64,000 nt of DNA from an uncultured delta proteobacterium (GTDB taxonomy: Bacteria > Desulfobacterota > Binatia > UBA9968), in assembly GCA_963755715.1 (NCBI GenBank), contig CAVWLW010000051.1:56240-120239 (forward strand), in the 5' to 3' direction. The notes under the pieces are model-generated. The model had not been told where the DNA came from. It did not search any database and was given only the letters and a program-made list of their open reading frames with translations. Below are positions 1 to 64,000 of the stretch, one piece after another. The position numbers and the translations under genes are program-made. Each line of letters begins with the position of its first letter. Position 1 is the stretch's first letter.

Positions 1-63
1 TTGCTGGCGAAGAAAATGACCATCGCCGATCTGTTTCTTCAGATCGATGAACCGCAATCGTAA
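1..63 (+). CDS. 3' end of an upstream gene (LLAKKMTIADLFLQIDEPQS*), possibly solute-binding-protein or dihydroxyphthalate-decarboxylase-like
   Basis: Open frame 1 ends in TAA at 61-63, just before the eutA-like RBS; only 20 aa visible. Confidence 0.4.
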   Translation: MLAKKMTIADLFLQIDEPQS

Positions 64-80
64 AGGGGAACTCAGACAAC

Positions 81-1550
81 ATGGCAATTACCACCCATGA
101 GCATCAGGGACACGGCGACCACGGACACGATCATGAAGGCGCCGTCGGGCCGCACACGCACCTCACCAGTGTTGGCATCGATATCGGTTCTTCGACTTCC
201 CATCTGATGTTTTCCCAGCTGCTGATCGGTTATCCGTCGGTGCTGCAGCGAAAACCGATCGTGCTCGAACGCAACGTGATCGCGCGCTCGCCGATTTTGC
301 TCACGCCCTTCAGCGGCGATTGGAACATCGAAGCCGGTCCGCTGAGCGAGCTGGTCGACGATACATTCCAAGCCGCGGGATTGACCCGCGACGACATTGA
401 CACCGGCGCGGTGATCATCACCGGCGAAGCGGCGCGGCGCGACAACGCCCAGAAGATCGCCGAGCTGTTTTCCGACGAAGCGGGACGTTTCGTGTGCGCG
501 ACCGCAGGACCGAAGCTCGAGACGACCATGGCGGCGCACGGCTCCGGCGCGGTGCAACAGAGCCGCGAGCAAGGCCTGGTTCTGCTCAACATCGACGTCG
601 GTGGCGGCACGACGAAAATCAGCCTGATCGACAATGGCAAGATCCGCGCAACGACCGCGGTCAATATCGGCGCGCGACTGGTGGCCCACGACGGCGCGGA
701 TGTGATCGTGCGCTTGGAAAAAGGCGGTCGGCGGTTTCTTCAAGATCTTGGGCAGCGGCTGGATTTCGGCGCGAGAGTTCCCGATGATCTGCGCGCTCAG
801 CTCGCAAGTCGGATGGCGCAAGCGCTCTTCGGTGCGCTGACGACCAGCGCACAACCGTGGGAGGATTTTTACGTGATACCCGGGTTGGGCGAACTGCCGG
901 CGATCGATGGCATTCTCTTCTCGGGCGGCGTTTCGGAATATATCTACTCGCGCGAGGCCAAGGTGTTCGGCGACTTGGGTCCGTATTTAGGCCGAGCGAT
1001 TCGTCGCGAAGCGGAAAGTCGCGGTTTCAATATTCTCGAAGCGGGCGAGGGCATCCGCGCCACCGTCATCGGCGCGTCGCAGTACACCGTGCAATTGAGC
1101 GGTGAGACGATCTTCATTCCTAAATCAATGAATTTGCCGGTGCGTAATTTACGTGTCTTTGTCGCCAACGTTGGCTGGGATGCGCCGGTTGCCGATAAGG
1201 CCGAGAGCGCGGTGAAAAAAACTCTCGGCGCGCGCGATCCGGAAGTGCGCGGCACGCCGTTCGTGCTGGCGTTTTCGACGCCGCCGTTTACCGGCTACGG
1301 CGCCGTGCAAGACATGGCGCGCGGCATCGACCGCGCGCTGGAGACCTTGCCGGCCGAAGATCGCCCGGTGGCGTTGGTTTTTGTGCAGAACATCGGCCAG
1401 GTAGTCGGCGGCATGCTCTCGGCGAAATGGAACATGCCTTGCGTCGACGAGGTGAGCTTGTCCGAGCTCGACTTTATCGACATCGGCGAAGTGGTCGAGA
1501 GTGAAGGTTTCGTGCCGGTGGTGATTAAAAGTTTGGCCTTCGGAGTATGA
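81..1550 (+). CDS. eutA: EutA-family (ethanolamine ammonia-lyase reactivase-like) ASKHA ATPase
   Basis: SVGIDIGSSTSHLMFS, TGAVIITGEAARRDNA, FVCATAG, NIDVGGGTTK, FSGGVSEY, IRATVIGASQ and C-terminal VPVVIKSLAF; His-rich N-terminus. Confidence 0.88.
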   Translation: MAITTHEHQGHGDHGHDHEGAVGPHTHLTSVGIDIGSSTSHLMFSQLLIGYPSVLQRKPIVLERNVIARSPILLTPFSGDWNIEAGPLSELVDDTFQAAGLTRDDIDTGAVIITGEAARRDNAQKIAELFSDEAGRFVCATAGPKLETTMAAHGSGAVQQSREQGLVLLNIDVGGGTTKISLIDNGKIRATTAVNIGARLVAHDGADVIVRLEKGGRRFLQDLGQRLDFGARVPDDLRAQLASRMAQALFGALTTSAQPWEDFYVIPGLGELPAIDGILFSGGVSEYIYSREAKVFGDLGPYLGRAIRREAESRGFNILEAGEGIRATVIGASQYTVQLSGETIFIPKSMNLPVRNLRVFVANVGWDAPVADKAESAVKKTLGARDPEVRGTPFVLAFSTPPFTGYGAVQDMARGIDRALETLPAEDRPVALVFVQNIGQVVGGMLSAKWNMPCVDEVSLSELDFIDIGEVVESEGFVPVVIKSLAFGV

Positions 1551-1551
1551 C

Positions 1552-1728
1552 ATGAAATCGAACTTTCGCGATTCGCCGGTTTGGTTCGCACGGATGATGG
1601 GCTTGTTGTTTTCTCTCGCGGTGCTTTCGGGCACGACGATGCCGGTGGGCGAGTTTCAGATCTTCGAGCAGGCGCCGAAAGAAAAATATCCGCTCGACAC
1701 AATATTCGCCGCGTGGGCATCAGATTGA
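1552..1728 (+). CDS. Small 58-aa ORF with hydrophobic N-terminal half (not in the ORF track)
   Basis: ATG 1 nt after the eutA stop, GGAG 6 nt upstream; MKSNFRDSPVWFARMMGLLFSLAVLSGTTMPVGEFQIFEQAPKEKYPLDTIFAAWASD*. Confidence 0.4.
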   Translation: MKSNFRDSPVWFARMMGLLFSLAVLSGTTMPVGEFQIFEQAPKEKYPLDTIFAAWASD

Positions 1729-1914
1729 TATCGATCGCTTGTTGGACAGTGGAAACTTGCATGTGATAAGAACCGAAGGAGAATACAGCCGATACATGAA
1801 GTTATATAATGAAGTATTAGGAACACTCTAAGAAAATTAATTGCCGAAGCCATTCTGGCCCAAGGCAAACAACGTAAAAGCTGAAAAACCTGGTTTCGAT
1901 AGAGGGAAGGATCC

Positions 1915-2628
1915 ATGGGCGCGGCAAATGGCATCGAAAAAATGTGGGAAGAGTTAGTCGGTTTGTGTAATGCGCAATTTAGTTCGGCGCCGTTCAAACG
2001 CCTGCTCAGCGCAAAGTTCACCCAGGCGCGTGCGCAGCAGTATTCCATTCAAATGGCCTACTACGTGCAAAATCGGCGCGATTGTTGGGGTTACGTCCAG
2101 GGCTCGGCGCCGTTCGAAATCAAGAAGCTGATCTGGCAGCACGAAGAAGACGAGCTGATCGGTCAAAAAGCGCAAGGCAAGGTCGACCACATCACATTGG
2201 CGGTGAAAGAAGGCGAAGTGTTCGGCCTAAGCGCGGAGGCATTCGAGCGGACCGCGCGTCTCGAAGGCGGCGAGGTTTGTTTCAGCGCGTGGATTCGTCT
2301 GGCGCAGCGCTCCTGGTTGGAGGCTATCGCCGCATCGGCGATACTCGAAATGCGCAATTCCGGCGAGTTGATCGAAGGCGGCTCCTTATCGCAGCGCATC
2401 GGCGCCATGTTCGAGCGCGATCTCAGTATTCCCATGAAAAAGCAGATTAACAACGCCGAGCACGTGGTCATGGACGTAGAACATGCTCATCTGTTGATGC
2501 AGGTGGCGCGCACATACGCCACGACGGACTCGACCCGCCAGGCGATCCTGCGCGGCGCCAAAGAGAGTCTGATGATCGACCGGGTCTATCGCGGCCATCT
2601 CGCGGAAATAGTCGAGGCGCTGCCGTAG
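1915..2628 (+). CDS. Heme-oxygenase-like diiron enzyme (PqqC/CADD/TenA superfamily), copy 1
   Basis: HEEDE...DH, ILE and HVVMDVEH (HxxxDxxH) match the CADD-type ligand set; purine-rich RBS. Confidence 0.8.
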   Translation: MGAANGIEKMWEELVGLCNAQFSSAPFKRLLSAKFTQARAQQYSIQMAYYVQNRRDCWGYVQGSAPFEIKKLIWQHEEDELIGQKAQGKVDHITLAVKEGEVFGLSAEAFERTARLEGGEVCFSAWIRLAQRSWLEAIAASAILEMRNSGELIEGGSLSQRIGAMFERDLSIPMKKQINNAEHVVMDVEHAHLLMQVARTYATTDSTRQAILRGAKESLMIDRVYRGHLAEIVEALP

Positions 2629-2668
2629 GCACCGCGATTTTCCGCGGACAAACGGAGGAATAATATCT

Positions 2669-3373
2669 ATGGATATCGTAAACGATTTGCTGAAAACGCT
2701 GGACCAGATGGTCAACGATCAGTTCGACAGCGTGGAGTTCAAGAATTTTCTTGCCGTGCCCTTGACGCTGGAGCGCGGGCGCTTTTACGTCATTCAAAAT
2801 GCGCTTTATACCAGCAATCGGCGCGACTGCTGGGGCTACGTCCAGGGCGGCGCGCCACTGGAAGTCAAACGCGTCATTTGGCAACACGAAAGCGACGAGC
2901 TGATCAACGATCCACGCGCGGGGATGGATCATTACGCCCTCACGGTCAAACAGGGCGAAGTCATCGGTCTCAAACCTGAAGATTTCGCGAAGGCCGAGAT
3001 CCCATCGATGGTGCGCGCATGCTTTTATGCCTGGCACCATATCGCTATGCACAACCATTGGCTGACGGCTTACACGGCGTCGCACATGCTCGAACGGCGC
3101 AACAACGGCAAGATCGTCCAAAACGGCGGCATGTCGTACCGGGTCGGCAAGAAATTCGAAAACGAGCTTGGGATCAATTTAAAGAAGATGATCTCACTCG
3201 ACGTTCACGTGGTCGCCGATACCGAGCACTCGGAAAATATTTCCGAGATGTTCGAGCGCTATGTCAAAACTGGCGAAGACCGCGACCTGGTTCTAAAAGG
3301 TGCACAGGATTCGATGGCGATCGATCGCGCCTATCGCGGCGCGCTCGGTTACTACATGGAGCAGATTAACTAG
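2669..3373 (+). CDS. Heme-oxygenase-like diiron enzyme (PqqC/CADD/TenA superfamily), copy 2
   Basis: HESDE...DH, MLE, HVVADTEH; shares NRRDCWGYVQG and IDRxYRG with copy 1; RBS GGAGGA. Confidence 0.8.
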   Translation: MDIVNDLLKTLDQMVNDQFDSVEFKNFLAVPLTLERGRFYVIQNALYTSNRRDCWGYVQGGAPLEVKRVIWQHESDELINDPRAGMDHYALTVKQGEVIGLKPEDFAKAEIPSMVRACFYAWHHIAMHNHWLTAYTASHMLERRNNGKIVQNGGMSYRVGKKFENELGINLKKMISLDVHVVADTEHSENISEMFERYVKTGEDRDLVLKGAQDSMAIDRAYRGALGYYMEQIN

Positions 3374-3448
3374 ACGCTTGCCGATACGGATGATGGAACT
3401 TTTTGCATTTCAAAATAGCTTCAATCGCGAGTTAGGAGGACATAAAAC

Positions 3449-4540
3449 ATGATGAAGAATTTAAATCTCAACGAGGCATCGGCTTATTCACGAAAGAGTC
3501 CGTACGACATCTATCAGGAGTGGGAAGGAATTCCGGTATACAAAGATTTCATTATTCCGGACCTGCTGAAGTTGGAGCTCGGCGATTGGACGCGCACCGG
3601 CGGCAAGGCGGCCTTTGCCAACATGGACGGCGCCGGCGGCACTTGCGATACGGTGATCGAGGAAATCGCGCCCGGCGGACAGCTCAAACCGGTTCGACAC
3701 ATGTATGAAAAGGCGATTTTCATTCTCGAGGGCCAGGGCGCGACGACGATCTGGAATGAAGGCGGCAAGAAGCACACGCTCGAGTGGCAGAAGGGAAGTC
3801 TTTTTTCCACGCCGCTCAACACTTGGCATCAACATTTCAATGCTCAAGGTAGTGCGCCGGTGCGGATGATTTCTTTGACCGACGCGCCGGTGATTATCAA
3901 TCGCTATCGCAACCTCGACTACATTTTTAATAATAGTTTTATTTTCTCCGATCGTTACAGCGGCGGTGCCGATGAATGGGGCAAGGGCGGGCGATACGTC
4001 CCCGAAGTAAAAAAAGGGCGCGTCTGGGAATCGAACTTCATCGCCGATTTGTGGGGATTTCAACCCATCGAGTACAAAGAACGAGGCGGCGATAACCGGA
4101 CCACGCTCTTCGAGTTCGTCGATAATACCATGAGCGCGCATCTGTCAGAGTTCCCGGTCGGCAAATACAAAAAAGCCCACCGTCACGGCGCAGGAGCGCA
4201 TATCGTGATGCTCACCGGCGCCGGGTATTCTTTTCTTTGGCCGGAGGGCGAATACGGCACCAAGAAACGCGTCGAGTGGGGGCGCATGAGCATGTTCGTG
4301 CCGCCGATGCAGTGGTGGCACCAACATTTTAATCCTGGAGCCGAGCCGGCGCGTTATCTCGCGCTCAAGCCTTGGGGTTTTAAGTTCAACGTCGAGGATC
4401 TCAAGGACACTGGGGAAGACGTGAAGAGTGGCGGTGCGCAGATCGAATACCAGGATCAAAATCCGGAGATTCACAAGGTATTTCTTTCCGAATGCGCGCG
4501 GCGCGGCGCCGAAGCGCGCATGCCGATGTTCGGCACCTGA
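3449..4540 (+). CDS. Bicupin protein (gentisate 1,2-dioxygenase-like)
   Basis: Two cupin motif pairs: RHMYE...PLNTWHQHFN and AHRHGAG...PPMQWWHQHFN; RBS AGGAGG. Confidence 0.85.
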   Translation: MMKNLNLNEASAYSRKSPYDIYQEWEGIPVYKDFIIPDLLKLELGDWTRTGGKAAFANMDGAGGTCDTVIEEIAPGGQLKPVRHMYEKAIFILEGQGATTIWNEGGKKHTLEWQKGSLFSTPLNTWHQHFNAQGSAPVRMISLTDAPVIINRYRNLDYIFNNSFIFSDRYSGGADEWGKGGRYVPEVKKGRVWESNFIADLWGFQPIEYKERGGDNRTTLFEFVDNTMSAHLSEFPVGKYKKAHRHGAGAHIVMLTGAGYSFLWPEGEYGTKKRVEWGRMSMFVPPMQWWHQHFNPGAEPARYLALKPWGFKFNVEDLKDTGEDVKSGGAQIEYQDQNPEIHKVFLSECARRGAEARMPMFGT

Positions 4541-4801
4541 GCCTTCGTCAAGTTTTCATAATGGTCGCAGTCTAGCGGGAGCCGGTGGCAATTGTGTCAC
4601 CGGCTTCGCTGTCTTGCCTCACGCACCATATTATGAACTTCATGGCGGTCATTGGGAGCGACATCGAGGGTACCGGTAAGCATCTGGATAGGGTCCCCCG
4701 CATAGCACATCCGCGAGAGGGTAGAGATTTTCCTAGCCAATTTAACGCGCTTTTGCTATCATAAACCGGTTATAAAACGGTCGCTCACGTCAAAGACTCA
4801 A

Positions 4802-5173
4802 ATGCAATCACCGAAACCAACATCGGCGAACGCGGGTTTCACGCTACTTGAGCTCATCGTCGTCGTAGCTGTGTTAGGTATTCTTGCGGCTATAGCGATC
4901 CAGCAGTTCTCGCTCTTTCGCAGCCGTGCCGTGGATGCGTCCATGCGTTCGGATCTCAAGAATGGGGCGCTGGCGATGGAAAGTTACTACGGAGAATTTT
5001 TGGACTATCCGACGACTCTGAGCGCGATGCAAGTCGTCGGTTATCGAAAAACCAACGGCGTGACAATGACGATTAACGTGACCTCGCCATCGACCTTCAC
5101 CTTGAACGCGGCAATGCCGAACGGCACCCAGCCGAGCTTCACTTTCGACAGTACCACTGGTTTGATCAATTGA
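4802..5173 (+). CDS. Type IV pilin (prepilin cleavage/methylation domain)
   Basis: G|FTLLELIVVVAVLGILAAIA with E5; PilA-like helix SDLKN...MESYY...YP. Confidence 0.9.
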   Translation: MQSPKPTSANAGFTLLELIVVVAVLGILAAIAIQQFSLFRSRAVDASMRSDLKNGALAMESYYGEFLDYPTTLSAMQVVGYRKTNGVTMTINVTSPSTFTLNAAMPNGTQPSFTFDSTTGLIN

Positions 5174-5300
5174 CCGGGATGGTCGGGATCCTCGTTGGAA
5201 GCCGGCAAAGACAATTGCGGCCTTCAACCGCAGGTTAAACTTTTAGAACTAGGGCGGCGCATCAAATTCACGGCTTTCATTCTGCCAATCTCTCCTCGAG

Positions 5301-6038
5301 CTATTTCGGCGTGCGCAGGAAAAATGTCTGGCCAGTCACGAATTTCGTGGCGTCGGAAAGTAAATAACGCACGAGACCGACGATTTCGAATTTGTGGGTG
5401 AGGCCGTCCATCAGCGGTGGAATTTCTTCGCGCTTTTGAAACTGTTCCTCGGTATAACCGATTCGCGACATCGGCGTGTCGGTGGCGCCGGGGCAGACGC
5501 AGTTGACCGTGATATTGTTGGGCGCCAGTTCAACCGCGAGCGATTTGGTGAAAGCGATTACGCCGGCTTTCGACGCCGCATAATGGGCGGAGCGCGGCGC
5601 GCCGGCGACCCCTCGGCCTGAAGCGATACTGAGTATGCGGCCCTCTTTTCTCGGCATCATGTGTTTCGCCGCGGCTTGAGCGCAGAGAAACACTCCCTTC
5701 AGATTGATTCTCATCAGCCGGTCCCAGACTTCCTCCGGCATGTCGATCACCGGAATGCGATCCATGATACCGGCGCCGCAAAACGCGTAATCGATCTGAC
5801 CGTATTTAGCGATAGCCTGGCGCATCATCTCGGCGACGCTCTCGGGATCGCCGACATCGACTTTGACGGCGATGGCGGCGCCCTTGTTGTCGCGAATCTC
5901 CGCCGCGACTTTTTCCGCGGCTTCCTTCGCGTAGTCGGCAACCACAACGTTTACGCCATCCGTGGCCAAGCCCCTGCAAATATCGGAGCAAATTCCCCCG
6001 GCGCCGCCGGTGACAACGATAGTTTTACTCATATTCAA
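5301..6038 (-). CDS. Short-chain dehydrogenase/reductase (FabG-like)
   Basis: TGGAGGI, YAASK, NCVCPG motifs. Confidence 0.92.
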   Translation of the reverse strand: MNMSKTIVVTGGAGGICSDICRGLATDGVNVVVADYAKEAAEKVAAEIRDNKGAAIAVKVDVGDPESVAEMMRQAIAKYGQIDYAFCGAGIMDRIPVIDMPEEVWDRLMRINLKGVFLCAQAAAKHMMPRKEGRILSIASGRGVAGAPRSAHYAASKAGVIAFTKSLAVELAPNNITVNCVCPGATDTPMSRIGYTEEQFQKREEIPPLMDGLTHKFEIVGLVRYLLSDATKFVTGQTFFLRTPK

Positions 6039-6074
6039 ATACTCCTTAAAAAATGATTTTTTACTGACGCGCTC

Positions 6075-6093
6075 ACCGGCGTTTAGCGCCGGT
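6075..6093. terminator. Short intergenic hairpin
   Basis: ACCGGCG-TTTAG-CGCCGGT between the BtuF-like and SDR genes; no clear U-tract. Confidence 0.3.
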
Positions 6094-6191
6094 CAAACTT
6101 TTGCGGGGCGGGTGGTTACGATCATAATTTTTCCGCCAAGCCAATGCCACCCCGACAGTCGCTGAATGTCTCCAAAGCGTATCGACCTCGC

Positions 6192-7100
6192 TTAATTGAT
6201 TTTAGCTGCTTCAGTCGGCGCCGCTGACCACCCAGCTTGCTCCGGGCGAATAATCCGCGCGAGGATTTCCAAGCCGTTCACCAGGCGCGGGCCGGGGCGG
6301 CTGAAGTAAGCGCTGCCGTTGAGCGCGTAGACATTGCCTGTTTTCACCGCCGGCAGATCATTCCAGCCGTTGAGGTTTCGCAGCGGCGTGGATTCTTTGA
6401 CAGCGCGGCGCACATCAAAGCCGCAGGGCATCAGCAAGATCACGTCTGGCTTTGCATCGAGAACGCTTTGCCACTCGATCTTGAACGATGGTTCGCCTTT
6501 GCGTCCCAGCGGATCGAAGCCTCCGGCGAGTGTGACTAGCTCAGGTACCCAGTGGCCGGCAACGTAGAGCGGCTCAAACCATTCGAGACAAACGACGCGC
6601 GGGCGATATTCGGGTTCGCGGATGCCGACTTCGTCTATGCGTCGACGCAGATCCTGGACTAAATCGTCGGCGGCCGTTTCGCGGCCGGTGGCGGCGCCGA
6701 CGCGCGAAATGTCTTCGAGGACATCGGACAAGGAGTGCGGATTGAGCGATAGAATCGCGGGCATGCGCGGCAGCCGTTGCGCAGCTTTGACAACGTCATC
6801 GTAGTCGAGGGCACACACGTCGCAAAGTCCTTGTGTCAGGATGACGTCGGGACCGGATGCGAGGAAAGCGGCTTCGTCGATCGAGTACAAGCCTCTGCCT
6901 GCTTGAAGCAATTCGCCGACTCTGCGATCGATCTCCGGGCAGGACAATTGACTCGAATCAATGACACTGCGAACGACGACAGGCTTTTGCTTTGCCTCGT
7001 GGGGATAGTCGCACTCGTGGGTCACGCCGACGATCTGATCGCCGAGGCCGAGCAAATAAGCGATCTCCGTCGCGCCGGGCAGCAAGGAACAGATTCGCAT
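6192..7100 (-). CDS. Cobalamin/Fe-siderophore-binding protein family (BtuF-like)
   Basis: MRICSLLPGATEI, VGVTHECDYP, FSRPGPRLV; no signal peptide. Confidence 0.85.
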   Translation of the reverse strand: MRICSLLPGATEIAYLLGLGDQIVGVTHECDYPHEAKQKPVVVRSVIDSSQLSCPEIDRRVGELLQAGRGLYSIDEAAFLASGPDVILTQGLCDVCALDYDDVVKAAQRLPRMPAILSLNPHSLSDVLEDISRVGAATGRETAADDLVQDLRRRIDEVGIREPEYRPRVVCLEWFEPLYVAGHWVPELVTLAGGFDPLGRKGEPSFKIEWQSVLDAKPDVILLMPCGFDVRRAVKESTPLRNLNGWNDLPAVKTGNVYALNGSAYFSRPGPRLVNGLEILARIIRPEQAGWSAAPTEAAKIN

Positions 7101-7222
7101 GCGTGTATGATTAGCTTAAGTCCGTTGATTATGCCACTGCGTGATCTCGATGCGTCAGCCTTTCCGCTCGTGGAAATTCTTTGGCTAATGGGAAGATCCG
7201 CGCGAATGCGCGGGGCTACGGC

Positions 7223-8644
7223 TCAATCCACGCTCGTCAGCGGTTTTAGTTCGCGCCTGCCCACGCGCGCCACGCCACTTGCCGTGACGATCACATGCTC
7301 GCCGATTTGTACGACGCGGTTTTCCCTCATCACGTCTTGCACGGCATTTCGCTTCATGCGGAGGGCGGGTTTGAAGTCAAAAGTCATCCCGGGCGCGATG
7401 ATAATATCGGATTCTCCTCTGGAATTGGCTGGACCGAGCCGGGGACGAGAAAGGTTGGCGATGCCGCTTGAATGGAGCACGACGCCGGAGCGGTCTTCGG
7501 CGTCGGATTTTTCGACCAGCGCCGCGTAATAGTCTACCAGCTCGCCGCAGGTGGTTTTGCCAGGCACAATAGAAGCGACGCAGTCGTGGAACAGTTTGAT
7601 CGCCGTCGCCATCGCGGCTCGATAATATTCGTAGCCGGGAGTTTTGGTTCCGCCGACGAAGATCGAGTGATTGACCTGAGCCCGGTAGCCTTGCGCCGTA
7701 GCGTCGATTTCCTCGCTGATGATTTGCCCCTCTTTCAGCGGGTCGTCGGTCGGCGCTCCCAAAGTAGCATTGGCTTCGACGTCGAGCGCGATGGAAAGAC
7801 GCGTGGGATCTTCGCCGGTCTCGGCAAACATCGCGGCAAACGTCGGCAACCAAATATCGCCTTGGTGACGCGCCGGCGGACGCGCGGCGCGTCGAATAAC
7901 CTCGATGGCGTTTTCGCCGGCGGCCACGGCGCGCCGAACCACCTCGTGTTCCTCAGTACTTTTCATCATCGCGGGTTCATCGATCGGACCGGCATCGGCA
8001 CCCCATTTCTCAATGGCCAGAAATTGTACGCCCGGGAGCGCAGCCTTGAGATTTTCCAAAAAAGTGGCGGCGACTAGACCTTCGGGATCGAAGCGGCTGC
8101 CGCTGAGCTTGGCCACGCCGATGCGCGCCCCCGGATTATTCAAGCCGAGATTCTTGAACTCCGCAGCGATTGATTTTGAACCTTCACCTTGGTCGATAAC
8201 GAGTTTTCCGTCCGAGCGCCAGGCGTTTAATCGGTTTTCCCAAAAAGCGCGGTTACGCGCGGTGGAAACGAGTGCATGAACCGGCTTGGAATCGTCGCGG
8301 GGAAAAATAACATCGGCGCTGCCGCCGCGCCCGCCGATTTGCGTGAGATAGCGAGGATAAGCGGTGTCGCCGCTAGCCGGCGCCAAGATCGCGTCGAGGT
8401 TCCATTGTGGCTTCGCCATGATCCGTCGCACCGCCGACCAGCGGCGCTCGCGCTCGGCCCGCGAAAAAATCGGAATCATGACGTTGATCTTATCGTTCTT
8501 GACATCCGCCGCGTGGGCGTCTCCGAGCGACGTGAGTGACGCACGCAGAAGCGGGAGCGTAGCGCTCGTCGTTGCCAGCGACTGAAGAAACGCCCGCCGG
8601 GAGGAGAAAAAAGGACTTCGATTTGATTTGGAACTGCGACTCAT
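7223..8644 (-). CDS. Tat-exported M24 (Xaa-Pro peptidase/creatinase) family protein
   Basis: SRRAFLQ Tat motif; FSRAERERRW N-domain; MKSTEE; IGEHVIVTASG. Confidence 0.75.
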   Translation of the reverse strand: MSRSSKSNRSPFFSSRRAFLQSLATTSATLPLLRASLTSLGDAHAADVKNDKINVMIPIFSRAERERRWSAVRRIMAKPQWNLDAILAPASGDTAYPRYLTQIGGRGGSADVIFPRDDSKPVHALVSTARNRAFWENRLNAWRSDGKLVIDQGEGSKSIAAEFKNLGLNNPGARIGVAKLSGSRFDPEGLVAATFLENLKAALPGVQFLAIEKWGADAGPIDEPAMMKSTEEHEVVRRAVAAGENAIEVIRRAARPPARHQGDIWLPTFAAMFAETGEDPTRLSIALDVEANATLGAPTDDPLKEGQIISEEIDATAQGYRAQVNHSIFVGGTKTPGYEYYRAAMATAIKLFHDCVASIVPGKTTCGELVDYYAALVEKSDAEDRSGVVLHSSGIANLSRPRLGPANSRGESDIIIAPGMTFDFKPALRMKRNAVQDVMRENRVVQIGEHVIVTASGVARVGRRELKPLTSVD

Positions 8645-8719
8645 AGCTCAATTCCTCACCGTTAGTTACGCTTGGCGGTCATCACTTGCTTAATCAATAC
8701 CAAGCTTACTAGATTCGAC

Positions 8720-10015
8720 TCACTGCGCCGGCGGAATCTTCCCCTGCGACACGTCCATGATCATGCGCGTGAGTAAATAGAGGCGCGGCTCGATGGAATC
8801 GAGCAGCACATATTCCGCTTCGGCGGAGTGGGCGCCGTAACCCTGCAGGCCGAAGCGCTCGATAACCGGCGCCTTGGTATTGAGCGCGGCGAAAGCCGCA
8901 TCGGTGCCGCCGCCTTCCGCGACGTCATCGACGACGAGCGTCTTGCCAAGCTCGGCGTAAATCTCCTGCGCGTGCTTGGCGAGCGCGCGCGACGCGGCGG
9001 TGGCCTCGAGCGGCGGCCGGCGGCGCTCAAAATTCATCTCGACTTTGGCCTCGGGCAACAGCTGCTTCTTGATCGCGTCACGCACTCTTTTTTCGATGGC
9101 GTCGTAGTCGGCCACGCGCAGAACGCGCACGTCGGCGACGGCCTGAGCGCCGGGCGGGATCATGTTGCGCGTGGTGCCCGCGTTCGCCAGCGTCCAGTTC
9201 ATTTTCAGTCCCACTGCTGGATCCGAGAAATCGCGGGTTTGAAGCACCTGATGGGCGAGCTCGTAGAGCGCGTTGATACCTTTCTCCGGCGCGTTGCCGG
9301 AGTGCGACGCGCGTCCCGTCACCTTCAGCGTAACGGAGGCGATGCCGCTGGTCGCCAACGATAACTTGTCCGACTCCGCGCGCGAGGATTCGACGGAGAA
9401 AGTTGCGTCGTGCTCGGCGCCGAGCTTGGAAATTATGCTGCGCGAGCCCGGCGAGCTGAGCTCCTCGTCGGCGTTGATGAGCACGGTGAGGGTGCCGTAT
9501 TGCTGGAAGTTCGTCGCTTTGAGAATGGCCAGCGTGTGCAAAATCACCGCGATTCCCTGTTTGTCGTCGGCGATGCCCAGGCCGTAGGCCCGATCGCCGT
9601 CGATGCGGAAAGGTTGCTTGGCGAGCATGCCGCGCGGGTAAACCGTGTCCATGTGCGCGATCAGCAGGATTTTCTTTGTTCCCTTGCCGGTGAACGTCGC
9701 GCGCACCATCTTGCCGATTTGCTCGGGCGTATCTTCCATCTTGTAGACATCGCTCGGCGCCACTAATTCAACTTTGCCGCCGAGATCCTTCAATCGTCCG
9801 GCGATAAGATCGGCGAGTTTGCCGAGGCCTTCGAAATCACGACTGCCGGTCTCGATCGAAACCAAGGCCTTCAAGCTTTCGAGCAACGCGGGTTTTTCTT
9901 TTTTCGCCAAGGAAAAAATCGGCTCGTTCGGCTGAGCGTATGCGTGCAGCGAAGTGCCTGCGACCATCAGAGTCAGAGCGACTCTGAGATAATCCAACCG
10001 CATCGATGATTTCAT
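8720..10015 (-). CDS. Glutamate carboxypeptidase (carboxypeptidase G2, M20 family)
   Basis: AHMDTVY, GIADDKQG, DEE, GGGTDAAF, GAHSAEAEY; signal peptide. Confidence 0.9.
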   Translation of the reverse strand: MKSSMRLDYLRVALTLMVAGTSLHAYAQPNEPIFSLAKKEKPALLESLKALVSIETGSRDFEGLGKLADLIAGRLKDLGGKVELVAPSDVYKMEDTPEQIGKMVRATFTGKGTKKILLIAHMDTVYPRGMLAKQPFRIDGDRAYGLGIADDKQGIAVILHTLAILKATNFQQYGTLTVLINADEELSSPGSRSIISKLGAEHDATFSVESSRAESDKLSLATSGIASVTLKVTGRASHSGNAPEKGINALYELAHQVLQTRDFSDPAVGLKMNWTLANAGTTRNMIPPGAQAVADVRVLRVADYDAIEKRVRDAIKKQLLPEAKVEMNFERRRPPLEATAASRALAKHAQEIYAELGKTLVVDDVAEGGGTDAAFAALNTKAPVIERFGLQGYGAHSAEAEYVLLDSIEPRLYLLTRMIMDVSQGKIPPAQ

Positions 10016-10230
10016 GGGACGCTCCCTCCCGAAGGTTAGGGCGTGAGCACAGCGGCTCGATGAGGCGACGAAGAAGCCCTGACCGACAATCGTCAGCTCG
10101 GAGAGATTAGATATTCGATCTGGATGGGGCCGTCAACCAAAATCGGTCGGCCGTAGCTAAAAGGGATTATCGTTGATGCAGTTGTAGCAAAGGGATGTCG
10201 ATTAGTTCGGAAAACTTGTGATGTGATCCA

Positions 10231-11017
10231 CTAGATCCCGGCGTACCATTCGTAGCCCTGATCCTCCCAGTAGCCGCCTTTGCCTCGGCCGATTTTATCT
10301 AAGCTCGCGACGAACTCGAGGGCCCGGATGTATTTCGCGTGTTTGTAGCCGAGCTGGGTTTCGACGCGCAGGCGCAGCGGCGCGCCGTTGTCGACAGGCA
10401 GCGGCTGATCGTTCAGCTCGTAGGCGAGGATGGTTTGCGGATGAACAGCGTCGATCAAATCAATGCTTTCAAAATAGTTAGTGCCGTCGCTATCCGTATC
10501 CATGCAGCGAAATACGACATATTTCGCCGTCGGCCGCCGGCTGTACTTTATTCATAATCTCTTCCAGCCGCACGCCTTTCCATTTGCCGATCACGCTCCA
10601 GCCTTCGACGCAATCATGGCGCGTAATCTGCGTACGCGAAGGCATGCTTTTGAGCTCAGTGAGGGAGAAGCTTGCTGGTTGCGTGACGAGGCCCGAGACG
10701 TCAAGGCGCCACTTTGTCCACTGGTTTTTTGCGTCGGCCGCGTAGTCCATGGTGATCGGTGGCGGGTTGCCGTTGCTGCGAAATTTTGGCGATATATCTT
10801 TGGCGCTGAATTCCTGGGCGAGCTTGTTGCGGCCGGCGAGCAAACGCTGTGCGCGCCGGTTGCCGTGCTCGGCCAATTCGAGCAGTGACTGAAACTTGTC
10901 ATTCCGGCTGAGTGCGTCGAAGATTTTGTCGCAGCCGCTCAGCAGAAAAAAGCCTGCGCCTTGTAACGTTCCGAGGAGCAAGTTGCGCCGAGAGAAACTA
11001 GGATTTAACTTCGTCAT
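10231..11017 (-). CDS. Molybdopterin-dependent oxidoreductase (sulfite oxidase/MsrP-like), frameshift near 10520
   Basis: SRRNLL Tat motif, QITRHDCVEGWS, NGAPLRLRVETQLGYKHAKYI, GGYWEDQGYEWYAGI across two ORFs. Confidence 0.85.
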
Positions 11018-12039
11018 TTTTCTCTGTCTCCTCCTCCCGCACTGATGAATTCGCAGCCGATTTATTTTCGGCCTGCGCCGGCTTTGCCGTCGTATCGGCG
11101 CGCAATGTTGTCTGACTTGGAGCCTGGACTTCAGGCTGGACGTTATCGGCTTCGGCTTTCAGAGCCTCGGCGTCAACCGGTTCAAGTGCCGGAGCGCTCT
11201 CGGTGGCTTGGATCGCATGCGGCAGTTTTTCTCTGTACCAACCGGTCGTCATGGAGCGCATGTTGTTGAAAACGCCTTGAGTCAAAACCATGAACACGTG
11301 CCCGAATGTGAAGGAGAGAAAGCCAAACGCAAGAATAAAATGAACCGCGCGCGCCGATTGGCGGCCGCCGAAGGCCGCCGGCAGCCAGTTGAAAGCGACG
11401 TTCAACTGCGGTGACATCGCCATGCCGCTCAATAAAACCAGCGGCGTCAAAATCACGAAGACGCTGGTGTACGCCATTTTTTGCAGCGGATTATATTCGC
11501 CTTCCTGCGGCGAATGTTTTTCTCAGGTGCAAGTAGTAAGCGACCATTGCCGGAACTTTCTTGGCGTCGCTGAACGTAAAAAAGAATTTGCGCATGTGGC
11601 CGACGGCAAGGTTGTAAAAAACATAGAGCAGGCCGTTGAGCGCGAACAGCCAACCGAAAAAGAAATGCCAGCGCCGCGCGCCGGCCAGGGAATAATAAGC
11701 TGGAATGGTCAGCCAGCTCGGAAAGGCGCGCGCCGATGGCCCGAAGGTTCCCTGTTGGACGCCGAGAAAACCGGTCGTGTCGATTTGCCGTCCATAAAGA
11801 TCGACATAACCGCGGACGTCGCCGTCCTCGTTGGTTGCGGCGATGGAAAAGAACGCCTTTTCCGGTTCCGAGGTGCTGCCCCAGTACAGATGCGGGTGAG
11901 CGTTGAAGATTTGCAACCCGCTCATAAACAGAATCATCAACGCGAGCGCGTTGCCCCAGTGAGTCACACGGGTGACGCGGTTGTGACGGTAGCGCAATTC
12001 CGAAGATTCGTGTGCAGCTTCCACGGGATCCTCTCTCAT
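10998..12039 (-). CDS. Cytochrome b/b6-domain membrane partner, frameshift near 11500
   Basis: RVTHWGNA, SGLQIFNAHP, ARRWHFFFGW, RQSARAVHF, FGHVFMV across two ORFs; overlaps the Mo-enzyme start. Confidence 0.85.
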
Positions 12040-12116
12040 CTTATGGATCCGCCTTGGCGGGATAGATGTATTACATCATTTAGATGCGGGCTCGGCAAGA
12101 AAGTTGCGCATGGTGC

Positions 12117-13457
12117 TCACGCGACGCCTTTGCCGAGCTCTGTCGTGCATGGGCACTGATCGGGAAATCTCTCGCACTCGAGGTTCTCGGGTCGTAGAGG
12201 TTCGCTTGGGGCATTTTCGCGCTTTACCTGGATGCTGAGTCCATGCGTGATGAATAGCCAAATTACGACGGTGGCGAGCAGCGTCCAGGACATCCATCGC
12301 GTATCCAGCGGCATCTTTATAATGCCCTCGGGAACGGCTTGTTTGAGCCAGAGCAGGATAACGATCGCGCCGATCGCTTCGGCGACGCGCGCGGCGACGC
12401 CATCGACGACGATCTTGACCGAAGAGCGGTCGGTCGAGTCGACGGGAATAAAGGCCTGCTCCCAAATCGACCGATGGACGGAGGAACGCAAACCGCCTTC
12501 GGTGACGCGCAGCACCGAGCGACTGAAAGCCGTCGCCGCCGCTGTTGCGAAAGTCGCGCCGCCGATGAGCGCAAACGGCAGCACCATCAAGCCGCCGCGT
12601 AAGCCGATCTTATCTTGAATCTTCGGCGTCGCGAAAAGCTGCAGCAAGAGCGAGCTAAAATTCAACAGAATGTAAAAGTTGGCGAAGAAATTGGCATTAC
12701 CCTTCGAACCCATGCTTGCGCTCGCGGCCGCCGCGTAGAACTGAAAATCGATGAGCAAGCCGGACAGCGCACCGGTCATGGAGATCAATAACAAAGTTAA
12801 CGCATAATTATTTTTCAGAGGAGCGAAGAAACCGGTTTTCTTTTTGCCGTCGCCTATTTTGGCGACGACGTTGCTCGGAAAGCGGCTGTGGATGTGCTGC
12901 ACCAAAGCGACGACGCCGAATAAAACGACGGCCGCCAACAGGATCAGCCATTTGGCGTCAAGATACGGCGCCAGTCCTTTCGAAATCAAGCCGCCGGTCA
13001 TGCCGCCGGCGAGAGTGGCGGCGCCGATCTTGCTGAATGCGCGCGCGGCTTCGCGCTTTTCGGTTCTCTCGAAAATATCTGATGCCAATAACCACAAGCT
13101 GGCAAAGAGCAGGCCGAAAATCGCCGGAATGAACATGAACATCGCGAGCAGCAGTTTGTTGTCGCCCGGCTCCAGGAAAGGCGCGGTCAGCGCCATTACA
13201 GCCGCGGCGAACGTCAGCACGCCGAGCCGCGCCGGCCGCGCGCCCCAGATTTTCATCGCCTTGACGAAGATGATAGCCAACGGCAGCGAGGCGGCGCCGA
13301 TATTGATGTAGATGAGCGGCAGTTGCAGCAAGCCGCCGCTGCCTTGAAAAAACAGCGCGTCGCGGCCGGTCTTGGCGATTATGAATGCGAGGGTCGTGAG
13401 TCCCAGCGCAAACGACGGAAGCAGTGTTTGACAAGAATTGCGATCGGGGCCGGTCAT
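12117..13457 (-). CDS. NTT/TLC (ATP/ADP translocase)-like MFS transporter
   Basis: KTGRDALF, FASLWLLASDIF...EAARAF, LRSSVHRSIWEQAFIPV...KIVVDG; about 12 TM segments. Confidence 0.7.
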   Translation of the reverse strand: MTGPDRNSCQTLLPSFALGLTTLAFIIAKTGRDALFFQGSGGLLQLPLIYINIGAASLPLAIIFVKAMKIWGARPARLGVLTFAAAVMALTAPFLEPGDNKLLLAMFMFIPAIFGLLFASLWLLASDIFERTEKREAARAFSKIGAATLAGGMTGGLISKGLAPYLDAKWLILLAAVVLFGVVALVQHIHSRFPSNVVAKIGDGKKKTGFFAPLKNNYALTLLLISMTGALSGLLIDFQFYAAAASASMGSKGNANFFANFYILLNFSSLLLQLFATPKIQDKIGLRGGLMVLPFALIGGATFATAAATAFSRSVLRVTEGGLRSSVHRSIWEQAFIPVDSTDRSSVKIVVDGVAARVAEAIGAIVILLWLKQAVPEGIIKMPLDTRWMSWTLLATVVIWLFITHGLSIQVKRENAPSEPLRPENLECERFPDQCPCTTELGKGVA

Positions 13458-13469
13458 TGCTTAGTCAGT

Positions 13470-13570
13470 TGACCGTCGCCAGTTGTCAGTTAAGAGTCGG
13501 CCGTCGAATGAAGCGAATGAGCAGACTAGCGTTTTCCTCACAGCTAAAACTGGCAACTGACGGCGGTTCA
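13470..13570. repeat. Intergenic palindromic element with CAGTTG(T/C)-type short-repeat arms
   Basis: TGACCGTCGCCAGTTGTCAGTT ... AACTGGCAACTGACGGCGGTTCA; related copy near 44299-44385. Confidence 0.6.
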
Positions 13571-16246
13571 CTCCCCATACTGCTGTATCAACTTGGCAAT
13601 GAGTGCGGTCCACCCGGTCTGGTGGCTAGCGCCGATGCCGGCGCCGTTGTCGCCGTGGAAGTATTCATGGAACGGGATCAGATCGCGCCAATGGGGATCT
13701 TCTTGGAATTTTTCCGTGCCGCCGAAGACCGGCCGGCGGCCCTGCTCGTCGCGTAGAAATATCCGCGTGAGGCGCTGGGAAATTTGGCCGGCGATGTCCC
13801 AAAGGTTCTCTGACTTGCCGGAACCCGTGGGACACTCGACCTTGTAATTGTCGCCGAGAAAGAAATGAAACTTTTGCAGCGACTCGATCAGCAGATAATT
13901 GACCGGAAACCAGATCGGACCGCGCCAATTCGAGTTGCCGCCGAAAAGTCCGGTGCTCGACTCGGCGGGCTCGTAGTCGACCCGATATTCCATGCCGTTC
14001 ACGGGTAACGTATAGGGGTGCTCGCGGTGATAGTCCGAGAGTGCGCGGATACCGTAGGGCGAAAAGAATTCGTTTTCGTCGAGCATATAACGCAATACTT
14101 GTTTTAACCGGTGGCGGTTGACCAGCGAGAGAAAGCGGCGAACGCCATCGTCGGTGGATTGGGCTTCAATGTGATCGCTAAGCTCGGGGCGGTTCTCAAT
14201 AAACCACTGCAGACGGCGCTTGAAGCCGGGCAGCTTATCGACCTGCTCGGGATCGAGGGTTTCCACGGCGAAGAGCGGAATGAGTCCGACCATTGAGCGT
14301 ACTTTTAGGGGGGTGCGCTGGCCATTCGGCATGCTGAGAACGTCGTAATAAAAGCCGTCCTTGGCATTCCAGAGTTCGATGTTCTCGCCACCGAGATTGT
14401 TCATCGCTCCGCAGATATAGACAAAGTGCTCGAAGAACTTGCTAGCGACATCTTCGTAAGCGGGATTGTCTTTCGCCAGCTCCAGCGCGATGGCCAGCAT
14501 GTTCAGGCAGTACATCCCCATCCAGCTGGTGCCGTCGGATTGTTCGATATGGCCGCCCGTGGGAAGCGGCGCGCTGCGGTCGAAGACGCCGATGTTATCG
14601 AGACCGAGAAATCCACCCTGGAAAACGTTGCGTCCGTCGGCGTCCTTGCGATTCACCCACCAGGTAAAATTAAGCAGCAGCTTTTGGAAAATCCGTTCGA
14701 GAAAGTTGCGATCGCCTTCGCCGCGCCGTTTCATCTCGACTTTGTAAACGCGCCAGGCGGCCCAGGCGTGCACCGGAGGATTGACGTCGCCCAAGGCCCA
14801 CTCGTAGGCCGGCAATTGCCCGTTGGGGTGCATGTACCACTCCCGTGTCATGAGCAAGAGTTGTTCCTTGGCGAAATCTGAATCGACGATCGCTAACGCG
14901 ATGCAATGAAAGGCGAGATCCCAAGCGGCGTACCAGGGATACTCCCATTTGTCCGGCATGGAAATGACGTCCGCGTTATACAGATGGCGCCATTCATGAT
15001 TGCGACCGTTGAGCCGTTCGCGCGGCGGCTCGGGTCCCGCCGGATCGCCTTTCAGCCAGCGGTTGAGATCGTAGTGGTAAAACTGCTTGCTCCACAGGAC
15101 TCCGGCCAATGCTTGGCGCATGACGTTCTGGCGATCCGGTGTGATGCCGTCGGGAACAACCGTCCGATAAAACTCCTCCGCTTCGGCGCGCTGCTGTGCA
15201 ATTTGAGTATCAAACGTGCCGTTAAGTCTCTCGGCGCTCGCCGGCGCGGTGGGCGAGAGCCGCAGCCGCACGATCATGGTTTCGCCGGATGCCACGGTGG
15301 AAACGTAGTGCGCCGCCGCTTTGGTGCCGTAGTCATTCGGGTTGACGGCGGTCTTGACACCGTGCACGACGAAATCGTTTATCCCGTCTTTGACGTAAGG
15401 CGAGGGATTCTCATAATCGAAGATACGCTGGTTATTCGTGTCGTTCTCGGTAAATACGAGAGCCGGGCTGCCTTCGCAGTAGAGCCAGCGAGAGCCGTAG
15501 TAATAGTGATCGAGCTTGATTGCGGCGGCCTCGGCCGACGCATCTCGACGAAGCTTTGGTCTACGCTCGTCGAGTCCCCACGACCATGTGTTGCGAAACC
15601 ACACCGTTGGCAGGAGGTGCAATGGAGCGGGTTCGGGACCGCGGTTGGTGGCTTCGATCCGGATCAGGATATCGTCCGGCCCTGCTTTGGCGTACTCGAT
15701 CGTTACGTCAAAGTAGCGGTTGTCGTCGAAGACGCCGGTGTCAATCAATTCGAACTCAAGCTCGCGCTTGCCGCGCCGGCGATTCTCCTCGACCAGCCGG
15801 GCGTAGGGGAATTCCCGCTGCGGGTACTTGTAAAGAAACTTCATGTAGGAATGCGTCGGCGTCGAGTCGAGATAGTAGTAATATTCCTTGACGTCTTCGC
15901 CGTGATTGCCTTCGTTGCCGGTGAGGCCGAACAGCCGTTCTTTAAGGATCGGGTCTTTGCCGTTCCATAGCGCCAGCGCGAAACAAATAAACTGGTGGCG
16001 ATCGCAGATGCCGCCAAGGCCGTCCTCGCCCCAGCGGTAGGCGCGGCTGCGCGCGTGGTCGTGGGGGAAATATTCCCAGGCCGTGCCGTAGGCGCTGTAG
16101 TCTTCCCGTACCGTGCCCCACTGGCGCTCGGAAAGGTAAGGCCCCCAGCGTTTCCAGTTGGCTTTGCGGCTGTGATCTTCCTGCAGTCTTCGCTCTTCGG
16201 CGGTCATCGTTCCTTTTACCAGGTTTCTTTTCTTTTTATCGACCAT
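13568..16246 (-). CDS. GH63-like glucosidase (MGH1-like)
   Basis: [69 protein letters not shown]. Confidence 0.92.
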
Positions 16247-16446
16247 TATAGCACAGCCTGCACTGGGAACCTGCCGCTTCCTGTTTCCACCGATGCGTCA
16301 AACCCGTTGACGAGCACCAGTTGACCGGATGGCGGCTTTGTCGCCGTGAGAAGTAGCGCGTGATATCGTCTCGTGCGGATGCCGGAGACGGTTCCTGAAA
16401 CGAAGCCGCCGAGGCCGTCGGCTTCGAGCCACTCTTGATGGTTCAT
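16246..16446 (-). pseudogene. N-terminal remnant of a glycogen debranching enzyme (amylo-alpha-1,6-glucosidase)
   Basis: EWLEADGLGGFVSGTVSGIRTRRYHALL; only about 66 aa remain. Confidence 0.8.
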
Positions 16447-16490
16447 CTTTTTCAAGATCGTGCAGGACACTTTCAAACATCCGCTAAAAG

Positions 16491-17498
16491 TTACTTCTCG
16501 ATAAATTGTAGATCGTGACCGTCGGGATCACGAGCTAAAAAACCTTTTGTGAAGGCGAAATTCTTGTCGGAAATCTGCGCCACGCCGGCAGAAATCACTC
16601 GTGCTACGCCACGACCGAGCTTTTGTGTAGTCTGTGTCGTGTTAGCCGTTAACAGTGTTGTCTGCCAGTGCCACAAGTCATTGGCGCGGGTATCCTTCGG
16701 CGCGGGGCGGCCATCACGCGGGGTTAGATATTCGAGAAATTCAATTCCTGGCCCCGTCGCTGCCCTCAGGCCGCTGATGCGCAGGCGCGCGCCGGCGACG
16801 TTGTTCAAATGCTCCTGTTCGGTGCCGCTATTCATGCTCTCGCCCACGAGTTTTAGCCCGAGTAAATCGCGGTAGAATTTTAAACTTGTCTGCGTACTCG
16901 ATACCACGATCGCGGTATGGTCGATGCCTAAGAATAATTTGTCGTCCTTCCGCTGCCAGCGTGGATCGCCCTTGCCGGGAGGAAAATAGATGATTTCGAA
17001 ATTATGGCCGTCGGTATCTTTGAAGTAGAAAGCGCGGATGCCAGCGGCAGCTTTGTTGCTTGCGGGGATTGTCTGGGGGCCGGTGGAGGCATGGCGGACC
17101 TTGTGAGCGCGCAACTGCTGGTAGGCCTTGTCCATGTCGCTGACGACGATCGCGATGTGCTGAAACGCGTGATCGTTACTGCGCCAGTCCGCCGGGATCG
17201 GCCGTCCTTCCGGCGCGAGATATTGCGTCAGCTCGACCGTCTCATTGCCGAGCTTCATGCGCGCGACACGCATACGCAAGCCGAAGAGACCCTGCAGCTT
17301 CTCGTATTCCTCGCCGTGCACTTCGACGTCGCTGATTTTCTCAAAGCTCAGAACCTTGGAAAAAAATTCCACGGATCGGTCTATGTCCGAAACCGTCATG
17401 CCGACCGCTTCAACGGATTTCACGAGTTGCGCAAATGCGGCGTTGCCCAGGCTCGCAATCGCGCCCACGAGCACAAACACGGCAAGTCTTAACCTCAT
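16491..17498 (-). CDS. Secreted two-domain VOC/glyoxalase family protein
   Basis: Signal peptide; TVSDIDRSVEFF, HIAIVVSD, IDHTAIVVS, RDPDGH. Confidence 0.85.
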   Translation of the reverse strand: MRLRLAVFVLVGAIASLGNAAFAQLVKSVEAVGMTVSDIDRSVEFFSKVLSFEKISDVEVHGEEYEKLQGLFGLRMRVARMKLGNETVELTQYLAPEGRPIPADWRSNDHAFQHIAIVVSDMDKAYQQLRAHKVRHASTGPQTIPASNKAAAGIRAFYFKDTDGHNFEIIYFPPGKGDPRWQRKDDKLFLGIDHTAIVVSSTQTSLKFYRDLLGLKLVGESMNSGTEQEHLNNVAGARLRISGLRAATGPGIEFLEYLTPRDGRPAPKDTRANDLWHWQTTLLTANTTQTTQKLGRGVARVISAGVAQISDKNFAFTKGFLARDPDGHDLQFIEK

Positions 17499-17527
17499 CC
17501 TGTTGCCTCTCGTCTCATGCCTAGTTT

Positions 17528-19100
<1,573 letters not shown>

Positions 19101-19367
19101 GCGATTCTCTCCGCTTATCGCCGGGCCGGCTTTGACCCTTGTCAGTCGAGGTCTATAACTGCTTTCCGTCTTTGCAGTTTAGATGTCAATTGTCGTGCAA
19201 AGGATGCGCCGGGGGACGCATCTTTTGTCTAATGCGCGGGCCTATCGAGGGACTGCGGGTTTTGGTTTGGAAGATGATGTAGCTGGGATTTTTTTGCAGA
19301 TTGAATCCGCGCTTTCGTTGCCGCCTATGTAATATTTCACCACGAAATGCGCGACGGATTCGGATCC

Positions 19368-19441
19368 TTCACCGCCGAGACGCTGAGGACACGAAGAGTT
19401 TGGACAATAAACTTTTGCGAAGTCTATGCCTCTGCGGTGAA
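19368..19441. repeat. Degenerate CACCGCAGAG-type intergenic palindrome
   Basis: TTCACCGCCGAG(ACGCTGAGGACACGAAGAG)...CTCTGCGGTGAA inverted arms. Confidence 0.45.
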
Positions 19442-19480
19442 ATCTCCTTTTCCACCTTTGGTTGTGCCTGATGCTTCGAT

Positions 19481-20329
19481 TTAACTCTTCGCAGAAGCCA
19501 GCGGTGCGGTGGCGAAGTTGACGCCGAAGCGCTTGCACCACACGGTCACGGCGCGGTATTTCGAAAGGTCGACGCCGGCCGGCAAATCGTAATTCTGATC
19601 ACCAATGTTGCCCTTGATGCTGCCGAGGTCGATAAAGCCTGCTTGCTTCACCGTCGCATCGTCTTTCGCATCAGCAGCAGCCACCAGGTAAATGTGCACG
19701 TCGGGGCCGTTGGAAGTTTCGAACGCGCTGAAACGTAATACGTTTTTACCGTCCGGTAATTTGTAAACCGACGCCATACCTTTGGTCTCATGGGCCACGC
19801 CGCGGAAATTTCCCTCCGCAACCTTGACAGGGATCGAAACCGGCGCTGCCAAAGCCGCTTGGCCGAAGTTCACGCTGAAGCGCGCGCACCAGATGGTGAC
19901 GTTCTTGTATTTGTTCAGATCGGCGTCCACCGGGATGTCATAATTCTGATCGCCCTTATTACCCTTCATCGAACCCAGATCGACGAAGCCGGCTTCTTTG
20001 ATCGCGTCGCTGCCCTTTTCGACTTCGGCGGCGGTGAGATAAACGTGAACGTCAGGACCATTGGATGTTTCGAATTCGGTTAGCCTCAAAGTTCGCTTGC
20101 CATCGGCAAGCTGATAAATCGAAGCCAAACCTTTAGTTTCGTGCGCTAAGCCTTTAAAGTTGCCTTTCGTCACGGCCATTGGCTCCTTCTCGATCGAAGC
20201 CATCGCCGCCCCGCCGGGAAATTCCTCATTCACGGTCTTGTTGACGAACAACAACTCCGGCCGGAACGCGTACCAGCCAATCGCCAACACGACGATGCCC
20301 ACACTGATAATGATATTGCGCTTAGTCAT
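19481..20329 (-). CDS. Membrane-anchored protein with two tandem DM13 domains
   Basis: Two copies of GNFxGxAHETKG...FETSNGPDVHxYL...GDQNY...WCxRFxVNF. Confidence 0.9.
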   Translation of the reverse strand: MTKRNIIISVGIVVLAIGWYAFRPELLFVNKTVNEEFPGGAAMASIEKEPMAVTKGNFKGLAHETKGLASIYQLADGKRTLRLTEFETSNGPDVHVYLTAAEVEKGSDAIKEAGFVDLGSMKGNKGDQNYDIPVDADLNKYKNVTIWCARFSVNFGQAALAAPVSIPVKVAEGNFRGVAHETKGMASVYKLPDGKNVLRFSAFETSNGPDVHIYLVAAADAKDDATVKQAGFIDLGSIKGNIGDQNYDLPAGVDLSKYRAVTVWCKRFGVNFATAPLASAKS

Positions 20330-20887
20330 GGAAAAACTCCTCCGTAAAAATAATTCGATTGATACGACTGCTTCCCGTCATGACCGGTGTCCCGGCCTAA
20401 TTGATCGGAGAAACTTGCTGATTAGATGACACGGAGAGAGAAATAGATGCAGAGATGGATTGATCGCGATATGTGGACAACGCAGACTAATATCGTCTTC
20501 TGAACCGCTTAACTATCGCGTCCTTGCGTGGGTCGGGGACTCGCCGTAGAATCCCATTACGGAAAGTTTGTTTGGACTGTCACGCGATTCTCTCGAACCA
20601 CGCCACGCCGCATCCAACGTGTGACGGACCGTGGTGGTCGGTGCGGTCGGTCTTACCTCCTTTGTTTACGGAAAAAAACAGCAAAGATTTCTTCCCTTGT
20701 TCTGCGGAATTCGACTCATGGCCTTCCGTTATTTTATGTCGAATACAATTCTCCTCGTCGTTGTGGGATTAGCGCTGTCCGTAATTCCCTATTTTTTTAG
20801 GCTTTGAGGCAATTGTGTCAGAAATCTATGCCTGCGAATCATCTATACAGAGCCAAATTTCTATCGAGCTTAAGATGAAAGAGAAAC

Positions 20888-21349
20888 ATGCTGTCTAGCC
20901 ACGTCCGAATTGCTGTTTCACTTGTGTACATTATTTCATCTTCTGTCGCTGGCATTTTTGTCCCTGCAATTCTCGCGCAGTCGGCTGGACAGGCTACGGT
21001 AATTGTTAAGGTCACTGGGCTTCGTTCTGAGAAAGGACAGGTGAGAATCGCTGTATTCAATTCGTCCGAGAAATGGCTAGGCGAACAACCGGTATACTCA
21101 TCGACGATTAACGTGGACAGTCAATCAGTCACATGGAAAATCTATGATGTTCCCTATGGGGATTACGGCATTGCGGTTTTTCATGATGAAAACAAAAACG
21201 GCAAGATGGATAAGAACTTTGTGGGGATACCTCTCGAACCATATGGGTTTTCAAATAATGTGAGAGTAACTTTGGGGCCACCGACGTGGGAAAAGTCCAA
21301 GTTTGTCGTCAAAGGCTCAACTACCGAAGTTTCAATAGAGGTTAAATAG
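20888..21349 (+). CDS. DUF2141 family secreted protein
   Basis: YGIAVFHDENKNGKMD...GIPLEPYGFSNN. Confidence 0.88.
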   Translation: MLSSHVRIAVSLVYIISSSVAGIFVPAILAQSAGQATVIVKVTGLRSEKGQVRIAVFNSSEKWLGEQPVYSSTINVDSQSVTWKIYDVPYGDYGIAVFHDENKNGKMDKNFVGIPLEPYGFSNNVRVTLGPPTWEKSKFVVKGSTTEVSIEVK

Positions 21350-21460
21350 AAAGAGAGGCGGCGTCTGAATTATAGTCTCGACTTTCTGAGTTCGATGCCC
21401 CGTTCGTCGACGATCACCGCAATAGACCGGTCATAAGCGTCGTAAAAAGGAGCTCTCACA

Positions 21461-21868
21461 ATGCCACGAACCATAATCATGGCGGCCTCGCTTCCGGCCT
21501 CGCCGGATAAACTTTTCGATATGTATCTCGATCCGGCGGAGCATGCGGAGTTTACCGGGTTGCCTGTGACGATCGAGCCGCACGCGGGCGGTGTTTTTAG
21601 CGCATTTGATGGGATGCTTTCCGGCAAGATTCTCCACATCGAGCCGAAGACGCTCATCGTTCAAACTTGGCGGTCGGGAAACTGGCCGCTTACGGCGCAG
21701 GACTCAGTGCTGACGCTCTCGTTCTGGCCGGCGCAAGATGGGGCTCGGATCGAGCTTGTTCACGTCAACGTTCCCGAGGAGGATTTTGCGGGCGTCAGCC
21801 AGGGTTGGGAAAAGTATTATTGGACGCCATGGCACGATTATCTGATCGGCAAAACTCACGCCAGCTGA
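21461..21868 (+). CDS. SRPBCC/AHSA1 family protein
   Basis: IVQTWRSGNW, ELVHVNVP, GWEKYYWTPW. Confidence 0.88.
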   Translation: MPRTIIMAASLPASPDKLFDMYLDPAEHAEFTGLPVTIEPHAGGVFSAFDGMLSGKILHIEPKTLIVQTWRSGNWPLTAQDSVLTLSFWPAQDGARIELVHVNVPEEDFAGVSQGWEKYYWTPWHDYLIGKTHAS

Positions 21869-21968
21869 ATTTTATCGATCAATATCGTCTGCTAAATGAA
21901 AGACTCGCAGTTGATCGTCATTTGATCGAATCTCATGAGAAATTGCGCGAGTGGAAAGGCGACCTTAC

Positions 21969-22175
21969 GTGAGTAGCGAAGGATCGTTAATTTGGGGAGT
22001 AGTTTTTGGCGCGGTCGGTCTGGCGTATTTTGTTTTCGGAAAGAGGCAGCAGCGTTTCGTTCCTTTGTTCTGCGGCATTGGGTTGATGGCCTTTCCTTAT
22101 TTCGTATCGAATACAGTTCTGCTCGTTATCGTGGGTCTCGCGCTCTCGGTAATCCCATATTTTTTAAGGCTTTGA
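21969..22175 (+). CDS. Small membrane protein
   Basis: GTG start; FGAVGLAYFVFGKRQ...GLMAFPYFV. Confidence 0.75.
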   Translation: MSSEGSLIWGVVFGAVGLAYFVFGKRQQRFVPLFCGIGLMAFPYFVSNTVLLVIVGLALSVIPYFLRL

Positions 22176-22393
22176 GCCGCAATTGATGATCTGCCGGGCG
22201 AGTTTCGGCGACACCGCAGTTTCTTTGATTCAGAAATTCGCTTGCTCGCCGGTCCACTGGTTTCTCATGGGCGCGATAGCAGATCAGGTCTTCAGCGCCG
22301 ATTTCAGGTAAATAAACTGCCTTGCGGTGAATCGACGGTGGTCGTAAAATATTAGGCTGATTGGTAACTTAGAGGATAAAACCAGAGGCAGCT

Positions 22394-22996
22394 TTGAATA
22401 TTGTCTTTGACCTTGGTGGAGTTGTGGTGCGCTGGGAGCCGGAGATTCTTATTGCCGATGCGTTCGATGATCCCGAGGTCCGTCGAGTAGTCCATTCGGA
22501 GTTCGTGGGCCATCCCGATTGGCTCGAACTCGATCGTGGCACGCTCGCGCCCGCAGCTGCCGTTGCGCGAGCGTCCGAACGGACGGGGTTATCTCACTTT
22601 GAACTCAACCATTTTTTGCGACGAGTCCCTTCAGGGCTTACCCCGATCACGGATACGGTTGAATTGCTCTTTCGGCTGAAAGCCCAAGGCCATTCTCTTT
22701 ACTGTCTCTCGAACATGCATTTTGCCTCCATCGATTATCTCGAACGGGCCTATGACTTTTTTGACGTCTTCACCGGTAAAGTGATTTCGTGCCGGCTCAA
22801 TTTGTGTAAACCGGAGCCAAAGATTTACTCTCATCTGCTGGAAACGTACGGGCTCAACGCCGCGGACACGGTTTTTATCGACGACGTGGAGGTTAATTTA
22901 ACTACGGCGCAACAGATGGGCATTCAGACAATTCGGTTTGAAAACCCGGTCCAATGCACCAACGAACTCAGAGCGATGGGTTGTATCTCGGAGTAG
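22394..22996 (+). CDS. HAD family phosphatase (YihX-like)
   Basis: FDLGGV, LSN, KPEPKIY, FIDD. Confidence 0.9.
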   Translation: MNIVFDLGGVVVRWEPEILIADAFDDPEVRRVVHSEFVGHPDWLELDRGTLAPAAAVARASERTGLSHFELNHFLRRVPSGLTPITDTVELLFRLKAQGHSLYCLSNMHFASIDYLERAYDFFDVFTGKVISCRLNLCKPEPKIYSHLLETYGLNAADTVFIDDVEVNLTTAQQMGIQTIRFENPVQCTNELRAMGCISE

Positions 22997-23219
22997 TATG
23001 AGTCGGTGCCGACGAATTGCCTTATTTTAACAAAGATCGGAAAAGTCACGTGCTGTGGTGGAAAGATGTTAGAGTTCTCGGCCGATATCTGGCGATAAAG
23101 ACGACCGAGAAAAATTAAATTTGACAGCGTCCAGGCGCAGCGATTAGCCTACGCTCACGGCTTTAGCGCGCTGTCGCGCAACTCGGATAAATTAACATTA
23201 ACGCAGGGGAGACTTGGCC

Positions 23220-24200
23220 ATGCGCATCGACGTGCACGCTCATTTGTTTTCTAAGGCTTATATCGACGCGCTGCGACGCGTGTTCGGCAATGACAATTCG
23301 CCGGCGGGTCAGGATGCACAGCGTTTGATCAAGTGGATGAGCACGGATCCGCGCATGACGGATGTCGAAGGCCGTCTGCAAGAAATGGAGAAGTGGGGGA
23401 TCGAGATGCAGGTGCTCTCGGTCCCGTTTCATGGCGCGCTTGTGCAGGACAGAGCGGCGGCAGTCGAATTAACGCAGCTGGCCAACGAGATGATCGTGCA
23501 ACCCGCGCGCGATCATCCCGATCGCTTTCGCGTTCTGCTCACGTTGCCGCTGCAATTTCCAGAGTTGGCGGTTGAAACGCTCGACCGCTTCGCTCAAGAA
23601 CCGACGGTAGTCGGAGTGGCTCTCATGGGCACTGCCGGCGGGCGACCGCTCAACGATGCCGCGTTCATGCCCGTCTATGCCGAGCTTGAGCGCCGCGGGC
23701 TGCCGTTCTTACTTCATCCCATTTCGCCGCCGGGGCTCGACTGCATGTTAGAGCTAAATCTCGCCAACGTAGTGGGCTTCATGTTCGAAACGACGTTGGC
23801 TGCGACTCGACTCGTGCTTGCCGGGGTCTTCGAGCGGCACCCAAAGCTTCAAATGATCTTTCCGCATCTCGGGGGTTTGGCGCCCTATCTCATGGGACGA
23901 ATTCAGTGGGGCTACGAGCGGTTTCCGGCGTGCAACGAAAATCTAAGCGCGCCGCCGGAGGTTTATTTCAAGCGCTTTTACTACGACACGGTATGCCGCA
24001 ACGTTCCGGCGCTACGCATGGCGCTCTCGATGTTCGGCGTCGAGCACGTGCTGTTCGGCACCGACATTCCCTTCCGCGAGGACATCGATCTTCAACTGCA
24101 AGACCTGGAAGCGCTCAAGCTGAGCGACGCGGAGCGGCAAGCGATCGACTTCGGCAATGCGGCGCGGCTGCTTGGCATCGAGTTCAAATCGAGCAAGTAG
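23220..24200 (+). CDS. Amidohydrolase_2 family (ACMSD-like decarboxylase/hydratase)
   Basis: IDVHAH, LLHP, PHLGG, YYDT, LFGTDIPF. Confidence 0.9.
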   Translation: MRIDVHAHLFSKAYIDALRRVFGNDNSPAGQDAQRLIKWMSTDPRMTDVEGRLQEMEKWGIEMQVLSVPFHGALVQDRAAAVELTQLANEMIVQPARDHPDRFRVLLTLPLQFPELAVETLDRFAQEPTVVGVALMGTAGGRPLNDAAFMPVYAELERRGLPFLLHPISPPGLDCMLELNLANVVGFMFETTLAATRLVLAGVFERHPKLQMIFPHLGGLAPYLMGRIQWGYERFPACNENLSAPPEVYFKRFYYDTVCRNVPALRMALSMFGVEHVLFGTDIPFREDIDLQLQDLEALKLSDAERQAIDFGNAARLLGIEFKSSK

Positions 24201-24314
24201 ACTTTGGCGCACTGCGAATGAGCGCAGGAATCCGGCTGACTGCCGAAAATCTCCCACGGCCCTCGAAGATGTAACGACGCTGTGCCCGCCGATTAGCTTC
24301 GCCGCCTCCTTGTT

Positions 24315-25232
24315 TCACCCCGGCGTGAGGAATTCCAGGGCTGCTGCGTCGAGCGTCATATCGATTTCGGCGGACGAGAAAGGGGTCGGCGGACCGCTTT
24401 TCATCCGCAGGTCATCATCGATATGGACGGGGAAACAGTCGCACTCGATATGCAAGTGGCGGCCCTTGTGGACGGTCAATGCCGCACAATCGGATTTGCC
24501 TTCAAGTCGCTCGGACAGATATTCTTTGAGCTGGCTTCGTTGGTCGTTCGAGACCAATACCACGTCGAACAAGCCGTCGCCGGGGTCGGCACCGGGCGCG
24601 AGACAGAGATTTGGCCCGATGTAGCGAATATTCAGTGCTTCGAGCAACAGGTATTCGCCGGATAGGTCTCGATCATCGAGGGTCAGCTTCAACCGAATGC
24701 CGGGGTAGCCTTCCAGACGAATGTTCATGAACTCCAACACGGAGGTGATTTTTCTTCCCGTGACGTTGTGGTGCGCGATGTCGATGTTTTTTCTCGCGTC
24801 GAGCCGCGCCATGGTCTCGGTGAAAATTCCCAAACCCAGACCTTCGATGAAGTAAGTGGAACCCCACGGTCCGCTTGCCGCGCCGACGTCAAATTTCATT
24901 CGGCGCGCGCTGTTCCATCCCGCGATCAGTTGATCGAGCGGCCGGTCCGCCACGCCGAGCGCGTTCGCGACGTTATTCGCCGTGCCCATCGGCAAAACTG
25001 CGAGCGGAGTGTGTTTGCCGATCATGCGCTTGGCGACTTTCCCAACACTTCCGTCGCCGCCCGATATAGCGACAAGGTCCACAGGTTTGTCGAGCGCCTT
25101 TTCCCAGCCGATTTCCTTCGACGACTGACACTCGGCCGAATGGCCTGCGCCGCGGATCAATTTTAAAATCTCTTCATCGGTAGGTTGGTTGTCGCTGCCG
25201 GCGTCTGGATTGTAGATGAGCGTCACTCTCAT
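24315..25232 (-). CDS. Diacylglycerol kinase family lipid kinase
   Basis: YNPDAG, GGDGSV, LPMGTANNVA, ADPGDGLFDV. Confidence 0.9.
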   Translation of the reverse strand: MRVTLIYNPDAGSDNQPTDEEILKLIRGAGHSAECQSSKEIGWEKALDKPVDLVAISGGDGSVGKVAKRMIGKHTPLAVLPMGTANNVANALGVADRPLDQLIAGWNSARRMKFDVGAASGPWGSTYFIEGLGLGIFTETMARLDARKNIDIAHHNVTGRKITSVLEFMNIRLEGYPGIRLKLTLDDRDLSGEYLLLEALNIRYIGPNLCLAPGADPGDGLFDVVLVSNDQRSQLKEYLSERLEGKSDCAALTVHKGRHLHIECDCFPVHIDDDLRMKSGPPTPFSSAEIDMTLDAAALEFLTPG

Positions 25233-25320
25233 TTGTTTCACGGGGTAGACTGACCGATTAATTATGAAATACTGATTGTATGTTTCATCGCACGGCTTCA
25301 GTTGAGGAGGCGAAGTCCTA

Positions 25321-26055
25321 ATGCGCATTCTAATAGCCAATGACGACGGTATCTATAGCCCCGGAATTTTAGCACTCGCTGAAATGGCATCGAAATTTGG
25401 TGACGTGCGCATCGTTGCGCCCGACGTCGAGCAGTCTTCGGCGGGTCACGCGATTACAGGCTGGCGTCCACTGACCTACAAGCGGACGCCGATCAAAGAT
25501 TTTGAAGCGTACCGCGTCAATGGAACGCCCGCGGACTGCGTCGTGCTCGGCGTGCACAATTGGGAAAAAGTCGATGTGGTGCTTTCCGGTATCAACTTGG
25601 GTAGCAATTTAGGAAACTCCATTTGGCACTCGGGCACGGTAGCCGCGGCGAAGCAGGCGACGTTGTTGGAACTGCGCGGCATAGCTTTGAGCATGCCGGC
25701 GACTCAAGATGAGCCGAATTTCGATATGTTGAAGGCCTCGGTCGAGAAGGTCTTGGGAATATTGCTCAAAGATCCGGAACTCAAGTTGGTCAATGTCAAC
25801 TTCCCCGACGTGGAGCCGAGAGGGCTGCGCTGGACGCGCCAATCGGTGCGTCACTATGACGGCAAAGTAGTGCCCGGCGAAGACCCGATGGGCCGAAAAC
25901 ATTTCTGGTTCAGCGTCGTGCCGATCGAGGGAACCGAAGAAGGGACCGATCGTTGGGCGGTCGAGCAAGGGTATGTCTCGATGACACCGCTGCGTATCGA
26001 TCTGACCAGCGCGAGAGAGCTCGCCGCCGCTGCAACGCGCCATCCGCTCGAGTGA
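25321..26055 (+). CDS. surE: 5'/3'-nucleotidase SurE
   Basis: ILIANDDGIYSPG, GTPADCV, SGINLGSNLG, SGTVAAA. Confidence 0.95.
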   Translation: MRILIANDDGIYSPGILALAEMASKFGDVRIVAPDVEQSSAGHAITGWRPLTYKRTPIKDFEAYRVNGTPADCVVLGVHNWEKVDVVLSGINLGSNLGNSIWHSGTVAAAKQATLLELRGIALSMPATQDEPNFDMLKASVEKVLGILLKDPELKLVNVNFPDVEPRGLRWTRQSVRHYDGKVVPGEDPMGRKHFWFSVVPIEGTEEGTDRWAVEQGYVSMTPLRIDLTSARELAAAATRHPLE

Positions 26056-26193
26056 ATTCCCGCTGAAAGAACCCTCTCAAAGTTCGGTGATCACCGCTAT
26101 CAGCTATCCGGCGCACTATTGATGGTGTGCTCCGCGTTATTCGAGCTGAATCCTGCTTTTATTTTGGTAGCGTCTTTGCAGCGGCTACGAAGC

Positions 26194-26451
26194 GTGGACT
26201 ACGTTGATCTCATCCAATGGCCGGCCATGATCATAACCGCGGCCGCCGCATGGTTGGTGGGCTCGCAGAGGCGACCCAAACGTAGCCTCGGTTTCTGGCT
26301 TTTTCTACTAAGTAACCTGCTCTGGATTGTCTGGGGTTGGTACGCCCGCGCTTATGCCCTGATTATCTTGCAAGTTTGCCTGGCTGTGATCAATGTTCGC
26401 GGCGCGCAGAAAAACGATTCTGCCGTAGCCACAGACTCGCGCGCGGTGTAA
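26194..26451 (+). CDS. Small membrane protein
   Basis: QWPAM...AAWLVGS...GFWLFLLSNLLWIVWGW; three hydrophobic segments. Confidence 0.7.
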   Translation: MDYVDLIQWPAMIITAAAAWLVGSQRRPKRSLGFWLFLLSNLLWIVWGWYARAYALIILQVCLAVINVRGAQKNDSAVATDSRAV

Positions 26452-26636
26452 TTATTTTATTCCGCTCTCAACTTCTTTCCGACAGTAAGGGAACCGGGCT
26501 AACGGGTATGAATGCGAGCCTTTTGCGGTTCGATTCGAGTGTGTTGTCGGTATTTCCACTCCAGAGTTAACGGCAAATCCTGACGGATTCCGATTTGTGG
26601 TTGATGAAAATCGTTGAATCACAAAAGCTTATTTAC

Positions 26637-26651
26637 TGGCACATCAATTGC
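26637..26651 (+). promoter_or_regulatory. Sigma-54 (-24/-12) promoter of the CsbD-family gene
   Basis: TGGCAC-ATCAA-TTGC, an exact consensus match about 55 nt before the ATG. Confidence 0.75.
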
Positions 26652-26704
26652 GGAATTCATTTGCGACGGTCGACCTACTCAGTAGAATTAATTAGGAGGT
26701 TCAC

Positions 26705-26902
26705 ATGAATTGGGATCAGATCGCTGGACAATGGAAGCAGATTAAAGGCAAAGCGAAGATGAAATGGGGAAAGCTTACTGACGACGAAATCGATGTCGTC
26801 GAAGGCAAACGCGATCAGCTCGTCGGCAAAATCCAACAACGCTATGGAATCGACAAAGACAAGGCGGAAAAGGAAGTTGACGAGTGGACTAAAGAATTCT
26901 AA
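26705..26902 (+). CDS. csbD: CsbD/YjbJ family stress protein
   Basis: MNWDQIAGQWKQIKGKAKMKWGKLTDD; RBS AGGAGG. Confidence 0.93.
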   Translation: MNWDQIAGQWKQIKGKAKMKWGKLTDDEIDVVEGKRDQLVGKIQQRYGIDKDKAEKEVDEWTKEF

Positions 26903-26916
26903 CCGGCTGCTGAAAG

Positions 26917-26949
26917 CCGCTCCGTTTGCCTTGAAGGTGAACGGAGCGG
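26917..26949 (+). terminator. Stem-loop downstream of csbD
   Basis: CCGCTCCGTTTGCC-TTGAA-GGTGAACGGAGCGG; no U-tract. Confidence 0.55.
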
Positions 26950-27002
26950 TCCCACCCCCAACTGATTACAGCCGGCTGTTTTGATTTTCGGCTGAATGGG
27001 CC

Positions 27003-27653
27003 GTGAAAAAGGATCCCGTGGCGCCGACCTTAGCGAGTTCGTTGATCGTCGTAATTATTCTGACTACCCACTTGGGCGGCATTCCTTTTGTGTTCTCCTT
27101 GCGTCAAACACATGCAGAGGTTCAATCGTCCCAACAACCACCGCTCCTCTCGGCAGAACCAAACCGCCGCGTGATTGTTTTCGATAATGACACGTTAGAC
27201 AAAATGTTCGGCAAGTCACGGCGTAGTGCCGCAAACGAGACTGATCCAGGGAAAATTTCCGGTAAAAGCGACTTTCCTGCGGTGGGACCCAATCGTTCTT
27301 TATTATCCGCTATCGGTCGCGGCACGAGTTCCAAACGTGCGGCAGCCCTGCGTCTTGTCGAAAGCGGCAGGACTTTGATTCAAGCGGGCGAAAACCGAAG
27401 AGCGGTTGCCGTCCTCGAAAGAGCGCTCAGCCTGGAAGCCAGTCCGTTTGTTTATTTTTATCTTGCCCGCGCTCATTATTACCTGGCGGATTATCAGCGC
27501 GCGGCAGAGTTTGTTGAAATAGCCGAAGCGCTTTTTTACCAGCAACCCGATTGGAGTGAAGAGTTATTTAAGCTGAAAACCGTATTGTCTACATCGCGTG
27601 GCGGGCCGGAAATCAGGCCGAGACAAAATATCGGATGGGCGGAAGCCCGATAG
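27003..27653 (+). CDS. TPR-containing exported protein
   Basis: AVAVLERALSL...YFYLARAHY TPR-like helices. Confidence 0.7.
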   Translation: MKKDPVAPTLASSLIVVIILTTHLGGIPFVFSLRQTHAEVQSSQQPPLLSAEPNRRVIVFDNDTLDKMFGKSRRSAANETDPGKISGKSDFPAVGPNRSLLSAIGRGTSSKRAAALRLVESGRTLIQAGENRRAVAVLERALSLEASPFVYFYLARAHYYLADYQRAAEFVEIAEALFYQQPDWSEELFKLKTVLSTSRGGPEIRPRQNIGWAEAR

Positions 27654-27710
27654 CCGAAATCATCGATGATTTCGGCGTGTGTGCACGGTAGTAGAAGACC
27701 GACGGAAATA

Positions 27711-28016
27711 ATGGCGGCAAAACGAAAAAAACGAAAATCGGTTGTGCAAGGGCGGCGTTGGTCGCAACGGGTGACCGAGACCAGTGATGCGCTCGATCTG
27801 GACAAGGGCGTGTTCTCGTTAGGGAGTCCGCGCGCTATTGCGCGCTCGTTGAAACGTTCCGCCGAGCGCAGCCGGCGCCGCAAAAGTGGCTCGTTACGCT
27901 CAGCGATGTCAATGTTGACCTTTTACATCAATCGCGCCGGGCGCAAACTATCGAAAACTCGCCGCGCGCGGCTCGAATCCGCGAAGAAAGAACTGCGTTT
28001 GCTATATCGCAGATAA
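27711..28016 (+). CDS. DUF3175 family protein
   Basis: RWSQRVTETSDALDL, SAMSMLTFYINRAGRKL. Confidence 0.9.
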   Translation: MAAKRKKRKSVVQGRRWSQRVTETSDALDLDKGVFSLGSPRAIARSLKRSAERSRRRKSGSLRSAMSMLTFYINRAGRKLSKTRRARLESAKKELRLLYRR

Positions 28017-28146
28017 TCCCGCCGTCTGAAGATATTCTTTGCCACGAAGCTCAACTGAGTGGATCAGACGAGCCGGCTGAAGAATCTAGCCGCGAGACTC
28101 TTTAGCGGCCAATCGGTTTTCACCTTTGCGCTCCACAAACACCGTA

Positions 28147-28878
28147 TCACGATCTCATACCGGAAAAACTGTTCACGGTCGCGTGCAGGTTGCGCGCGAA
28201 GTCAGTGGCGCCCTGTGTGCTCATGCCGAACGCCACGCGAGCGTATTCTTTGAGCGCGAGCACGGCGGCGAGCGGCATTTTCTTGAGATGCTCCAGCAGC
28301 GTTGTAACGGCGCTGTCGAGATCGTTTGCGGCGACGACGTCGCTCGCCAGCCCAAATGTCAGCGCTTTGTGCGCGTCTATTTCCTGAGCCGAGTACATCA
28401 TGAAAGTTGCCGCCTTGCGCGGCACGCGGTCGACTAAAGCGGAAAATGCGATCGTCGGCATGATGCGATGCGCCGTTTCAGGAAACGAAAAACGGGCCTT
28501 GTCACTGGCGATGGTAATATCGCAGAGCGCCGCCAGCGCACAGCCGAGACCCACCGCGCGGCCCTGGACCACGCCGATGATCGGCGTTCGCGCATTGCGG
28601 AATGCACCGTAGAGATTGAAAATTGTTTCGCTGCGGTCGCGCACGGCGTAAGCTTCGAGTGGATTGGGCGGCTGCTGGCCCATCGCTTCACGGCCGAGGC
28701 AAAAATCATCGCCCGCCCCCTTGAATAGAATCACCCGCGACTGCTTCGATGCGGCGTCGAACATCTCGGTTACTTTGGCCCAAGTCGCGTCCGTCTGGCG
28801 GTTGCCGGATTCCGGCCGGTTTAACGTGATCGTTGTCACATCGGCTTCTTTTTCCATCAGCACCGGTTCTGCCATCAT
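28147..28878 (-). CDS. Enoyl-CoA hydratase/isomerase family protein
   Basis: TITLNRPE, FCLG, GRAVGLG, FSFPE. Confidence 0.9.
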   Translation of the reverse strand: MMAEPVLMEKEADVTTITLNRPESGNRQTDATWAKVTEMFDAASKQSRVILFKGAGDDFCLGREAMGQQPPNPLEAYAVRDRSETIFNLYGAFRNARTPIIGVVQGRAVGLGCALAALCDITIASDKARFSFPETAHRIMPTIAFSALVDRVPRKAATFMMYSAQEIDAHKALTFGLASDVVAANDLDSAVTTLLEHLKKMPLAAVLALKEYARVAFGMSTQGATDFARNLHATVNSFSGMRS

Positions 28879-29141
28879 AATCTCCTTTGCGTGAAATGTT
28901 CCCGACTGTAAAAGAGCCGCGCGCGCTTTGTCAACGAGGACCGCTTGCTGCCGGGCGCTTGCGCAGTTGAAATTCTTGGCGGATTCGAATCCGCGCGCTT
29001 TTTTCCTTAGCATCGTTTTAAAGCCGCCATCTCGCCGCGAGCTTGAACATTATTTGAGCAACGCCTGAATGCAAAACAAGCAGATCCGATTCTGACTCGC
29101 GAATAAATAACAGGATTTGCCTAAAACAACGCGGCCGGCAG

Positions 29142-29157
29142 CGGCATAACAATTGCT
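29142..29157 (+). promoter_or_regulatory. Sigma-54-like promoter
   Basis: CGGCAT-AACAA-TTGCT. Confidence 0.6.
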
Positions 29158-29204
29158 CTTTGTTCAGTGCAATAGCGGAGGCAACGCGGCCTTCGCGGAC
29201 GAGC

Positions 29205-29243
29205 AAGGGCGCTTGAATGTAAAGATTCGGCGCCTTTATTTTT
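29205..29243 (+). terminator. Intrinsic-terminator-like hairpin upstream of the 29267 gene
   Basis: AAGGGCGC-TTGAAT-GTAAAG-ATTC-GGCGCCTTT followed by ATTTTT. Confidence 0.55.
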
Positions 29244-29266
29244 GCCTGAATTAAGGAGATCAAAGA

Positions 29267-30103
29267 ATGACTGAGCTCGACTGGGAAAAAAATAAATCGT
29301 CTCATTCGGTCACGCTGCGCGGCCGCACCGCCCTGGCCATCATCGTAGGAGCCATTTGTCTTCTAGCCAACGCACCGAACAGCGCGGCCGTCGACGATGA
29401 CGATCGTTACAGCAGTTGGTTTTTTACATCCGAGGAAGTGGCGGCGGCATATCAGTATCAACAGAATTACGGAGAACGTTTACGCTTTCCCTTGAGGGCT
29501 GGTCCTTGCCTTTTTCGCGGCGGCGAATTTGCGACCTCCTACCGGCGCAATCCATTGGCGGTTTCATGCCGCTTTGTTTTAGAAGTTACGCGCCATATGA
29601 AAGAGATGCTCGATGCCGGAGCAGCCAAATTTCTTTTCCCTTTGGATGCCGACCACGCGCATCTGGGCGTGCCCATGGAGGTGTGGAACAACAAGTATAA
29701 GAATCTCCCGCTGGAACAAGTGTTTCCCGCGATTCTGCGCGAGCCGGGATTAGTCGCGTTGTACCATACGGCCGAACACTTGCGAGTCACTGACCGTAAA
29801 ACCGGCGCGGTCGACGCGGAAGCCAAAGCCTGGCAAGAGAAGCGCAACGTCTTGGGCTATTTCGACGGGCGCCCGATCAAGATTTTGCAGCCCGATCCCA
29901 AAGGTTCGGGCGTCGCCATGCCTGAAGACTACTATTCCTATGGCGGTTTTAGTTTTCTCGCCAGCCCGCGCGGCGAGCTTTATTTGGCTTCCGGATTGAA
30001 TATGATCACTTTCGATATCGCGTTCGACGCCAACGCATTCGACGACGCGGAAGAGCAGCATGCATTTTCCGCTGAGAACACATTGCTGCGCGCCGATAAG
30101 TGA
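29267..30103 (+). CDS. Hypothetical exported protein
   Basis: RBS AAGGAG; hydrophobic signal-like segment; His motifs DADHAH and YHTAEH; no family recognised. Confidence 0.7.
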   Translation: MTELDWEKNKSSHSVTLRGRTALAIIVGAICLLANAPNSAAVDDDDRYSSWFFTSEEVAAAYQYQQNYGERLRFPLRAGPCLFRGGEFATSYRRNPLAVSCRFVLEVTRHMKEMLDAGAAKFLFPLDADHAHLGVPMEVWNNKYKNLPLEQVFPAILREPGLVALYHTAEHLRVTDRKTGAVDAEAKAWQEKRNVLGYFDGRPIKILQPDPKGSGVAMPEDYYSYGGFSFLASPRGELYLASGLNMITFDIAFDANAFDDAEEQHAFSAENTLLRADK

Positions 30104-30129
30104 CAAGTCTGGCGGGTAGCTTTTAACGA

Positions 30130-30392
30130 AGGATTGTTTCTTAGCGAGCGGCGCTGTTCCTGCCCCTGGACTTGTCGCCGATCAGCGTTCCGCCGCCGGC
30201 GACCGCCGCGCCTGCCGCGGGACCCGCAACGCCACCAAATAATTCCGTCCCACACAACCGAAGGCGCACCAACCGCTCCACACCCAACGCGCTTTTATCC
30301 TTGCCAACCACATTAGCCGACAATAAAATGCCGGCTGATTGAACAAAGAACAATCCGGTCAGTTTAGTGAAATAAAAAGTCGCGCGGAACAC
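30130..30392 (-). pseudogene. Degraded glycine-zipper (lipo)protein
   Basis: GGVAGPAAGAAVAGGGTLIGD and QVQGQEQR in adjacent frames. Confidence 0.4.
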
Positions 30393-30431
30393 GAGTGCGC
30401 GCTTTCCATCGATTTATGAAGAGGAGGTTCT

Positions 30432-30836
30432 ATGGCTGAGCAAACCTTAAAAGGAAGTTGTCTGTGCCAATCGGTGCGCTACGAGGTGAGCACGCCGTTC
30501 ATGCGCTTTGGTCACTGTTATTGTTCGCGTTGCCGCAAAGCGACCGGCGGCGTGCGCTCGACCAACATCGCGGTGCCGATTGCCCAATTTCATTGGACGC
30601 AAGGCGAAAATTTGGTCAGGCGCTTCGATTTGCCGGAGGCGAAAAGCTTTGCGCGGCAGATCTGCGCTACGTGCAACTGTCCGATCCCCCATGCATCGCG
30701 CGACGGCACTCGCGTTATCGTTCCCGCCGGAACGCTCGACGATGTGCCGCCGGGAAAACCATCAGCACACGGCCACTGGAGCAGTCGGGTGAATTGGGTA
30801 GAGATCAATGAATCCGAGCTGCCGTGCACGGACTAG
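30432..30836 (+). CDS. GFA/CENP-V family Zn protein
   Basis: GSCLC, CYCSRCRK, CATC; RBS GAGGAGG. Confidence 0.92.
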   Translation: MAEQTLKGSCLCQSVRYEVSTPFMRFGHCYCSRCRKATGGVRSTNIAVPIAQFHWTQGENLVRRFDLPEAKSFARQICATCNCPIPHASRDGTRVIVPAGTLDDVPPGKPSAHGHWSSRVNWVEINESELPCTD

Positions 30837-30960
30837 CGAGCGGCCCACGTGTTTCGCTCTGCAGCAGGTGCCACGCTCGGCGGTTTTGCCGCGCAGGCGA
30901 AATTTTCTTCGGCGCTTGAATCGGTATGCAGCGACTAATTGAACGGTCTTTGTATTGGCA

Positions 30961-32073
30961 TCAATGCATCAAAGCGTGCGCGATGATTTCGAAGCCGACG
31001 ATACCGAGGGTTATCAGCGAGGCGCCGAGGACCATCGCCGTTCGGCGCTTTTCCAGCGCGGTCATCGCGATTAGATGGGCGGGCACTTTGGCGGTCAATC
31101 TTAGTTGCCGCGCTTGCCAGAGCGTATAGAGATTGGCCGCCGCCGCGAGAGTCGTCAAAATCAGCACGGGCACGCGAACCGCGCTCTGATCGAGAAAAGT
31201 GAGCGCGCCCGCCAAACCAAAGAGCCCGCCGACGCCCAGGGCCACGGCGAGAGGGCCGATGAGAGTCGCGATCGCGCAGGGAGCGCCCAAGATGCCAAAG
31301 ACGATCGCGCCCAAGCTCGTGCTTTGTTTTACGGCGCTCTCAGGGGCATCGTTAAGCAGAGGTTTTCTTGAATCGCCGTGGAGGCGAAACGCCGTCACCG
31401 GCTCGCGAAATCCTTTGAGCACGACCTGCTCAGATATCGCCTCCGGAAAATCCTCGGCGTGTTTGACGTAGCTTTCTTGATCGATCAGAATTTCCCCGGC
31501 GCCCGCCTTGCTTTGAAGGCGGGCGGCAAGATTCACCACGTCACCGATCGCGGTATAGTCTTTCGTGTCATCGGAGCCTAACCGGCCGACGCGAGCGTGC
31601 CCCGTGGCGATGCCGACGGAGGCTTTGAGTGGCAGCCCGAAGCGCGCGCCGAGATTTTTAAGCTCGGATTCTAGTTCCGTGGCCGCAAGGATCGCGCGCC
31701 GCGCGTGGTCGTTGTATCGAATCGGCACATTGAAAAGCGCCATGACGGCGTCGCCGACGTATTTATCGATAAACGCGCCGTGTTTCACCAACACGTCGGT
31801 GGCCATGCGCAGAAACGCATCGACCACCTCATGGGTTTTTTCCGCGCCGAGGTCTTGCGTCATTTCGGTAAAAGACGAGAGGTCCGCAAAGAGAACCGTG
31901 ATTTCCACCATCCGGCCCTCTTCGACGTGCGTGCCGCAGCGCGTGCAGATATTTGGATTGCGCGGGCTGCGCTTTATGCCGAAAGTGCGATAGACGGCGC
32001 TGGCGGCGCCCGAGAGCATCGTGCCGCAGATGCTACATTGAGCGGCAAGTTGAGAATGATCGTGTGCCGGCAT
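30961..32073 (-). CDS. Class III adenylate cyclase with N-terminal Cys4 ribbon and C-terminal membrane domain
   Basis: LFADLSSFT, IDKYVGDAVMA, YTAIGDVVNLAARL; CSIC...CTRC; three C-terminal TM segments. Confidence 0.88.
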   Translation of the reverse strand: MPAHDHSQLAAQCSICGTMLSGAASAVYRTFGIKRSPRNPNICTRCGTHVEEGRMVEITVLFADLSSFTEMTQDLGAEKTHEVVDAFLRMATDVLVKHGAFIDKYVGDAVMALFNVPIRYNDHARRAILAATELESELKNLGARFGLPLKASVGIATGHARVGRLGSDDTKDYTAIGDVVNLAARLQSKAGAGEILIDQESYVKHAEDFPEAISEQVVLKGFREPVTAFRLHGDSRKPLLNDAPESAVKQSTSLGAIVFGILGAPCAIATLIGPLAVALGVGGLFGLAGALTFLDQSAVRVPVLILTTLAAAANLYTLWQARQLRLTAKVPAHLIAMTALEKRRTAMVLGASLITLGIVGFEIIAHALMH

Positions 32074-32173
32074 GGCAAAGAAAAGTAACCAAGCCGCGCG
32101 GCGCTGTCAATGCGATTGCATTCGCTTTGCAAATACAGGAATAATGCGGCGACTTTTCAGGAGGTTGGTAGTC

Positions 32174-32524
32174 ATGTCGGAACACTACCATGATGAAAAT
32201 GATTTGAAGTTGATGCGCGACATGCGCAAGCTCGCGCCGGATGATTTCAACGCGTGGCTCGGGCTCAACAATATCGTCGGGCGCGATAACGGCGCCATTC
32301 CTAAAAAATACCGCGAATTGATCGCGATTGCGGTGTCGTGCACGACCCAGTGTCCCTATTGCTTGGAGGCGCACGCAAAGGCGGCGCAGGGGGCCGGCGC
32401 GACGCGCGAAGAAGTGGTCGAAGCGTCGCTCATCGCCGCCGCTTTGCGCGCCGGCGGCGCGGCCACGCACGGCACTATGGCGCTCAAATTCTTCGATAAG
32501 CAGGCGGAGCCAAAAAAAGCGTAA
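32174..32524 (+). CDS. AhpD/carboxymuconolactone decarboxylase family protein
   Basis: KYRELIAIAVSCTTQCPYCLEAH. Confidence 0.92.
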   Translation: MSEHYHDENDLKLMRDMRKLAPDDFNAWLGLNNIVGRDNGAIPKKYRELIAIAVSCTTQCPYCLEAHAKAAQGAGATREEVVEASLIAAALRAGGAATHGTMALKFFDKQAEPKKA

Positions 32525-32551
32525 GATTGTTTTGCGCGATCGATTCTAATC

Positions 32552-33010
32552 TTGAAGATAGCGCTGAGGAATCTCGCCGCAGTTGTCATCGTCATGCCGC
32601 TTTTTTCATGCGCCGGCAGCAAACCGACAAATCTCGGAGTCAAAGATTCACGCATGGCGCCGTGTCCACCGACGCCGAATTGCGTATCGAGCGATGCGAC
32701 TGATGCCGCACACTTGGTTACGGCGTTTCAGCTTGCTGTCCCCTCCACGGATGGCTGGCGAACGGCGCGAGCGGCGGTGGCTAATCTACCGCGAACCCGG
32801 ATCGTCAGCGAAACCGATGAGTATCTCCACGCCGAGTGCAGCAGCGCGGTTTTCGGTTTTGTCGACGATATCGAGCTTCACTTGCGTCCGGTTCAAGGCA
32901 TAATCGCTGTGCGCTCGGCGGCGCGTCTCGGCCATAGCGATTTTGGCGTGAACCGTAAACGGGTGGAAAAACTTCGTTTGCTTCTGCGAAATCAGGGCGT
33001 GATTCGTTAG
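32552..33010 (+). CDS. DUF1499 family lipoprotein
   Basis: CPPTPNCVSS, FGFVDDIE, RLGHSDFGVNRKRV; lipobox FSC. Confidence 0.92.
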   Translation: MKIALRNLAAVVIVMPLFSCAGSKPTNLGVKDSRMAPCPPTPNCVSSDATDAAHLVTAFQLAVPSTDGWRTARAAVANLPRTRIVSETDEYLHAECSSAVFGFVDDIELHLRPVQGIIAVRSAARLGHSDFGVNRKRVEKLRLLLRNQGVIR

Positions 33011-33082
33011 TTCACTGCTGTGACAGGCGCGCCGCATCGACGCGGACGTAGCCGTCGACGAATATATTATTTTTGGCACCGC

Positions 33083-34400
33083 TCATGGCATGTCATAGGT
33101 ACGCGGGAAGATGACGCGAAAGGCGCTGCCATCGGCCGAACTCCGTAGTTAATTCCAGGGTGGCATCCAAAAGCTCGCAGAGCCGTTTGACGATCGTGAG
33201 GCCGATGCCTTCGCCGGGCTGCTGCGGCGCCTGGCGCTGCGTCGGATGTGGCGTAACCGTTGAAACCGGTTGCCCTTCGAGTGCCGACTTTGAGCTTTGT
33301 TCGACTGCTTCTGCTTCGAGAGTCGATGCCTCGATAGTTCTAGAGAGCGGCCCGGAGGCGCCGCTCTGAAATCCTGGGCCTGTGTCCTGTACGAAAAAGG
33401 CCCAGCGACGCAGTCCCTCTTTTTCGAGCGCTTCCCAACCGATCGTCACACCGCCGTCTCTGGTATATTTGAGCGCGTTCCAGATCAGATTTTGCGCGAT
33501 ACGTTGGATATTGATCGCGTCCCCTTGGACCAACAAGGATGGCGGCCCCTGAACGCGCAGGAATAGCCCCCGTTCTGCCGCCAAGGGTTGAAAGGACTCG
33601 CTTAACTCCTTCAGAATCAAGGCGGCGTCGATCGGGTGCACATCGCGCTGTTCTTGTCCGGCTTCCAGTCTCGATAAGACCAATAGATTGTTCAAAAGGC
33701 CGTGCAATGACGAGACGCTTTTTTGCAGTAGGGTCAAGAACTCGGTTTTCAAGACCTCGTCGGCCTCTTCGTCGTGCAGCTGATCGGCGATATTTTTAAT
33801 CACGCCGAAACTGCCCCGAACGTCGTGCACGGCCCGGCGCCAAGTCTCGACCCGTTTGCGATCGAGTTCGCTCAAAGACTCCAACGCTTGCTCCAGATCT
33901 TGGATGCGGGCCGCCGCCTCCACTTGCTGAAGCTCGGCGTATCGCATGGCGCTTTCGTTGACGCCGTTGCTACACAGCTCGGCCAGAGCGCGGCGTGCGA
34001 CCGACATGGCCCCGCCACTCTCGATCCCAGGGCTCAGCTCGGAATAATTTTCTAATTCATTCACTAGAACAATATGCAGATGGCTCCATTCGCGCATCAC
34101 GTCGCGCTGATTATAGCCATGATGCCAGCGATGCAGCCCATGTTCGGCGGCATGTTCTTTTTGCTCTTGGGCCGCCTCCGCCTTCTCCGACAAATAACGC
34201 GCGCGCAACATCTGGTCGAAGGCGTCCAGCACGGCCGGAATATGATCGTAGAATTCTTTGCGTGCCAGCGTCGATGCGCTGGTGAGGGCAGGATCTTCGT
34301 CGACGGCGTGCCGCCAGTTTTTCAGGATGGAATCGCGTCGACTTAGAAGGTGGTCGGCGAGCGTGCCGATTTGCTCGTTTATCTGTTGATCATTGTTCAT
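33083..34400 (-). CDS. Soluble sensor histidine kinase (RsbRD_N-like N-terminus), probable frameshift near the 3' end
   Basis: HDVRG H-box, NLIWNALKY, DTGPG, GEGIGLTIV; shifted frame gives GSAFRVIFP. Confidence 0.88.
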
Positions 34401-34552
34401 TGCGGGGCTGCGGGAGATGAAAGAGTCGTTATTGATTCCTTACTCTTTACGGAACGCGAAAGCAATTTACTGAGCGGAAAAGACAGCACTTGCATCGACC
34501 GATAATCAACGGTAACCCATTGTAGACTGGGTCGCGGTAAGGACCAATTGCC

Positions 34553-35605
34553 ATGCTGAGCTATGACGTTGTCGAATGGGGTAAGCCACTCGAAAAGATC
34601 GCGCATGAAACGCCGGTGCCGCGGGGCACCGAGGTGCTCGTGCGCCTCAAATACTGCGGCGTGTGCCACAGCGATGTGCACATCCGTGAAGGCTACTTCG
34701 ATCTCGGTGGTGGCAGGCGCTTGCACATGAGCGAACGTGGCATGCAGCCGCCGGTGACGCTGGGCCATGAGCCGTTCGGCACTGTTATCGCTGCTGGGTC
34801 GGAGGCAAGCGATGCGCCCATCGGCGCCGACCGTCTCGTCTATCCATGGACGGGCTGCGGTGAATGCGCGCGCTGCGGCGAAGGCTTGGACAATTACTGC
34901 ATGGCGCCGCGCATGATCGGCATCCAGCGGCCGGGCGGCTACGCCGACCATTTACTCGTGCCCCATCCGCGCTATCTCATCGACGCGCGCGGCATCGATC
35001 CGGTGTGGGCCGCGACCTTGTCGTGTTCGGGATTGTCACCCTATGCCGCCGCGTCAAAGCTGCAGCCGATCCCGCGCGATGAGTGGATTGCAGTGATGGG
35101 CGCGGGCGGGCTCGGTCTTTCGGCGATCGGCATGTTGCGCGCGTTCGGTCATGAGAAAATCGTCGCGGTTGACATGGATCCAGCAAAACTATCAATGGCC
35201 GAAGCAGCCGGTGCCTCGGCGCTGCTCGATAATCGGAGCAAGGATGCGGCGGCCAAGCTTAAGCAAGTCACAGGCGGCGCGCTTTTCGGTGCGATCGACT
35301 TCGTCGGCGCCGCGGAGACAGCGCAGTTGGCTCTCGGCGCGCTGCGCAAAGGCGGCAAGCTCATTTTAGTCGGTCTGTTCGGCGGCGAGATTCCGCTCTC
35401 GATCGCGGGGACGATCCTGCGTGCGCTTACCGTTCAGGGCTCGCATGTCGGCAGCGTGGACGAATTGAAGGCCGTCGTCGCGCTCGCGCGCGCAGGTAAA
35501 ATCAAGCCAATCCCGATTCAGAAGCGGCCGCTGTCGGACGTGAGCCGAACGCTGGATGAGTTGAAGACGGGATCGATCACCGGCAGAGTGGTAGTGGAGA
35601 TTTAG
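34553..35605 (+). CDS. Zn-dependent alcohol dehydrogenase
   Basis: CGVCHSD, GHE, CGECARC...C, GAGGLG. Confidence 0.93.
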   Translation: MLSYDVVEWGKPLEKIAHETPVPRGTEVLVRLKYCGVCHSDVHIREGYFDLGGGRRLHMSERGMQPPVTLGHEPFGTVIAAGSEASDAPIGADRLVYPWTGCGECARCGEGLDNYCMAPRMIGIQRPGGYADHLLVPHPRYLIDARGIDPVWAATLSCSGLSPYAAASKLQPIPRDEWIAVMGAGGLGLSAIGMLRAFGHEKIVAVDMDPAKLSMAEAAGASALLDNRSKDAAAKLKQVTGGALFGAIDFVGAAETAQLALGALRKGGKLILVGLFGGEIPLSIAGTILRALTVQGSHVGSVDELKAVVALARAGKIKPIPIQKRPLSDVSRTLDELKTGSITGRVVVEI

Positions 35606-35629
35606 TTCGGATGTTGGGTCGTCGGTAAA

Positions 35630-36857
35630 ATGATCAACGACAAAAATGTCAATTCCTGGTTCTATGTCGTCTTGGCTGCCGCGGCGATGTTGATGATCAC
35701 GATGGGAGCGCGACAATCACAGGGATTATTCGTTTTTCCAATCAGCGGTTCGACCGGTGTTAGCATCGTCACGATCAGCTTCGCGATGGCCGTGGGGCAG
35801 TTTATGTGGGGTGCGGTGGCGCCGGTGGCCGGCGCGGTCGCCGATCGCTTTGGCCCGGCGCCCGTACTTGTTGAGCGGAGTGCTTATTCTCGCGTTGGGC
35901 ACGGCGCTGACACCTGTGTTAACGACAAGTTCCGGCCTCGTGTTCACGATCGGGATACTCACCGCGATCGGCGCGGGTGCTGGAAGCTTTTCAATGCTGA
36001 TTGGAACCGTGATGGGAAGGTTGCCGCCGGCGCATCGTGGGACCGCCGCGGGAATCATCACTGCGGGCGGTTCGTTCGGTCAGTTTGTCTTCGCGCCGAT
36101 CGCGCAAACGTTGATTTCCACGTGGGGGTGGATGACCGCGATGTGGTCTCTGAGCGTCTTCTCGCTCGCCGCGCTGCCGCTGATCCGTCCGATTAGTGGG
36201 AGATCGTTGAATGGCGATGCGGAAAGACCCAGCCCCGCCGATGGCGGGTTAGGCGACGCTGTAAAAAATGCGTTTGCCGACCGGAGTTATCTACTCCTGC
36301 ACGCGAGCTTTCTCACCTGTGGTTTTCACATTGCGTTTCTGGTGACTCATTTACCAGGGGAAGTGGACCTTTGTGGCTTGCCGGCTTCGGTCGCAAGCTG
36401 GTCACTGGCGATCATCGGACTAGCCAATATTGCCGGAAGTTTCACCGCCGGCTGGCTGCTCGGCCGCTATCGCGGCAAGGACGTGCTGTTTTGGATGTAC
36501 GGCTCGCGCACGATGTTGATCTTATTTTATCTGCTTGCACCGAAGATGGAGTGGACCTTTTACTTATTGGCGGTCGGTCTTGGTTTTTCCTGGTTGGGCA
36601 CGGCACCGCCGACGGCCGGAGTCGTCGGCAAGTTGTTCGGCACGCGCTACCTCGCGACGCTTTATGGCTTGACGATGGTGTCGCATCAGGTCGGCGCCTT
36701 TTTCGGCGCGTGGCTGGGTGGTGTGGCATTTAGCCAATCTGGCAATTACCTGTGGATGTGGTACGCGGATGCATTGTTTGCCATGATCGCGGCGCTGCTC
36801 AATCTGCCGATCCGCGAGCCGCGCCTGCAGACGATGGCGGCCACGGCACGCGCGTAG
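35630..36857 (+). CDS. MFS transporter, frameshift near 35870
   Basis: MGARQSQGLF, GAVADRFG, FLTCGFHIAFLVTHLP, HQVGAFFGAWLGG. Confidence 0.88.
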
Positions 36858-36876
36858 GGGCGTATGGCATACGCCC
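36854..36876 (+). repeat. GTAG-type REP element
   Basis: GTAG followed by the palindrome GGGCGTATG-G-CATACGCCC; supplies the MFS TAG stop. Confidence 0.7.
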
Positions 36877-37127
36877 GAGTTGTGTGATTTGACCATCGAG
36901 GACGATCGTTCCGTCGTAGATAGATTCCAATTCAGAGCTCGACGCAGTTGTATCCATCCGTTCGCCTCTCTCTTCGGCAAGCCTCCGTCTTGATTGGTTT
37001 AGCGCCTGTAACCAGCGGTTACACGCGGTGCAACTCTTGGTTACTCCGCATTCCCCTCGCGTCCGTCCGAAGATCGGTTTGGGCCGCTAAACCGCACGTT
37101 TAGCGAAGCATGCAAGAAAAGATCTCT

Positions 37128-37143
37128 TGGCATCAAGCTTGCT
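37128..37143 (+). promoter_or_regulatory. Sigma-54 promoter of the GrpB-like gene
   Basis: TGGCAT-CAAGC-TTGCT. Confidence 0.65.
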
Positions 37144-37205
37144 CATTGCGTAATGCAAGTTTTCAACTCTGCAGTCTTGATGAGAGACTAAAGGAAAATG
37201 CCGGT

Positions 37206-37826
37206 ATGAATCATGACTCGCACGGGTTGTCGTGGCAATTGTCGCCGCGGCAAATGCACGGAGGATTTACAGGCCAGCCTAGCCCGCGCATGCCGATTGG
37301 TCTATATAAGCTGACGGCCGTCGAGTATCTGCCGCATAATTCCGAGTCGCGACGGGTTGCGCAATCGATCGCCGGACTAATCACTACGCCCGCCAACAAC
37401 TTGCAAATCGAACACGTCGGGAGCACGGCGGTGCCGGGTTGTTGGGGGAAAGGCATTATTGATTTGCTGGTCGCGTACCCGACAGGCGGTCTGAAGTCGG
37501 CACGGCAGGCTCTCGACCGCATCGGATTTCAACGTCAAGGTGGTCCGACACCCTTTCCCGAGTCGCGTCCAATGCGAGTCGGAAGCTTCGCACACTTCGG
37601 CCGCAGCTATCGGATTCACGCTCACGTGATGGAATCCGGCAGTGCGGAGGCGCATGATCTGATACGCTTTCGCGATCTGCTGCGTCAAGACATCGATTTG
37701 CGGCGCGCTTATGAGGCGGAAAAGCGGGCGATACTCGCGCGCGGCATTACCAAGGGCAACGAATACTCCGAGGCCAAGGGCGAGTTCATTCGGCGCGCGC
37801 TCGGCAATCGCCCAAAACGTTTGTGA
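37206..37826 (+). CDS. GrpB family (nucleotidyltransferase-fold) protein
   Basis: IEHVGSTAVPG, KGIIDL, FRDLLR, YEAEK, YSEAKGEFI. Confidence 0.88.
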   Translation: MNHDSHGLSWQLSPRQMHGGFTGQPSPRMPIGLYKLTAVEYLPHNSESRRVAQSIAGLITTPANNLQIEHVGSTAVPGCWGKGIIDLLVAYPTGGLKSARQALDRIGFQRQGGPTPFPESRPMRVGSFAHFGRSYRIHAHVMESGSAEAHDLIRFRDLLRQDIDLRRAYEAEKRAILARGITKGNEYSEAKGEFIRRALGNRPKRL

Positions 37827-37855
37827 AGCGGCTTATCTTATGCCTATAAAACAGA

Positions 37856-39067
37856 GTGCCTTTTTCTAAACTAGGTCTTTCACCTAAAGTGCTCGACGGC
37901 GTCGGCGCCGCCGGCTATACCGATCCGACACCGATTCAATTGCGCGCGATTCCCCTGATCCTGGCGGGCCGCGACGTGATCGGCTCGGCTCAGACCGGCA
38001 CGGGAAAAACCGCCGCGTTCGCGTTGCCGCTGCTCTCGCGTTTGGGCCAACGCGGCAAGCTGCGCGCGCTGGTGCTCGAACCGACGCGCGAGCTCGCGGC
38101 GCAGGTCGAAACCGCCATGCGCGACTATGGGCGCTTTACCGACTTACGTACGGCCGTAATATTCGGTGGCACCGGTTATGGACGGCAGGACCAGGCGCTC
38201 CGACAGGGCGTCGACATCGTGGTTGCGACTCCCGGCCGGCTGCTCGATCAAATGCAGCGCCGCATGTTGCGGCTCGACCAGATCGAAATCTTGGTTTTGG
38301 ACGAAGCGGATCGAATGTTGGACATGGGCTTTATGCCGGATGTGCGCAAGATCGTCGAACGCTGTCCGCGCAATCGCCAGACGATGCTGTTTTCGGCAAC
38401 GATACCGCCGGAGCTCGAGCAGCTGTGCCGATGGGCGTTGCGCAATCCGGAAACGATCGAAATCGGCCGGCGCGCGGCGCTGGCCGAGACGGTGACGCAC
38501 GCATTATATCCGGTGGACGTCGGCCAGAAACAAGAACTGCTGGAAGAATTGCTGCGGCGCACCGACTACGATCAGGTGCTGATTTTCTGCCGCACGAAAA
38601 ACGGGGCCGACCGCGTCGCGCGCAAGTTGCATCAGCAGAGCCACGCGGTGGCGGTGCTGCACTCGAGCCGCACGCAGCGCGAGCGCGAAAGCGCGCTTAG
38701 CGGATTTCGCAACGGCAGATACGAAGTCATGGTCGCCACCGATATCGCCGCGCGCGGCATCGACGTCGAGCAAATCAGCCACGTGATCAATTTCGACGTG
38801 CCGCATCACCCGGAAGATTACGTCCACCGCATCGGTCGCACGGGGCGCGCCCAGAACGTCGGTGACGCATTTACGATCATGACGGCCGAAGACCTGCAGG
38901 AGGTTTCTTCGATCGAGCACTTCATCGGCCAGAAAATTCCACGGGTCAAGTTGGAAGGATTCAATTACGCTTATTGCCGCCTGCTCGATCCCAATCCGAA
39001 ACCCGTATTCGGCGGCGGCCGCTCGGCGGGTAAAAGGTCCTACGGTCCCGGTCGGGGACGATGGTAG
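37856..39067 (+). CDS. rhlE: DEAD-box RNA helicase (RhlE-like)
   Basis: AQTGTGKT, PTRELA, DEAD, SAT, ARGID, HRIGRTGRA. Confidence 0.9.
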   Translation: MPFSKLGLSPKVLDGVGAAGYTDPTPIQLRAIPLILAGRDVIGSAQTGTGKTAAFALPLLSRLGQRGKLRALVLEPTRELAAQVETAMRDYGRFTDLRTAVIFGGTGYGRQDQALRQGVDIVVATPGRLLDQMQRRMLRLDQIEILVLDEADRMLDMGFMPDVRKIVERCPRNRQTMLFSATIPPELEQLCRWALRNPETIEIGRRAALAETVTHALYPVDVGQKQELLEELLRRTDYDQVLIFCRTKNGADRVARKLHQQSHAVAVLHSSRTQRERESALSGFRNGRYEVMVATDIAARGIDVEQISHVINFDVPHHPEDYVHRIGRTGRAQNVGDAFTIMTAEDLQEVSSIEHFIGQKIPRVKLEGFNYAYCRLLDPNPKPVFGGGRSAGKRSYGPGRGRW

Positions 39068-39251
39068 CGGCCAAGTGGCGGCTGTCTTTCAACGCATTCT
39101 CATTTGCTTTGATCATTCGCCAACTCGCTGACCCGCTCTCTTAGGATGGTGAGACAGGGTCGGTTTCGAGCCGAGTCATTTAATTCGTTCTCAAGTTTGG
39201 TAAAATTTCCGCGGTGTCTCGACCGAGACTCGCTTCGATCGTGCAGCTGCA

Positions 39252-39677
39252 ATGAATCAAACCTTTGATGTACGGGCTTTTGTTCAGGCCGCGGCGGATG
39301 CGATCATCGCCGCCGGCGCGGACGGGAAAATTCTTTATTGGAATGACGCGGCGACCCGGATCTTCGGTTTCACCGCGGCGGAAGCGCTCGGCCAATCCCT
39401 CGATCTGATTATCCCCGAGCGCTTCCGCGCGCGCCACTGGAACGGTTATCGCGAGGTCATGGCGACGGGAAAAACCAAATACCAATCCGATGTGCTGCGC
39501 GTGCCGGCACAGCACCGGGACGGCCGTGCGCTGTCGATCGCGTTTACCGTTAGCTTGCTTGAGCCTGAAGACGGCGAGCGCGTAATCGCCGCCATCGTGC
39601 GCGATGAAACCGGGAGATGGAACGAGGAGCGTGAGCTCAAGCGGCGTCTTGCCGAGCTGGAGCAAAGTCTAAAGTAA
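39252..39677 (+). CDS. Stand-alone PAS domain protein
   Basis: DAII...WNDAATRIFGF...GQSLDLIIPE...IVRD. Confidence 0.9.
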   Translation: MNQTFDVRAFVQAAADAIIAAGADGKILYWNDAATRIFGFTAAEALGQSLDLIIPERFRARHWNGYREVMATGKTKYQSDVLRVPAQHRDGRALSIAFTVSLLEPEDGERVIAAIVRDETGRWNEERELKRRLAELEQSLK

Positions 39678-39838
39678 AAGCCGCGACGATTCGCCGTCCC
39701 AACTTTCCACACCTTTCCACGCGCGCCAGTGAGATTCGTGTGACAAAGCACTCACTTGTGCGGTTGCGTATTTTGGGTTTGCCATCAGCGGCGCAATATT
39801 TTAAAAAAGTTTGCAAATCGATGACTCCAGGGGGCTCC

Positions 39839-40721
39839 ATGGCTGATGCGCAACCAGGCATTCTAGCGCCGGTACCGAGATTGGGCCGCTATCTGAATTT
39901 TTCATTAAAAGCCGGCGCAGAGCCGCGCCAGGCGCTGCTCAAGTTGATCGACGTGGCTGACGGCAATCAGACCGTCGTCGGCCTCGGCCAGCCGGCGGTT
40001 CTGGCGCTGGGAAAAACAATCCGAGGGATTGAAGCCTTTTCCGACTCATTTTGGCGGCGGACTGGTTTTGCCGTCGACTTCGTCCGCGTTATGGTGTTGG
40101 CTGCGCGGTCAAGATCGCGGCGATTTGCTGCATCAGTCGAAAAAGATCGCCGATACCGTGGCCGCAGCATTCAACTTGGACGGCGTCATCGATGCGTTTA
40201 GTTACAGCACGGGGCGCGATCTCACCGGTTACGAAGACGGCACGGAAAATCCGCAAGGGGACAAAGCCGTGGACGCGGCGATCGTCGCGGGCCAAGGCGC
40301 CGCTCTGGACGGTTCCAGCTTTGTGGCGGTGCAGCTCTGGGTGCACGACTTCAAGGCGTTCGACGCCATGTCGAGCGCAGATCAGGACAACGCGATCGGA
40401 CGGCGCAAAAGCGACAATAAAGAGTTAGTGGATGCTCCCGCTTCGTCGCACGTGAAGCGCACGGCGCAAGAGAGCTTCGCGCCCGAAGCCTTTGTTTTGC
40501 GCCGCTCGATGCCTTGGGCCGAGGGCATGCGCGGCGGACTCAACTTCGTCGCCTTCGGCAAATCGTTCGACGCCTTCGAAGCGCAATTAAAAAGAATGGT
40601 CGGTGCCGAAGACGGCATCACCGACGCGCTGTTCAAGTTTACCCAGCCGGTTTCAGGAAGCTATTTCTGGTGTCCGCCGATGACTCGCGCTAAACTAGAC
40701 TTAAGCGCGTTAGGGCTTTGA
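39839..40721 (+). CDS. Dyp-type peroxidase, frameshift near 40030
   Basis: QPGIL, DLTGYEDGTENP, SHVKR, LRRSMPW, YFWCP. Confidence 0.9.
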
Positions 40722-40819
40722 GTTTTCCGTCGAAGCCTTGCGTGGGACACGAACGATCGGGCGTGCGGCAATTGCTGGGTCCAACAGCCCGCGCGCGACC
40801 ACGCGTCACTCTGAACCCT

Positions 40820-41458
40820 ATGTACGTTCCATCACATTTCGCTGAAAGCCGCGTCGAGGTTCTCCATCAGTTGATCCGCGCGCGGCCGCTCGCCACCTTG
40901 GTGACGTTGAACGCCGACGGCTTGAACGCCAATCACATTCCCTTCGAGATCGATCCCGAACCGCTGCCGTTGGGGACCTTACGCGGCCATGTGGCCCGCG
41001 CCAATCCGGTTTGGCGTGCTTTTTCGCGAGAGGTCGAGGCGCTGGTGATTTTTCGCGGGCCGCAAGTTTACATCTCGCCGTCGTGGTATCCCAGCAAGAC
41101 CGAGAGCGGCGAAGTGGTGCCGACGTACAATTACATCGTGGCGCACGGCTACGGCGAAATGAAAATTGTTGACGATCGCGAGTGGCTGCGCGGCTTGGTC
41201 ACCCGGTTGACGAACCGCTTCGAGGCTGGCGGGGATGCGCCGTGGCAAGTGACCGACGCGCCGCCGGCATTTATCGACAAGCAACTCGGCGCCATTGTCG
41301 GCATCGAGATTGCGCTGACGAAATTGATCGGCAAATGGAAAGTCAGCCAGAATCGACCGGCTAAAGACCGCGACGGCGTCGTGCAAAAGCTAAGCGAATC
41401 GACCGACGCGGAAAGCGTGGCGATGGCACGGTGGGTGAAGGATAAAGCGCCGGCATGA
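40820..41458 (+). CDS. PaiB-like FMN-binding negative transcriptional regulator
   Basis: MYVPSHF, GHVARANP, YISPSWY, VPTYNY, GKWKVSQNR. Confidence 0.92.
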   Translation: MYVPSHFAESRVEVLHQLIRARPLATLVTLNADGLNANHIPFEIDPEPLPLGTLRGHVARANPVWRAFSREVEALVIFRGPQVYISPSWYPSKTESGEVVPTYNYIVAHGYGEMKIVDDREWLRGLVTRLTNRFEAGGDAPWQVTDAPPAFIDKQLGAIVGIEIALTKLIGKWKVSQNRPAKDRDGVVQKLSESTDAESVAMARWVKDKAPA

Positions 41459-41503
41459 GACCGTGCACCGAATATTTTCGCAGCGCCTAAGCCGTTCAAT
41501 AAT

Positions 41504-41816
41504 GTGATGACAACGACGCCAGCAGAGTCACCCGTTCGTGCTTTTGCCGCCAGGAAATCCGGCGAAGCGCTGCAATCGTATCGATTTGCGCTCGGCGGGG
41601 TAGCGCCGGGTGAAGTCAGCGTGGCGGCGTTCCCTCTGATTGAAGATAAAAAACCCCGGCGGCAGCGCGATTGGTTCGAACGAAATCCACGCCATGCTCT
41701 GTTTTTCCGCTGAGCCCAAGATCGTGCCGGCGATCGAGCAGTATCCGATGAAAGAGGTCAATCGCGCGCGGGCGAATCGGGTGCGCTATCGCGCTGTGCT
41801 GGCGAATGAGAATTGA
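41504..41816 (+). pseudogene. Internally deleted remnant of an Ahr/YjgB-like aldehyde reductase
   Basis: N-terminal VRAFAARKSGEALQSY joined to C-terminal VAAFPLI / GGSAIGS..AML..KIVPAIEQYPMKEVN..RYRAVL. Confidence 0.65.
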
Positions 41817-41833
41817 GGAGTTTTGTTGCATCG

Positions 41834-42223
41834 ATGATGGCGCCGGTTTACATCGTGCTCTGCGTGGTTTTATTGCTCATGACCTTGGGCCGCGTCGTGT
41901 TTCGCGCCGCGCCGAAGGGCATCGATTGGGCGCTCGAGGTCGCGTTTATTCGCCTCGATTTTCCGCCGGCGCAGCGGCTGGTAGCGCAACAACTGGCCGC
42001 CGGCCTGGCTGAAATCGTCGGCATGAAGATCAAGCAACTGAGGCCCGAGCATAACTTGAGCCAGATCGCCGAGTGGACCGACAATCATATTTACGCCAAG
42101 GATTTGATTACTCTCTTCGTGGTTGCATTCAGCGTGCGCTGCGATCCCGATACGACTTTTCGCGATTTAGTAGAAAAGGTTGCGGAAAAAAAACCGAACA
42201 CCACGGCGCGTGCGTGGCGCTGA
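41834..42223 (+). CDS. Hypothetical protein, N-terminal TM plus ACP-like helical domain
   Basis: Hydrophobic N-terminus; LAEIVGMKIKQLRPEHNL...TTFRDLVEKV. Confidence 0.55.
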   Translation: MMAPVYIVLCVVLLLMTLGRVVFRAAPKGIDWALEVAFIRLDFPPAQRLVAQQLAAGLAEIVGMKIKQLRPEHNLSQIAEWTDNHIYAKDLITLFVVAFSVRCDPDTTFRDLVEKVAEKKPNTTARAWR

Positions 42224-42266
42224 GCGATAGCGGCGCCTAAAAGATTGTCGGCGAGGAGGTTCAACC

Positions 42267-44288
42267 GTGAAGATGAGAAAATCAGCGGGGCTCGCGGCCG
42301 CAGCGGCGAGCGCGGCATGGTTACTTTGTGCAGCGGCGCAAGCCGGGCAGGCATCGCGTTTTCACCTCGAAGAAGCGACCATCGCCGACGTCCATCGCGC
42401 GATCCGCGCCAAGCAGCTCACCGCGACACAGTTGGTGCAGCACTATTTCAAGCGCATCGAAGCGTACAACGGAACCTGCGTCAAAGGCGGCATCGATGCG
42501 GCGACCGGATTGCAGTTGGGCGAGATCACGCCGGTCGAAAATGCCGGACAGTTAAACGCCTACATGACTCTGAACGTTCGCGGTAAACGCTCGAAGACCG
42601 ATACGGCCGATAATGATCCTAAACTTCCCGATGCCTTGGAAGTTGCCCGGGCGCAGGATGCGTATTTTGCGCGCACGGGAAAATTCGTCGGTCCGCTGCA
42701 CGGGATTCCCGTCGCGATCAAAGATAACTACGACACCGTGGATCAGCGCACGACCGCGGGCGCGGCGGCGGATTACGCCAACGACAAACCGCCGATGGAT
42801 GCAACGATGGTGGCAAAGTTGCGCGCCGCGGGCGCGATTATTCTCGGCAAAACCAATCTCGACGAGTACGCACCGGCGGGAATCGCTCGCAGCGGTTTAG
42901 GCGGGCAAACTTGCAATCCATACGACACTAAGCGCATTCCCGGCGGCTCGAGCGCCGGCTCCGGCGCGGCCGTGGCGGCCAACCTGGCAATCTGCGCCCT
43001 TGGCACCGACACGTCCGGTTCGGTGCGCAATCCCGCGGCGGTCAATAGCCTTGTCGGCATGCTCGCGACCCAAGGCGGGGTGAGCCGCGCCGGCATTGTG
43101 CCGCTGTCGTTCAGCCGCGATCGCGGCGGGCCGCTTTGCCGCACCGTCGAAGATACGGCGGTCATGCTGGAAGTCGTGACGGGATACGATCCGAGGGATC
43201 ACATCACTTCGGTGACGTACGGCAAGAAGCCGATCGCTTACCGCAATTACGCCAACAAAAAATCCCTGGCGGGCAAACGATTGGGAGTAGTGCGTGAGTT
43301 CATGGTCGAAGCGACTCTAGCCGATCGCGATAGCATCCGCGTCGCCAACGAGGCGATCGCCGAAATGAAGAAGCTTGGCGCGACGATCGTCGATCCGGTC
43401 AATGTTCAAGCCGTCATCGCCGATCTGGTCCCTTATCTCGAGCCGAGTATTTTGACCCAGAGTTTCCCATCGAGCACGCCGAGCGGCGCCAAGCCGATCG
43501 ATCAGGCCGTCCTGATCGCCGCCGACCCGAAGCTGCTCCCCGGCGGTCCGCGCGGTGTTAACCTGCGCATGCTCGCAGCGCAGCGACGCGGCGAAGAAGC
43601 CCGCTACGCGCTCAATCGTTATTTGCGCGAGCGCGGCGATGCCAAATTTAAAACCGTCGAGGACCTGTTTGCAACGCCGACGTTTCTCGGCGACAGCGAA
43701 ATTCTCAAAGCCGCCTTCGGCGAGACGGCCAAGACCATAGATACGCCGGCGCATACGAACCACACGCTGCGCATCCAGACGCTGCAAAAAATTCTTTACA
43801 AAGTGATGGCGGACAATAAGCTCGACGCGCTGGTCTATGTCTATTCGACGATCCCGCCGAATATTATTTTGGCGAGCCGCCAGGCCGCCACTTACAATGC
43901 CGGTACCGAACCACGATTGCTCAAGGCGGGCACGGAACTTTCGGATCCGAATTTTCTTCCCGGCGAGCAGATTCTCAAGACAGACTTGGATCTTTATCGC
44001 GGCGCGGGCGGCAGCTGGGCGGTGAATTTAAGTCCGGTGAGCGGCTTCCCCGCGATCGTCGTGCCGGCTGGGTTTACCAAAGAAGTTTACGACCGCGTGC
44101 CCGATGCCAAGGATCCTAACGGCAGCACGTTGGTGGGACCGAAGCCGGACCAGCTCCCGGTGGCGATGGAATTTCTCGGCCGGCCGTTCGAAGAAGCGAC
44201 GCTGTTCGAGATCGCTTCGGCTTACGAAGCCGGCACCAAACATCGGCGCGCGCCAAAAGGCTTCGGACCTCTAAAGGGCGAGCCGTGA
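42267..44288 (+). CDS. Secreted amidase-signature family enzyme
   Basis: GPLHGIPVAIKDN, GKTNLDE, GGSSAGSG, GTDTSGSVRNPA; signal peptide. Confidence 0.93.
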   Translation: MKMRKSAGLAAAAASAAWLLCAAAQAGQASRFHLEEATIADVHRAIRAKQLTATQLVQHYFKRIEAYNGTCVKGGIDAATGLQLGEITPVENAGQLNAYMTLNVRGKRSKTDTADNDPKLPDALEVARAQDAYFARTGKFVGPLHGIPVAIKDNYDTVDQRTTAGAAADYANDKPPMDATMVAKLRAAGAIILGKTNLDEYAPAGIARSGLGGQTCNPYDTKRIPGGSSAGSGAAVAANLAICALGTDTSGSVRNPAAVNSLVGMLATQGGVSRAGIVPLSFSRDRGGPLCRTVEDTAVMLEVVTGYDPRDHITSVTYGKKPIAYRNYANKKSLAGKRLGVVREFMVEATLADRDSIRVANEAIAEMKKLGATIVDPVNVQAVIADLVPYLEPSILTQSFPSSTPSGAKPIDQAVLIAADPKLLPGGPRGVNLRMLAAQRRGEEARYALNRYLRERGDAKFKTVEDLFATPTFLGDSEILKAAFGETAKTIDTPAHTNHTLRIQTLQKILYKVMADNKLDALVYVYSTIPPNIILASRQAATYNAGTEPRLLKAGTELSDPNFLPGEQILKTDLDLYRGAGGSWAVNLSPVSGFPAIVVPAGFTKEVYDRVPDAKDPNGSTLVGPKPDQLPVAMEFLGRPFEEATLFEIASAYEAGTKHRRAPKGFGPLKGEP

Positions 44289-44298
44289 GCGCGCTTGC

Positions 44299-44385
44299 GG
44301 TTGTCAGCGGTCAGTGCCAGTTGTCAGTAAGAACAATTCGGGGTTAAATGATCGCTGACGAATGACCACTGGCTACTCGCAACTT
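44299..44385. repeat. Second copy of the CAGTTGTCAGT palindromic element
   Basis: GGTTGTCAGCGGTCAGTGCCAGTTGTCAGT ... GCTGACGAATGACCACTGGCTAC; shares CCAGTTGTCAGT with the 13470 element. Confidence 0.5.
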
Positions 44386-44387
44386 TC

Positions 44388-45060
44388 ATGATCAAAGCGC
44401 TCATCTTCGATTTCGACGGTCTGATCATCGACAGCGAAAGTCCCGAGTTTCAAGTTTGGCAGGAAGTCTTTGCCGAACACGGACGGGAACTCGGCTTCGA
44501 TTTGTGGGCCGACTTGATCGGGCGGCCGCGCACCCATTTCGACGTCTACGCTTACTTCTGCGAGAACATCAATCCTGCCGCCGATATCGAGCAGCTACGA
44601 AAGGATCGGCGCGCCCGGGTGGTCGCGCTGACTCTCGAACAGCCGGTGTTGCCCGGCGTGCACGAGTATTTGCGCGGCGCTGCTGCAGTTGGGTTTAAAG
44701 ATCGGTCTGGCGTCGAGCTCGTCGGGCGGCCACGTACGCGGTCATTTAGAACGTCTGCAACTGCTGCACTATTTCCATTCGACCAAATGTTTCGAGGATA
44801 CCGAGCTGCACAAGCCCGATCCGACTCCTTATCTGGCGGTGCTCGATGAGCTTGGCGTAGGCGCCGATGAAGCGATCGCGTTCGAAGACTCGCCCAACGG
44901 CGTGACTGCGGCAAAAGCGGCTGGCATTTTTTGCGTCGCCGTACCCAATCCGATCACTTGCCAGTTGCCGCTCGAACACGCCGACTACCGCATGGCGTCG
45001 ATGGCCCATGAGCCGCTGGAAGAAATTCTTCGGCGCGCCGGCGCCAAGATAGAACCGTGA
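44388..45060 (+). CDS. HAD family hydrolase (beta-PGM/CbbY-like), frameshift near 44690
   Basis: FDFDGLIIDSE, LASSS, KPDP, FEDSPNG. Confidence 0.88.
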
Positions 45061-45127
45061 AGGCGGGACAAGCTGGGCGACCTTGCGTGGCTGAAGCGGT
45101 TGCGCCAATGTTGGGTGAGGTAAAATA

Positions 45128-46126
45128 ATGCGCACGGTCAAACTCTGCATGTCGATGGTTTTCCTGATGGTTCTTGCGGCCGGCGCGCCGCAGTTGCACG
45201 CCCAGCCTCTGGAAAAACTTCGTCTGGTCTATAGCGCGATCGCCGGCTCGCAGGCGTCGTTTTGGATTCCCTACGAAGCGGGGATTTTCCGCAAGCATGG
45301 TCTGGATGTCGAGCTTCTCTACGTGAGCGGCGGCGGACGGGCGGCTCAGGTCGTGCAATCGGGCGAGGTGCCGATCGGTACGTTCACCGGCGGCGCGGTC
45401 GTCAACGCGAATCTGGCCGGCGGCGACTTGGTGATCATCGCCAGCTCGCTAAACGTTTTTACTTTCGTCGTGATGGCGAAGCCGGAAATCCGCCGTGTCG
45501 AAGATTTGAAGGGAAAAAAGATCGGCATCTCGCGCTTCGGCTCGGCGACAGATTTCGGTTTGCGCTTTGTCGAAGCCCAGTGGCCGATCAAACGCCAACG
45601 CGATTTTGCCGTGATCCAAATGGGCGGGGTGACCGACATCTTGGCAGCGCTCAAAACCGGCGCGGTGGATGCCGGCGTGATCAACGCCGAGCTCGCGATT
45701 CTCGCGCGCCGAGATGGTTTTAGAGAAGTGGCGGACATCTCGAAGATGGGGCTGAGTTTTCCCACCTCGTCGATCGTCACCACGCGTTCTTACATCAAGC
45801 GCAACGAAAACACCGTGCGAAAATTCGTCCGCGCTTATGCCGACGGCGTTCATTATGGCAAGACGCAGCGCACGCTCAGTGTTCAGGTGATGAGCAAGTA
45901 TATGCGCAATAACGATCTCGCCCTGGTCAACGATCTGTACGATTTATATATTATCCAGCACATCGCGAGAATCCCGCGGCCAGCGCCGGAGCCGGTCAAA
46001 ACCATCCTCGATCAGATGGCCGAAACCGACCCGCGCGTCGCCAATCTAAAGCCGGAGCAATTCATCGATGCGCGATTTTTTCAGGAACTGGATAAAGAAG
46101 GGTTTTTTCAAAAATTGTGGAAGTGA
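45128..46126 (+). CDS. ABC substrate-binding protein, NMT1/SsuA family
   Basis: Signal peptide; GIFRKHGLDVEL, DLKGKKIGISRFGS. Confidence 0.9.
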   Translation: MRTVKLCMSMVFLMVLAAGAPQLHAQPLEKLRLVYSAIAGSQASFWIPYEAGIFRKHGLDVELLYVSGGGRAAQVVQSGEVPIGTFTGGAVVNANLAGGDLVIIASSLNVFTFVVMAKPEIRRVEDLKGKKIGISRFGSATDFGLRFVEAQWPIKRQRDFAVIQMGGVTDILAALKTGAVDAGVINAELAILARRDGFREVADISKMGLSFPTSSIVTTRSYIKRNENTVRKFVRAYADGVHYGKTQRTLSVQVMSKYMRNNDLALVNDLYDLYIIQHIARIPRPAPEPVKTILDQMAETDPRVANLKPEQFIDARFFQELDKEGFFQKLWK

Positions 46127-46162
46127 GCTAGAAAGAAAAATCGCTTCGCCTCGATTCCTCCT

Positions 46163-46849
46163 ATGCGCCTGGTGATATTTGACGTAGACGGCACGCTAAC
46201 GGATACCATGGCCGTCGACGCGTACTGTTTCCTGCGCGCATTTACCGAGGTTTGCGGTTTTTCGGACGTCGAGTCGGATTGGTCAAGTTATAGCAACGCC
46301 ACCGACGCCGGGATTTTCCATGAGGTGTTTGAGTTGCGTCTCGGCCGCCCTCCATCGCCCACCGAGTTGGCACACTTTCGTGAGCATCTTGTTGCGCTGT
46401 TTCGCGCGGCGGCGGCGACCCGACCTTTTGACCCGGTGCGCGGCGCACCGGAATTACTCGCTCGTCTGAAGCAGGAAAATGACTACAGCGTTGCTCTAGC
46501 CACAGGCTGCTGGGCCGATTCGGCGCGCGTTAAGATGTCGAGCGCCGGCATGTGCTACGATGACTATCCATCGGCTTCCGCCGATGAAGCGCCGGAGCGA
46601 GACTCGATCCTCAAGCTGGCGCTTGCGAGGGCGGCTGGTTCGAGTAGTCAAAAGCTTTCCGGGGTGATCTACGTCGGTGACGGTGTGTGGGACATCCGCG
46701 CCTGCGGCAAAGCCGGTATTCCTTTCCTGGGTATCGCTGCCGGCGTGCAGAAAGAGAAGCTCATCGCTGCTGGTGCTACGCACGTGCTGCCCGATTTTTT
46801 CGACCAAGATCAATTTTTCGCCAGTATCGAAAGCATCCTGGCAATCTGA
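46163..46849 (+). CDS. HAD family hydrolase
   Basis: FDVDGTL, ATG, YVGDGVWD. Confidence 0.9.
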   Translation: MRLVIFDVDGTLTDTMAVDAYCFLRAFTEVCGFSDVESDWSSYSNATDAGIFHEVFELRLGRPPSPTELAHFREHLVALFRAAAATRPFDPVRGAPELLARLKQENDYSVALATGCWADSARVKMSSAGMCYDDYPSASADEAPERDSILKLALARAAGSSSQKLSGVIYVGDGVWDIRACGKAGIPFLGIAAGVQKEKLIAAGATHVLPDFFDQDQFFASIESILAI

Positions 46850-46974
46850 AGAAATTTTTGTTCACGGCTATTCGATATAGTGTAACAACAGCGATGAATA
46901 CCGATCCCGAACGAGCGTCATGGGCAGCTGGATTTTATTAATACAGCAAAACTTGGCCGACGGCACAGCATTAC

Positions 46975-47575
46975 ATGAATAGAAATCATCCTGAACGGAA
47001 AATCTGCGTATTCACTGGTTCCAGACATGGAGCTTCTTCGGCATATGCCGATGCGGCCGAGCAGCTTGCGCGTGATCTAGTGGAGCGCGGCTTCGGCCTG
47101 GTTTACGGCGGTGGCAACGTCGGCTTGATGAACATTATCGCGGACGCCGTGCTCGAGCTCGGTGGTCACGTGACGGGAGTGATACCTAATGCGCTGATGA
47201 GCAAGGAAGTCGCGCACCGCGGCTTATCGGAATTGCGCGTAGTCAACTCCATGCACGAGCGCAAGGCGCTCATGGCCGAGCTGTCGGATGGCTTCATCGC
47301 TTTGCCCGGCGGGATCGGCACCATGGAAGAGTTTTTCGAAGTGCTCAGCTGGGCTCAGCTTGGCATTCACAACAAACCCTGCGGCCTGTTGAACGTGTCG
47401 GGATATTACGATCCTTTGATTGAATTTCTCGATCACGCGGTGTCGCAGGATTTCGTTAAAACCGAAGCATCGCGCCTTGCTGATCGTGGAACACGAGCCG
47501 ATGACACTGCTCGATCGGTTCGCTAAAATCCTCGCCGCGCCGCCGGTAAAGAAATTCGATCCGTCGATAACTTAA
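46975..47575 (+). CDS. LOG family (TIGR00730) nucleotide phosphoribohydrolase, frameshift near 47460
   Basis: VYGGGNVGLM, MHERKALM, PGGIGTMEE. Confidence 0.92.
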
Positions 47576-47689
47576 AATTCTAAAGTGGATTGACTCGGCG
47601 AATGCGATTGCGCTAGAGGTCGAGGTGACAAGAAGCGTTTTCGGCTCACTGGCTTCGAGCGCAAGCTAAAAACAGCAAATGGAGGACCT

Positions 47690-48711
47690 ATGGTTCACCG
47701 CTTTTGCTTGACGGTATTATGCGGTTTGCTCGCTCTCTTCATGCTGCTCAAAGAGTCGCCGGCCCAGACTCATTCGCTCCCGGCGGCAGCGCTCGAGGCC
47801 GCCAAAAAAGAAGGCCAAGTGGTTTTCTATACGCCGCTCAATATTAACGACTCGCGCTTGTTGTTGCAGCGCTTCGAGCAGCGATATCCTTTCATCAAAA
47901 CCGACCTTTTGCGCATGAGCGCCGAGCCGCTGCTCAATCGGATCTTTATCGAAGATCGGGCGGGGCGAAACGTCGTCGACGTGATCAACAACACGATGAT
48001 CAATCCACTGAAGAAAGCCCGATTGTTGCAGCCGTATCGATCGCCGGAGCACGCGGCGTATTTGGATCCTTTCAAAGATCCCGAGGGCTACTGGGCGAGC
48101 GTGAACAATAACTATTACGTCCTCGGCTACAACAGCCGGCTGGTAAGCGCGAAAGAGGCGCCCGCCGACTGGCAGGATCTGCTGAACCCCAAGTGGAAGG
48201 GCAAGATCGGCATGGATCAGGAAGAATACGAATGGTTCGGCGCAACTCTGGATGATCTGGGGACGGGAGCGGGCGCTCAAATATCATCGCGCCCTTGCGC
48301 AGCAGGAAGTTCAATGGCGCAAGGGCCATACCTTGATCTCGCAGCTGATCGCGGCGGGCGAATTTCCCGATCGGCATCGTTTACGCGCATCGGATCGAGT
48401 CGATGAAGAAGGCGGGCGCGCCGGTCGAATGGGCCAAGACCAGCAATCCGATTTTCGTCGCGCTCTCGCCGACCGGTCTTGCCGCGAAGGCGCCTCATCC
48501 CAATGCGGGAAAGCTGTTGCTCGATTTCATGCTTTCCTACGAATCGCAGCAGCAGTTGCGCAGTGCCAATCGTTTGTCGGGCCGGCTCGATATCGAGCCT
48601 TTGGTGCCCGAGATGCACCATAGTAAACTGAAGCTTGCCGCCATCGATCCCAAGGTCTCCGACGACATCAACCGCCACGCCAAGGAGTTCCGCGAGATCT
48701 ATTTTCGTTGA
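47690..48711 (+). CDS. Extracellular solute-binding protein (Fe3+/thiamine-type), two frameshifts near 48250 and 48365
   Basis: AAKKEGQVVFYT, YNSRLV, WQDLLNPKWKGK, APHPNAGKLLLDF. Confidence 0.85.
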
Positions 48712-48859
48712 CGCGCGAATGAGAGAAACCGCCTGCGCGTCGACGCTGACGTTGTCATAGGATTTTTGCCGACTCGTTTTTGGTAAATTCGTTACCTATC
48801 GAGGCGGCATCTCTGCTATTCAAGAAAGAAATTTTCTACCGGGAGCGCGGTGAATAGTT

Positions 48860-49373
48860 ATGGATTCGAAGAATAGCAGCCCCAACGTTTTAACGACCGA
48901 CGAAACCAAGATCCTGGCGGCAATCGCGGATCGAATCTTTCCCAAAACGGACACGCCAGGCGCCGTGGAAATCGGCGCAGTGCATTACATCGAAATCGCT
49001 CTTGCCGGCGATTACGCGCCACTCGTGCCGCTCTATCGACAGGGGCTACGGATGGTGAACCGATTTGCCCAAGAAAAATTCGGCCGAGTCTTTTGCCTAG
49101 CTCACCGAAGCGCAAAAGGACGCGGTGCTGATCGACTTCGAGGCGGGCGCGGTGGCCGGATTCAAACAGGCCGCGGAGTTTTTTGAGACCGTTCGCTATC
49201 ACGTATTGGAAGGCGTGTTTTGCGAGCCGCAATACGGCGGCAATCGCGACATGATCGGTTGGCGCTTGGTGAATTTTCCCGGCCAGCAATTCGGCTATGC
49301 CGATGCCTACGTCAACAAGCCGGTCGATTTGGCGCCCGTGGCTGTGGACTCCTCGAAGGTGGAAGAGAAGTAA
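48860..49373 (+). CDS. Gluconate 2-dehydrogenase subunit 3 family protein, frameshift near 49100
   Basis: AIADRIFP..PGA, EGVFCEPQYGGNRDMIGWRLVNFPG. Confidence 0.88.
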
Positions 49374-49374
49374 C

Positions 49375-51084
49375 GTGGCGGAAACGAGCGCGGATGTTTG
49401 CGACGTTTGTATTGTCGGCGTCGGCGGCATGGGTGGCATCCTGGCGAAGGAGCTTGCCTCCGCCGGATTGAAAGTCGTCGGCTTCGAGCGCGGTCCCGCG
49501 CCGAAAAAAGCGGACTACGCGCCGCGCGATTCGATTCGCTTTCTCATTCGTCCGGAACAACTGGAATGGGTGCGCCACGAACCGACGACGACTCGAAACA
49601 AAACCGGCGAAAAGACTCGTCTGCAATATCGCACCAGCCCGCTCAACGTGCTCGGTGGCGCTTTGCTTCACTGGACCGGCCAATCGTCGCGCTACATGCC
49701 CGGCGACTTCAAGCTTTTTACCAACGAGATCGAAAGCGGCAACGCCGAGCGCGCCCATGCCGATCTGACAGGCTACGACGTTATCGATTGGCCGCTCAGT
49801 TATGACGATCTAGAGCCGTACTACGAGCGCTTCGAGTGGGAATTCGGCATCTCGGGTGAAGCCGGCGCGAATCCTTTCGCCGGGCCGCGCAAGCGCGGCT
49901 TCCCACTGCCGCCGCTGCGCCATAGCGCGCGCATGAAGCTGTTCGCCGAAGCCTGCAAAAAACTCGGTTACCATCCTTACGACACCGCGGCGGGAATTCT
50001 TTCCCAGCCTTATCGTCCACCCGAGCCGTTCGATACGCGCATCGCCGAGCGGCCGGCCTGCGTTTACTGCGCTCACTGCAATTTTTACGGCTGCCATGTG
50101 CACGCCAAGTCCGCAACGCTCTACACGACGATCCCCGTGGCGCTGGAAACCGGCAACTTCGACCTCAGAACCAAATCCAAGGTATTCCGCATCAACAGCA
50201 AGGGTAACGAGCAGGTGACGGGAGTGAGTTATTTCGATCCCGACGGCCGGGCACACGAACTGCGCGCGCGCGTGGTGATCTTGAGCGCGTTTGTCTTCGA
50301 GCATGTGCGCTTGCTGCTGTTGTCAAAGACGACTCGGGGCCGCTTCGCCAAAGGTCTGGCGAACTGCAGCGGTTACGTCGGCCGCAACATCATGGCGCAT
50401 GGCGACGTGCGCGCCGTCGGCGTTTTCGATGACTACATTATTAACGGCTTCATCGGCCCAGGCTCGGCGGCCATGCGCATCGACGACTTCAACGGCAATA
50501 ATTTTGATCACGGCGGGCTGGGATTTATCCGCGGCGGCACGATCGGCACCAGCGGTGACGGCACGCCGGTGACTCGATTGGATGTATTGCCCCCCGATGT
50601 GCGGGCCTGGGGCAAGGAATTCAAGGACTTTTACACGCGCTATTACACGCGAACGATGGATCTCAACATGCAGCCCGAAACACTGCCGCACAAAGAAAAT
50701 CGCATCGACCTCGATCCGCGCCATCGAGATCGTTGGGGTCTGCCGCTGCCACGGGTTACGTTCGAATTTCACGAGAACGAGCGGCGGCTACAGAAATTCA
50801 TGGCTAGTGTCGGCGAGAAGATCATGCGCGCGACTGGCGCGAGCAAGATGTGGACTGAAGAAAAAGGCCGGCCCAATCGCTGGGCCGGCGGCACCCGGAT
50901 GGGTGCCGATCCAAAAAATTCGGTGGTCAATGAGTTTTGCCAGACGCACGATGTTGCCAATCTCTTCATCGTCGGCTCGTCGGTATTTCCGACGATGGCC
51001 GGCTACCCGCCGACGGCAACCGTGGCGGCGCTGAGCTACCGCACGGCGGAATTTATTTTAAGGCAGAAGCAGTGGTTCGCTTAA
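49375..51084 (+). CDS. GMC oxidoreductase (gluconate 2-dehydrogenase flavoprotein-like)
   Basis: VGVGGMG, DWPLSYDDLEPYY, CVYCAHCNFYGC, GGTRMG, PTATVAAL; GTG start 1 nt after subunit 3. Confidence 0.9.
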   Translation: MAETSADVCDVCIVGVGGMGGILAKELASAGLKVVGFERGPAPKKADYAPRDSIRFLIRPEQLEWVRHEPTTTRNKTGEKTRLQYRTSPLNVLGGALLHWTGQSSRYMPGDFKLFTNEIESGNAERAHADLTGYDVIDWPLSYDDLEPYYERFEWEFGISGEAGANPFAGPRKRGFPLPPLRHSARMKLFAEACKKLGYHPYDTAAGILSQPYRPPEPFDTRIAERPACVYCAHCNFYGCHVHAKSATLYTTIPVALETGNFDLRTKSKVFRINSKGNEQVTGVSYFDPDGRAHELRARVVILSAFVFEHVRLLLLSKTTRGRFAKGLANCSGYVGRNIMAHGDVRAVGVFDDYIINGFIGPGSAAMRIDDFNGNNFDHGGLGFIRGGTIGTSGDGTPVTRLDVLPPDVRAWGKEFKDFYTRYYTRTMDLNMQPETLPHKENRIDLDPRHRDRWGLPLPRVTFEFHENERRLQKFMASVGEKIMRATGASKMWTEEKGRPNRWAGGTRMGADPKNSVVNEFCQTHDVANLFIVGSSVFPTMAGYPPTATVAALSYRTAEFILRQKQWFA

Positions 51085-51167
51085 TGTTTGCGAAAATCCT
51101 TGACGGATGGACGCAAAGTTGAGGAAAATTGCCAAACGCGGTGAAAAATCATTAACAAGGAGTAACG

Positions 51168-52190
51168 ATGAAACGAATCGTCATCTGTTTCGACGGGACC
51201 TGGAGCAAACCGGCGGACGAAGCGTTGCCGGCCGACGGCCGGGTGGAAACCAATGTGTGCCGGTTTTACGAATCGATAAAAGATAAAGCGGCGGACGGCA
51301 CCAAGCAGGTGAAATGGTACGACGAAGGCGTTGGCACCCAATGGTACGACCGCTTCATCGGCGGCTCCATCGGCGCCGGCCTCGAGCTCAACATCGTCCA
51401 AGGTTACGAGTATCTCGCTCAGCAATACGAGGCCGGCGACGAAGTCTACGTCCTCGGTTTTAGCCGCGGCGCGTACACGGCGCGCAGCTTGGTTGGGATG
51501 ATTCGTAACTGCGGTTTGATCTACCCGAAACATTTGACACTGCGTGTCGGCATGGCCTACGGCATCTATCGAACCCGCGGCGACAACGTCGATTCATTCA
51601 CGGCAAAGACTTTTCGCGCGGCGTTTTGTCGCGAGATCAAAATCAAGTTCATCGGGGTTTGGGATACCGTCGGCGCGCTTGGCATACCGCTCACTGTTTT
51701 GAAAGACGTCAACATGAAATTCTACGAGTTTCACGATACGAATCTAAGCAATATAGTCGAAAACGCCTATCACGCCCTCGCCATCGACGAGCATCGCCAA
51801 GATTACATGGCCACTCTATGGAATCCGGACACCGCGCCACAGCAGAAGCTCGAGCAGCGCTGGTTTGTCGGCGCCCACTGCGACGTGGGTGGCGGTTATA
51901 AAGACCGGCGTCTTTCCGATATTACGCTCGGTTGGATGCAACAGAAGGCGAGCGCGCTCGGGCTGGCGCTCGACTCCGTGCAAGTGGGGGCGAAAAATTA
52001 TCTGGGCGACTGGACGGACTCTTACGGCAAGTTTCTCGGCGGCCTCTATGCCAAAAAAAATCCGCGTTACTATCGGCCCATCGGCGCCACTAAGTTCGGC
52101 GACGAAATCATCGATGCGTCGGTGCAGCAACGGCGTAAGGAAGAGCGCGCTTACGAGCCGCAAAATAATGGCTTGCCGAAGCTGAGCTGA
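51168..52190 (+). CDS. DUF2235 alpha/beta hydrolase (Tle1-like)
   Basis: CFDGTW, GFSRGAYTARS, GVWDTVGALG, HALAIDEHR, WFVGAHCDVGGG. Confidence 0.92.
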   Translation: MKRIVICFDGTWSKPADEALPADGRVETNVCRFYESIKDKAADGTKQVKWYDEGVGTQWYDRFIGGSIGAGLELNIVQGYEYLAQQYEAGDEVYVLGFSRGAYTARSLVGMIRNCGLIYPKHLTLRVGMAYGIYRTRGDNVDSFTAKTFRAAFCREIKIKFIGVWDTVGALGIPLTVLKDVNMKFYEFHDTNLSNIVENAYHALAIDEHRQDYMATLWNPDTAPQQKLEQRWFVGAHCDVGGGYKDRRLSDITLGWMQQKASALGLALDSVQVGAKNYLGDWTDSYGKFLGGLYAKKNPRYYRPIGATKFGDEIIDASVQQRRKEERAYEPQNNGLPKLS

Positions 52191-52550
52191 TCATGGTGTG
52201 GAGGAATGCAGTTTAGATTGCCCATGGCTCATGAGCCATCTGATGGCATCGACGAGCAACAAGCGATTCGTGTAGCTTTTCGAGGAACGCCTGCCCGCTC
52301 GCTATCATTGCTAGAGATGCCTTGCGTTCGTTGCATACCAGGGCAGACGTTTCGCAATCCGGTAATTGCATCGGTTTGTCCCACTCCTAAGAATCGCACA
52401 TTCGCGGTCGGTCCCAGGGAACCTGTCAGCAGTTCCCTTCACTATTTGACGCCTATGTAGGTTAAATTCTAGCAAGAGCCGCAAATCCGACGGTCGCACT
52501 TCATACCGAAGTCTCTGTCCTACAGAGGTTTTTTCACGCAGAGTTAGAGC

Positions 52551-52566
52551 AGGCATGTTCCTTGCT
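52551..52566 (+). promoter_or_regulatory. Sigma-54-like motif
   Basis: AGGCAT-GTTCC-TTGCT; very close to the next ATG. Confidence 0.4.
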
Positions 52567-52580
52567 CATTTTGCTGCTCT

Positions 52581-52781
52581 ATGGAGTATTGCTGTCAGCA
52601 CTGCAATCGCTTCACAATGGGGAACGCCTATAGAGTCAGGAGCGAGGAATTCGGGCGAGTGATGCTGGACATAATTGTTTGCTATGAGTGTTGCCTTGAC
52701 GCGCGGCTACTTGGCCTTCATACAGACCAAATAAAATTGCGCGGTTCCGCTTGTGAATCTCAGCCCGATGCTACGACCTGA
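52581..52781 (+). CDS. Small Cys-rich (CxxC...CxxC) protein
   Basis: CQHC ... CYEC; no clear RBS. Confidence 0.5.
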   Translation: MEYCCQHCNRFTMGNAYRVRSEEFGRVMLDIIVCYECCLDARLLGLHTDQIKLRGSACESQPDATT

Positions 52782-53268
52782 AGGTCTGATTCCCAAAGAT
52801 CACATCCTTTGTTTGATTGACCACTACGTCGATTTTTTCCTTCATTCGACCAAGGTAGATCCTGCCGGCGAGCCTTACGCGAAGAATCTCGGCGCCGTAC
52901 TACATGCGAATCTATTGAAAGATCGCTCGCAATGTTCGTGATCTTATTGTCCCAAAGTAAGGACGGAGCAGCAAGTCTATTGCGAATGTGGCACGCGATA
53001 CCCGACCATAGGGCTGAAAAATCTAACCAAAATAATTGGTATATCTGTTGCGTCCTGCTGAAGATGTGCCGCCCGGCGAAAACGTTTTTTCGGCGGAATC
53101 AAAAAATCGGGATACGATCGGGAAACTGCCCACGAGTTCGTGAATAGAAAGATCGTCCATGCTCGGCTCCTAGGCGTTAGTTGGACCGACAGTCGCTGGA
53201 AGCTACCGCGTAAGGATGTCGTTGGCTGGGGAGCCAGCAAGATCACTAGATATAGGGAGGATACTGTC

Positions 53269-53559
53269 ATGACCGATCAGAAAGAACCGATCCTCGACTT
53301 TGAAACAGAGCGAAGCCTAAACGCTAAGTGTTTAGTGTTGGAGATGCCGGGGCAAACTTGGCATGTCCCGTTCAACTCTCTGCAGGGGATCCCGCGGGTG
53401 GGGGAAAAAATTCGCTTTGCCGGTGGCAGCTCAGGCAAAGTCGCCGAAGTCGAGTATGAATTCGCGCCTGAGGAGGCGGCACCGTTCGAAGTGGCCAGGG
53501 AAATGCCCGCCGCCGCGTCATACGCGCGACCCGTCCGAATTGTGATCAGACTGTCGTGA
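53269..53559 (+). CDS. Hypothetical protein
   Basis: RBS GGGAGG; IPRVGEKI...VAEVEYEF. Confidence 0.7.
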   Translation: MTDQKEPILDFETERSLNAKCLVLEMPGQTWHVPFNSLQGIPRVGEKIRFAGGSSGKVAEVEYEFAPEEAAPFEVAREMPAAASYARPVRIVIRLS

Positions 53560-53804
53560 TGGGTACGGCCGGCTCATTTCTGAGCCCGAAGCAATTGGAG
53601 TGCGCCAGTGCTCACATTTGCCATTTCGGCCGGCGACGCGTTCGAAGCGCCCAGTTGGCGGGCAATTCTTCCTGAGTTGGTTATAAAGATGATCTGGCGA
53701 CTGCATCGGCCATCGGCGGATTGAATTCAACCTGGCATGTACTCGCTCAAAAACAGAAACCTAATGGGAGACCCCTAATCCTTGCTTGAACGGAACAACG
53801 CCAA

Positions 53805-54834
53805 CAAAGGGGTCAAGTCCGCTTTTTGCTTTTTGTTAAGGCTTCTTCAATCTTCCGAACTCTTTGCTGAAGCGGCTTCTCCTTCGCCACTCGCTCCTTC
53901 ATCAGCAAATAGGCCGAGCTCACCGACGACGTTTTCCCTAGTCCAACCGTTTTGCCGATCTCTTCATGCCTGTGACCGCCCAATTGCCGGCCGAGATAAA
54001 TCGCTACCATCCGTGCCTCGTTCTCCCGGCCTCTCTTTCGCCGCTTCAACTCCTGGACCGCCTTCCCATATCCCCGTGCCATCGCCTCTACGATCTCGTC
54101 GAGAGGCGGGCTAAAAGCCGCCTCGATTCGGGCTTCTCCTCGTCCACCCGGGCCTTTTTTCCCAGCCGTTGTTTACCCTTCCCATGAATTCCTTGCTTCC
54201 CAATACCGGTTTCAGGTACGGGCCCTGGTAAAACTCCTCAATCTCTTCTTCGATCTCTTCATGCATGAATCTCTGATATTCTTTAAACCCACCGAACTGT
54301 GACATGACCGAGCGCGTATCAAGCCAGTCGGGGCATTGTTTTTTGTCCCCAATGACTGCTCCAACGGTAGCGGTCTATATTCGATACCACGCCGCCGCCC
54401 AGAGGGTTTTTGTGAATATAGCGGACCACCGATAGAAAATATCTTCCGCATCAATGAGAATCGCTTTGTACCGGCCACGAAACAGCGGTCCGTCGCGATG
54501 ATGGACTCGGTTAAACTTCTGGGTATAGATCCCATCGAGATGGCGCATCGGCCGGGCAAGACCTGCCGTCGGGGTCGACAGCAGGAGATGGTAGTGGTTA
54601 TCCATCAAGCAATAGGCATAGATCTCAACCTTCCACAGCCGGGCCATGTCGGCGAGCAGGTCGAGAAAAGTCTGCCGTCCTTTGTCTTCGATGAAGATAT
54701 TACGGCGGGATTGGCCCCGGTTCATGACGTGATAGTACGCGCCGGGGTATTCGATCCGTAACGGTCTGGCCATGCCGACCTTCTATTTCATCTAAATCTC
54801 GTATCAATAGCTAAAAGCGGACTTGACCCCTTTG
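53805..54834 (-). mobile_element. RAYT/HUH (Y1) transposase element bounded by 26-bp inverted repeats
   Basis: Left CAAAGGGGTCAAGTCCGCTTTTTGCT (53805-53830) versus the reverse complement of 54809-54834, 25/26 identical. Confidence 0.85.
53813..54773 (-). CDS. REP-associated tyrosine transposase with C-terminal DnaA-like HTH, several frameshifts
   Basis: MARPLRIEYPGAYYHVMNRG, MDNHYHLL, LFRGRYKA, RYIHKNP, YRWSS, ARMVAIYL...EIGK. Confidence 0.88.
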
Positions 54835-54976
54835 GCGACCCCTGATCCGCGCCGCTGATATTTCGGCGTTCGATGGTATCTCGACACGTCGCGGCTCTTA
54901 ACAAATATCTCTTAGTCACTGCCGGGTAACTTGAAATTCATCCTGTATCAGGCAGTTACGGCAGGATGCCTCCGGC

Positions 54977-54991
54977 TGGTACGGACGTTGC
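54977..54991 (+). promoter_or_regulatory. Sigma-54-like promoter
   Basis: TGGTAC-GGACG-TTGC about 40 nt before the 55032 ATG. Confidence 0.6.
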
Positions 54992-55031
54992 GCTATCAGT
55001 TGTCAGGATGCAAAGAAGGGAGGTGAGAAAT

Positions 55032-55334
55032 ATGAAAATCGCAACATCATTTTTGGCAGCTTTGCTTTTCACAGGCGCACTGGGATCAATTAACACCGCA
55101 ATGAGCGCGGATGGCGTTATCTCGAAAGACGAGCTCGCTACAGGTAGTTACTGTCACGAGAAGTTCACACCGATGACGAGACAGACTCTTGATGCCGATA
55201 ACCCGGTCATCAATAACTCCGGCGCTATCATCGACTTCTACGGGCCGTGCGACGAGAGTCCCGTTGGGGAAGATCAAATCCAAGATCAAAAGCTGGAAGC
55301 CCAGCATCATTTTACGAACGATGACGTGTTTTGA
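55032..55334 (+). CDS. Small secreted protein with one Cys pair
   Basis: RBS GGAGGTG; signal peptide; SYCHEKF...IIDFYGPCDE. Confidence 0.8.
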   Translation: MKIATSFLAALLFTGALGSINTAMSADGVISKDELATGSYCHEKFTPMTRQTLDADNPVINNSGAIIDFYGPCDESPVGEDQIQDQKLEAQHHFTNDDVF

Positions 55335-55358
55335 TGCTGGTAAACGGCGTGTTGTTAA

Positions 55359-55380
55359 GAGGAGGGCCACGGCCCTCCTC
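55359..55380. terminator. Strong hairpin downstream of the secreted protein
   Basis: GAGGAGGGCC-AC-GGCCCTCCTC perfect inverted repeat. Confidence 0.65.
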
Positions 55381-55522
55381 TACCGCCACCTGCTTCTTAT
55401 TCGCTAACGTAGCTCCGTTCGTGAACGATCCGTCGAGGAAGCTGCGGAGCTGTTTGTTCAAAGCGTCCAGTCAACCAGCTTTCTTGAGCAGTCTATGACG
55501 CAATAATCTAAACGAGTGTCTG

Positions 55523-56008
55523 TCATGACGGGTTGCGCTTTTCATAAAGTTCAAGAAAAAAACTGTAGAACGAGGACACCGGGCGCTCCTCTCTGTGCTC
55601 GTGACGCGATTTATCCCGATATACGAGTGTTATGGAAATAGGTCTTTTGTGCAGCTCTACTAGCTCCGCCTCTTGGGAGTCGAGATATGCGCCTATTGTA
55701 CGAAGGATGTTGGATAGATCGCTAAACTGTATAAGTTGTCCTTGCTTAGAGCGTCGAGCTCGGCCACGTTTTGATAGTTCCTCAACATCCCCTAATTCAA
55801 ATCCGTAGGTTACAAATTCATTGTCGCTATCACGGTGTCCGCGTAGCCAATTCCGTATTGTTGAGTGGAAGGACGGCGTGTGCTCACGCAGGTCTTTGAT
55901 AAAATACCCAGCCCTTGCGTTGTACAATTCAAAACCAGTAACGCCCTTGGCTTCGAGCGATTGGCCGATAGCTCTCAGCTCTTCATCGTATCGCCTGGGA
56001 GCCGCCAT
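55523..56008 (-). CDS. Hypothetical protein with an internal repeat (LRAIGQSLE / LRTIGAYLD)
   Basis: 161-aa ORF with two similar LRxIGxxL segments. Confidence 0.7.
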   Translation of the reverse strand: MAAPRRYDEELRAIGQSLEAKGVTGFELYNARAGYFIKDLREHTPSFHSTIRNWLRGHRDSDNEFVTYGFELGDVEELSKRGRARRSKQGQLIQFSDLSNILRTIGAYLDSQEAELVELHKRPISITLVYRDKSRHEHREERPVSSFYSFFLELYEKRNPS

Positions 56009-56379
56009 AAAGCACTTACCCACCGCTGTCGGAGCGCAATTTCCGGCTGGATGCTCCGGTACATTTTGAGTGGATTGGCTTTCTCTGAAAGCCGCCGCTA
56101 GAACCCAGGTGCCCATGCCAGAATTGAAGCAGGACCAAGCCGGCTTTTCTACGGCTCCTGCGGCTCTATTAATAGCTGCCGTCTTATCCGGGTACACAGC
56201 ATTTCTAATTCTCGCCGAGTTATGCTGATACGAGCCCCCGAGTGCGGGGGCCATTTTTGACTCCCGATTAAATTCTGCTTCAAATTATTTCAAAAACGCG
56301 TCCAATATTGAACAGAACTCTATGCCTACATAGGGGATTGTCTAGAGGACCGAGAGCCCGAGCCTAAAGGAAGGTCCTC

Positions 56380-56568
56380 ATGATGCCCGTAGAGCTCAAA
56401 CTGATTACCGAAAGAACGCACGACCTTATTGCGGCTGCCAACCATACACTTGAGTATGCAAAAATTGTAATCGAGGAATCGAAAAAATTGATTCTTGGCA
56501 TAAATGAAAAACGCCTTCAATTTACGATATCGACTAGCTCCCAAACTTTTCCGGGCCACAAACCCTAG
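56380..56568 (+). CDS. Small helical hypothetical protein
   Basis: RBS AAGGAAGG; amphipathic helix IVIEESKKLI. Confidence 0.45.
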   Translation: MMPVELKLITERTHDLIAAANHTLEYAKIVIEESKKLILGINEKRLQFTISTSSQTFPGHKP

Positions 56569-56588
56569 CCTACAGGGGAGGTTCTGCA

Positions 56589-56792
56589 ATGCCACAACCA
56601 ACAGCGATAAACTTTTGGAAGACGAATCGACGACTACAAGAGGAGTCCCGCATACTGCGCGAAGCTTTTAATTTACAAGCATCAAGAAAACTAATTGCCC
56701 GTGCTAAAGAGACGATGGAGACCATTAAATCACCAAACTCGTTCAGCCATCGCGGAGAACCTTCAGCGCCTCAGCGTCCGACAAAGCCTTGA
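56589..56792 (+). CDS. Small helical hypothetical protein
   Basis: RBS GGGGAGG; LQEESRIL...SRKLIARAKE. Confidence 0.5.
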   Translation: MPQPTAINFWKTNRRLQEESRILREAFNLQASRKLIARAKETMETIKSPNSFSHRGEPSAPQRPTKP

Positions 56793-57111
56793 GCAAATTT
56801 CTTACGCGCCGGATTGCCCACGCCGTCAATTTGCATTGGGTCACAACAAAAAACGCTTTGGCGGTCTTCGCCATCCATTTCGCGAGCTGCCCGACACCGA
56901 TTACCGTGGGCATTTTTGGTAGTCGATAAGACTTATACATTGTGACAACTGACATTGCTGCGTCGCAAATGCGTGGCAAGTCTGGCTCGAAGGGCTCCCG
57001 ATTGACCTGATTCCATTCGCATAAAAAGTTTCAGGCAAAGTTGCCGTCCGCCTTACGAACCTTCAACTACCGCGCGTTGATCAAATCTCTCTAAAGTCCG
57101 ATTGAAACTGA

Positions 57112-57127
57112 AGGCACAATCCGTGCT
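57112..57127 (+). promoter_or_regulatory. Sigma-54-like promoter
   Basis: AGGCAC-AATCC-GTGCT. Confidence 0.5.
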
Positions 57128-57176
57128 CAATCTGTATTTAAGCTAGGGTAAAGAGCATCGCATGCACGGAGGTGAA

Positions 57177-57296
57177 ATGATGAAATTTAGAGAAATGTCG
57201 CTCTGGTATAAGTTATCCATTATCGCCGCTGCTCTTGTCGGTGGCGTAGTGACTCGCTATGCAACACTCGTCATCATGGCCGGGGGTCATTTCTGA
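57177..57296 (+). CDS. 39-aa hydrophobic microprotein (not in the ORF track)
   Basis: RBS GGAGGTG; MMKFREMSLWYKLSIIAAALVGGVVTRYATLVIMAGGHF*. Confidence 0.6.
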   Translation: MMKFREMSLWYKLSIIAAALVGGVVTRYATLVIMAGGHF

Positions 57297-57327
57297 CATC
57301 GAGAGTCTTAGAGTCGACCGAGAAGTG

Positions 57328-57573
57328 ATGAAAAACTCATATATGATTCTGGAAACGGAACTTAGCCCGGCTGAAGTGGACGGGCTGCGCGAAGTTACTC
57401 GTCATGCACCAGCGAAAAGCGGGATTTCGAAAAAAGTGCGCGACCGGTTGGTTACATTTGGTTATATCGAACAAAGGATCGGTCGTCTTACGCCCACTGC
57501 CAAAGGCATTTTGTATTTTGCACGTCACAGAAGAGAACATCTAAGAGTATCTCACCTTAGCCGAAATCACTGA
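57328..57573 (+). CDS. Small winged-helix-like protein
   Basis: RDRLVTFGYIEQRIGRLTPTAKG resembles a wHTH wing. Confidence 0.5.
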   Translation: MKNSYMILETELSPAEVDGLREVTRHAPAKSGISKKVRDRLVTFGYIEQRIGRLTPTAKGILYFARHRREHLRVSHLSRNH

Positions 57574-57611
57574 GGCGCGGGCATTCACCTTTTTTAGCCC
57601 CGGAGAATACA

Positions 57612-58031
57612 CTATCTAACGTTTGAGCTTATCGCTGCAGTTCGTGGAGCGTCAGGTGGTTGGTAGTCTAGATGTCGCTGCATTGCGGCACGAAGCAATT
57701 TCAATGCGAAAGGCTTGTGCATTATTTCGTCCGCCCCGGCGGTGATGGCTCGATCGACAAGCGATCCGTAGGAAAAGGCGGTGGTTACGATCACGGGTAT
57801 GTTTCGTGTCGACGGATCCGCTTTGAGCCGCGCTGTTGCTTGATCTCCCGTCATCGCAGGCATGTCGAGATCCATGATAATTAGATTGGGACGGGTCACG
57901 CGTGCTTGACTTACGGCCTCAAACCCCGTCGCCGCTTCAACACCGTCATAGCCTGATCGTAGGAGAAAGAGCATAATCATTTCTCGATAATCAGCATCAT
58001 CCTCAACAACAAGGATCTTGTTATTGCTCAT
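57612..58031 (-). CDS. Single-domain response regulator (DivK/CheY-like)
   Basis: ILVVEDD, LIIMDLDMP, TTA, HKPF. Confidence 0.92.
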   Translation of the reverse strand: MSNNKILVVEDDADYREMIMLFLLRSGYDGVEAATGFEAVSQARVTRPNLIIMDLDMPAMTGDQATARLKADPSTRNIPVIVTTAFSYGSLVDRAITAGADEIMHKPFALKLLRAAMQRHLDYQPPDAPRTAAISSNVR

Positions 58032-58339
58032 GGTCGTCTCCGCCTGGAGCACAAACGGTGCCGTTTCGAGTTTGGTTTAACACTTTTGGGCATATGAAGG
58101 AGTTGGTTGGCGTCGCTGGGACATTCCACTCCTTCAGGGGAGCGGAAGAGGAACTTGACCAAAAATTTCTATGGCTGCAAAAGAATACATCTCTGCTGAA
58201 GGGTTTCACCTGCGGGCGTGATTAATTGGGGTGCCCGATGTGCGAATCGACGGCCGGTTTTTTTGGTAATGCTAATTAAGCTGAATCCCGTCCGGCCCTA
58301 CGCCTTCCTCTTGCACTTCTACAATCGCCCGCGCAGACA

Positions 58340-58825
58340 TCATTCCGTCAGCGAACCGGGGCTACTCAATTTAAACTTCTTGCTCACCTCTGTATCCTTG
58401 AGTCTCAATAGCCACATAACAAAGCCAACGACCGTTCCGACTCCTGCAACCAACGGACCGTCAAGAAAAATTATTGAAAATGGGCCTTGAGGGCTATTGT
58501 AGTACGCGCTAATTGCAATAACTATTAACGAGGCAATTCCGACACCGCCCAACGCCCACCCCGCTACAGAACACAAAAAGTCGAAAGTTTGCTCTGCCAA
58601 CTTTATTTTTTTCAAAAGCCCCAGAATCAGGAAAACGATAACACTCAACAGAAACGCGACAGGCACGAGAAACAATATTCCCATCCACAAATAATTAATG
58701 ATATCCGGTGAATCAATGTAAAATTCTAACACCAAAGCACGTATGAGAACTGTTGAGAAAATCACTGTGCAACCGATGATTCGTCTTGCTATCATAAACT
58801 CCACCGACGTAACAGTGATTTGCAA
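58340..58825 (-). CDS. Small multi-pass membrane protein; 5' end abuts an IS scar
   Basis: About four hydrophobic segments; AT-rich. Confidence 0.65.
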   Translation of the reverse strand: MQITVTSVEFMIARRIIGCTVIFSTVLIRALVLEFYIDSPDIINYLWMGILFLVPVAFLLSVIVFLILGLLKKIKLAEQTFDFLCSVAGWALGGVGIASLIVIAISAYYNSPQGPFSIIFLDGPLVAGVGTVVGFVMWLLRLKDTEVSKKFKLSSPGSLTE

Positions 58826-58922
58826 TTGTTGCTATAATGCAGTGGCGGAGAGTTTCTTCAACTCACTGAAGAATGAGCTCGTGCATCACCGTAGTTTCAA
58901 GTTTCGTGACGAAGTCAGAGAT
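58824..58922 (+). mobile_element. Remnant of an IS3-family transposase (integrase core C-terminus)
   Basis: NCCYNAVAESFFNSLKNELVHHRSFKFRDEVR matches the IS3 NCxDNAxxESFFxxLKxE motif. Confidence 0.8.
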
Positions 58923-58945
58923 GCTCCTTGTTTCGCTTGTTCGCT

Positions 58946-59331
58946 TCACTCGCTCTTACTCGTGGCACAAAAAATCGTGCCAATACCCAACACCAGCATC
59001 GGACCACTGTAAGCAATAAAATACCATACGATGTCGTGCAAATGCCGATCAGTTTGCATGCTTGCTATGGCAAACAAAAACGATAAAACAGAACCAACAA
59101 TCAACCAAGTATCACCGATCTTTGGCCAGAAATAACTAACAATCACTGCGGGCAGCGTTGACAATGGCCCTGATACAATAAAATTCCACGTCGAGGATGG
59201 CTCATCATTACGGAAAACGAACATTGCTCTCAGTGCCAACCATAGGTGCGTACAACCCAAGACTATTCCCGCCAACAGCAAAATATACTTCAGAAAACGT
59301 TCTATATCTTTACCTTTGACAAAAGTTTCAT
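58946..59331 (-). CDS. Small four-TM membrane protein
   Basis: Four hydrophobic segments; start uncertain (likely frameshift). Confidence 0.65.
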
Positions 59332-59423
59332 CGATCCCCTTCACGGCCTTGCTCGGCGCGGGTTCTTCTTCAATCCGTCGCCGTAACTTCGTGCGTTTCC
59401 GGCTCACCGCTGAACAACTGGAA

Positions 59424-61039
59424 TCAGCATTCGCCAATATATGCTTGTGTTGGCGTACGCTCAAAGCTATAGAACCTTTCCCATGTCTCTCCCGGACTCA
59501 GCATCACGGCAATATCCGCTCGCTACAACGGAATTGTTCAACTCTTGGCCGAGAGTCCCTCGATAAACGATGATTGCCATATACCCATTACCGTAACAGC
59601 AGAGGGCTGGTGGAGCTGTCGTGGGAAAAGGCAGCGAGTCAAACCCGAAGGTAACGGTCTGACGTTCGGCGCTAATCGTGAAGGGAACCTCATTAGAGAC
59701 GACGACTAAGGGCTTCGGCCCCGGAGAAAGCGGTCCGTCTGGTTGCCCAGTGAAAGAATTTCTGTGCAACAAAACCATACGAATCGTTCCGCTACCGGTT
59801 TGTTGCCCTTCTCCAATAATCTTTACGCCTTCTACATCGATCGAGGTTGGTCTCTCTTCCCAGGGAACTAGGACGTACCCAAAGGGTGGATCAGCCGTAT
59901 CGACTTGTCCCCGAAAAAAATAGTCGATCAGTCCAGCGGAATAGCCGATGGCGCGGGGGAAAAGCTTTCTGCCGTAGCCGTCGTGAACATTGTCATCAAG
60001 ACCAAAATCAATGGCGTCGGGCGGGACGGTCGCGTTGGCAAATAGAGCCATCCTGACCGAAACACCCACCCAATAATCGTGCTCGCCAAAACCTTGGCGG
60101 AATCTCGCGTAGCGCCTTTGCGCTCCGCTAGGAGAGGGGCCTATCGGAATTCGACACAGTTGGAGATAAGTTGGATACTGGTAAAACGTCGAGCGAGCAG
60201 TTCCTTTGCTGATGAAGTTGGCATTTGAGTACTCGGCCAATCCAATATTGAAATTTGGGGACAAGACACCAAAGTCGCCATCGCTCTTGTCAATAATCCG
60301 AGCGATAGGAACGGGTGCGAGAGGATTTGGACTCGGTTGATTGAGTATCGACGGATCAAATCGAAGTGCTTGAGTTACACCGTTGATGCGATTCAATCCA
60401 ATCGGACTATCGGCCCAATAGTGGAATGGATCAGCATCGATCTTGAGACCAGAGTAAGGCTCAACGAGATGGCTATCATTGCGGGTATGCGCCGGCACTG
60501 CCGCATCTTGCACTATATGAATGACGTCCGAGTGTTTGAAACAACTCAGCATACCAGGTCTTTCTTAGCTCCTTCGTTGTACTCGTTAATGCGTTAAATA
60601 TGTGTCTCGCGCGTCTTTCCACGAGTGCAGCCCAGCGGAACTTTGCGCCGGATTCTCTTGGCTCCAAACAACTGACGACTGAGGAGTGACTTGGGTGGTA
60701 AAAAGGCCCGCCGAGTCCCATAACCTCGTTGGATCATGAAAGTGGCGCAATGGTCGCGTGCTCTGATCCTCATGCACTGCACCTACGCGAATCTGTCCTT
60801 GTACCGTTCCATCCTGACCACCGTGAAGCAGTTCGTTGATTCCTTGGGAAAACTCAAATCCTAGTACGCTCTTGAGAAATGTATCCAACATTGAGGCATT
60901 TGGTAGTCCTGGGTTGATAGCACGTGTGCTAAGTATCTTGTGCGCGTTATCGTTGAAGCCTTCACTAGTGCCAGGATTGCCAGCCCAAGCGGCTATCGTA
61001 AGAAGTAATCCAATGATCCAATCGGCGTCTTTGGGGCAT
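59424..61039 (-). CDS. Secreted Zn-dependent phospholipase C / P1-S1 nuclease-fold protein, several frameshifts
   Basis: RBS AGGAGGAGG; signal peptide then FNDNAH; HED...RHFHDP; HIVQDAAVPAH; FHYWAD. Confidence 0.7.
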
Positions 61040-61119
61040 CACAATCCTCCTCCTTTAACTGGTCAAATGAGTCGCTGATGTTGAGTATATTCGGGGCAAT
61101 CATACTTACCAAACCTACC

Positions 61120-61495
61120 TTAATGGATTCTTAGGTTACGACCGATCAAAAGGGTCATGAAAAACAAAATGGCTAATAAACACAACCGCCGCGATACGAG
61201 CACGCCGTAGCGGATTCGCATACACTCAAACACGAGGACCGCATCGAGCACCAATGAACGCGAATACAGCGGCTGAAATAATTGCGGCAACCCCGCGCCA
61301 CAGCATCGATTCCTGTGTAGCGACACCCAAAAAATCGATAATAATGCCAATAACGTAGAGGGCGGGTAGCAAAAGCAAAATTTCCCCAACGGTTCCTAAC
61401 ATTGCAAGCCACAGTACAAAAAAGATGCCGGCGCCCCATAGCGCCCCCGAACTCGTCCCTGCAAGTGATTTCGGAACATCAGATTCTTTCGACAC
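61120..61495 (-). CDS. Small multi-pass membrane protein, frameshifted
   Basis: Overlapping hydrophobic ORFs 61226-61495 and 61120-61389; RBS GAGGAG. Confidence 0.6.
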
Positions 61496-61568
61496 GCGTG
61501 ACCTACTCCTCGATTAATTCTAAAGGCGCTAACCATCCTGCGCTGCCACATCCAGGTCGAACCAAAAA

Positions 61569-64000
61569 TTAGGCACTAGCTTCCTTAAAAAAACTGATTC
61601 TCCACACTCCATCTTGATCCAACGTGAAGAGAACCATATATGACACATTTCCTTCAGGACCATCGTTCATCACCATCTCGTATTCGACCTCCAAACCTTT
61701 TGTCGTCTGGTAAGTGATATTACCAGGAAGCATTTGATCGATGGACTAGAATGGAATCGTGAGGTTATTAAAGACCGTCTGATACGACGCTCTCTTATTC
61801 ATAACAATGTAGCTCGCCGCGACGGCGGTGTTGCCGCTTCGTAAAGCATTCTTCATTCCGTCCCACTTGACCCTTAAAACAACATCAAGTTGAGCGTTGT
61901 CTACAATCTGAACGATGGCGAAGTCCATATACACCGAACTGTCAGCATGCGTAACCTTGACGGTAGGGAAATAGATCCCCGGCTCGGCAAATGTGACGCT
62001 CAATCCGTCGAGCGTCGTCCCGGTGAAATCAATCGTCCCGTCACCATTGGCATCCAGTTGTATCTGAGAAATCTCATTGATGCTCACCAAGGAAAATGCA
62101 ACGGGTTCCGATACTAGCGCAATTGCTGGAGTTGATCGAAAGGTCAAAACAGGCTCGCTGGTCGGCAATTGCGGCGTAACGGCACCGCATCGCCGGCAAT
62201 CAAGTTTCCAGTGGTATTCTTCAGCGTCGCCGTCAACATCGTCGTTTGCGAATCAATCGGAACAAACGTGCGAGAACTCGTCGCCATCCTGAAGGGCGAC
62301 GTATCCGTTGACCGTAATACCAACTTCCGAAGCGAGGGACGTGTCAAAATGTCCCGTCACCAATACGCTGAAATCGCTTACGGTGGCGCCTGCTACCGGT
62401 GTTTGCACGGCAATACCGAAGTTGAGGCTTAGATCGACGGTAGTCGTATTTCCACTGCTAACAATAACGCTATTGAGCATTTGCGGCACAAGCCCCGCGA
62501 AGGAGGCGCGGACTGTGTAAGTGCCCGTGGCTAGTCCGGTGGTCGAGTAATTGCCCGACGAATTGGTAACCGCCGTGCCCCTGAGCGCGGTGCCCTGGAA
62601 TGCTTCCACCAGCGCACCGGTGATCGTCGCCCCATTGCTGACGCGCGTAATGACACCGGCGATTATTCCTGTACCGGTCGGCGACGTGATGTTGAAAGGA
62701 TTGCTGATGGCGCTCGTAAGGCCGGCGGCGGAAGCCGTAAGCGTATAGCCGTTACCTGGCTGATTGATACTCAGCGCTGGGAAGCTAACGCTCGCATTCG
62801 AAGTCACGGTCATGTTGCCGCTAAGAGTTCCAGCACCGGGGTTGGTCCCGATTGCGATGCTGATCGAGTGGGTCGAGGACGTGACGGTATTGCCAGCATT
62901 GTCTTGTACCGTGACCGTTGGCGGCCCGGGAATTGTGCTCTTGGCTGCGGCGTTTCCTGGCTGAGTGGTAAAGGCGAGTCGAGCTGCGGCACCAGGAGAA
63001 ACAGTGAACGGAGCAGTATCTCCCGCAATCAGTGTGTCGCCACTGGTGCGCGCGGCGGTAAGCACTACGCCGCTCTCGGCTTTGGTATAGGTCGCTAAGC
63101 CAATCGTTACCTGGCTGGTTCCCGCAAAATCGTACCGCTGAGCGTTCCACCTAGCGTTCCCGTGCCGGTCTTAACGCTCACGGTTATCGCGGTATTGCTT
63201 GATACGTTGGTAGCAACTCCCGACGGTGATCTGGACTCTACAACCATCGAGAAGCCAGGTGTTCCCGCGGTTATATTTTGATTGACCGATATCGCAAGCT
63301 TGTTAATAGCCGCAGTAACAGTGACCGCGTTACTCGTCGCGATCCGAGTATAGGTATCATTTGGCAGAAGTCTGAACTCATAAGTGCCCGGCGGTCGGGA
63401 CGATGAAATGGGAAACGAACAGGAGCCGGATGCGACTGGAACGCTTGGCGAGGGGCTACAATTGACATACAGCCAATAAGGTATGGAAGTGTCGCTGCTT
63501 CCGGGAGCATATAACCCAATCCAATCTCTGTTAGTTGCATTGGGAATCTGCCCCATGTACGGTAAATGAATCACCTGCAGACACTGACGTTGGCGTGGCG
63601 GACAAGGTGACAGACGAAGAGTGACGTTAAACGCGGTGCTCGTCACACTTGTAAGCCCGAAGAGGCGGCTGACAGAGTGTAGCCGGTTCCCAGTTGAGTG
63701 ATGCTGAGATCCGTGAAAACTGCGACACCGGAACTTGCATTCCTCGTCGTTGTCCCGGTTAACACGCCGCTTCCCGGATTCGATGCGATTGCGGCAGTTA
63801 TCGAAGCTGTGGAAGACGTGATGGTGTTTCCAAAACCGTCTTGGACGACAATCGTAGGAGGGCCTGACAATGCGCCTCCCGCGCCCGCGTTGCCGGGCTG
63901 CACCGAAAAAGCGAGTTTGTTTGCCGCTCCCGCGCTGACATTGAATGCACTACTCGTTGCCCCTGTCAGGCCTGTGGCTGAAGCAGCCAGGGTATAGCCG
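61569..64000 (-). CDS. 3' part of a large Ig-repeat surface protein (invasin-like repeats, DWIGLY domain, carboxypeptidase-regulatory-like domain, PKD-like domain, C-terminal alpha/beta domain), frameshifted, 5' end outside the window
   Basis: Repeats LAFxxQPGNA...VQD.xGNT.TSS...GYTLxA; DWIGLY...PGTYEFRL; GALVEAF...SSGNYS..GTYTVRAS; DANGDG...PGIYFPTVKV; KWDGMKNAL...DQDGVWRISFF. Confidence 0.85.

Follow-up and report, generated by a model that had tools for sequence, protein, structure and literature searches.

The window, by which we mean the whole 64,000-nucleotide stretch of DNA analyzed here, contains one copy of a widespread and previously undescribed three-gene cassette, which encodes a large stalk protein, a small second protein and a secreted zinc phospholipase C (PLC)-like enzyme. 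With a probability of roughly 0.45, the best explanation of the cassette is a polymorphic system of carrier and enzyme, exported by Sec and probably antagonistic, in which the middle gene is a candidate immunity gene. No model for the enzyme family or the cassette was found in Pfam, NCBIfam or PADLOC, and no publication describing either was found in the literature searched.

The original prediction proposed a Sec-exported antagonism or scavenging system, in which the C-terminal domain of the stalk docks on or inhibits the enzyme and small membrane proteins serve as immunity factors. Part of this interpretation was supported by our analyses, namely the co-occurrence of the two large genes, the NTF2-like end of the stalk, the fold and export of the enzyme, the docking model and the polymorphism of the locus; the role given to the downstream ORFs was not.

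Organization and conservation of the cassette

All of the ORFs previously listed for this region were recovered on the minus strand at the expected places by ORF and three-frame reading (Table 1). The stalk gene runs past the contig end, and an intact head of 741 aa with a signal peptide is located on contig C52; the part in the window is collinear with the intact 1464-aa stalk of a related locus, L099 (94% DNA identity). The Pfam matches of this run and of seven upstream proteins included no CdiB/TPS, Rhs/YD, PAAR, VgrG or LXG-like delivery marker, in agreement with the earlier observation that CdiB, Rhs/YD, VgrG and PAAR signatures were not visible here. Across 79 loci, no conserved neighbor was found beyond the stalk and the middle gene, and no secretion-system marker occurred as such a neighbor.

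Table 1. Features of the cassette and its surroundings (positions are those of the window)
Feature	Position	Strand	Basis or remark
Stalk gene, 3' part, ~810 codons	61569..64000	-	three-frame reading
Ig-like repeat unit of stalk	63646..63999	-	63-67% identical to three C52 repeats; 96% to L099
CarboxypepD_reg domain of stalk	62424..62663	-	Pfam PF13620, E 8.9e-14
PKD-like domain, conserved stalk tail	61899..62153	-	model of L099 homologue
NTF2-like last stalk domain (KWDGMKNAL ... DGVWRISFF)	61572..61898	-	stop inside at 61746-61748
Stalk frame switches (at least 7)	near 63658, 63619, 63557, 63550, 63127, 62270, 62179	-	three-frame reading
Stalk in-frame stop	61746-61748	-	
Exchanged cassette (PKD end, NTF2 domain, middle gene, entire catalytic domain)	59967..61978	.	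blastn and alignments
Small membrane protein gene TM1	61120..61513	-	94% identical in L097; family of 4 proteins
Secreted zinc PLC-like enzyme gene	59424..61039	-	homologues of 530-540 aa
Enzyme signal peptide	61039-60958	-	
Enzyme catalytic domain	60957-59914	-	
Enzyme C-terminal beta-sandwich domain, disulfide-type	59913-59427	-	
Enzyme breaks	near 61027, 60598, 60524, 59493	-	
Hydrophobic ORF 3' of enzyme, 172 codons, 3 predicted helices	58946..59464	-	
IS3-family transposase remnant, ~32 codons of the gene's 3' end	58824..58919	+	
TM3 small membrane protein gene	58340..58795	-	ORF 58340-58825, 161 codons, 5 predicted helices

Co-occurrence of the stalk C-terminal domain with the enzyme had been set beforehand as the key test, and it was clearly observed. 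When the 62 genome loci having at least 1500 nt upstream were searched with the window's own stalk-tail segments, 56 of them gave a match no more than 3 kb upstream of the enzyme and on its strand, and a stalk-tail profile, built from those same loci, matched 60/63 and 32/33 cases. This upstream partner is a large exported protein ending in the tail module. Within the family of the host, the enzyme is carried by 9 of 89 other genomes (including G022 and G041, both unpublished), and the tail module adjoins it in all nine; short tail-only ORFs without the enzyme were present in two genomes. In addition, an exported protein of about 200 aa, here named mid, lies between stalk and enzyme in 72 of the 79 loci. 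A merely accidental adjacency of the stalk, the membrane ORFs and the enzyme, as unrelated neighbors, has a negligible probability: such behavior is indeed seen for the two membrane ORFs downstream, but the order and strand of stalk tail, middle gene and enzyme are kept in several phyla (56/62 and 72/79 loci), and every enzyme-positive genome of the family has the tail next door. For the three core genes, these counts reject it.

Domain structure of the stalk and the enzyme

The N-terminal part of the stalk depends on the lineage, with Ig repeats in this organism and beta-propellers, BACON, PKD, fn3 or Lcl_C domains elsewhere. The upstream proteins have only the tail in common, which consists of a beta-sandwich, a PKD-like domain and an NTF2-like domain. 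In the model of the L099 stalk tail (pLDDT 94.3), residues 61-148 matched PKD/Ig domains (Z 9.5-11.1), while for residues 148-250 over 15 matches to NTF2-like or cystatin-like entries were obtained (Z 9-10.6, rmsd 2.5-3.3, 92-100 residues aligned). The last domain is accordingly predicted to have the cone-shaped alpha+beta form of the NTF2-like fold, with helices followed by a curved sheet; an NTF2-like domain had been guessed from the window.

The unbroken natural form of the window-type enzyme is represented by P0325 (537 aa), and the true C-terminus in the window is encoded in another frame (59522-59427). The fold was judged from a model of a homologue, P0002 (pLDDT 84.9), which was most similar to zinc PLCs by VIA-align (Z 16.9 for 1olp, 16.3 for 1ca1 and 16.3 for 1ah7; rmsd 3.2-3.7 over 214-220 residues), and lower scores were obtained for the S1, SmNuc1 and 3w52 nucleases (Z 11.3-13.3). 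Foldseek retrieved the same families (E 5.8e-5). Together with the predicted signal peptides, this model favors the PLC/P1-type fold and Sec export that had been proposed. In sequence searches, no match was found in the PDB, and the Pfam cut-off for PF00882 (Zn_dep_PLPC) was not reached, with 0 matches for the window ORFs and E<=1 for 8 of 45 relatives (best 0.013).

Enzymes of the PLC/S1-P1 superfamily bind zinc through nine ligands, including a free N-terminal aromatic residue. Invariant or nearly invariant columns in the new family were H30, E85-D86, H95/H97, H172, D176, H182, H188, D201, H204 and F25, and the H, D and E columns are conserved in the PLC order. In the alignment with 1ah7 (rmsd 3.6, 214/245 residues), model residue 25 corresponds to chain residue 1, so that F25 is aligned to the first residue of the PLC chain, and the signal peptides of P0002, P0005, P0023, P0050 and the L099 enzyme stop directly before this Phe. 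The mature enzyme probably begins with the conserved Phe, which aligns with Trp1 of PLC, as judged from alignment and model. The family has many members, with 6808 representatives at E<=0.001, of which 2381 reach E<=1e-30, in a set of 1.84 billion, and its carriers are Nitrospirota, Methylomirabilota (Rokubacteria), Desulfobacterota and others, from soil, groundwater and sediment.

Predicted complex of stalk tail and enzyme

The expectation that the stalk C-terminal domain docks on the enzyme was matched by complex modeling, which put the tail of the stalk onto the catalytic domain with a score of 0.80, compared with 0.00 for the best of three controls. Of 157 solved complexes, 116 attained this mark, as did 2 of 215 mismatched pairs; these counts are rough for the present case, where our own alignments were used. 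The runs shared at least 79% of contacts, and the pLDDT of the partners was at least 86. The closest predicted contacts connect enzyme residues 277-317 with NTF2 residues 186-250, and this enzyme stretch remained with the NTF2 domain in the exchange between L131 and L132 described below.

Block exchange and orphan cassettes

Comparison of the window with the close relatives L099 and L100 revealed flanks of 94-97% identity on both sides of a block (61978-59967) that could not be aligned. L099 and L100 keep the stalk body, the C-terminal domain of the enzyme and the downstream ORFs, and differ in the NTF2 tail, the middle gene and the catalytic domain; domain identities in this exchanged comparison were 49% versus 96%. 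Three enzymes have C-terminal domains that are 93-96% identical and catalytic domains that are 46-50% identical. Between L131 and L132, the difference is confined to the middle gene and the first ~215 enzyme codons, such that two thirds of the catalytic domain were exchanged while the NTF2 tail stayed the same. Tandem arrays of orphan cassettes were observed in L113 (four cassettes), L081 and L016, where the later stalk ORFs begin within domains and have no signal peptide, being 5'-truncated. The block exchange and the orphan cassettes bear out the polymorphic locus layout that had been recognized in the window.

When 45 cassettes were compared pairwise, identity in the NTF2 domain correlated only weakly with identity in the catalytic domain (rho 0.36) and not more strongly than was seen for other pairs, and the corrected correlation was modest (partial r 0.39 vs 0.15; Mantel 1/2000 and 81/2000).

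The middle gene and the downstream ORFs

The mid protein combines a leader or lipobox with a CarboxypepD_reg-like beta-sandwich; a hydrophobic leader was detected in 110 of 111 sequences, 23 of which also have a lipobox-like motif. The window lacks mid, which is why it was missed when these letters were first read, and a four-helix membrane protein, TM1, takes its place. TM1 has four helices and 125 aa in relatives and belongs to a family of four proteins of 125-128 aa. In the window, it is truncated to ORF 61226-61495 with its 3' part out of frame, while its homologue in L097 (94% identical) is open over 131 codons.

The assignment of the membrane proteins as immunity factors therefore has to be divided. 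The gene between stalk and enzyme was swapped together with the catalytic part in both of the two exchanges observed, which suits a candidate immunity gene, although the co-exchange may be mere geometry because this gene sits between the recombining ends. The two ORFs downstream of the enzyme (58946-59464 and 58340-58825), which are hydrophobic and unrelated to each other, are not linked to the cassette. Examined for variation between strains, they were conserved in L099 and L100, outside the exchanged block, remaining 94-100% identical while the cassette was replaced, which argues against variable immunity genes; both are missing from every other locus fetched. ORF 58946-59464 is doubtful as a genuine gene: its annotated start overlaps the true end of the enzyme, its dN/dS of 0.92 gives no sign of constraint, its homologue is found only in L099 and L100 (78-85% aa identity), and it had no Pfam or PADLOC match. 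TM3 belongs to a genuine family (41 relatives of 89-166 aa, 54-95% identity), and the DNA at 58831-58544 is identical to that of L100. Between the two ORFs, the suspected IS scar was verified as an IS3-family remnant that has 69% identity, across 32 aa, with a complete IS3 OrfB encoded on contig C50 (Pfam rve_2 E 0.0026, below the cut-off). With no more than about 32 codons left of a transposase that would be complete with DDE (rve) core and ends, it is a scar rather than an element.

Frame-breaking lesions in the window copy

The stalk, TM1 and the enzyme together carry at least 13 frame-breaking lesions in ~4.6 kb, all private to this assembly and missing from L097, L099, L100 and all covering contigs of four public runs. 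We consider them probably consensus errors at a strain-variable locus. A less probable reading, which nevertheless deserves weight, is that the window copy is a truly decayed relic, a string of pseudogenes without function in this organism within a degrading, IS-marked island. The number and privacy of the lesions, the nearby IS3 remnant together with a split Y1 transposase, the scarcity of long ORFs from 52.2 to 58 kb, and some lesions that are 2-nt differences outside homopolymers would all be in keeping with decay. However, relative to L099, the broken stalk tail and the intact head have similar dN/dS (0.29 vs 0.25) and dS (0.123 vs 0.130) and the same dN, and thus no excess of neutral substitutions accompanies so many indels; dN/dS of the enzyme is 0.24. 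Moreover, the C52 head is unbroken over 741 codons, the end of contig C51 and the start of C52 overlap at only 90% identity, suggesting mixed strains at the assembly break, and split enzyme copies also occur in other long-contig assemblies. A strain-variable locus in a metagenome-assembled genome can mimic a string of pseudogenes.

Possible functions of the cassette

In the proposed mechanism, gene 1 encodes a Sec-exported carrier with a variable head and a constant tail, gene 2 a small exported or membrane-bound protein that would protect the producer, and gene 3 a secreted tri-zinc PLC/P1-nuclease-type enzyme of ~530 aa. After export, the stalk tail would grip the rim of the metal site on the catalytic domain, and the head would attach to a target surface, where the enzyme may cleave phosphodiester bonds in membrane lipids or, less likely, nucleic acids. 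A block made up of NTF2 tail, gene 2 and catalytic domain is replaced via recombination at conserved motifs, and displaced 5'-truncated copies accumulate downstream. As block exchange and the accumulation of orphans are the behavior of polymorphic toxin-immunity loci, competition between bacteria is the likeliest role. The cassette, its exchange and its folds are observed or modeled directly, the binding is predicted, and toxicity, immunity and substrate are inferences. Several observations weigh against this reading: the delivery marker is missing, with no evident route for two Sec-exported proteins out of a diderm cell or to a target; the variable stalk part and the single fold of the enzyme alleles differ from classic polymorphic toxins; the NTF2 and catalytic domains are only weakly correlated; the NTF2 tail is unchanged between L131 and L132; the Pfam PLC model is not reached; and tail-only ORFs exist. 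We tentatively extend this to a polymorphic weapon of a new, Sec-exported class, in which a free zinc phospholipase-like toxin may dock, through its catalytic domain, on the NTF2-PKD tip that diverse stalks have in common and may be countered by a cassette-specific exported or lipid-anchored immunity protein, with alleles shuffled within species and thousands of enzyme clusters, mostly in uncultured phyla of soil, sediment and groundwater.

A rather unlikely alternative is a surface-tethered scavenging complex, in which the head binds particles or debris, the enzyme frees phosphate, choline or nucleotides at the surface, and the middle protein aids assembly or anchoring; allele exchange would then reflect adaptation to substrate or habitat, or a way of evading phages or grazers able to recognize the exposed complex. 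Nutritional secreted PLCs belong to the fold family, as do S1/P1 nucleases, the stalk heads contain glycan- and surface-binding domains (BACON, PKD, Lcl_C, beta-propellers), no conserved delivery machinery is found nearby, the carriers live in soil, groundwater and sediment, and the predicted complex is equally compatible with docking and with inhibition. Block-wise replacement between 95%-identical strains and orphan arrays, however, are unusual for housekeeping scavenging enzymes, and the patchy distribution (9/89 genomes of the host's family) and the cassette-specific exported partner encoded with the catalytic domain also argue against scavenging. It is more improbable still that the enzyme acts on the stalk, in a dedicated maturation or anchoring system that recognizes the C-terminal module and processes it or links it to lipid or the envelope. 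Sorting systems do show this pattern, a C-terminal module that stays constant on exported proteins with nothing else in common and a dedicated enzyme beside it, and the model sets the last stalk residues (248-250) against the enzyme; yet each carrier is paired with its own enzyme rather than one enzyme serving many substrates, the NTF2 domain is folded and globular instead of a short tail signal, and the exchange of catalytic-domain alleles is left unexplained. We know of no PLC-fold enzyme that processes or anchors sorting-type C-terminal modules.

The cassette thus brings together a large enzyme family, its two fixed partners and a complex that has been predicted, in groups whose competition and feeding are little known. 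If it is a weapon, the polymorphic-toxin idea extends to a carrier and a toxin joined non-covalently, and cognate allele sets such as those of L131 and L132 allow direct tests of specificity; if instead it serves as a dock for scavenging, the cassette represents a new mode of tethering an enzyme to the cell surface.

Comparison with known systems

The all-helical fold of the catalytic domain is shared with zinc PLCs (Bacillus cereus PC-PLC, Listeria PlcB and clostridial alpha-toxins; PF00882) and S1/P1 nucleases, and, as in alpha-toxin, a beta-sandwich domain follows. However, identity is merely 14-16%, the catalytic domain is ~130 residues longer, the C-terminal domain matches generic sandwiches only (Z ~6), and the gene comes with two partner genes. 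A prediction in PMC3482391 is that Tox-HET-C's Het-C domain has the PLC/S1-P1 fold and acts as a toxin domain, which makes it a proposed conflict-system toxin of the same superfamily, although there it is fused to its carrier, whereas the enzyme is encoded by a separate gene here. Membership in the Het-C family itself was rejected, as one of 45 members reached Pfam Het-C, at E 0.35.

The NTF2-like domain has counterparts in the Imm-NTF2 immunity proteins, where it serves as a protein-binding module (PMC3482391), and in the extracellular S1C-NTF2 sensor module of RsgI9 (7sjy). In contrast, it ends a giant exported protein in the cassette, and the likeness is one of fold.

CDI (CdiA-CT/CdiI) and Rhs loci, as described in PMC3482391, likewise have a conserved carrier with an exchangeable C-terminal end, one or more downstream genes, recombination between close relatives and tandem 5'-truncated orphan cassettes; the window and L099/L100 show the same variable end on a conserved carrier, and the orphan arrays show the same downstream copies. 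Unlike those loci, the cassette has no CdiB, Rhs/YD, PAAR or VgrG, and its order is carrier, small protein, enzyme. The variable stalk end is a PKD and NTF2-like unit, predicted to bind rather than to be a toxin domain as in classic polymorphic toxins, and the candidate toxin is made and secreted separately, with a signal peptide of its own, and has one fold in all of its alleles.

The Tle phospholipases of type VI secretion systems (T6SS) are alpha/beta hydrolases delivered by the T6SS, and their Tli partners are periplasmic lipoprotein immunity proteins. The cassette resembles these pairs in placing an effector, here a putative lipid-cleaving enzyme, beside a small exported, often lipid-anchored partner with a putative protective role, but its enzyme has a PLC-like fold and is predicted to be exported by Sec.

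A conserved stalk-middle-enzyme cassette

Loci were fetched around the relatives of the enzyme, 79 of them from genomes and 78 from metagenomes. As the original prediction had anticipated, carrier and enzyme occur together: among genome loci with an upstream sequence of at least 1500 nt, 56/62 match the stalk-tail pieces of the window on the same strand, at most 3 kb upstream of the enzyme. Searches with a tail profile, which is partly circular as it was built from the same loci, detected the tail in 60/63 and 32/33 cases. The upstream stalk proteins measure between 400 and more than 3000 aa and have only the tail in common; their heads are unrelated among loci (PD40, NHL and SBBP propellers, BACON, PKD, fn3, Lcl_C and DUF7948). 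The shared tail consists of a Glucodextran_B-like sandwich followed by the PKD/NTF2 module. When the C-terminal 250 residues of the stalk of L099, a soil metagenome contig, were modelled (pLDDT 94.3), residues 61-148 formed a PKD/Ig domain (Z up to 11), and residues 148-250 were predicted to be NTF2-like (Z 9-10.6 to many such entries), in agreement with the earlier guess for the stalk end.

Between the stalk and the enzyme, a protein of approximately 200 aa with weak similarity to CarboxypepD_reg is encoded in 72/79 genome loci; a hydrophobic leader was present in 110 of the 111 middle proteins examined, and in 23 of those a lipobox-like motif was found. With the tail (56/62) and the middle gene (72/79) beside the enzyme, chance adjacency of the core genes was rejected, and no further conserved neighbor of the cassette was found among the fetched loci. 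A Y1 transposase-like gene lies 3' of the enzyme in 7/79 related loci, with full-length genes of this type encoding approximately 310 aa. Two middle genes stand in tandem in about 20 loci (L010, L017, L027, L075, L127, L134, L144, L147, L153 and others), many of which are labelled Rokubacteria. In L009, L035 and L053, an N-terminal enzyme-gene fragment of 100-195 codons lies between two middle genes and ahead of the full enzyme, which looks like the footprint of past recombination.

The window-type cassettes (the window, L097, L098 and L104) encode a 125-aa four-helix membrane protein at the position of the middle gene, and a tblastn search with 27 middle proteins found no middle gene in the genome of the window. 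In a Nitrospirae locus, an 8-helix membrane ORF (L057:8315-9232) is located between the stalk and the middle gene; its similarity to the 125-aa protein is weak (33% across 87 aa; E 1.6e-4, from a very small search). Within the taxonomic family of the window, the enzyme occurs in 9 of 89 other genomes (7 of 87 without G022 and G041, two enzyme-positive genomes that are unpublished), and the tail module adjoins it in 9/9. Three more family genomes harbor the tail module only; in one, the contig stops beyond the middle gene, and short tail-only ORFs are present in the other two. One cassette-bearing metagenome bin (L011) is labelled Klebsiella pneumoniae, a label that is doubtful because all other carriers belong to environmental phyla.

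Enzyme family and predicted fold

A 365-aa piece of the enzyme retrieved 156 relatives, mostly "hypothetical proteins" of 530-540 aa without Pfam domains, and a profile search found 6808 representatives at E<=0.001, of which 2381 reached E<=1e-30; in all of them the catalytic part is N-terminal. A secreted enzyme of PLC/P1 fold had been proposed from the sequence, and a model of the intact relative P0002 (pLDDT 84.9) points the same way, matching zinc phospholipases C (1olp, 1ca1 and 1ah7) with Z 16-17 and S1/P1 nucleases with Z 11-13; a signal peptide is also predicted. Against 1ah7, 214/245 residues were aligned, with model residue 25 falling on chain residue 1. F25 and several His/Asp columns show little or no variation in the family alignment, and the signal peptides finish directly ahead of F25. 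The last 165 residues of the model form a beta-sandwich with generic matches alone (Z about 6).

The family scores below the Pfam PLC model (8/45 members at E<=1, best E 0.013), and the enzyme profile gave no match to PDB chains at E<=10. None of the enzyme, tail, middle protein and membrane ORFs matched an NCBIfam or PADLOC model over noise; in the protein atlas, the enzyme fell into unnamed clusters only, and all scores for the stalk head were under 0.9. Full-text literature searches turned up no paper on such a cassette.

Block-wise exchange within the cassette

The cassette is a genuine unit, and it undergoes exchange. The window and L099/L100 share 94-97% DNA identity over 64000 to 61978 and 59967 to 58544, with no DNA similarity in between. 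The replaced block begins two thirds of the way into the PKD domain, takes in the NTF2 domain and the middle gene, and extends up to the conserved PRAIGYSAGLIDYFF motif, so that it includes the whole catalytic domain. Among enzymes of the window, L099 and P0005 types, the C-terminal domains are 93-96% identical and the catalytic domains merely 46-50%. Likewise, L131 and L132 are 98.8% identical through the stalk end and 94% from the AEYSNANFFSDD motif onward; between these stretches, the middle gene and the initial ~215 enzyme codons are entirely different.

In L113, L081 and L016, a cassette with a full-length stalk is followed by more cassettes, whose stalk ORFs start within domains and lack a signal peptide and some of whose enzymes are split. 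L081 comes from the cultured Desulfosarcina alkanivorans PL12, in which three cassettes are present. The L113 array (L113:251-14073) holds four tandem cassettes, the first with a full stalk and signal peptide and the later ones with truncated stalk fragments; its third enzyme is split and its fourth cut short.

Among 45 cassettes, many pairs resembled each other in the flanks yet differed in the NTF2 and catalytic domains, and many showed the reverse. Pairwise-identity correlations across these cassettes were non-discriminating (rho 0.09-0.51; NTF2 versus catalytic domain 0.36), and corrected co-variation statistics gave a partial r of 0.39, versus 0.15 for PKD, with Mantel values of 1 of 2000 and 81 of 2000. 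These global statistics lend modest backing to joint variation of the NTF2 and catalytic domains.

A predicted complex of stalk tail and enzyme

Complex prediction had been suggested as a check on docking of the stalk end to the enzyme, and the result was favorable: the mature L099 enzyme with the last 250 stalk residues scored 0.80 (best of three controls, 0.00), and the tail is thereby predicted to bind the enzyme. The score mark was reached by 116/157 solved complexes and 2/215 mismatched pairs, counts that are only roughly valid here because own alignments were used for each partner. Runs agreed in at least 79% of contacts, with partner pLDDT of at least 86. To our knowledge, no comparable complex has been solved, so the prediction probably does not reproduce a known structure. 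The most reliable modelled contacts lie between residues 277-317 of the enzyme and 186-250 of the NTF2 domain; in the L131/L132 exchange, where the NTF2 domain did not change, this enzyme stretch was retained with it. Further modelled contacts (residues 2-7, 50-62 and 162-180) flank conserved metal motifs, which would place the tail on the edge of the presumed active site.

The window copy and its frame breaks

The genome that holds the window (G000; 7.4 Mb, 76 contigs, 93.6% complete, GC 0.56) contains all of the originally listed elements on the minus strand, from 58340 to 64000. The window is the final 64 kb of contig C51, whose end cuts the stalk gene; the head, 741 codons without a break, opens contig C52 and comprises a signal peptide plus four Ig-like repeats. 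Identity between the initial 200 bases of C52 and the last 200 of the window is just 90%. This overlap of ~200 bases (window 63798-64000, G000:C52:43-246) falls within the repeat region of one gene, and the assembly break seems to have been placed where strains differ. In L099, the same stalk gene is unbroken (1464 codons) and colinear with both pieces, sharing 93% aa identity with the C52 head and 94% DNA identity with the window tail. CarboxypepD_reg was the sole Pfam domain matched in the stalk pieces of the window. The true C-terminal end of the enzyme (...AYIGEC) lies in a different frame, and the proximal downstream ORF as called therefore overlaps the enzyme. Intact natural relatives, namely P0002, P0325 (the 537-aa natural form of the window-type enzyme) and L099, stand in for the broken genes.

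Features of the window locus and its surroundings
Feature	Position	Strand	Basis
Stalk tail	64000-61569	-	
Stalk frame switches	near 63658, 63619, 63557, 63550, 63127, 62270, 62179	-	comparison with intact relatives
Stalk in-frame stop	61746-61748	-	comparison with intact relatives
Small membrane gene	61120-61513	-	
Small membrane gene breaks	near 61230, 61177	-	comparison with intact relatives
Enzyme	59424-61039	-	
Enzyme breaks	near 61027, 60598, 60524, 59493	-	comparison with intact relatives
Enzyme true C-terminal end	59522-59427	-	
Proximal downstream ORF	58946-59464	-	
Distal downstream ORF	58340-58825	-	
Orphan response-regulator gene	57612-58052		
243-codon ORF	55523-56254		
Y1 and HTH ORFs together	53813-54773	-	
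Y1 (IS200-like) transposase domain	54375-54773	-	
DnaA_C-type HTH	53813-54082	-	
Tle1-like protein	51168-52190	+	

The frame breaks are probably consensus errors rather than decay, because many indels occur without extra substitutions, the locus is naturally polymorphic and it lies at an assembly break. L097, whose DNA is 96% identical across 2.4 kb, lacks all of these lesions, and so do L099/L100 and every contig that covers the locus in four public soil/rhizosphere runs. The runs represent relatives of the window strain (at most 24% of the sampled words occurred in any public run) and are informative solely where they cover the stretch. Against L099, the broken stalk tail has a dS of 0.123, a dN of 0.036 and a dN/dS of 0.29, and the unbroken C52 head has values of 0.130, 0.033 and 0.25; the window enzyme against L097 has a dN/dS of 0.24. 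True decay of the locus is nevertheless quite possible, as some lesions are 2-nt differences away from homopolymers and the neighborhood contains the scar of an IS3 element as well as a Y1 transposase that is split. Split enzyme copies also turn up in other long-contig assemblies.

Downstream ORFs and surroundings

The two downstream membrane ORFs had been proposed as cognate or orphan immunity factors expected to vary between strains. This role was rejected: both persist unchanged beside a different cassette, remaining the same across cassette types, and are absent from all other fetched loci. They are neighbors outside the system. The distal ORF is a member of a true protein family, with 41 relatives that measure 89-166 aa, one of them labelled Verrucomicrobia; the proximal ORF has relatives solely in L099/L100 (dN/dS 0.92), and the three membrane ORFs of the locus are mutually unrelated. 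A stretch of 288 bases is identical between the window (58544-58831) and L100:4047-4334, with the DNA on the enzyme side ~5% different, and may reflect recent transfer beside the IS3 scar.

The region from 52200 to 58000 has few long ORFs and a GC content of 0.48-0.54, versus 0.56 for the genome. It includes an orphan response-regulator gene, a 243-codon ORF (90% cluster of 232 members), and a Y1 domain and a DnaA_C-type HTH in separate ORFs, as if one gene had been split. An intact 340-aa protein encoded 7 kb from the cassette strongly matches (Pfam E 5.2e-81) the phospholipase catalytic domain of the T6SS Tle1-like type (DUF2235); it falls in a 90% cluster of 113 members, and an identical protein is found on a 501-kb contig of another assembly.

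Comparison with polymorphic toxin-immunity loci

Beyond the cassette, its exchange and the predicted binding, our reading is interpretive. Membership in the CDI/Rhs systems was rejected, as no markers were found in this gene run or among conserved neighbors. Compared with polymorphic toxin-immunity loci, the cassette differs in that a putative binding domain forms the exchanged stalk end, the enzyme is secreted as a protein of its own and delivery machinery was not seen at the cassette. For these reasons we favor, at a probability of roughly 45%, a carrier-docked, secreted phospholipase-like weapon for which the middle protein would provide immunity. A surface dock serving in scavenging is unlikely, and an enzyme acting in maturation of the stalk is very improbable. 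The cassette nonetheless shows the marks of polymorphic toxin-immunity loci described in PMC3482391, namely orphan cassettes, allele exchange in blocks, a patchy distribution and an exported partner specific to each cassette; the same paper predicts that the toxin domain Het-C has a PLC-like fold.
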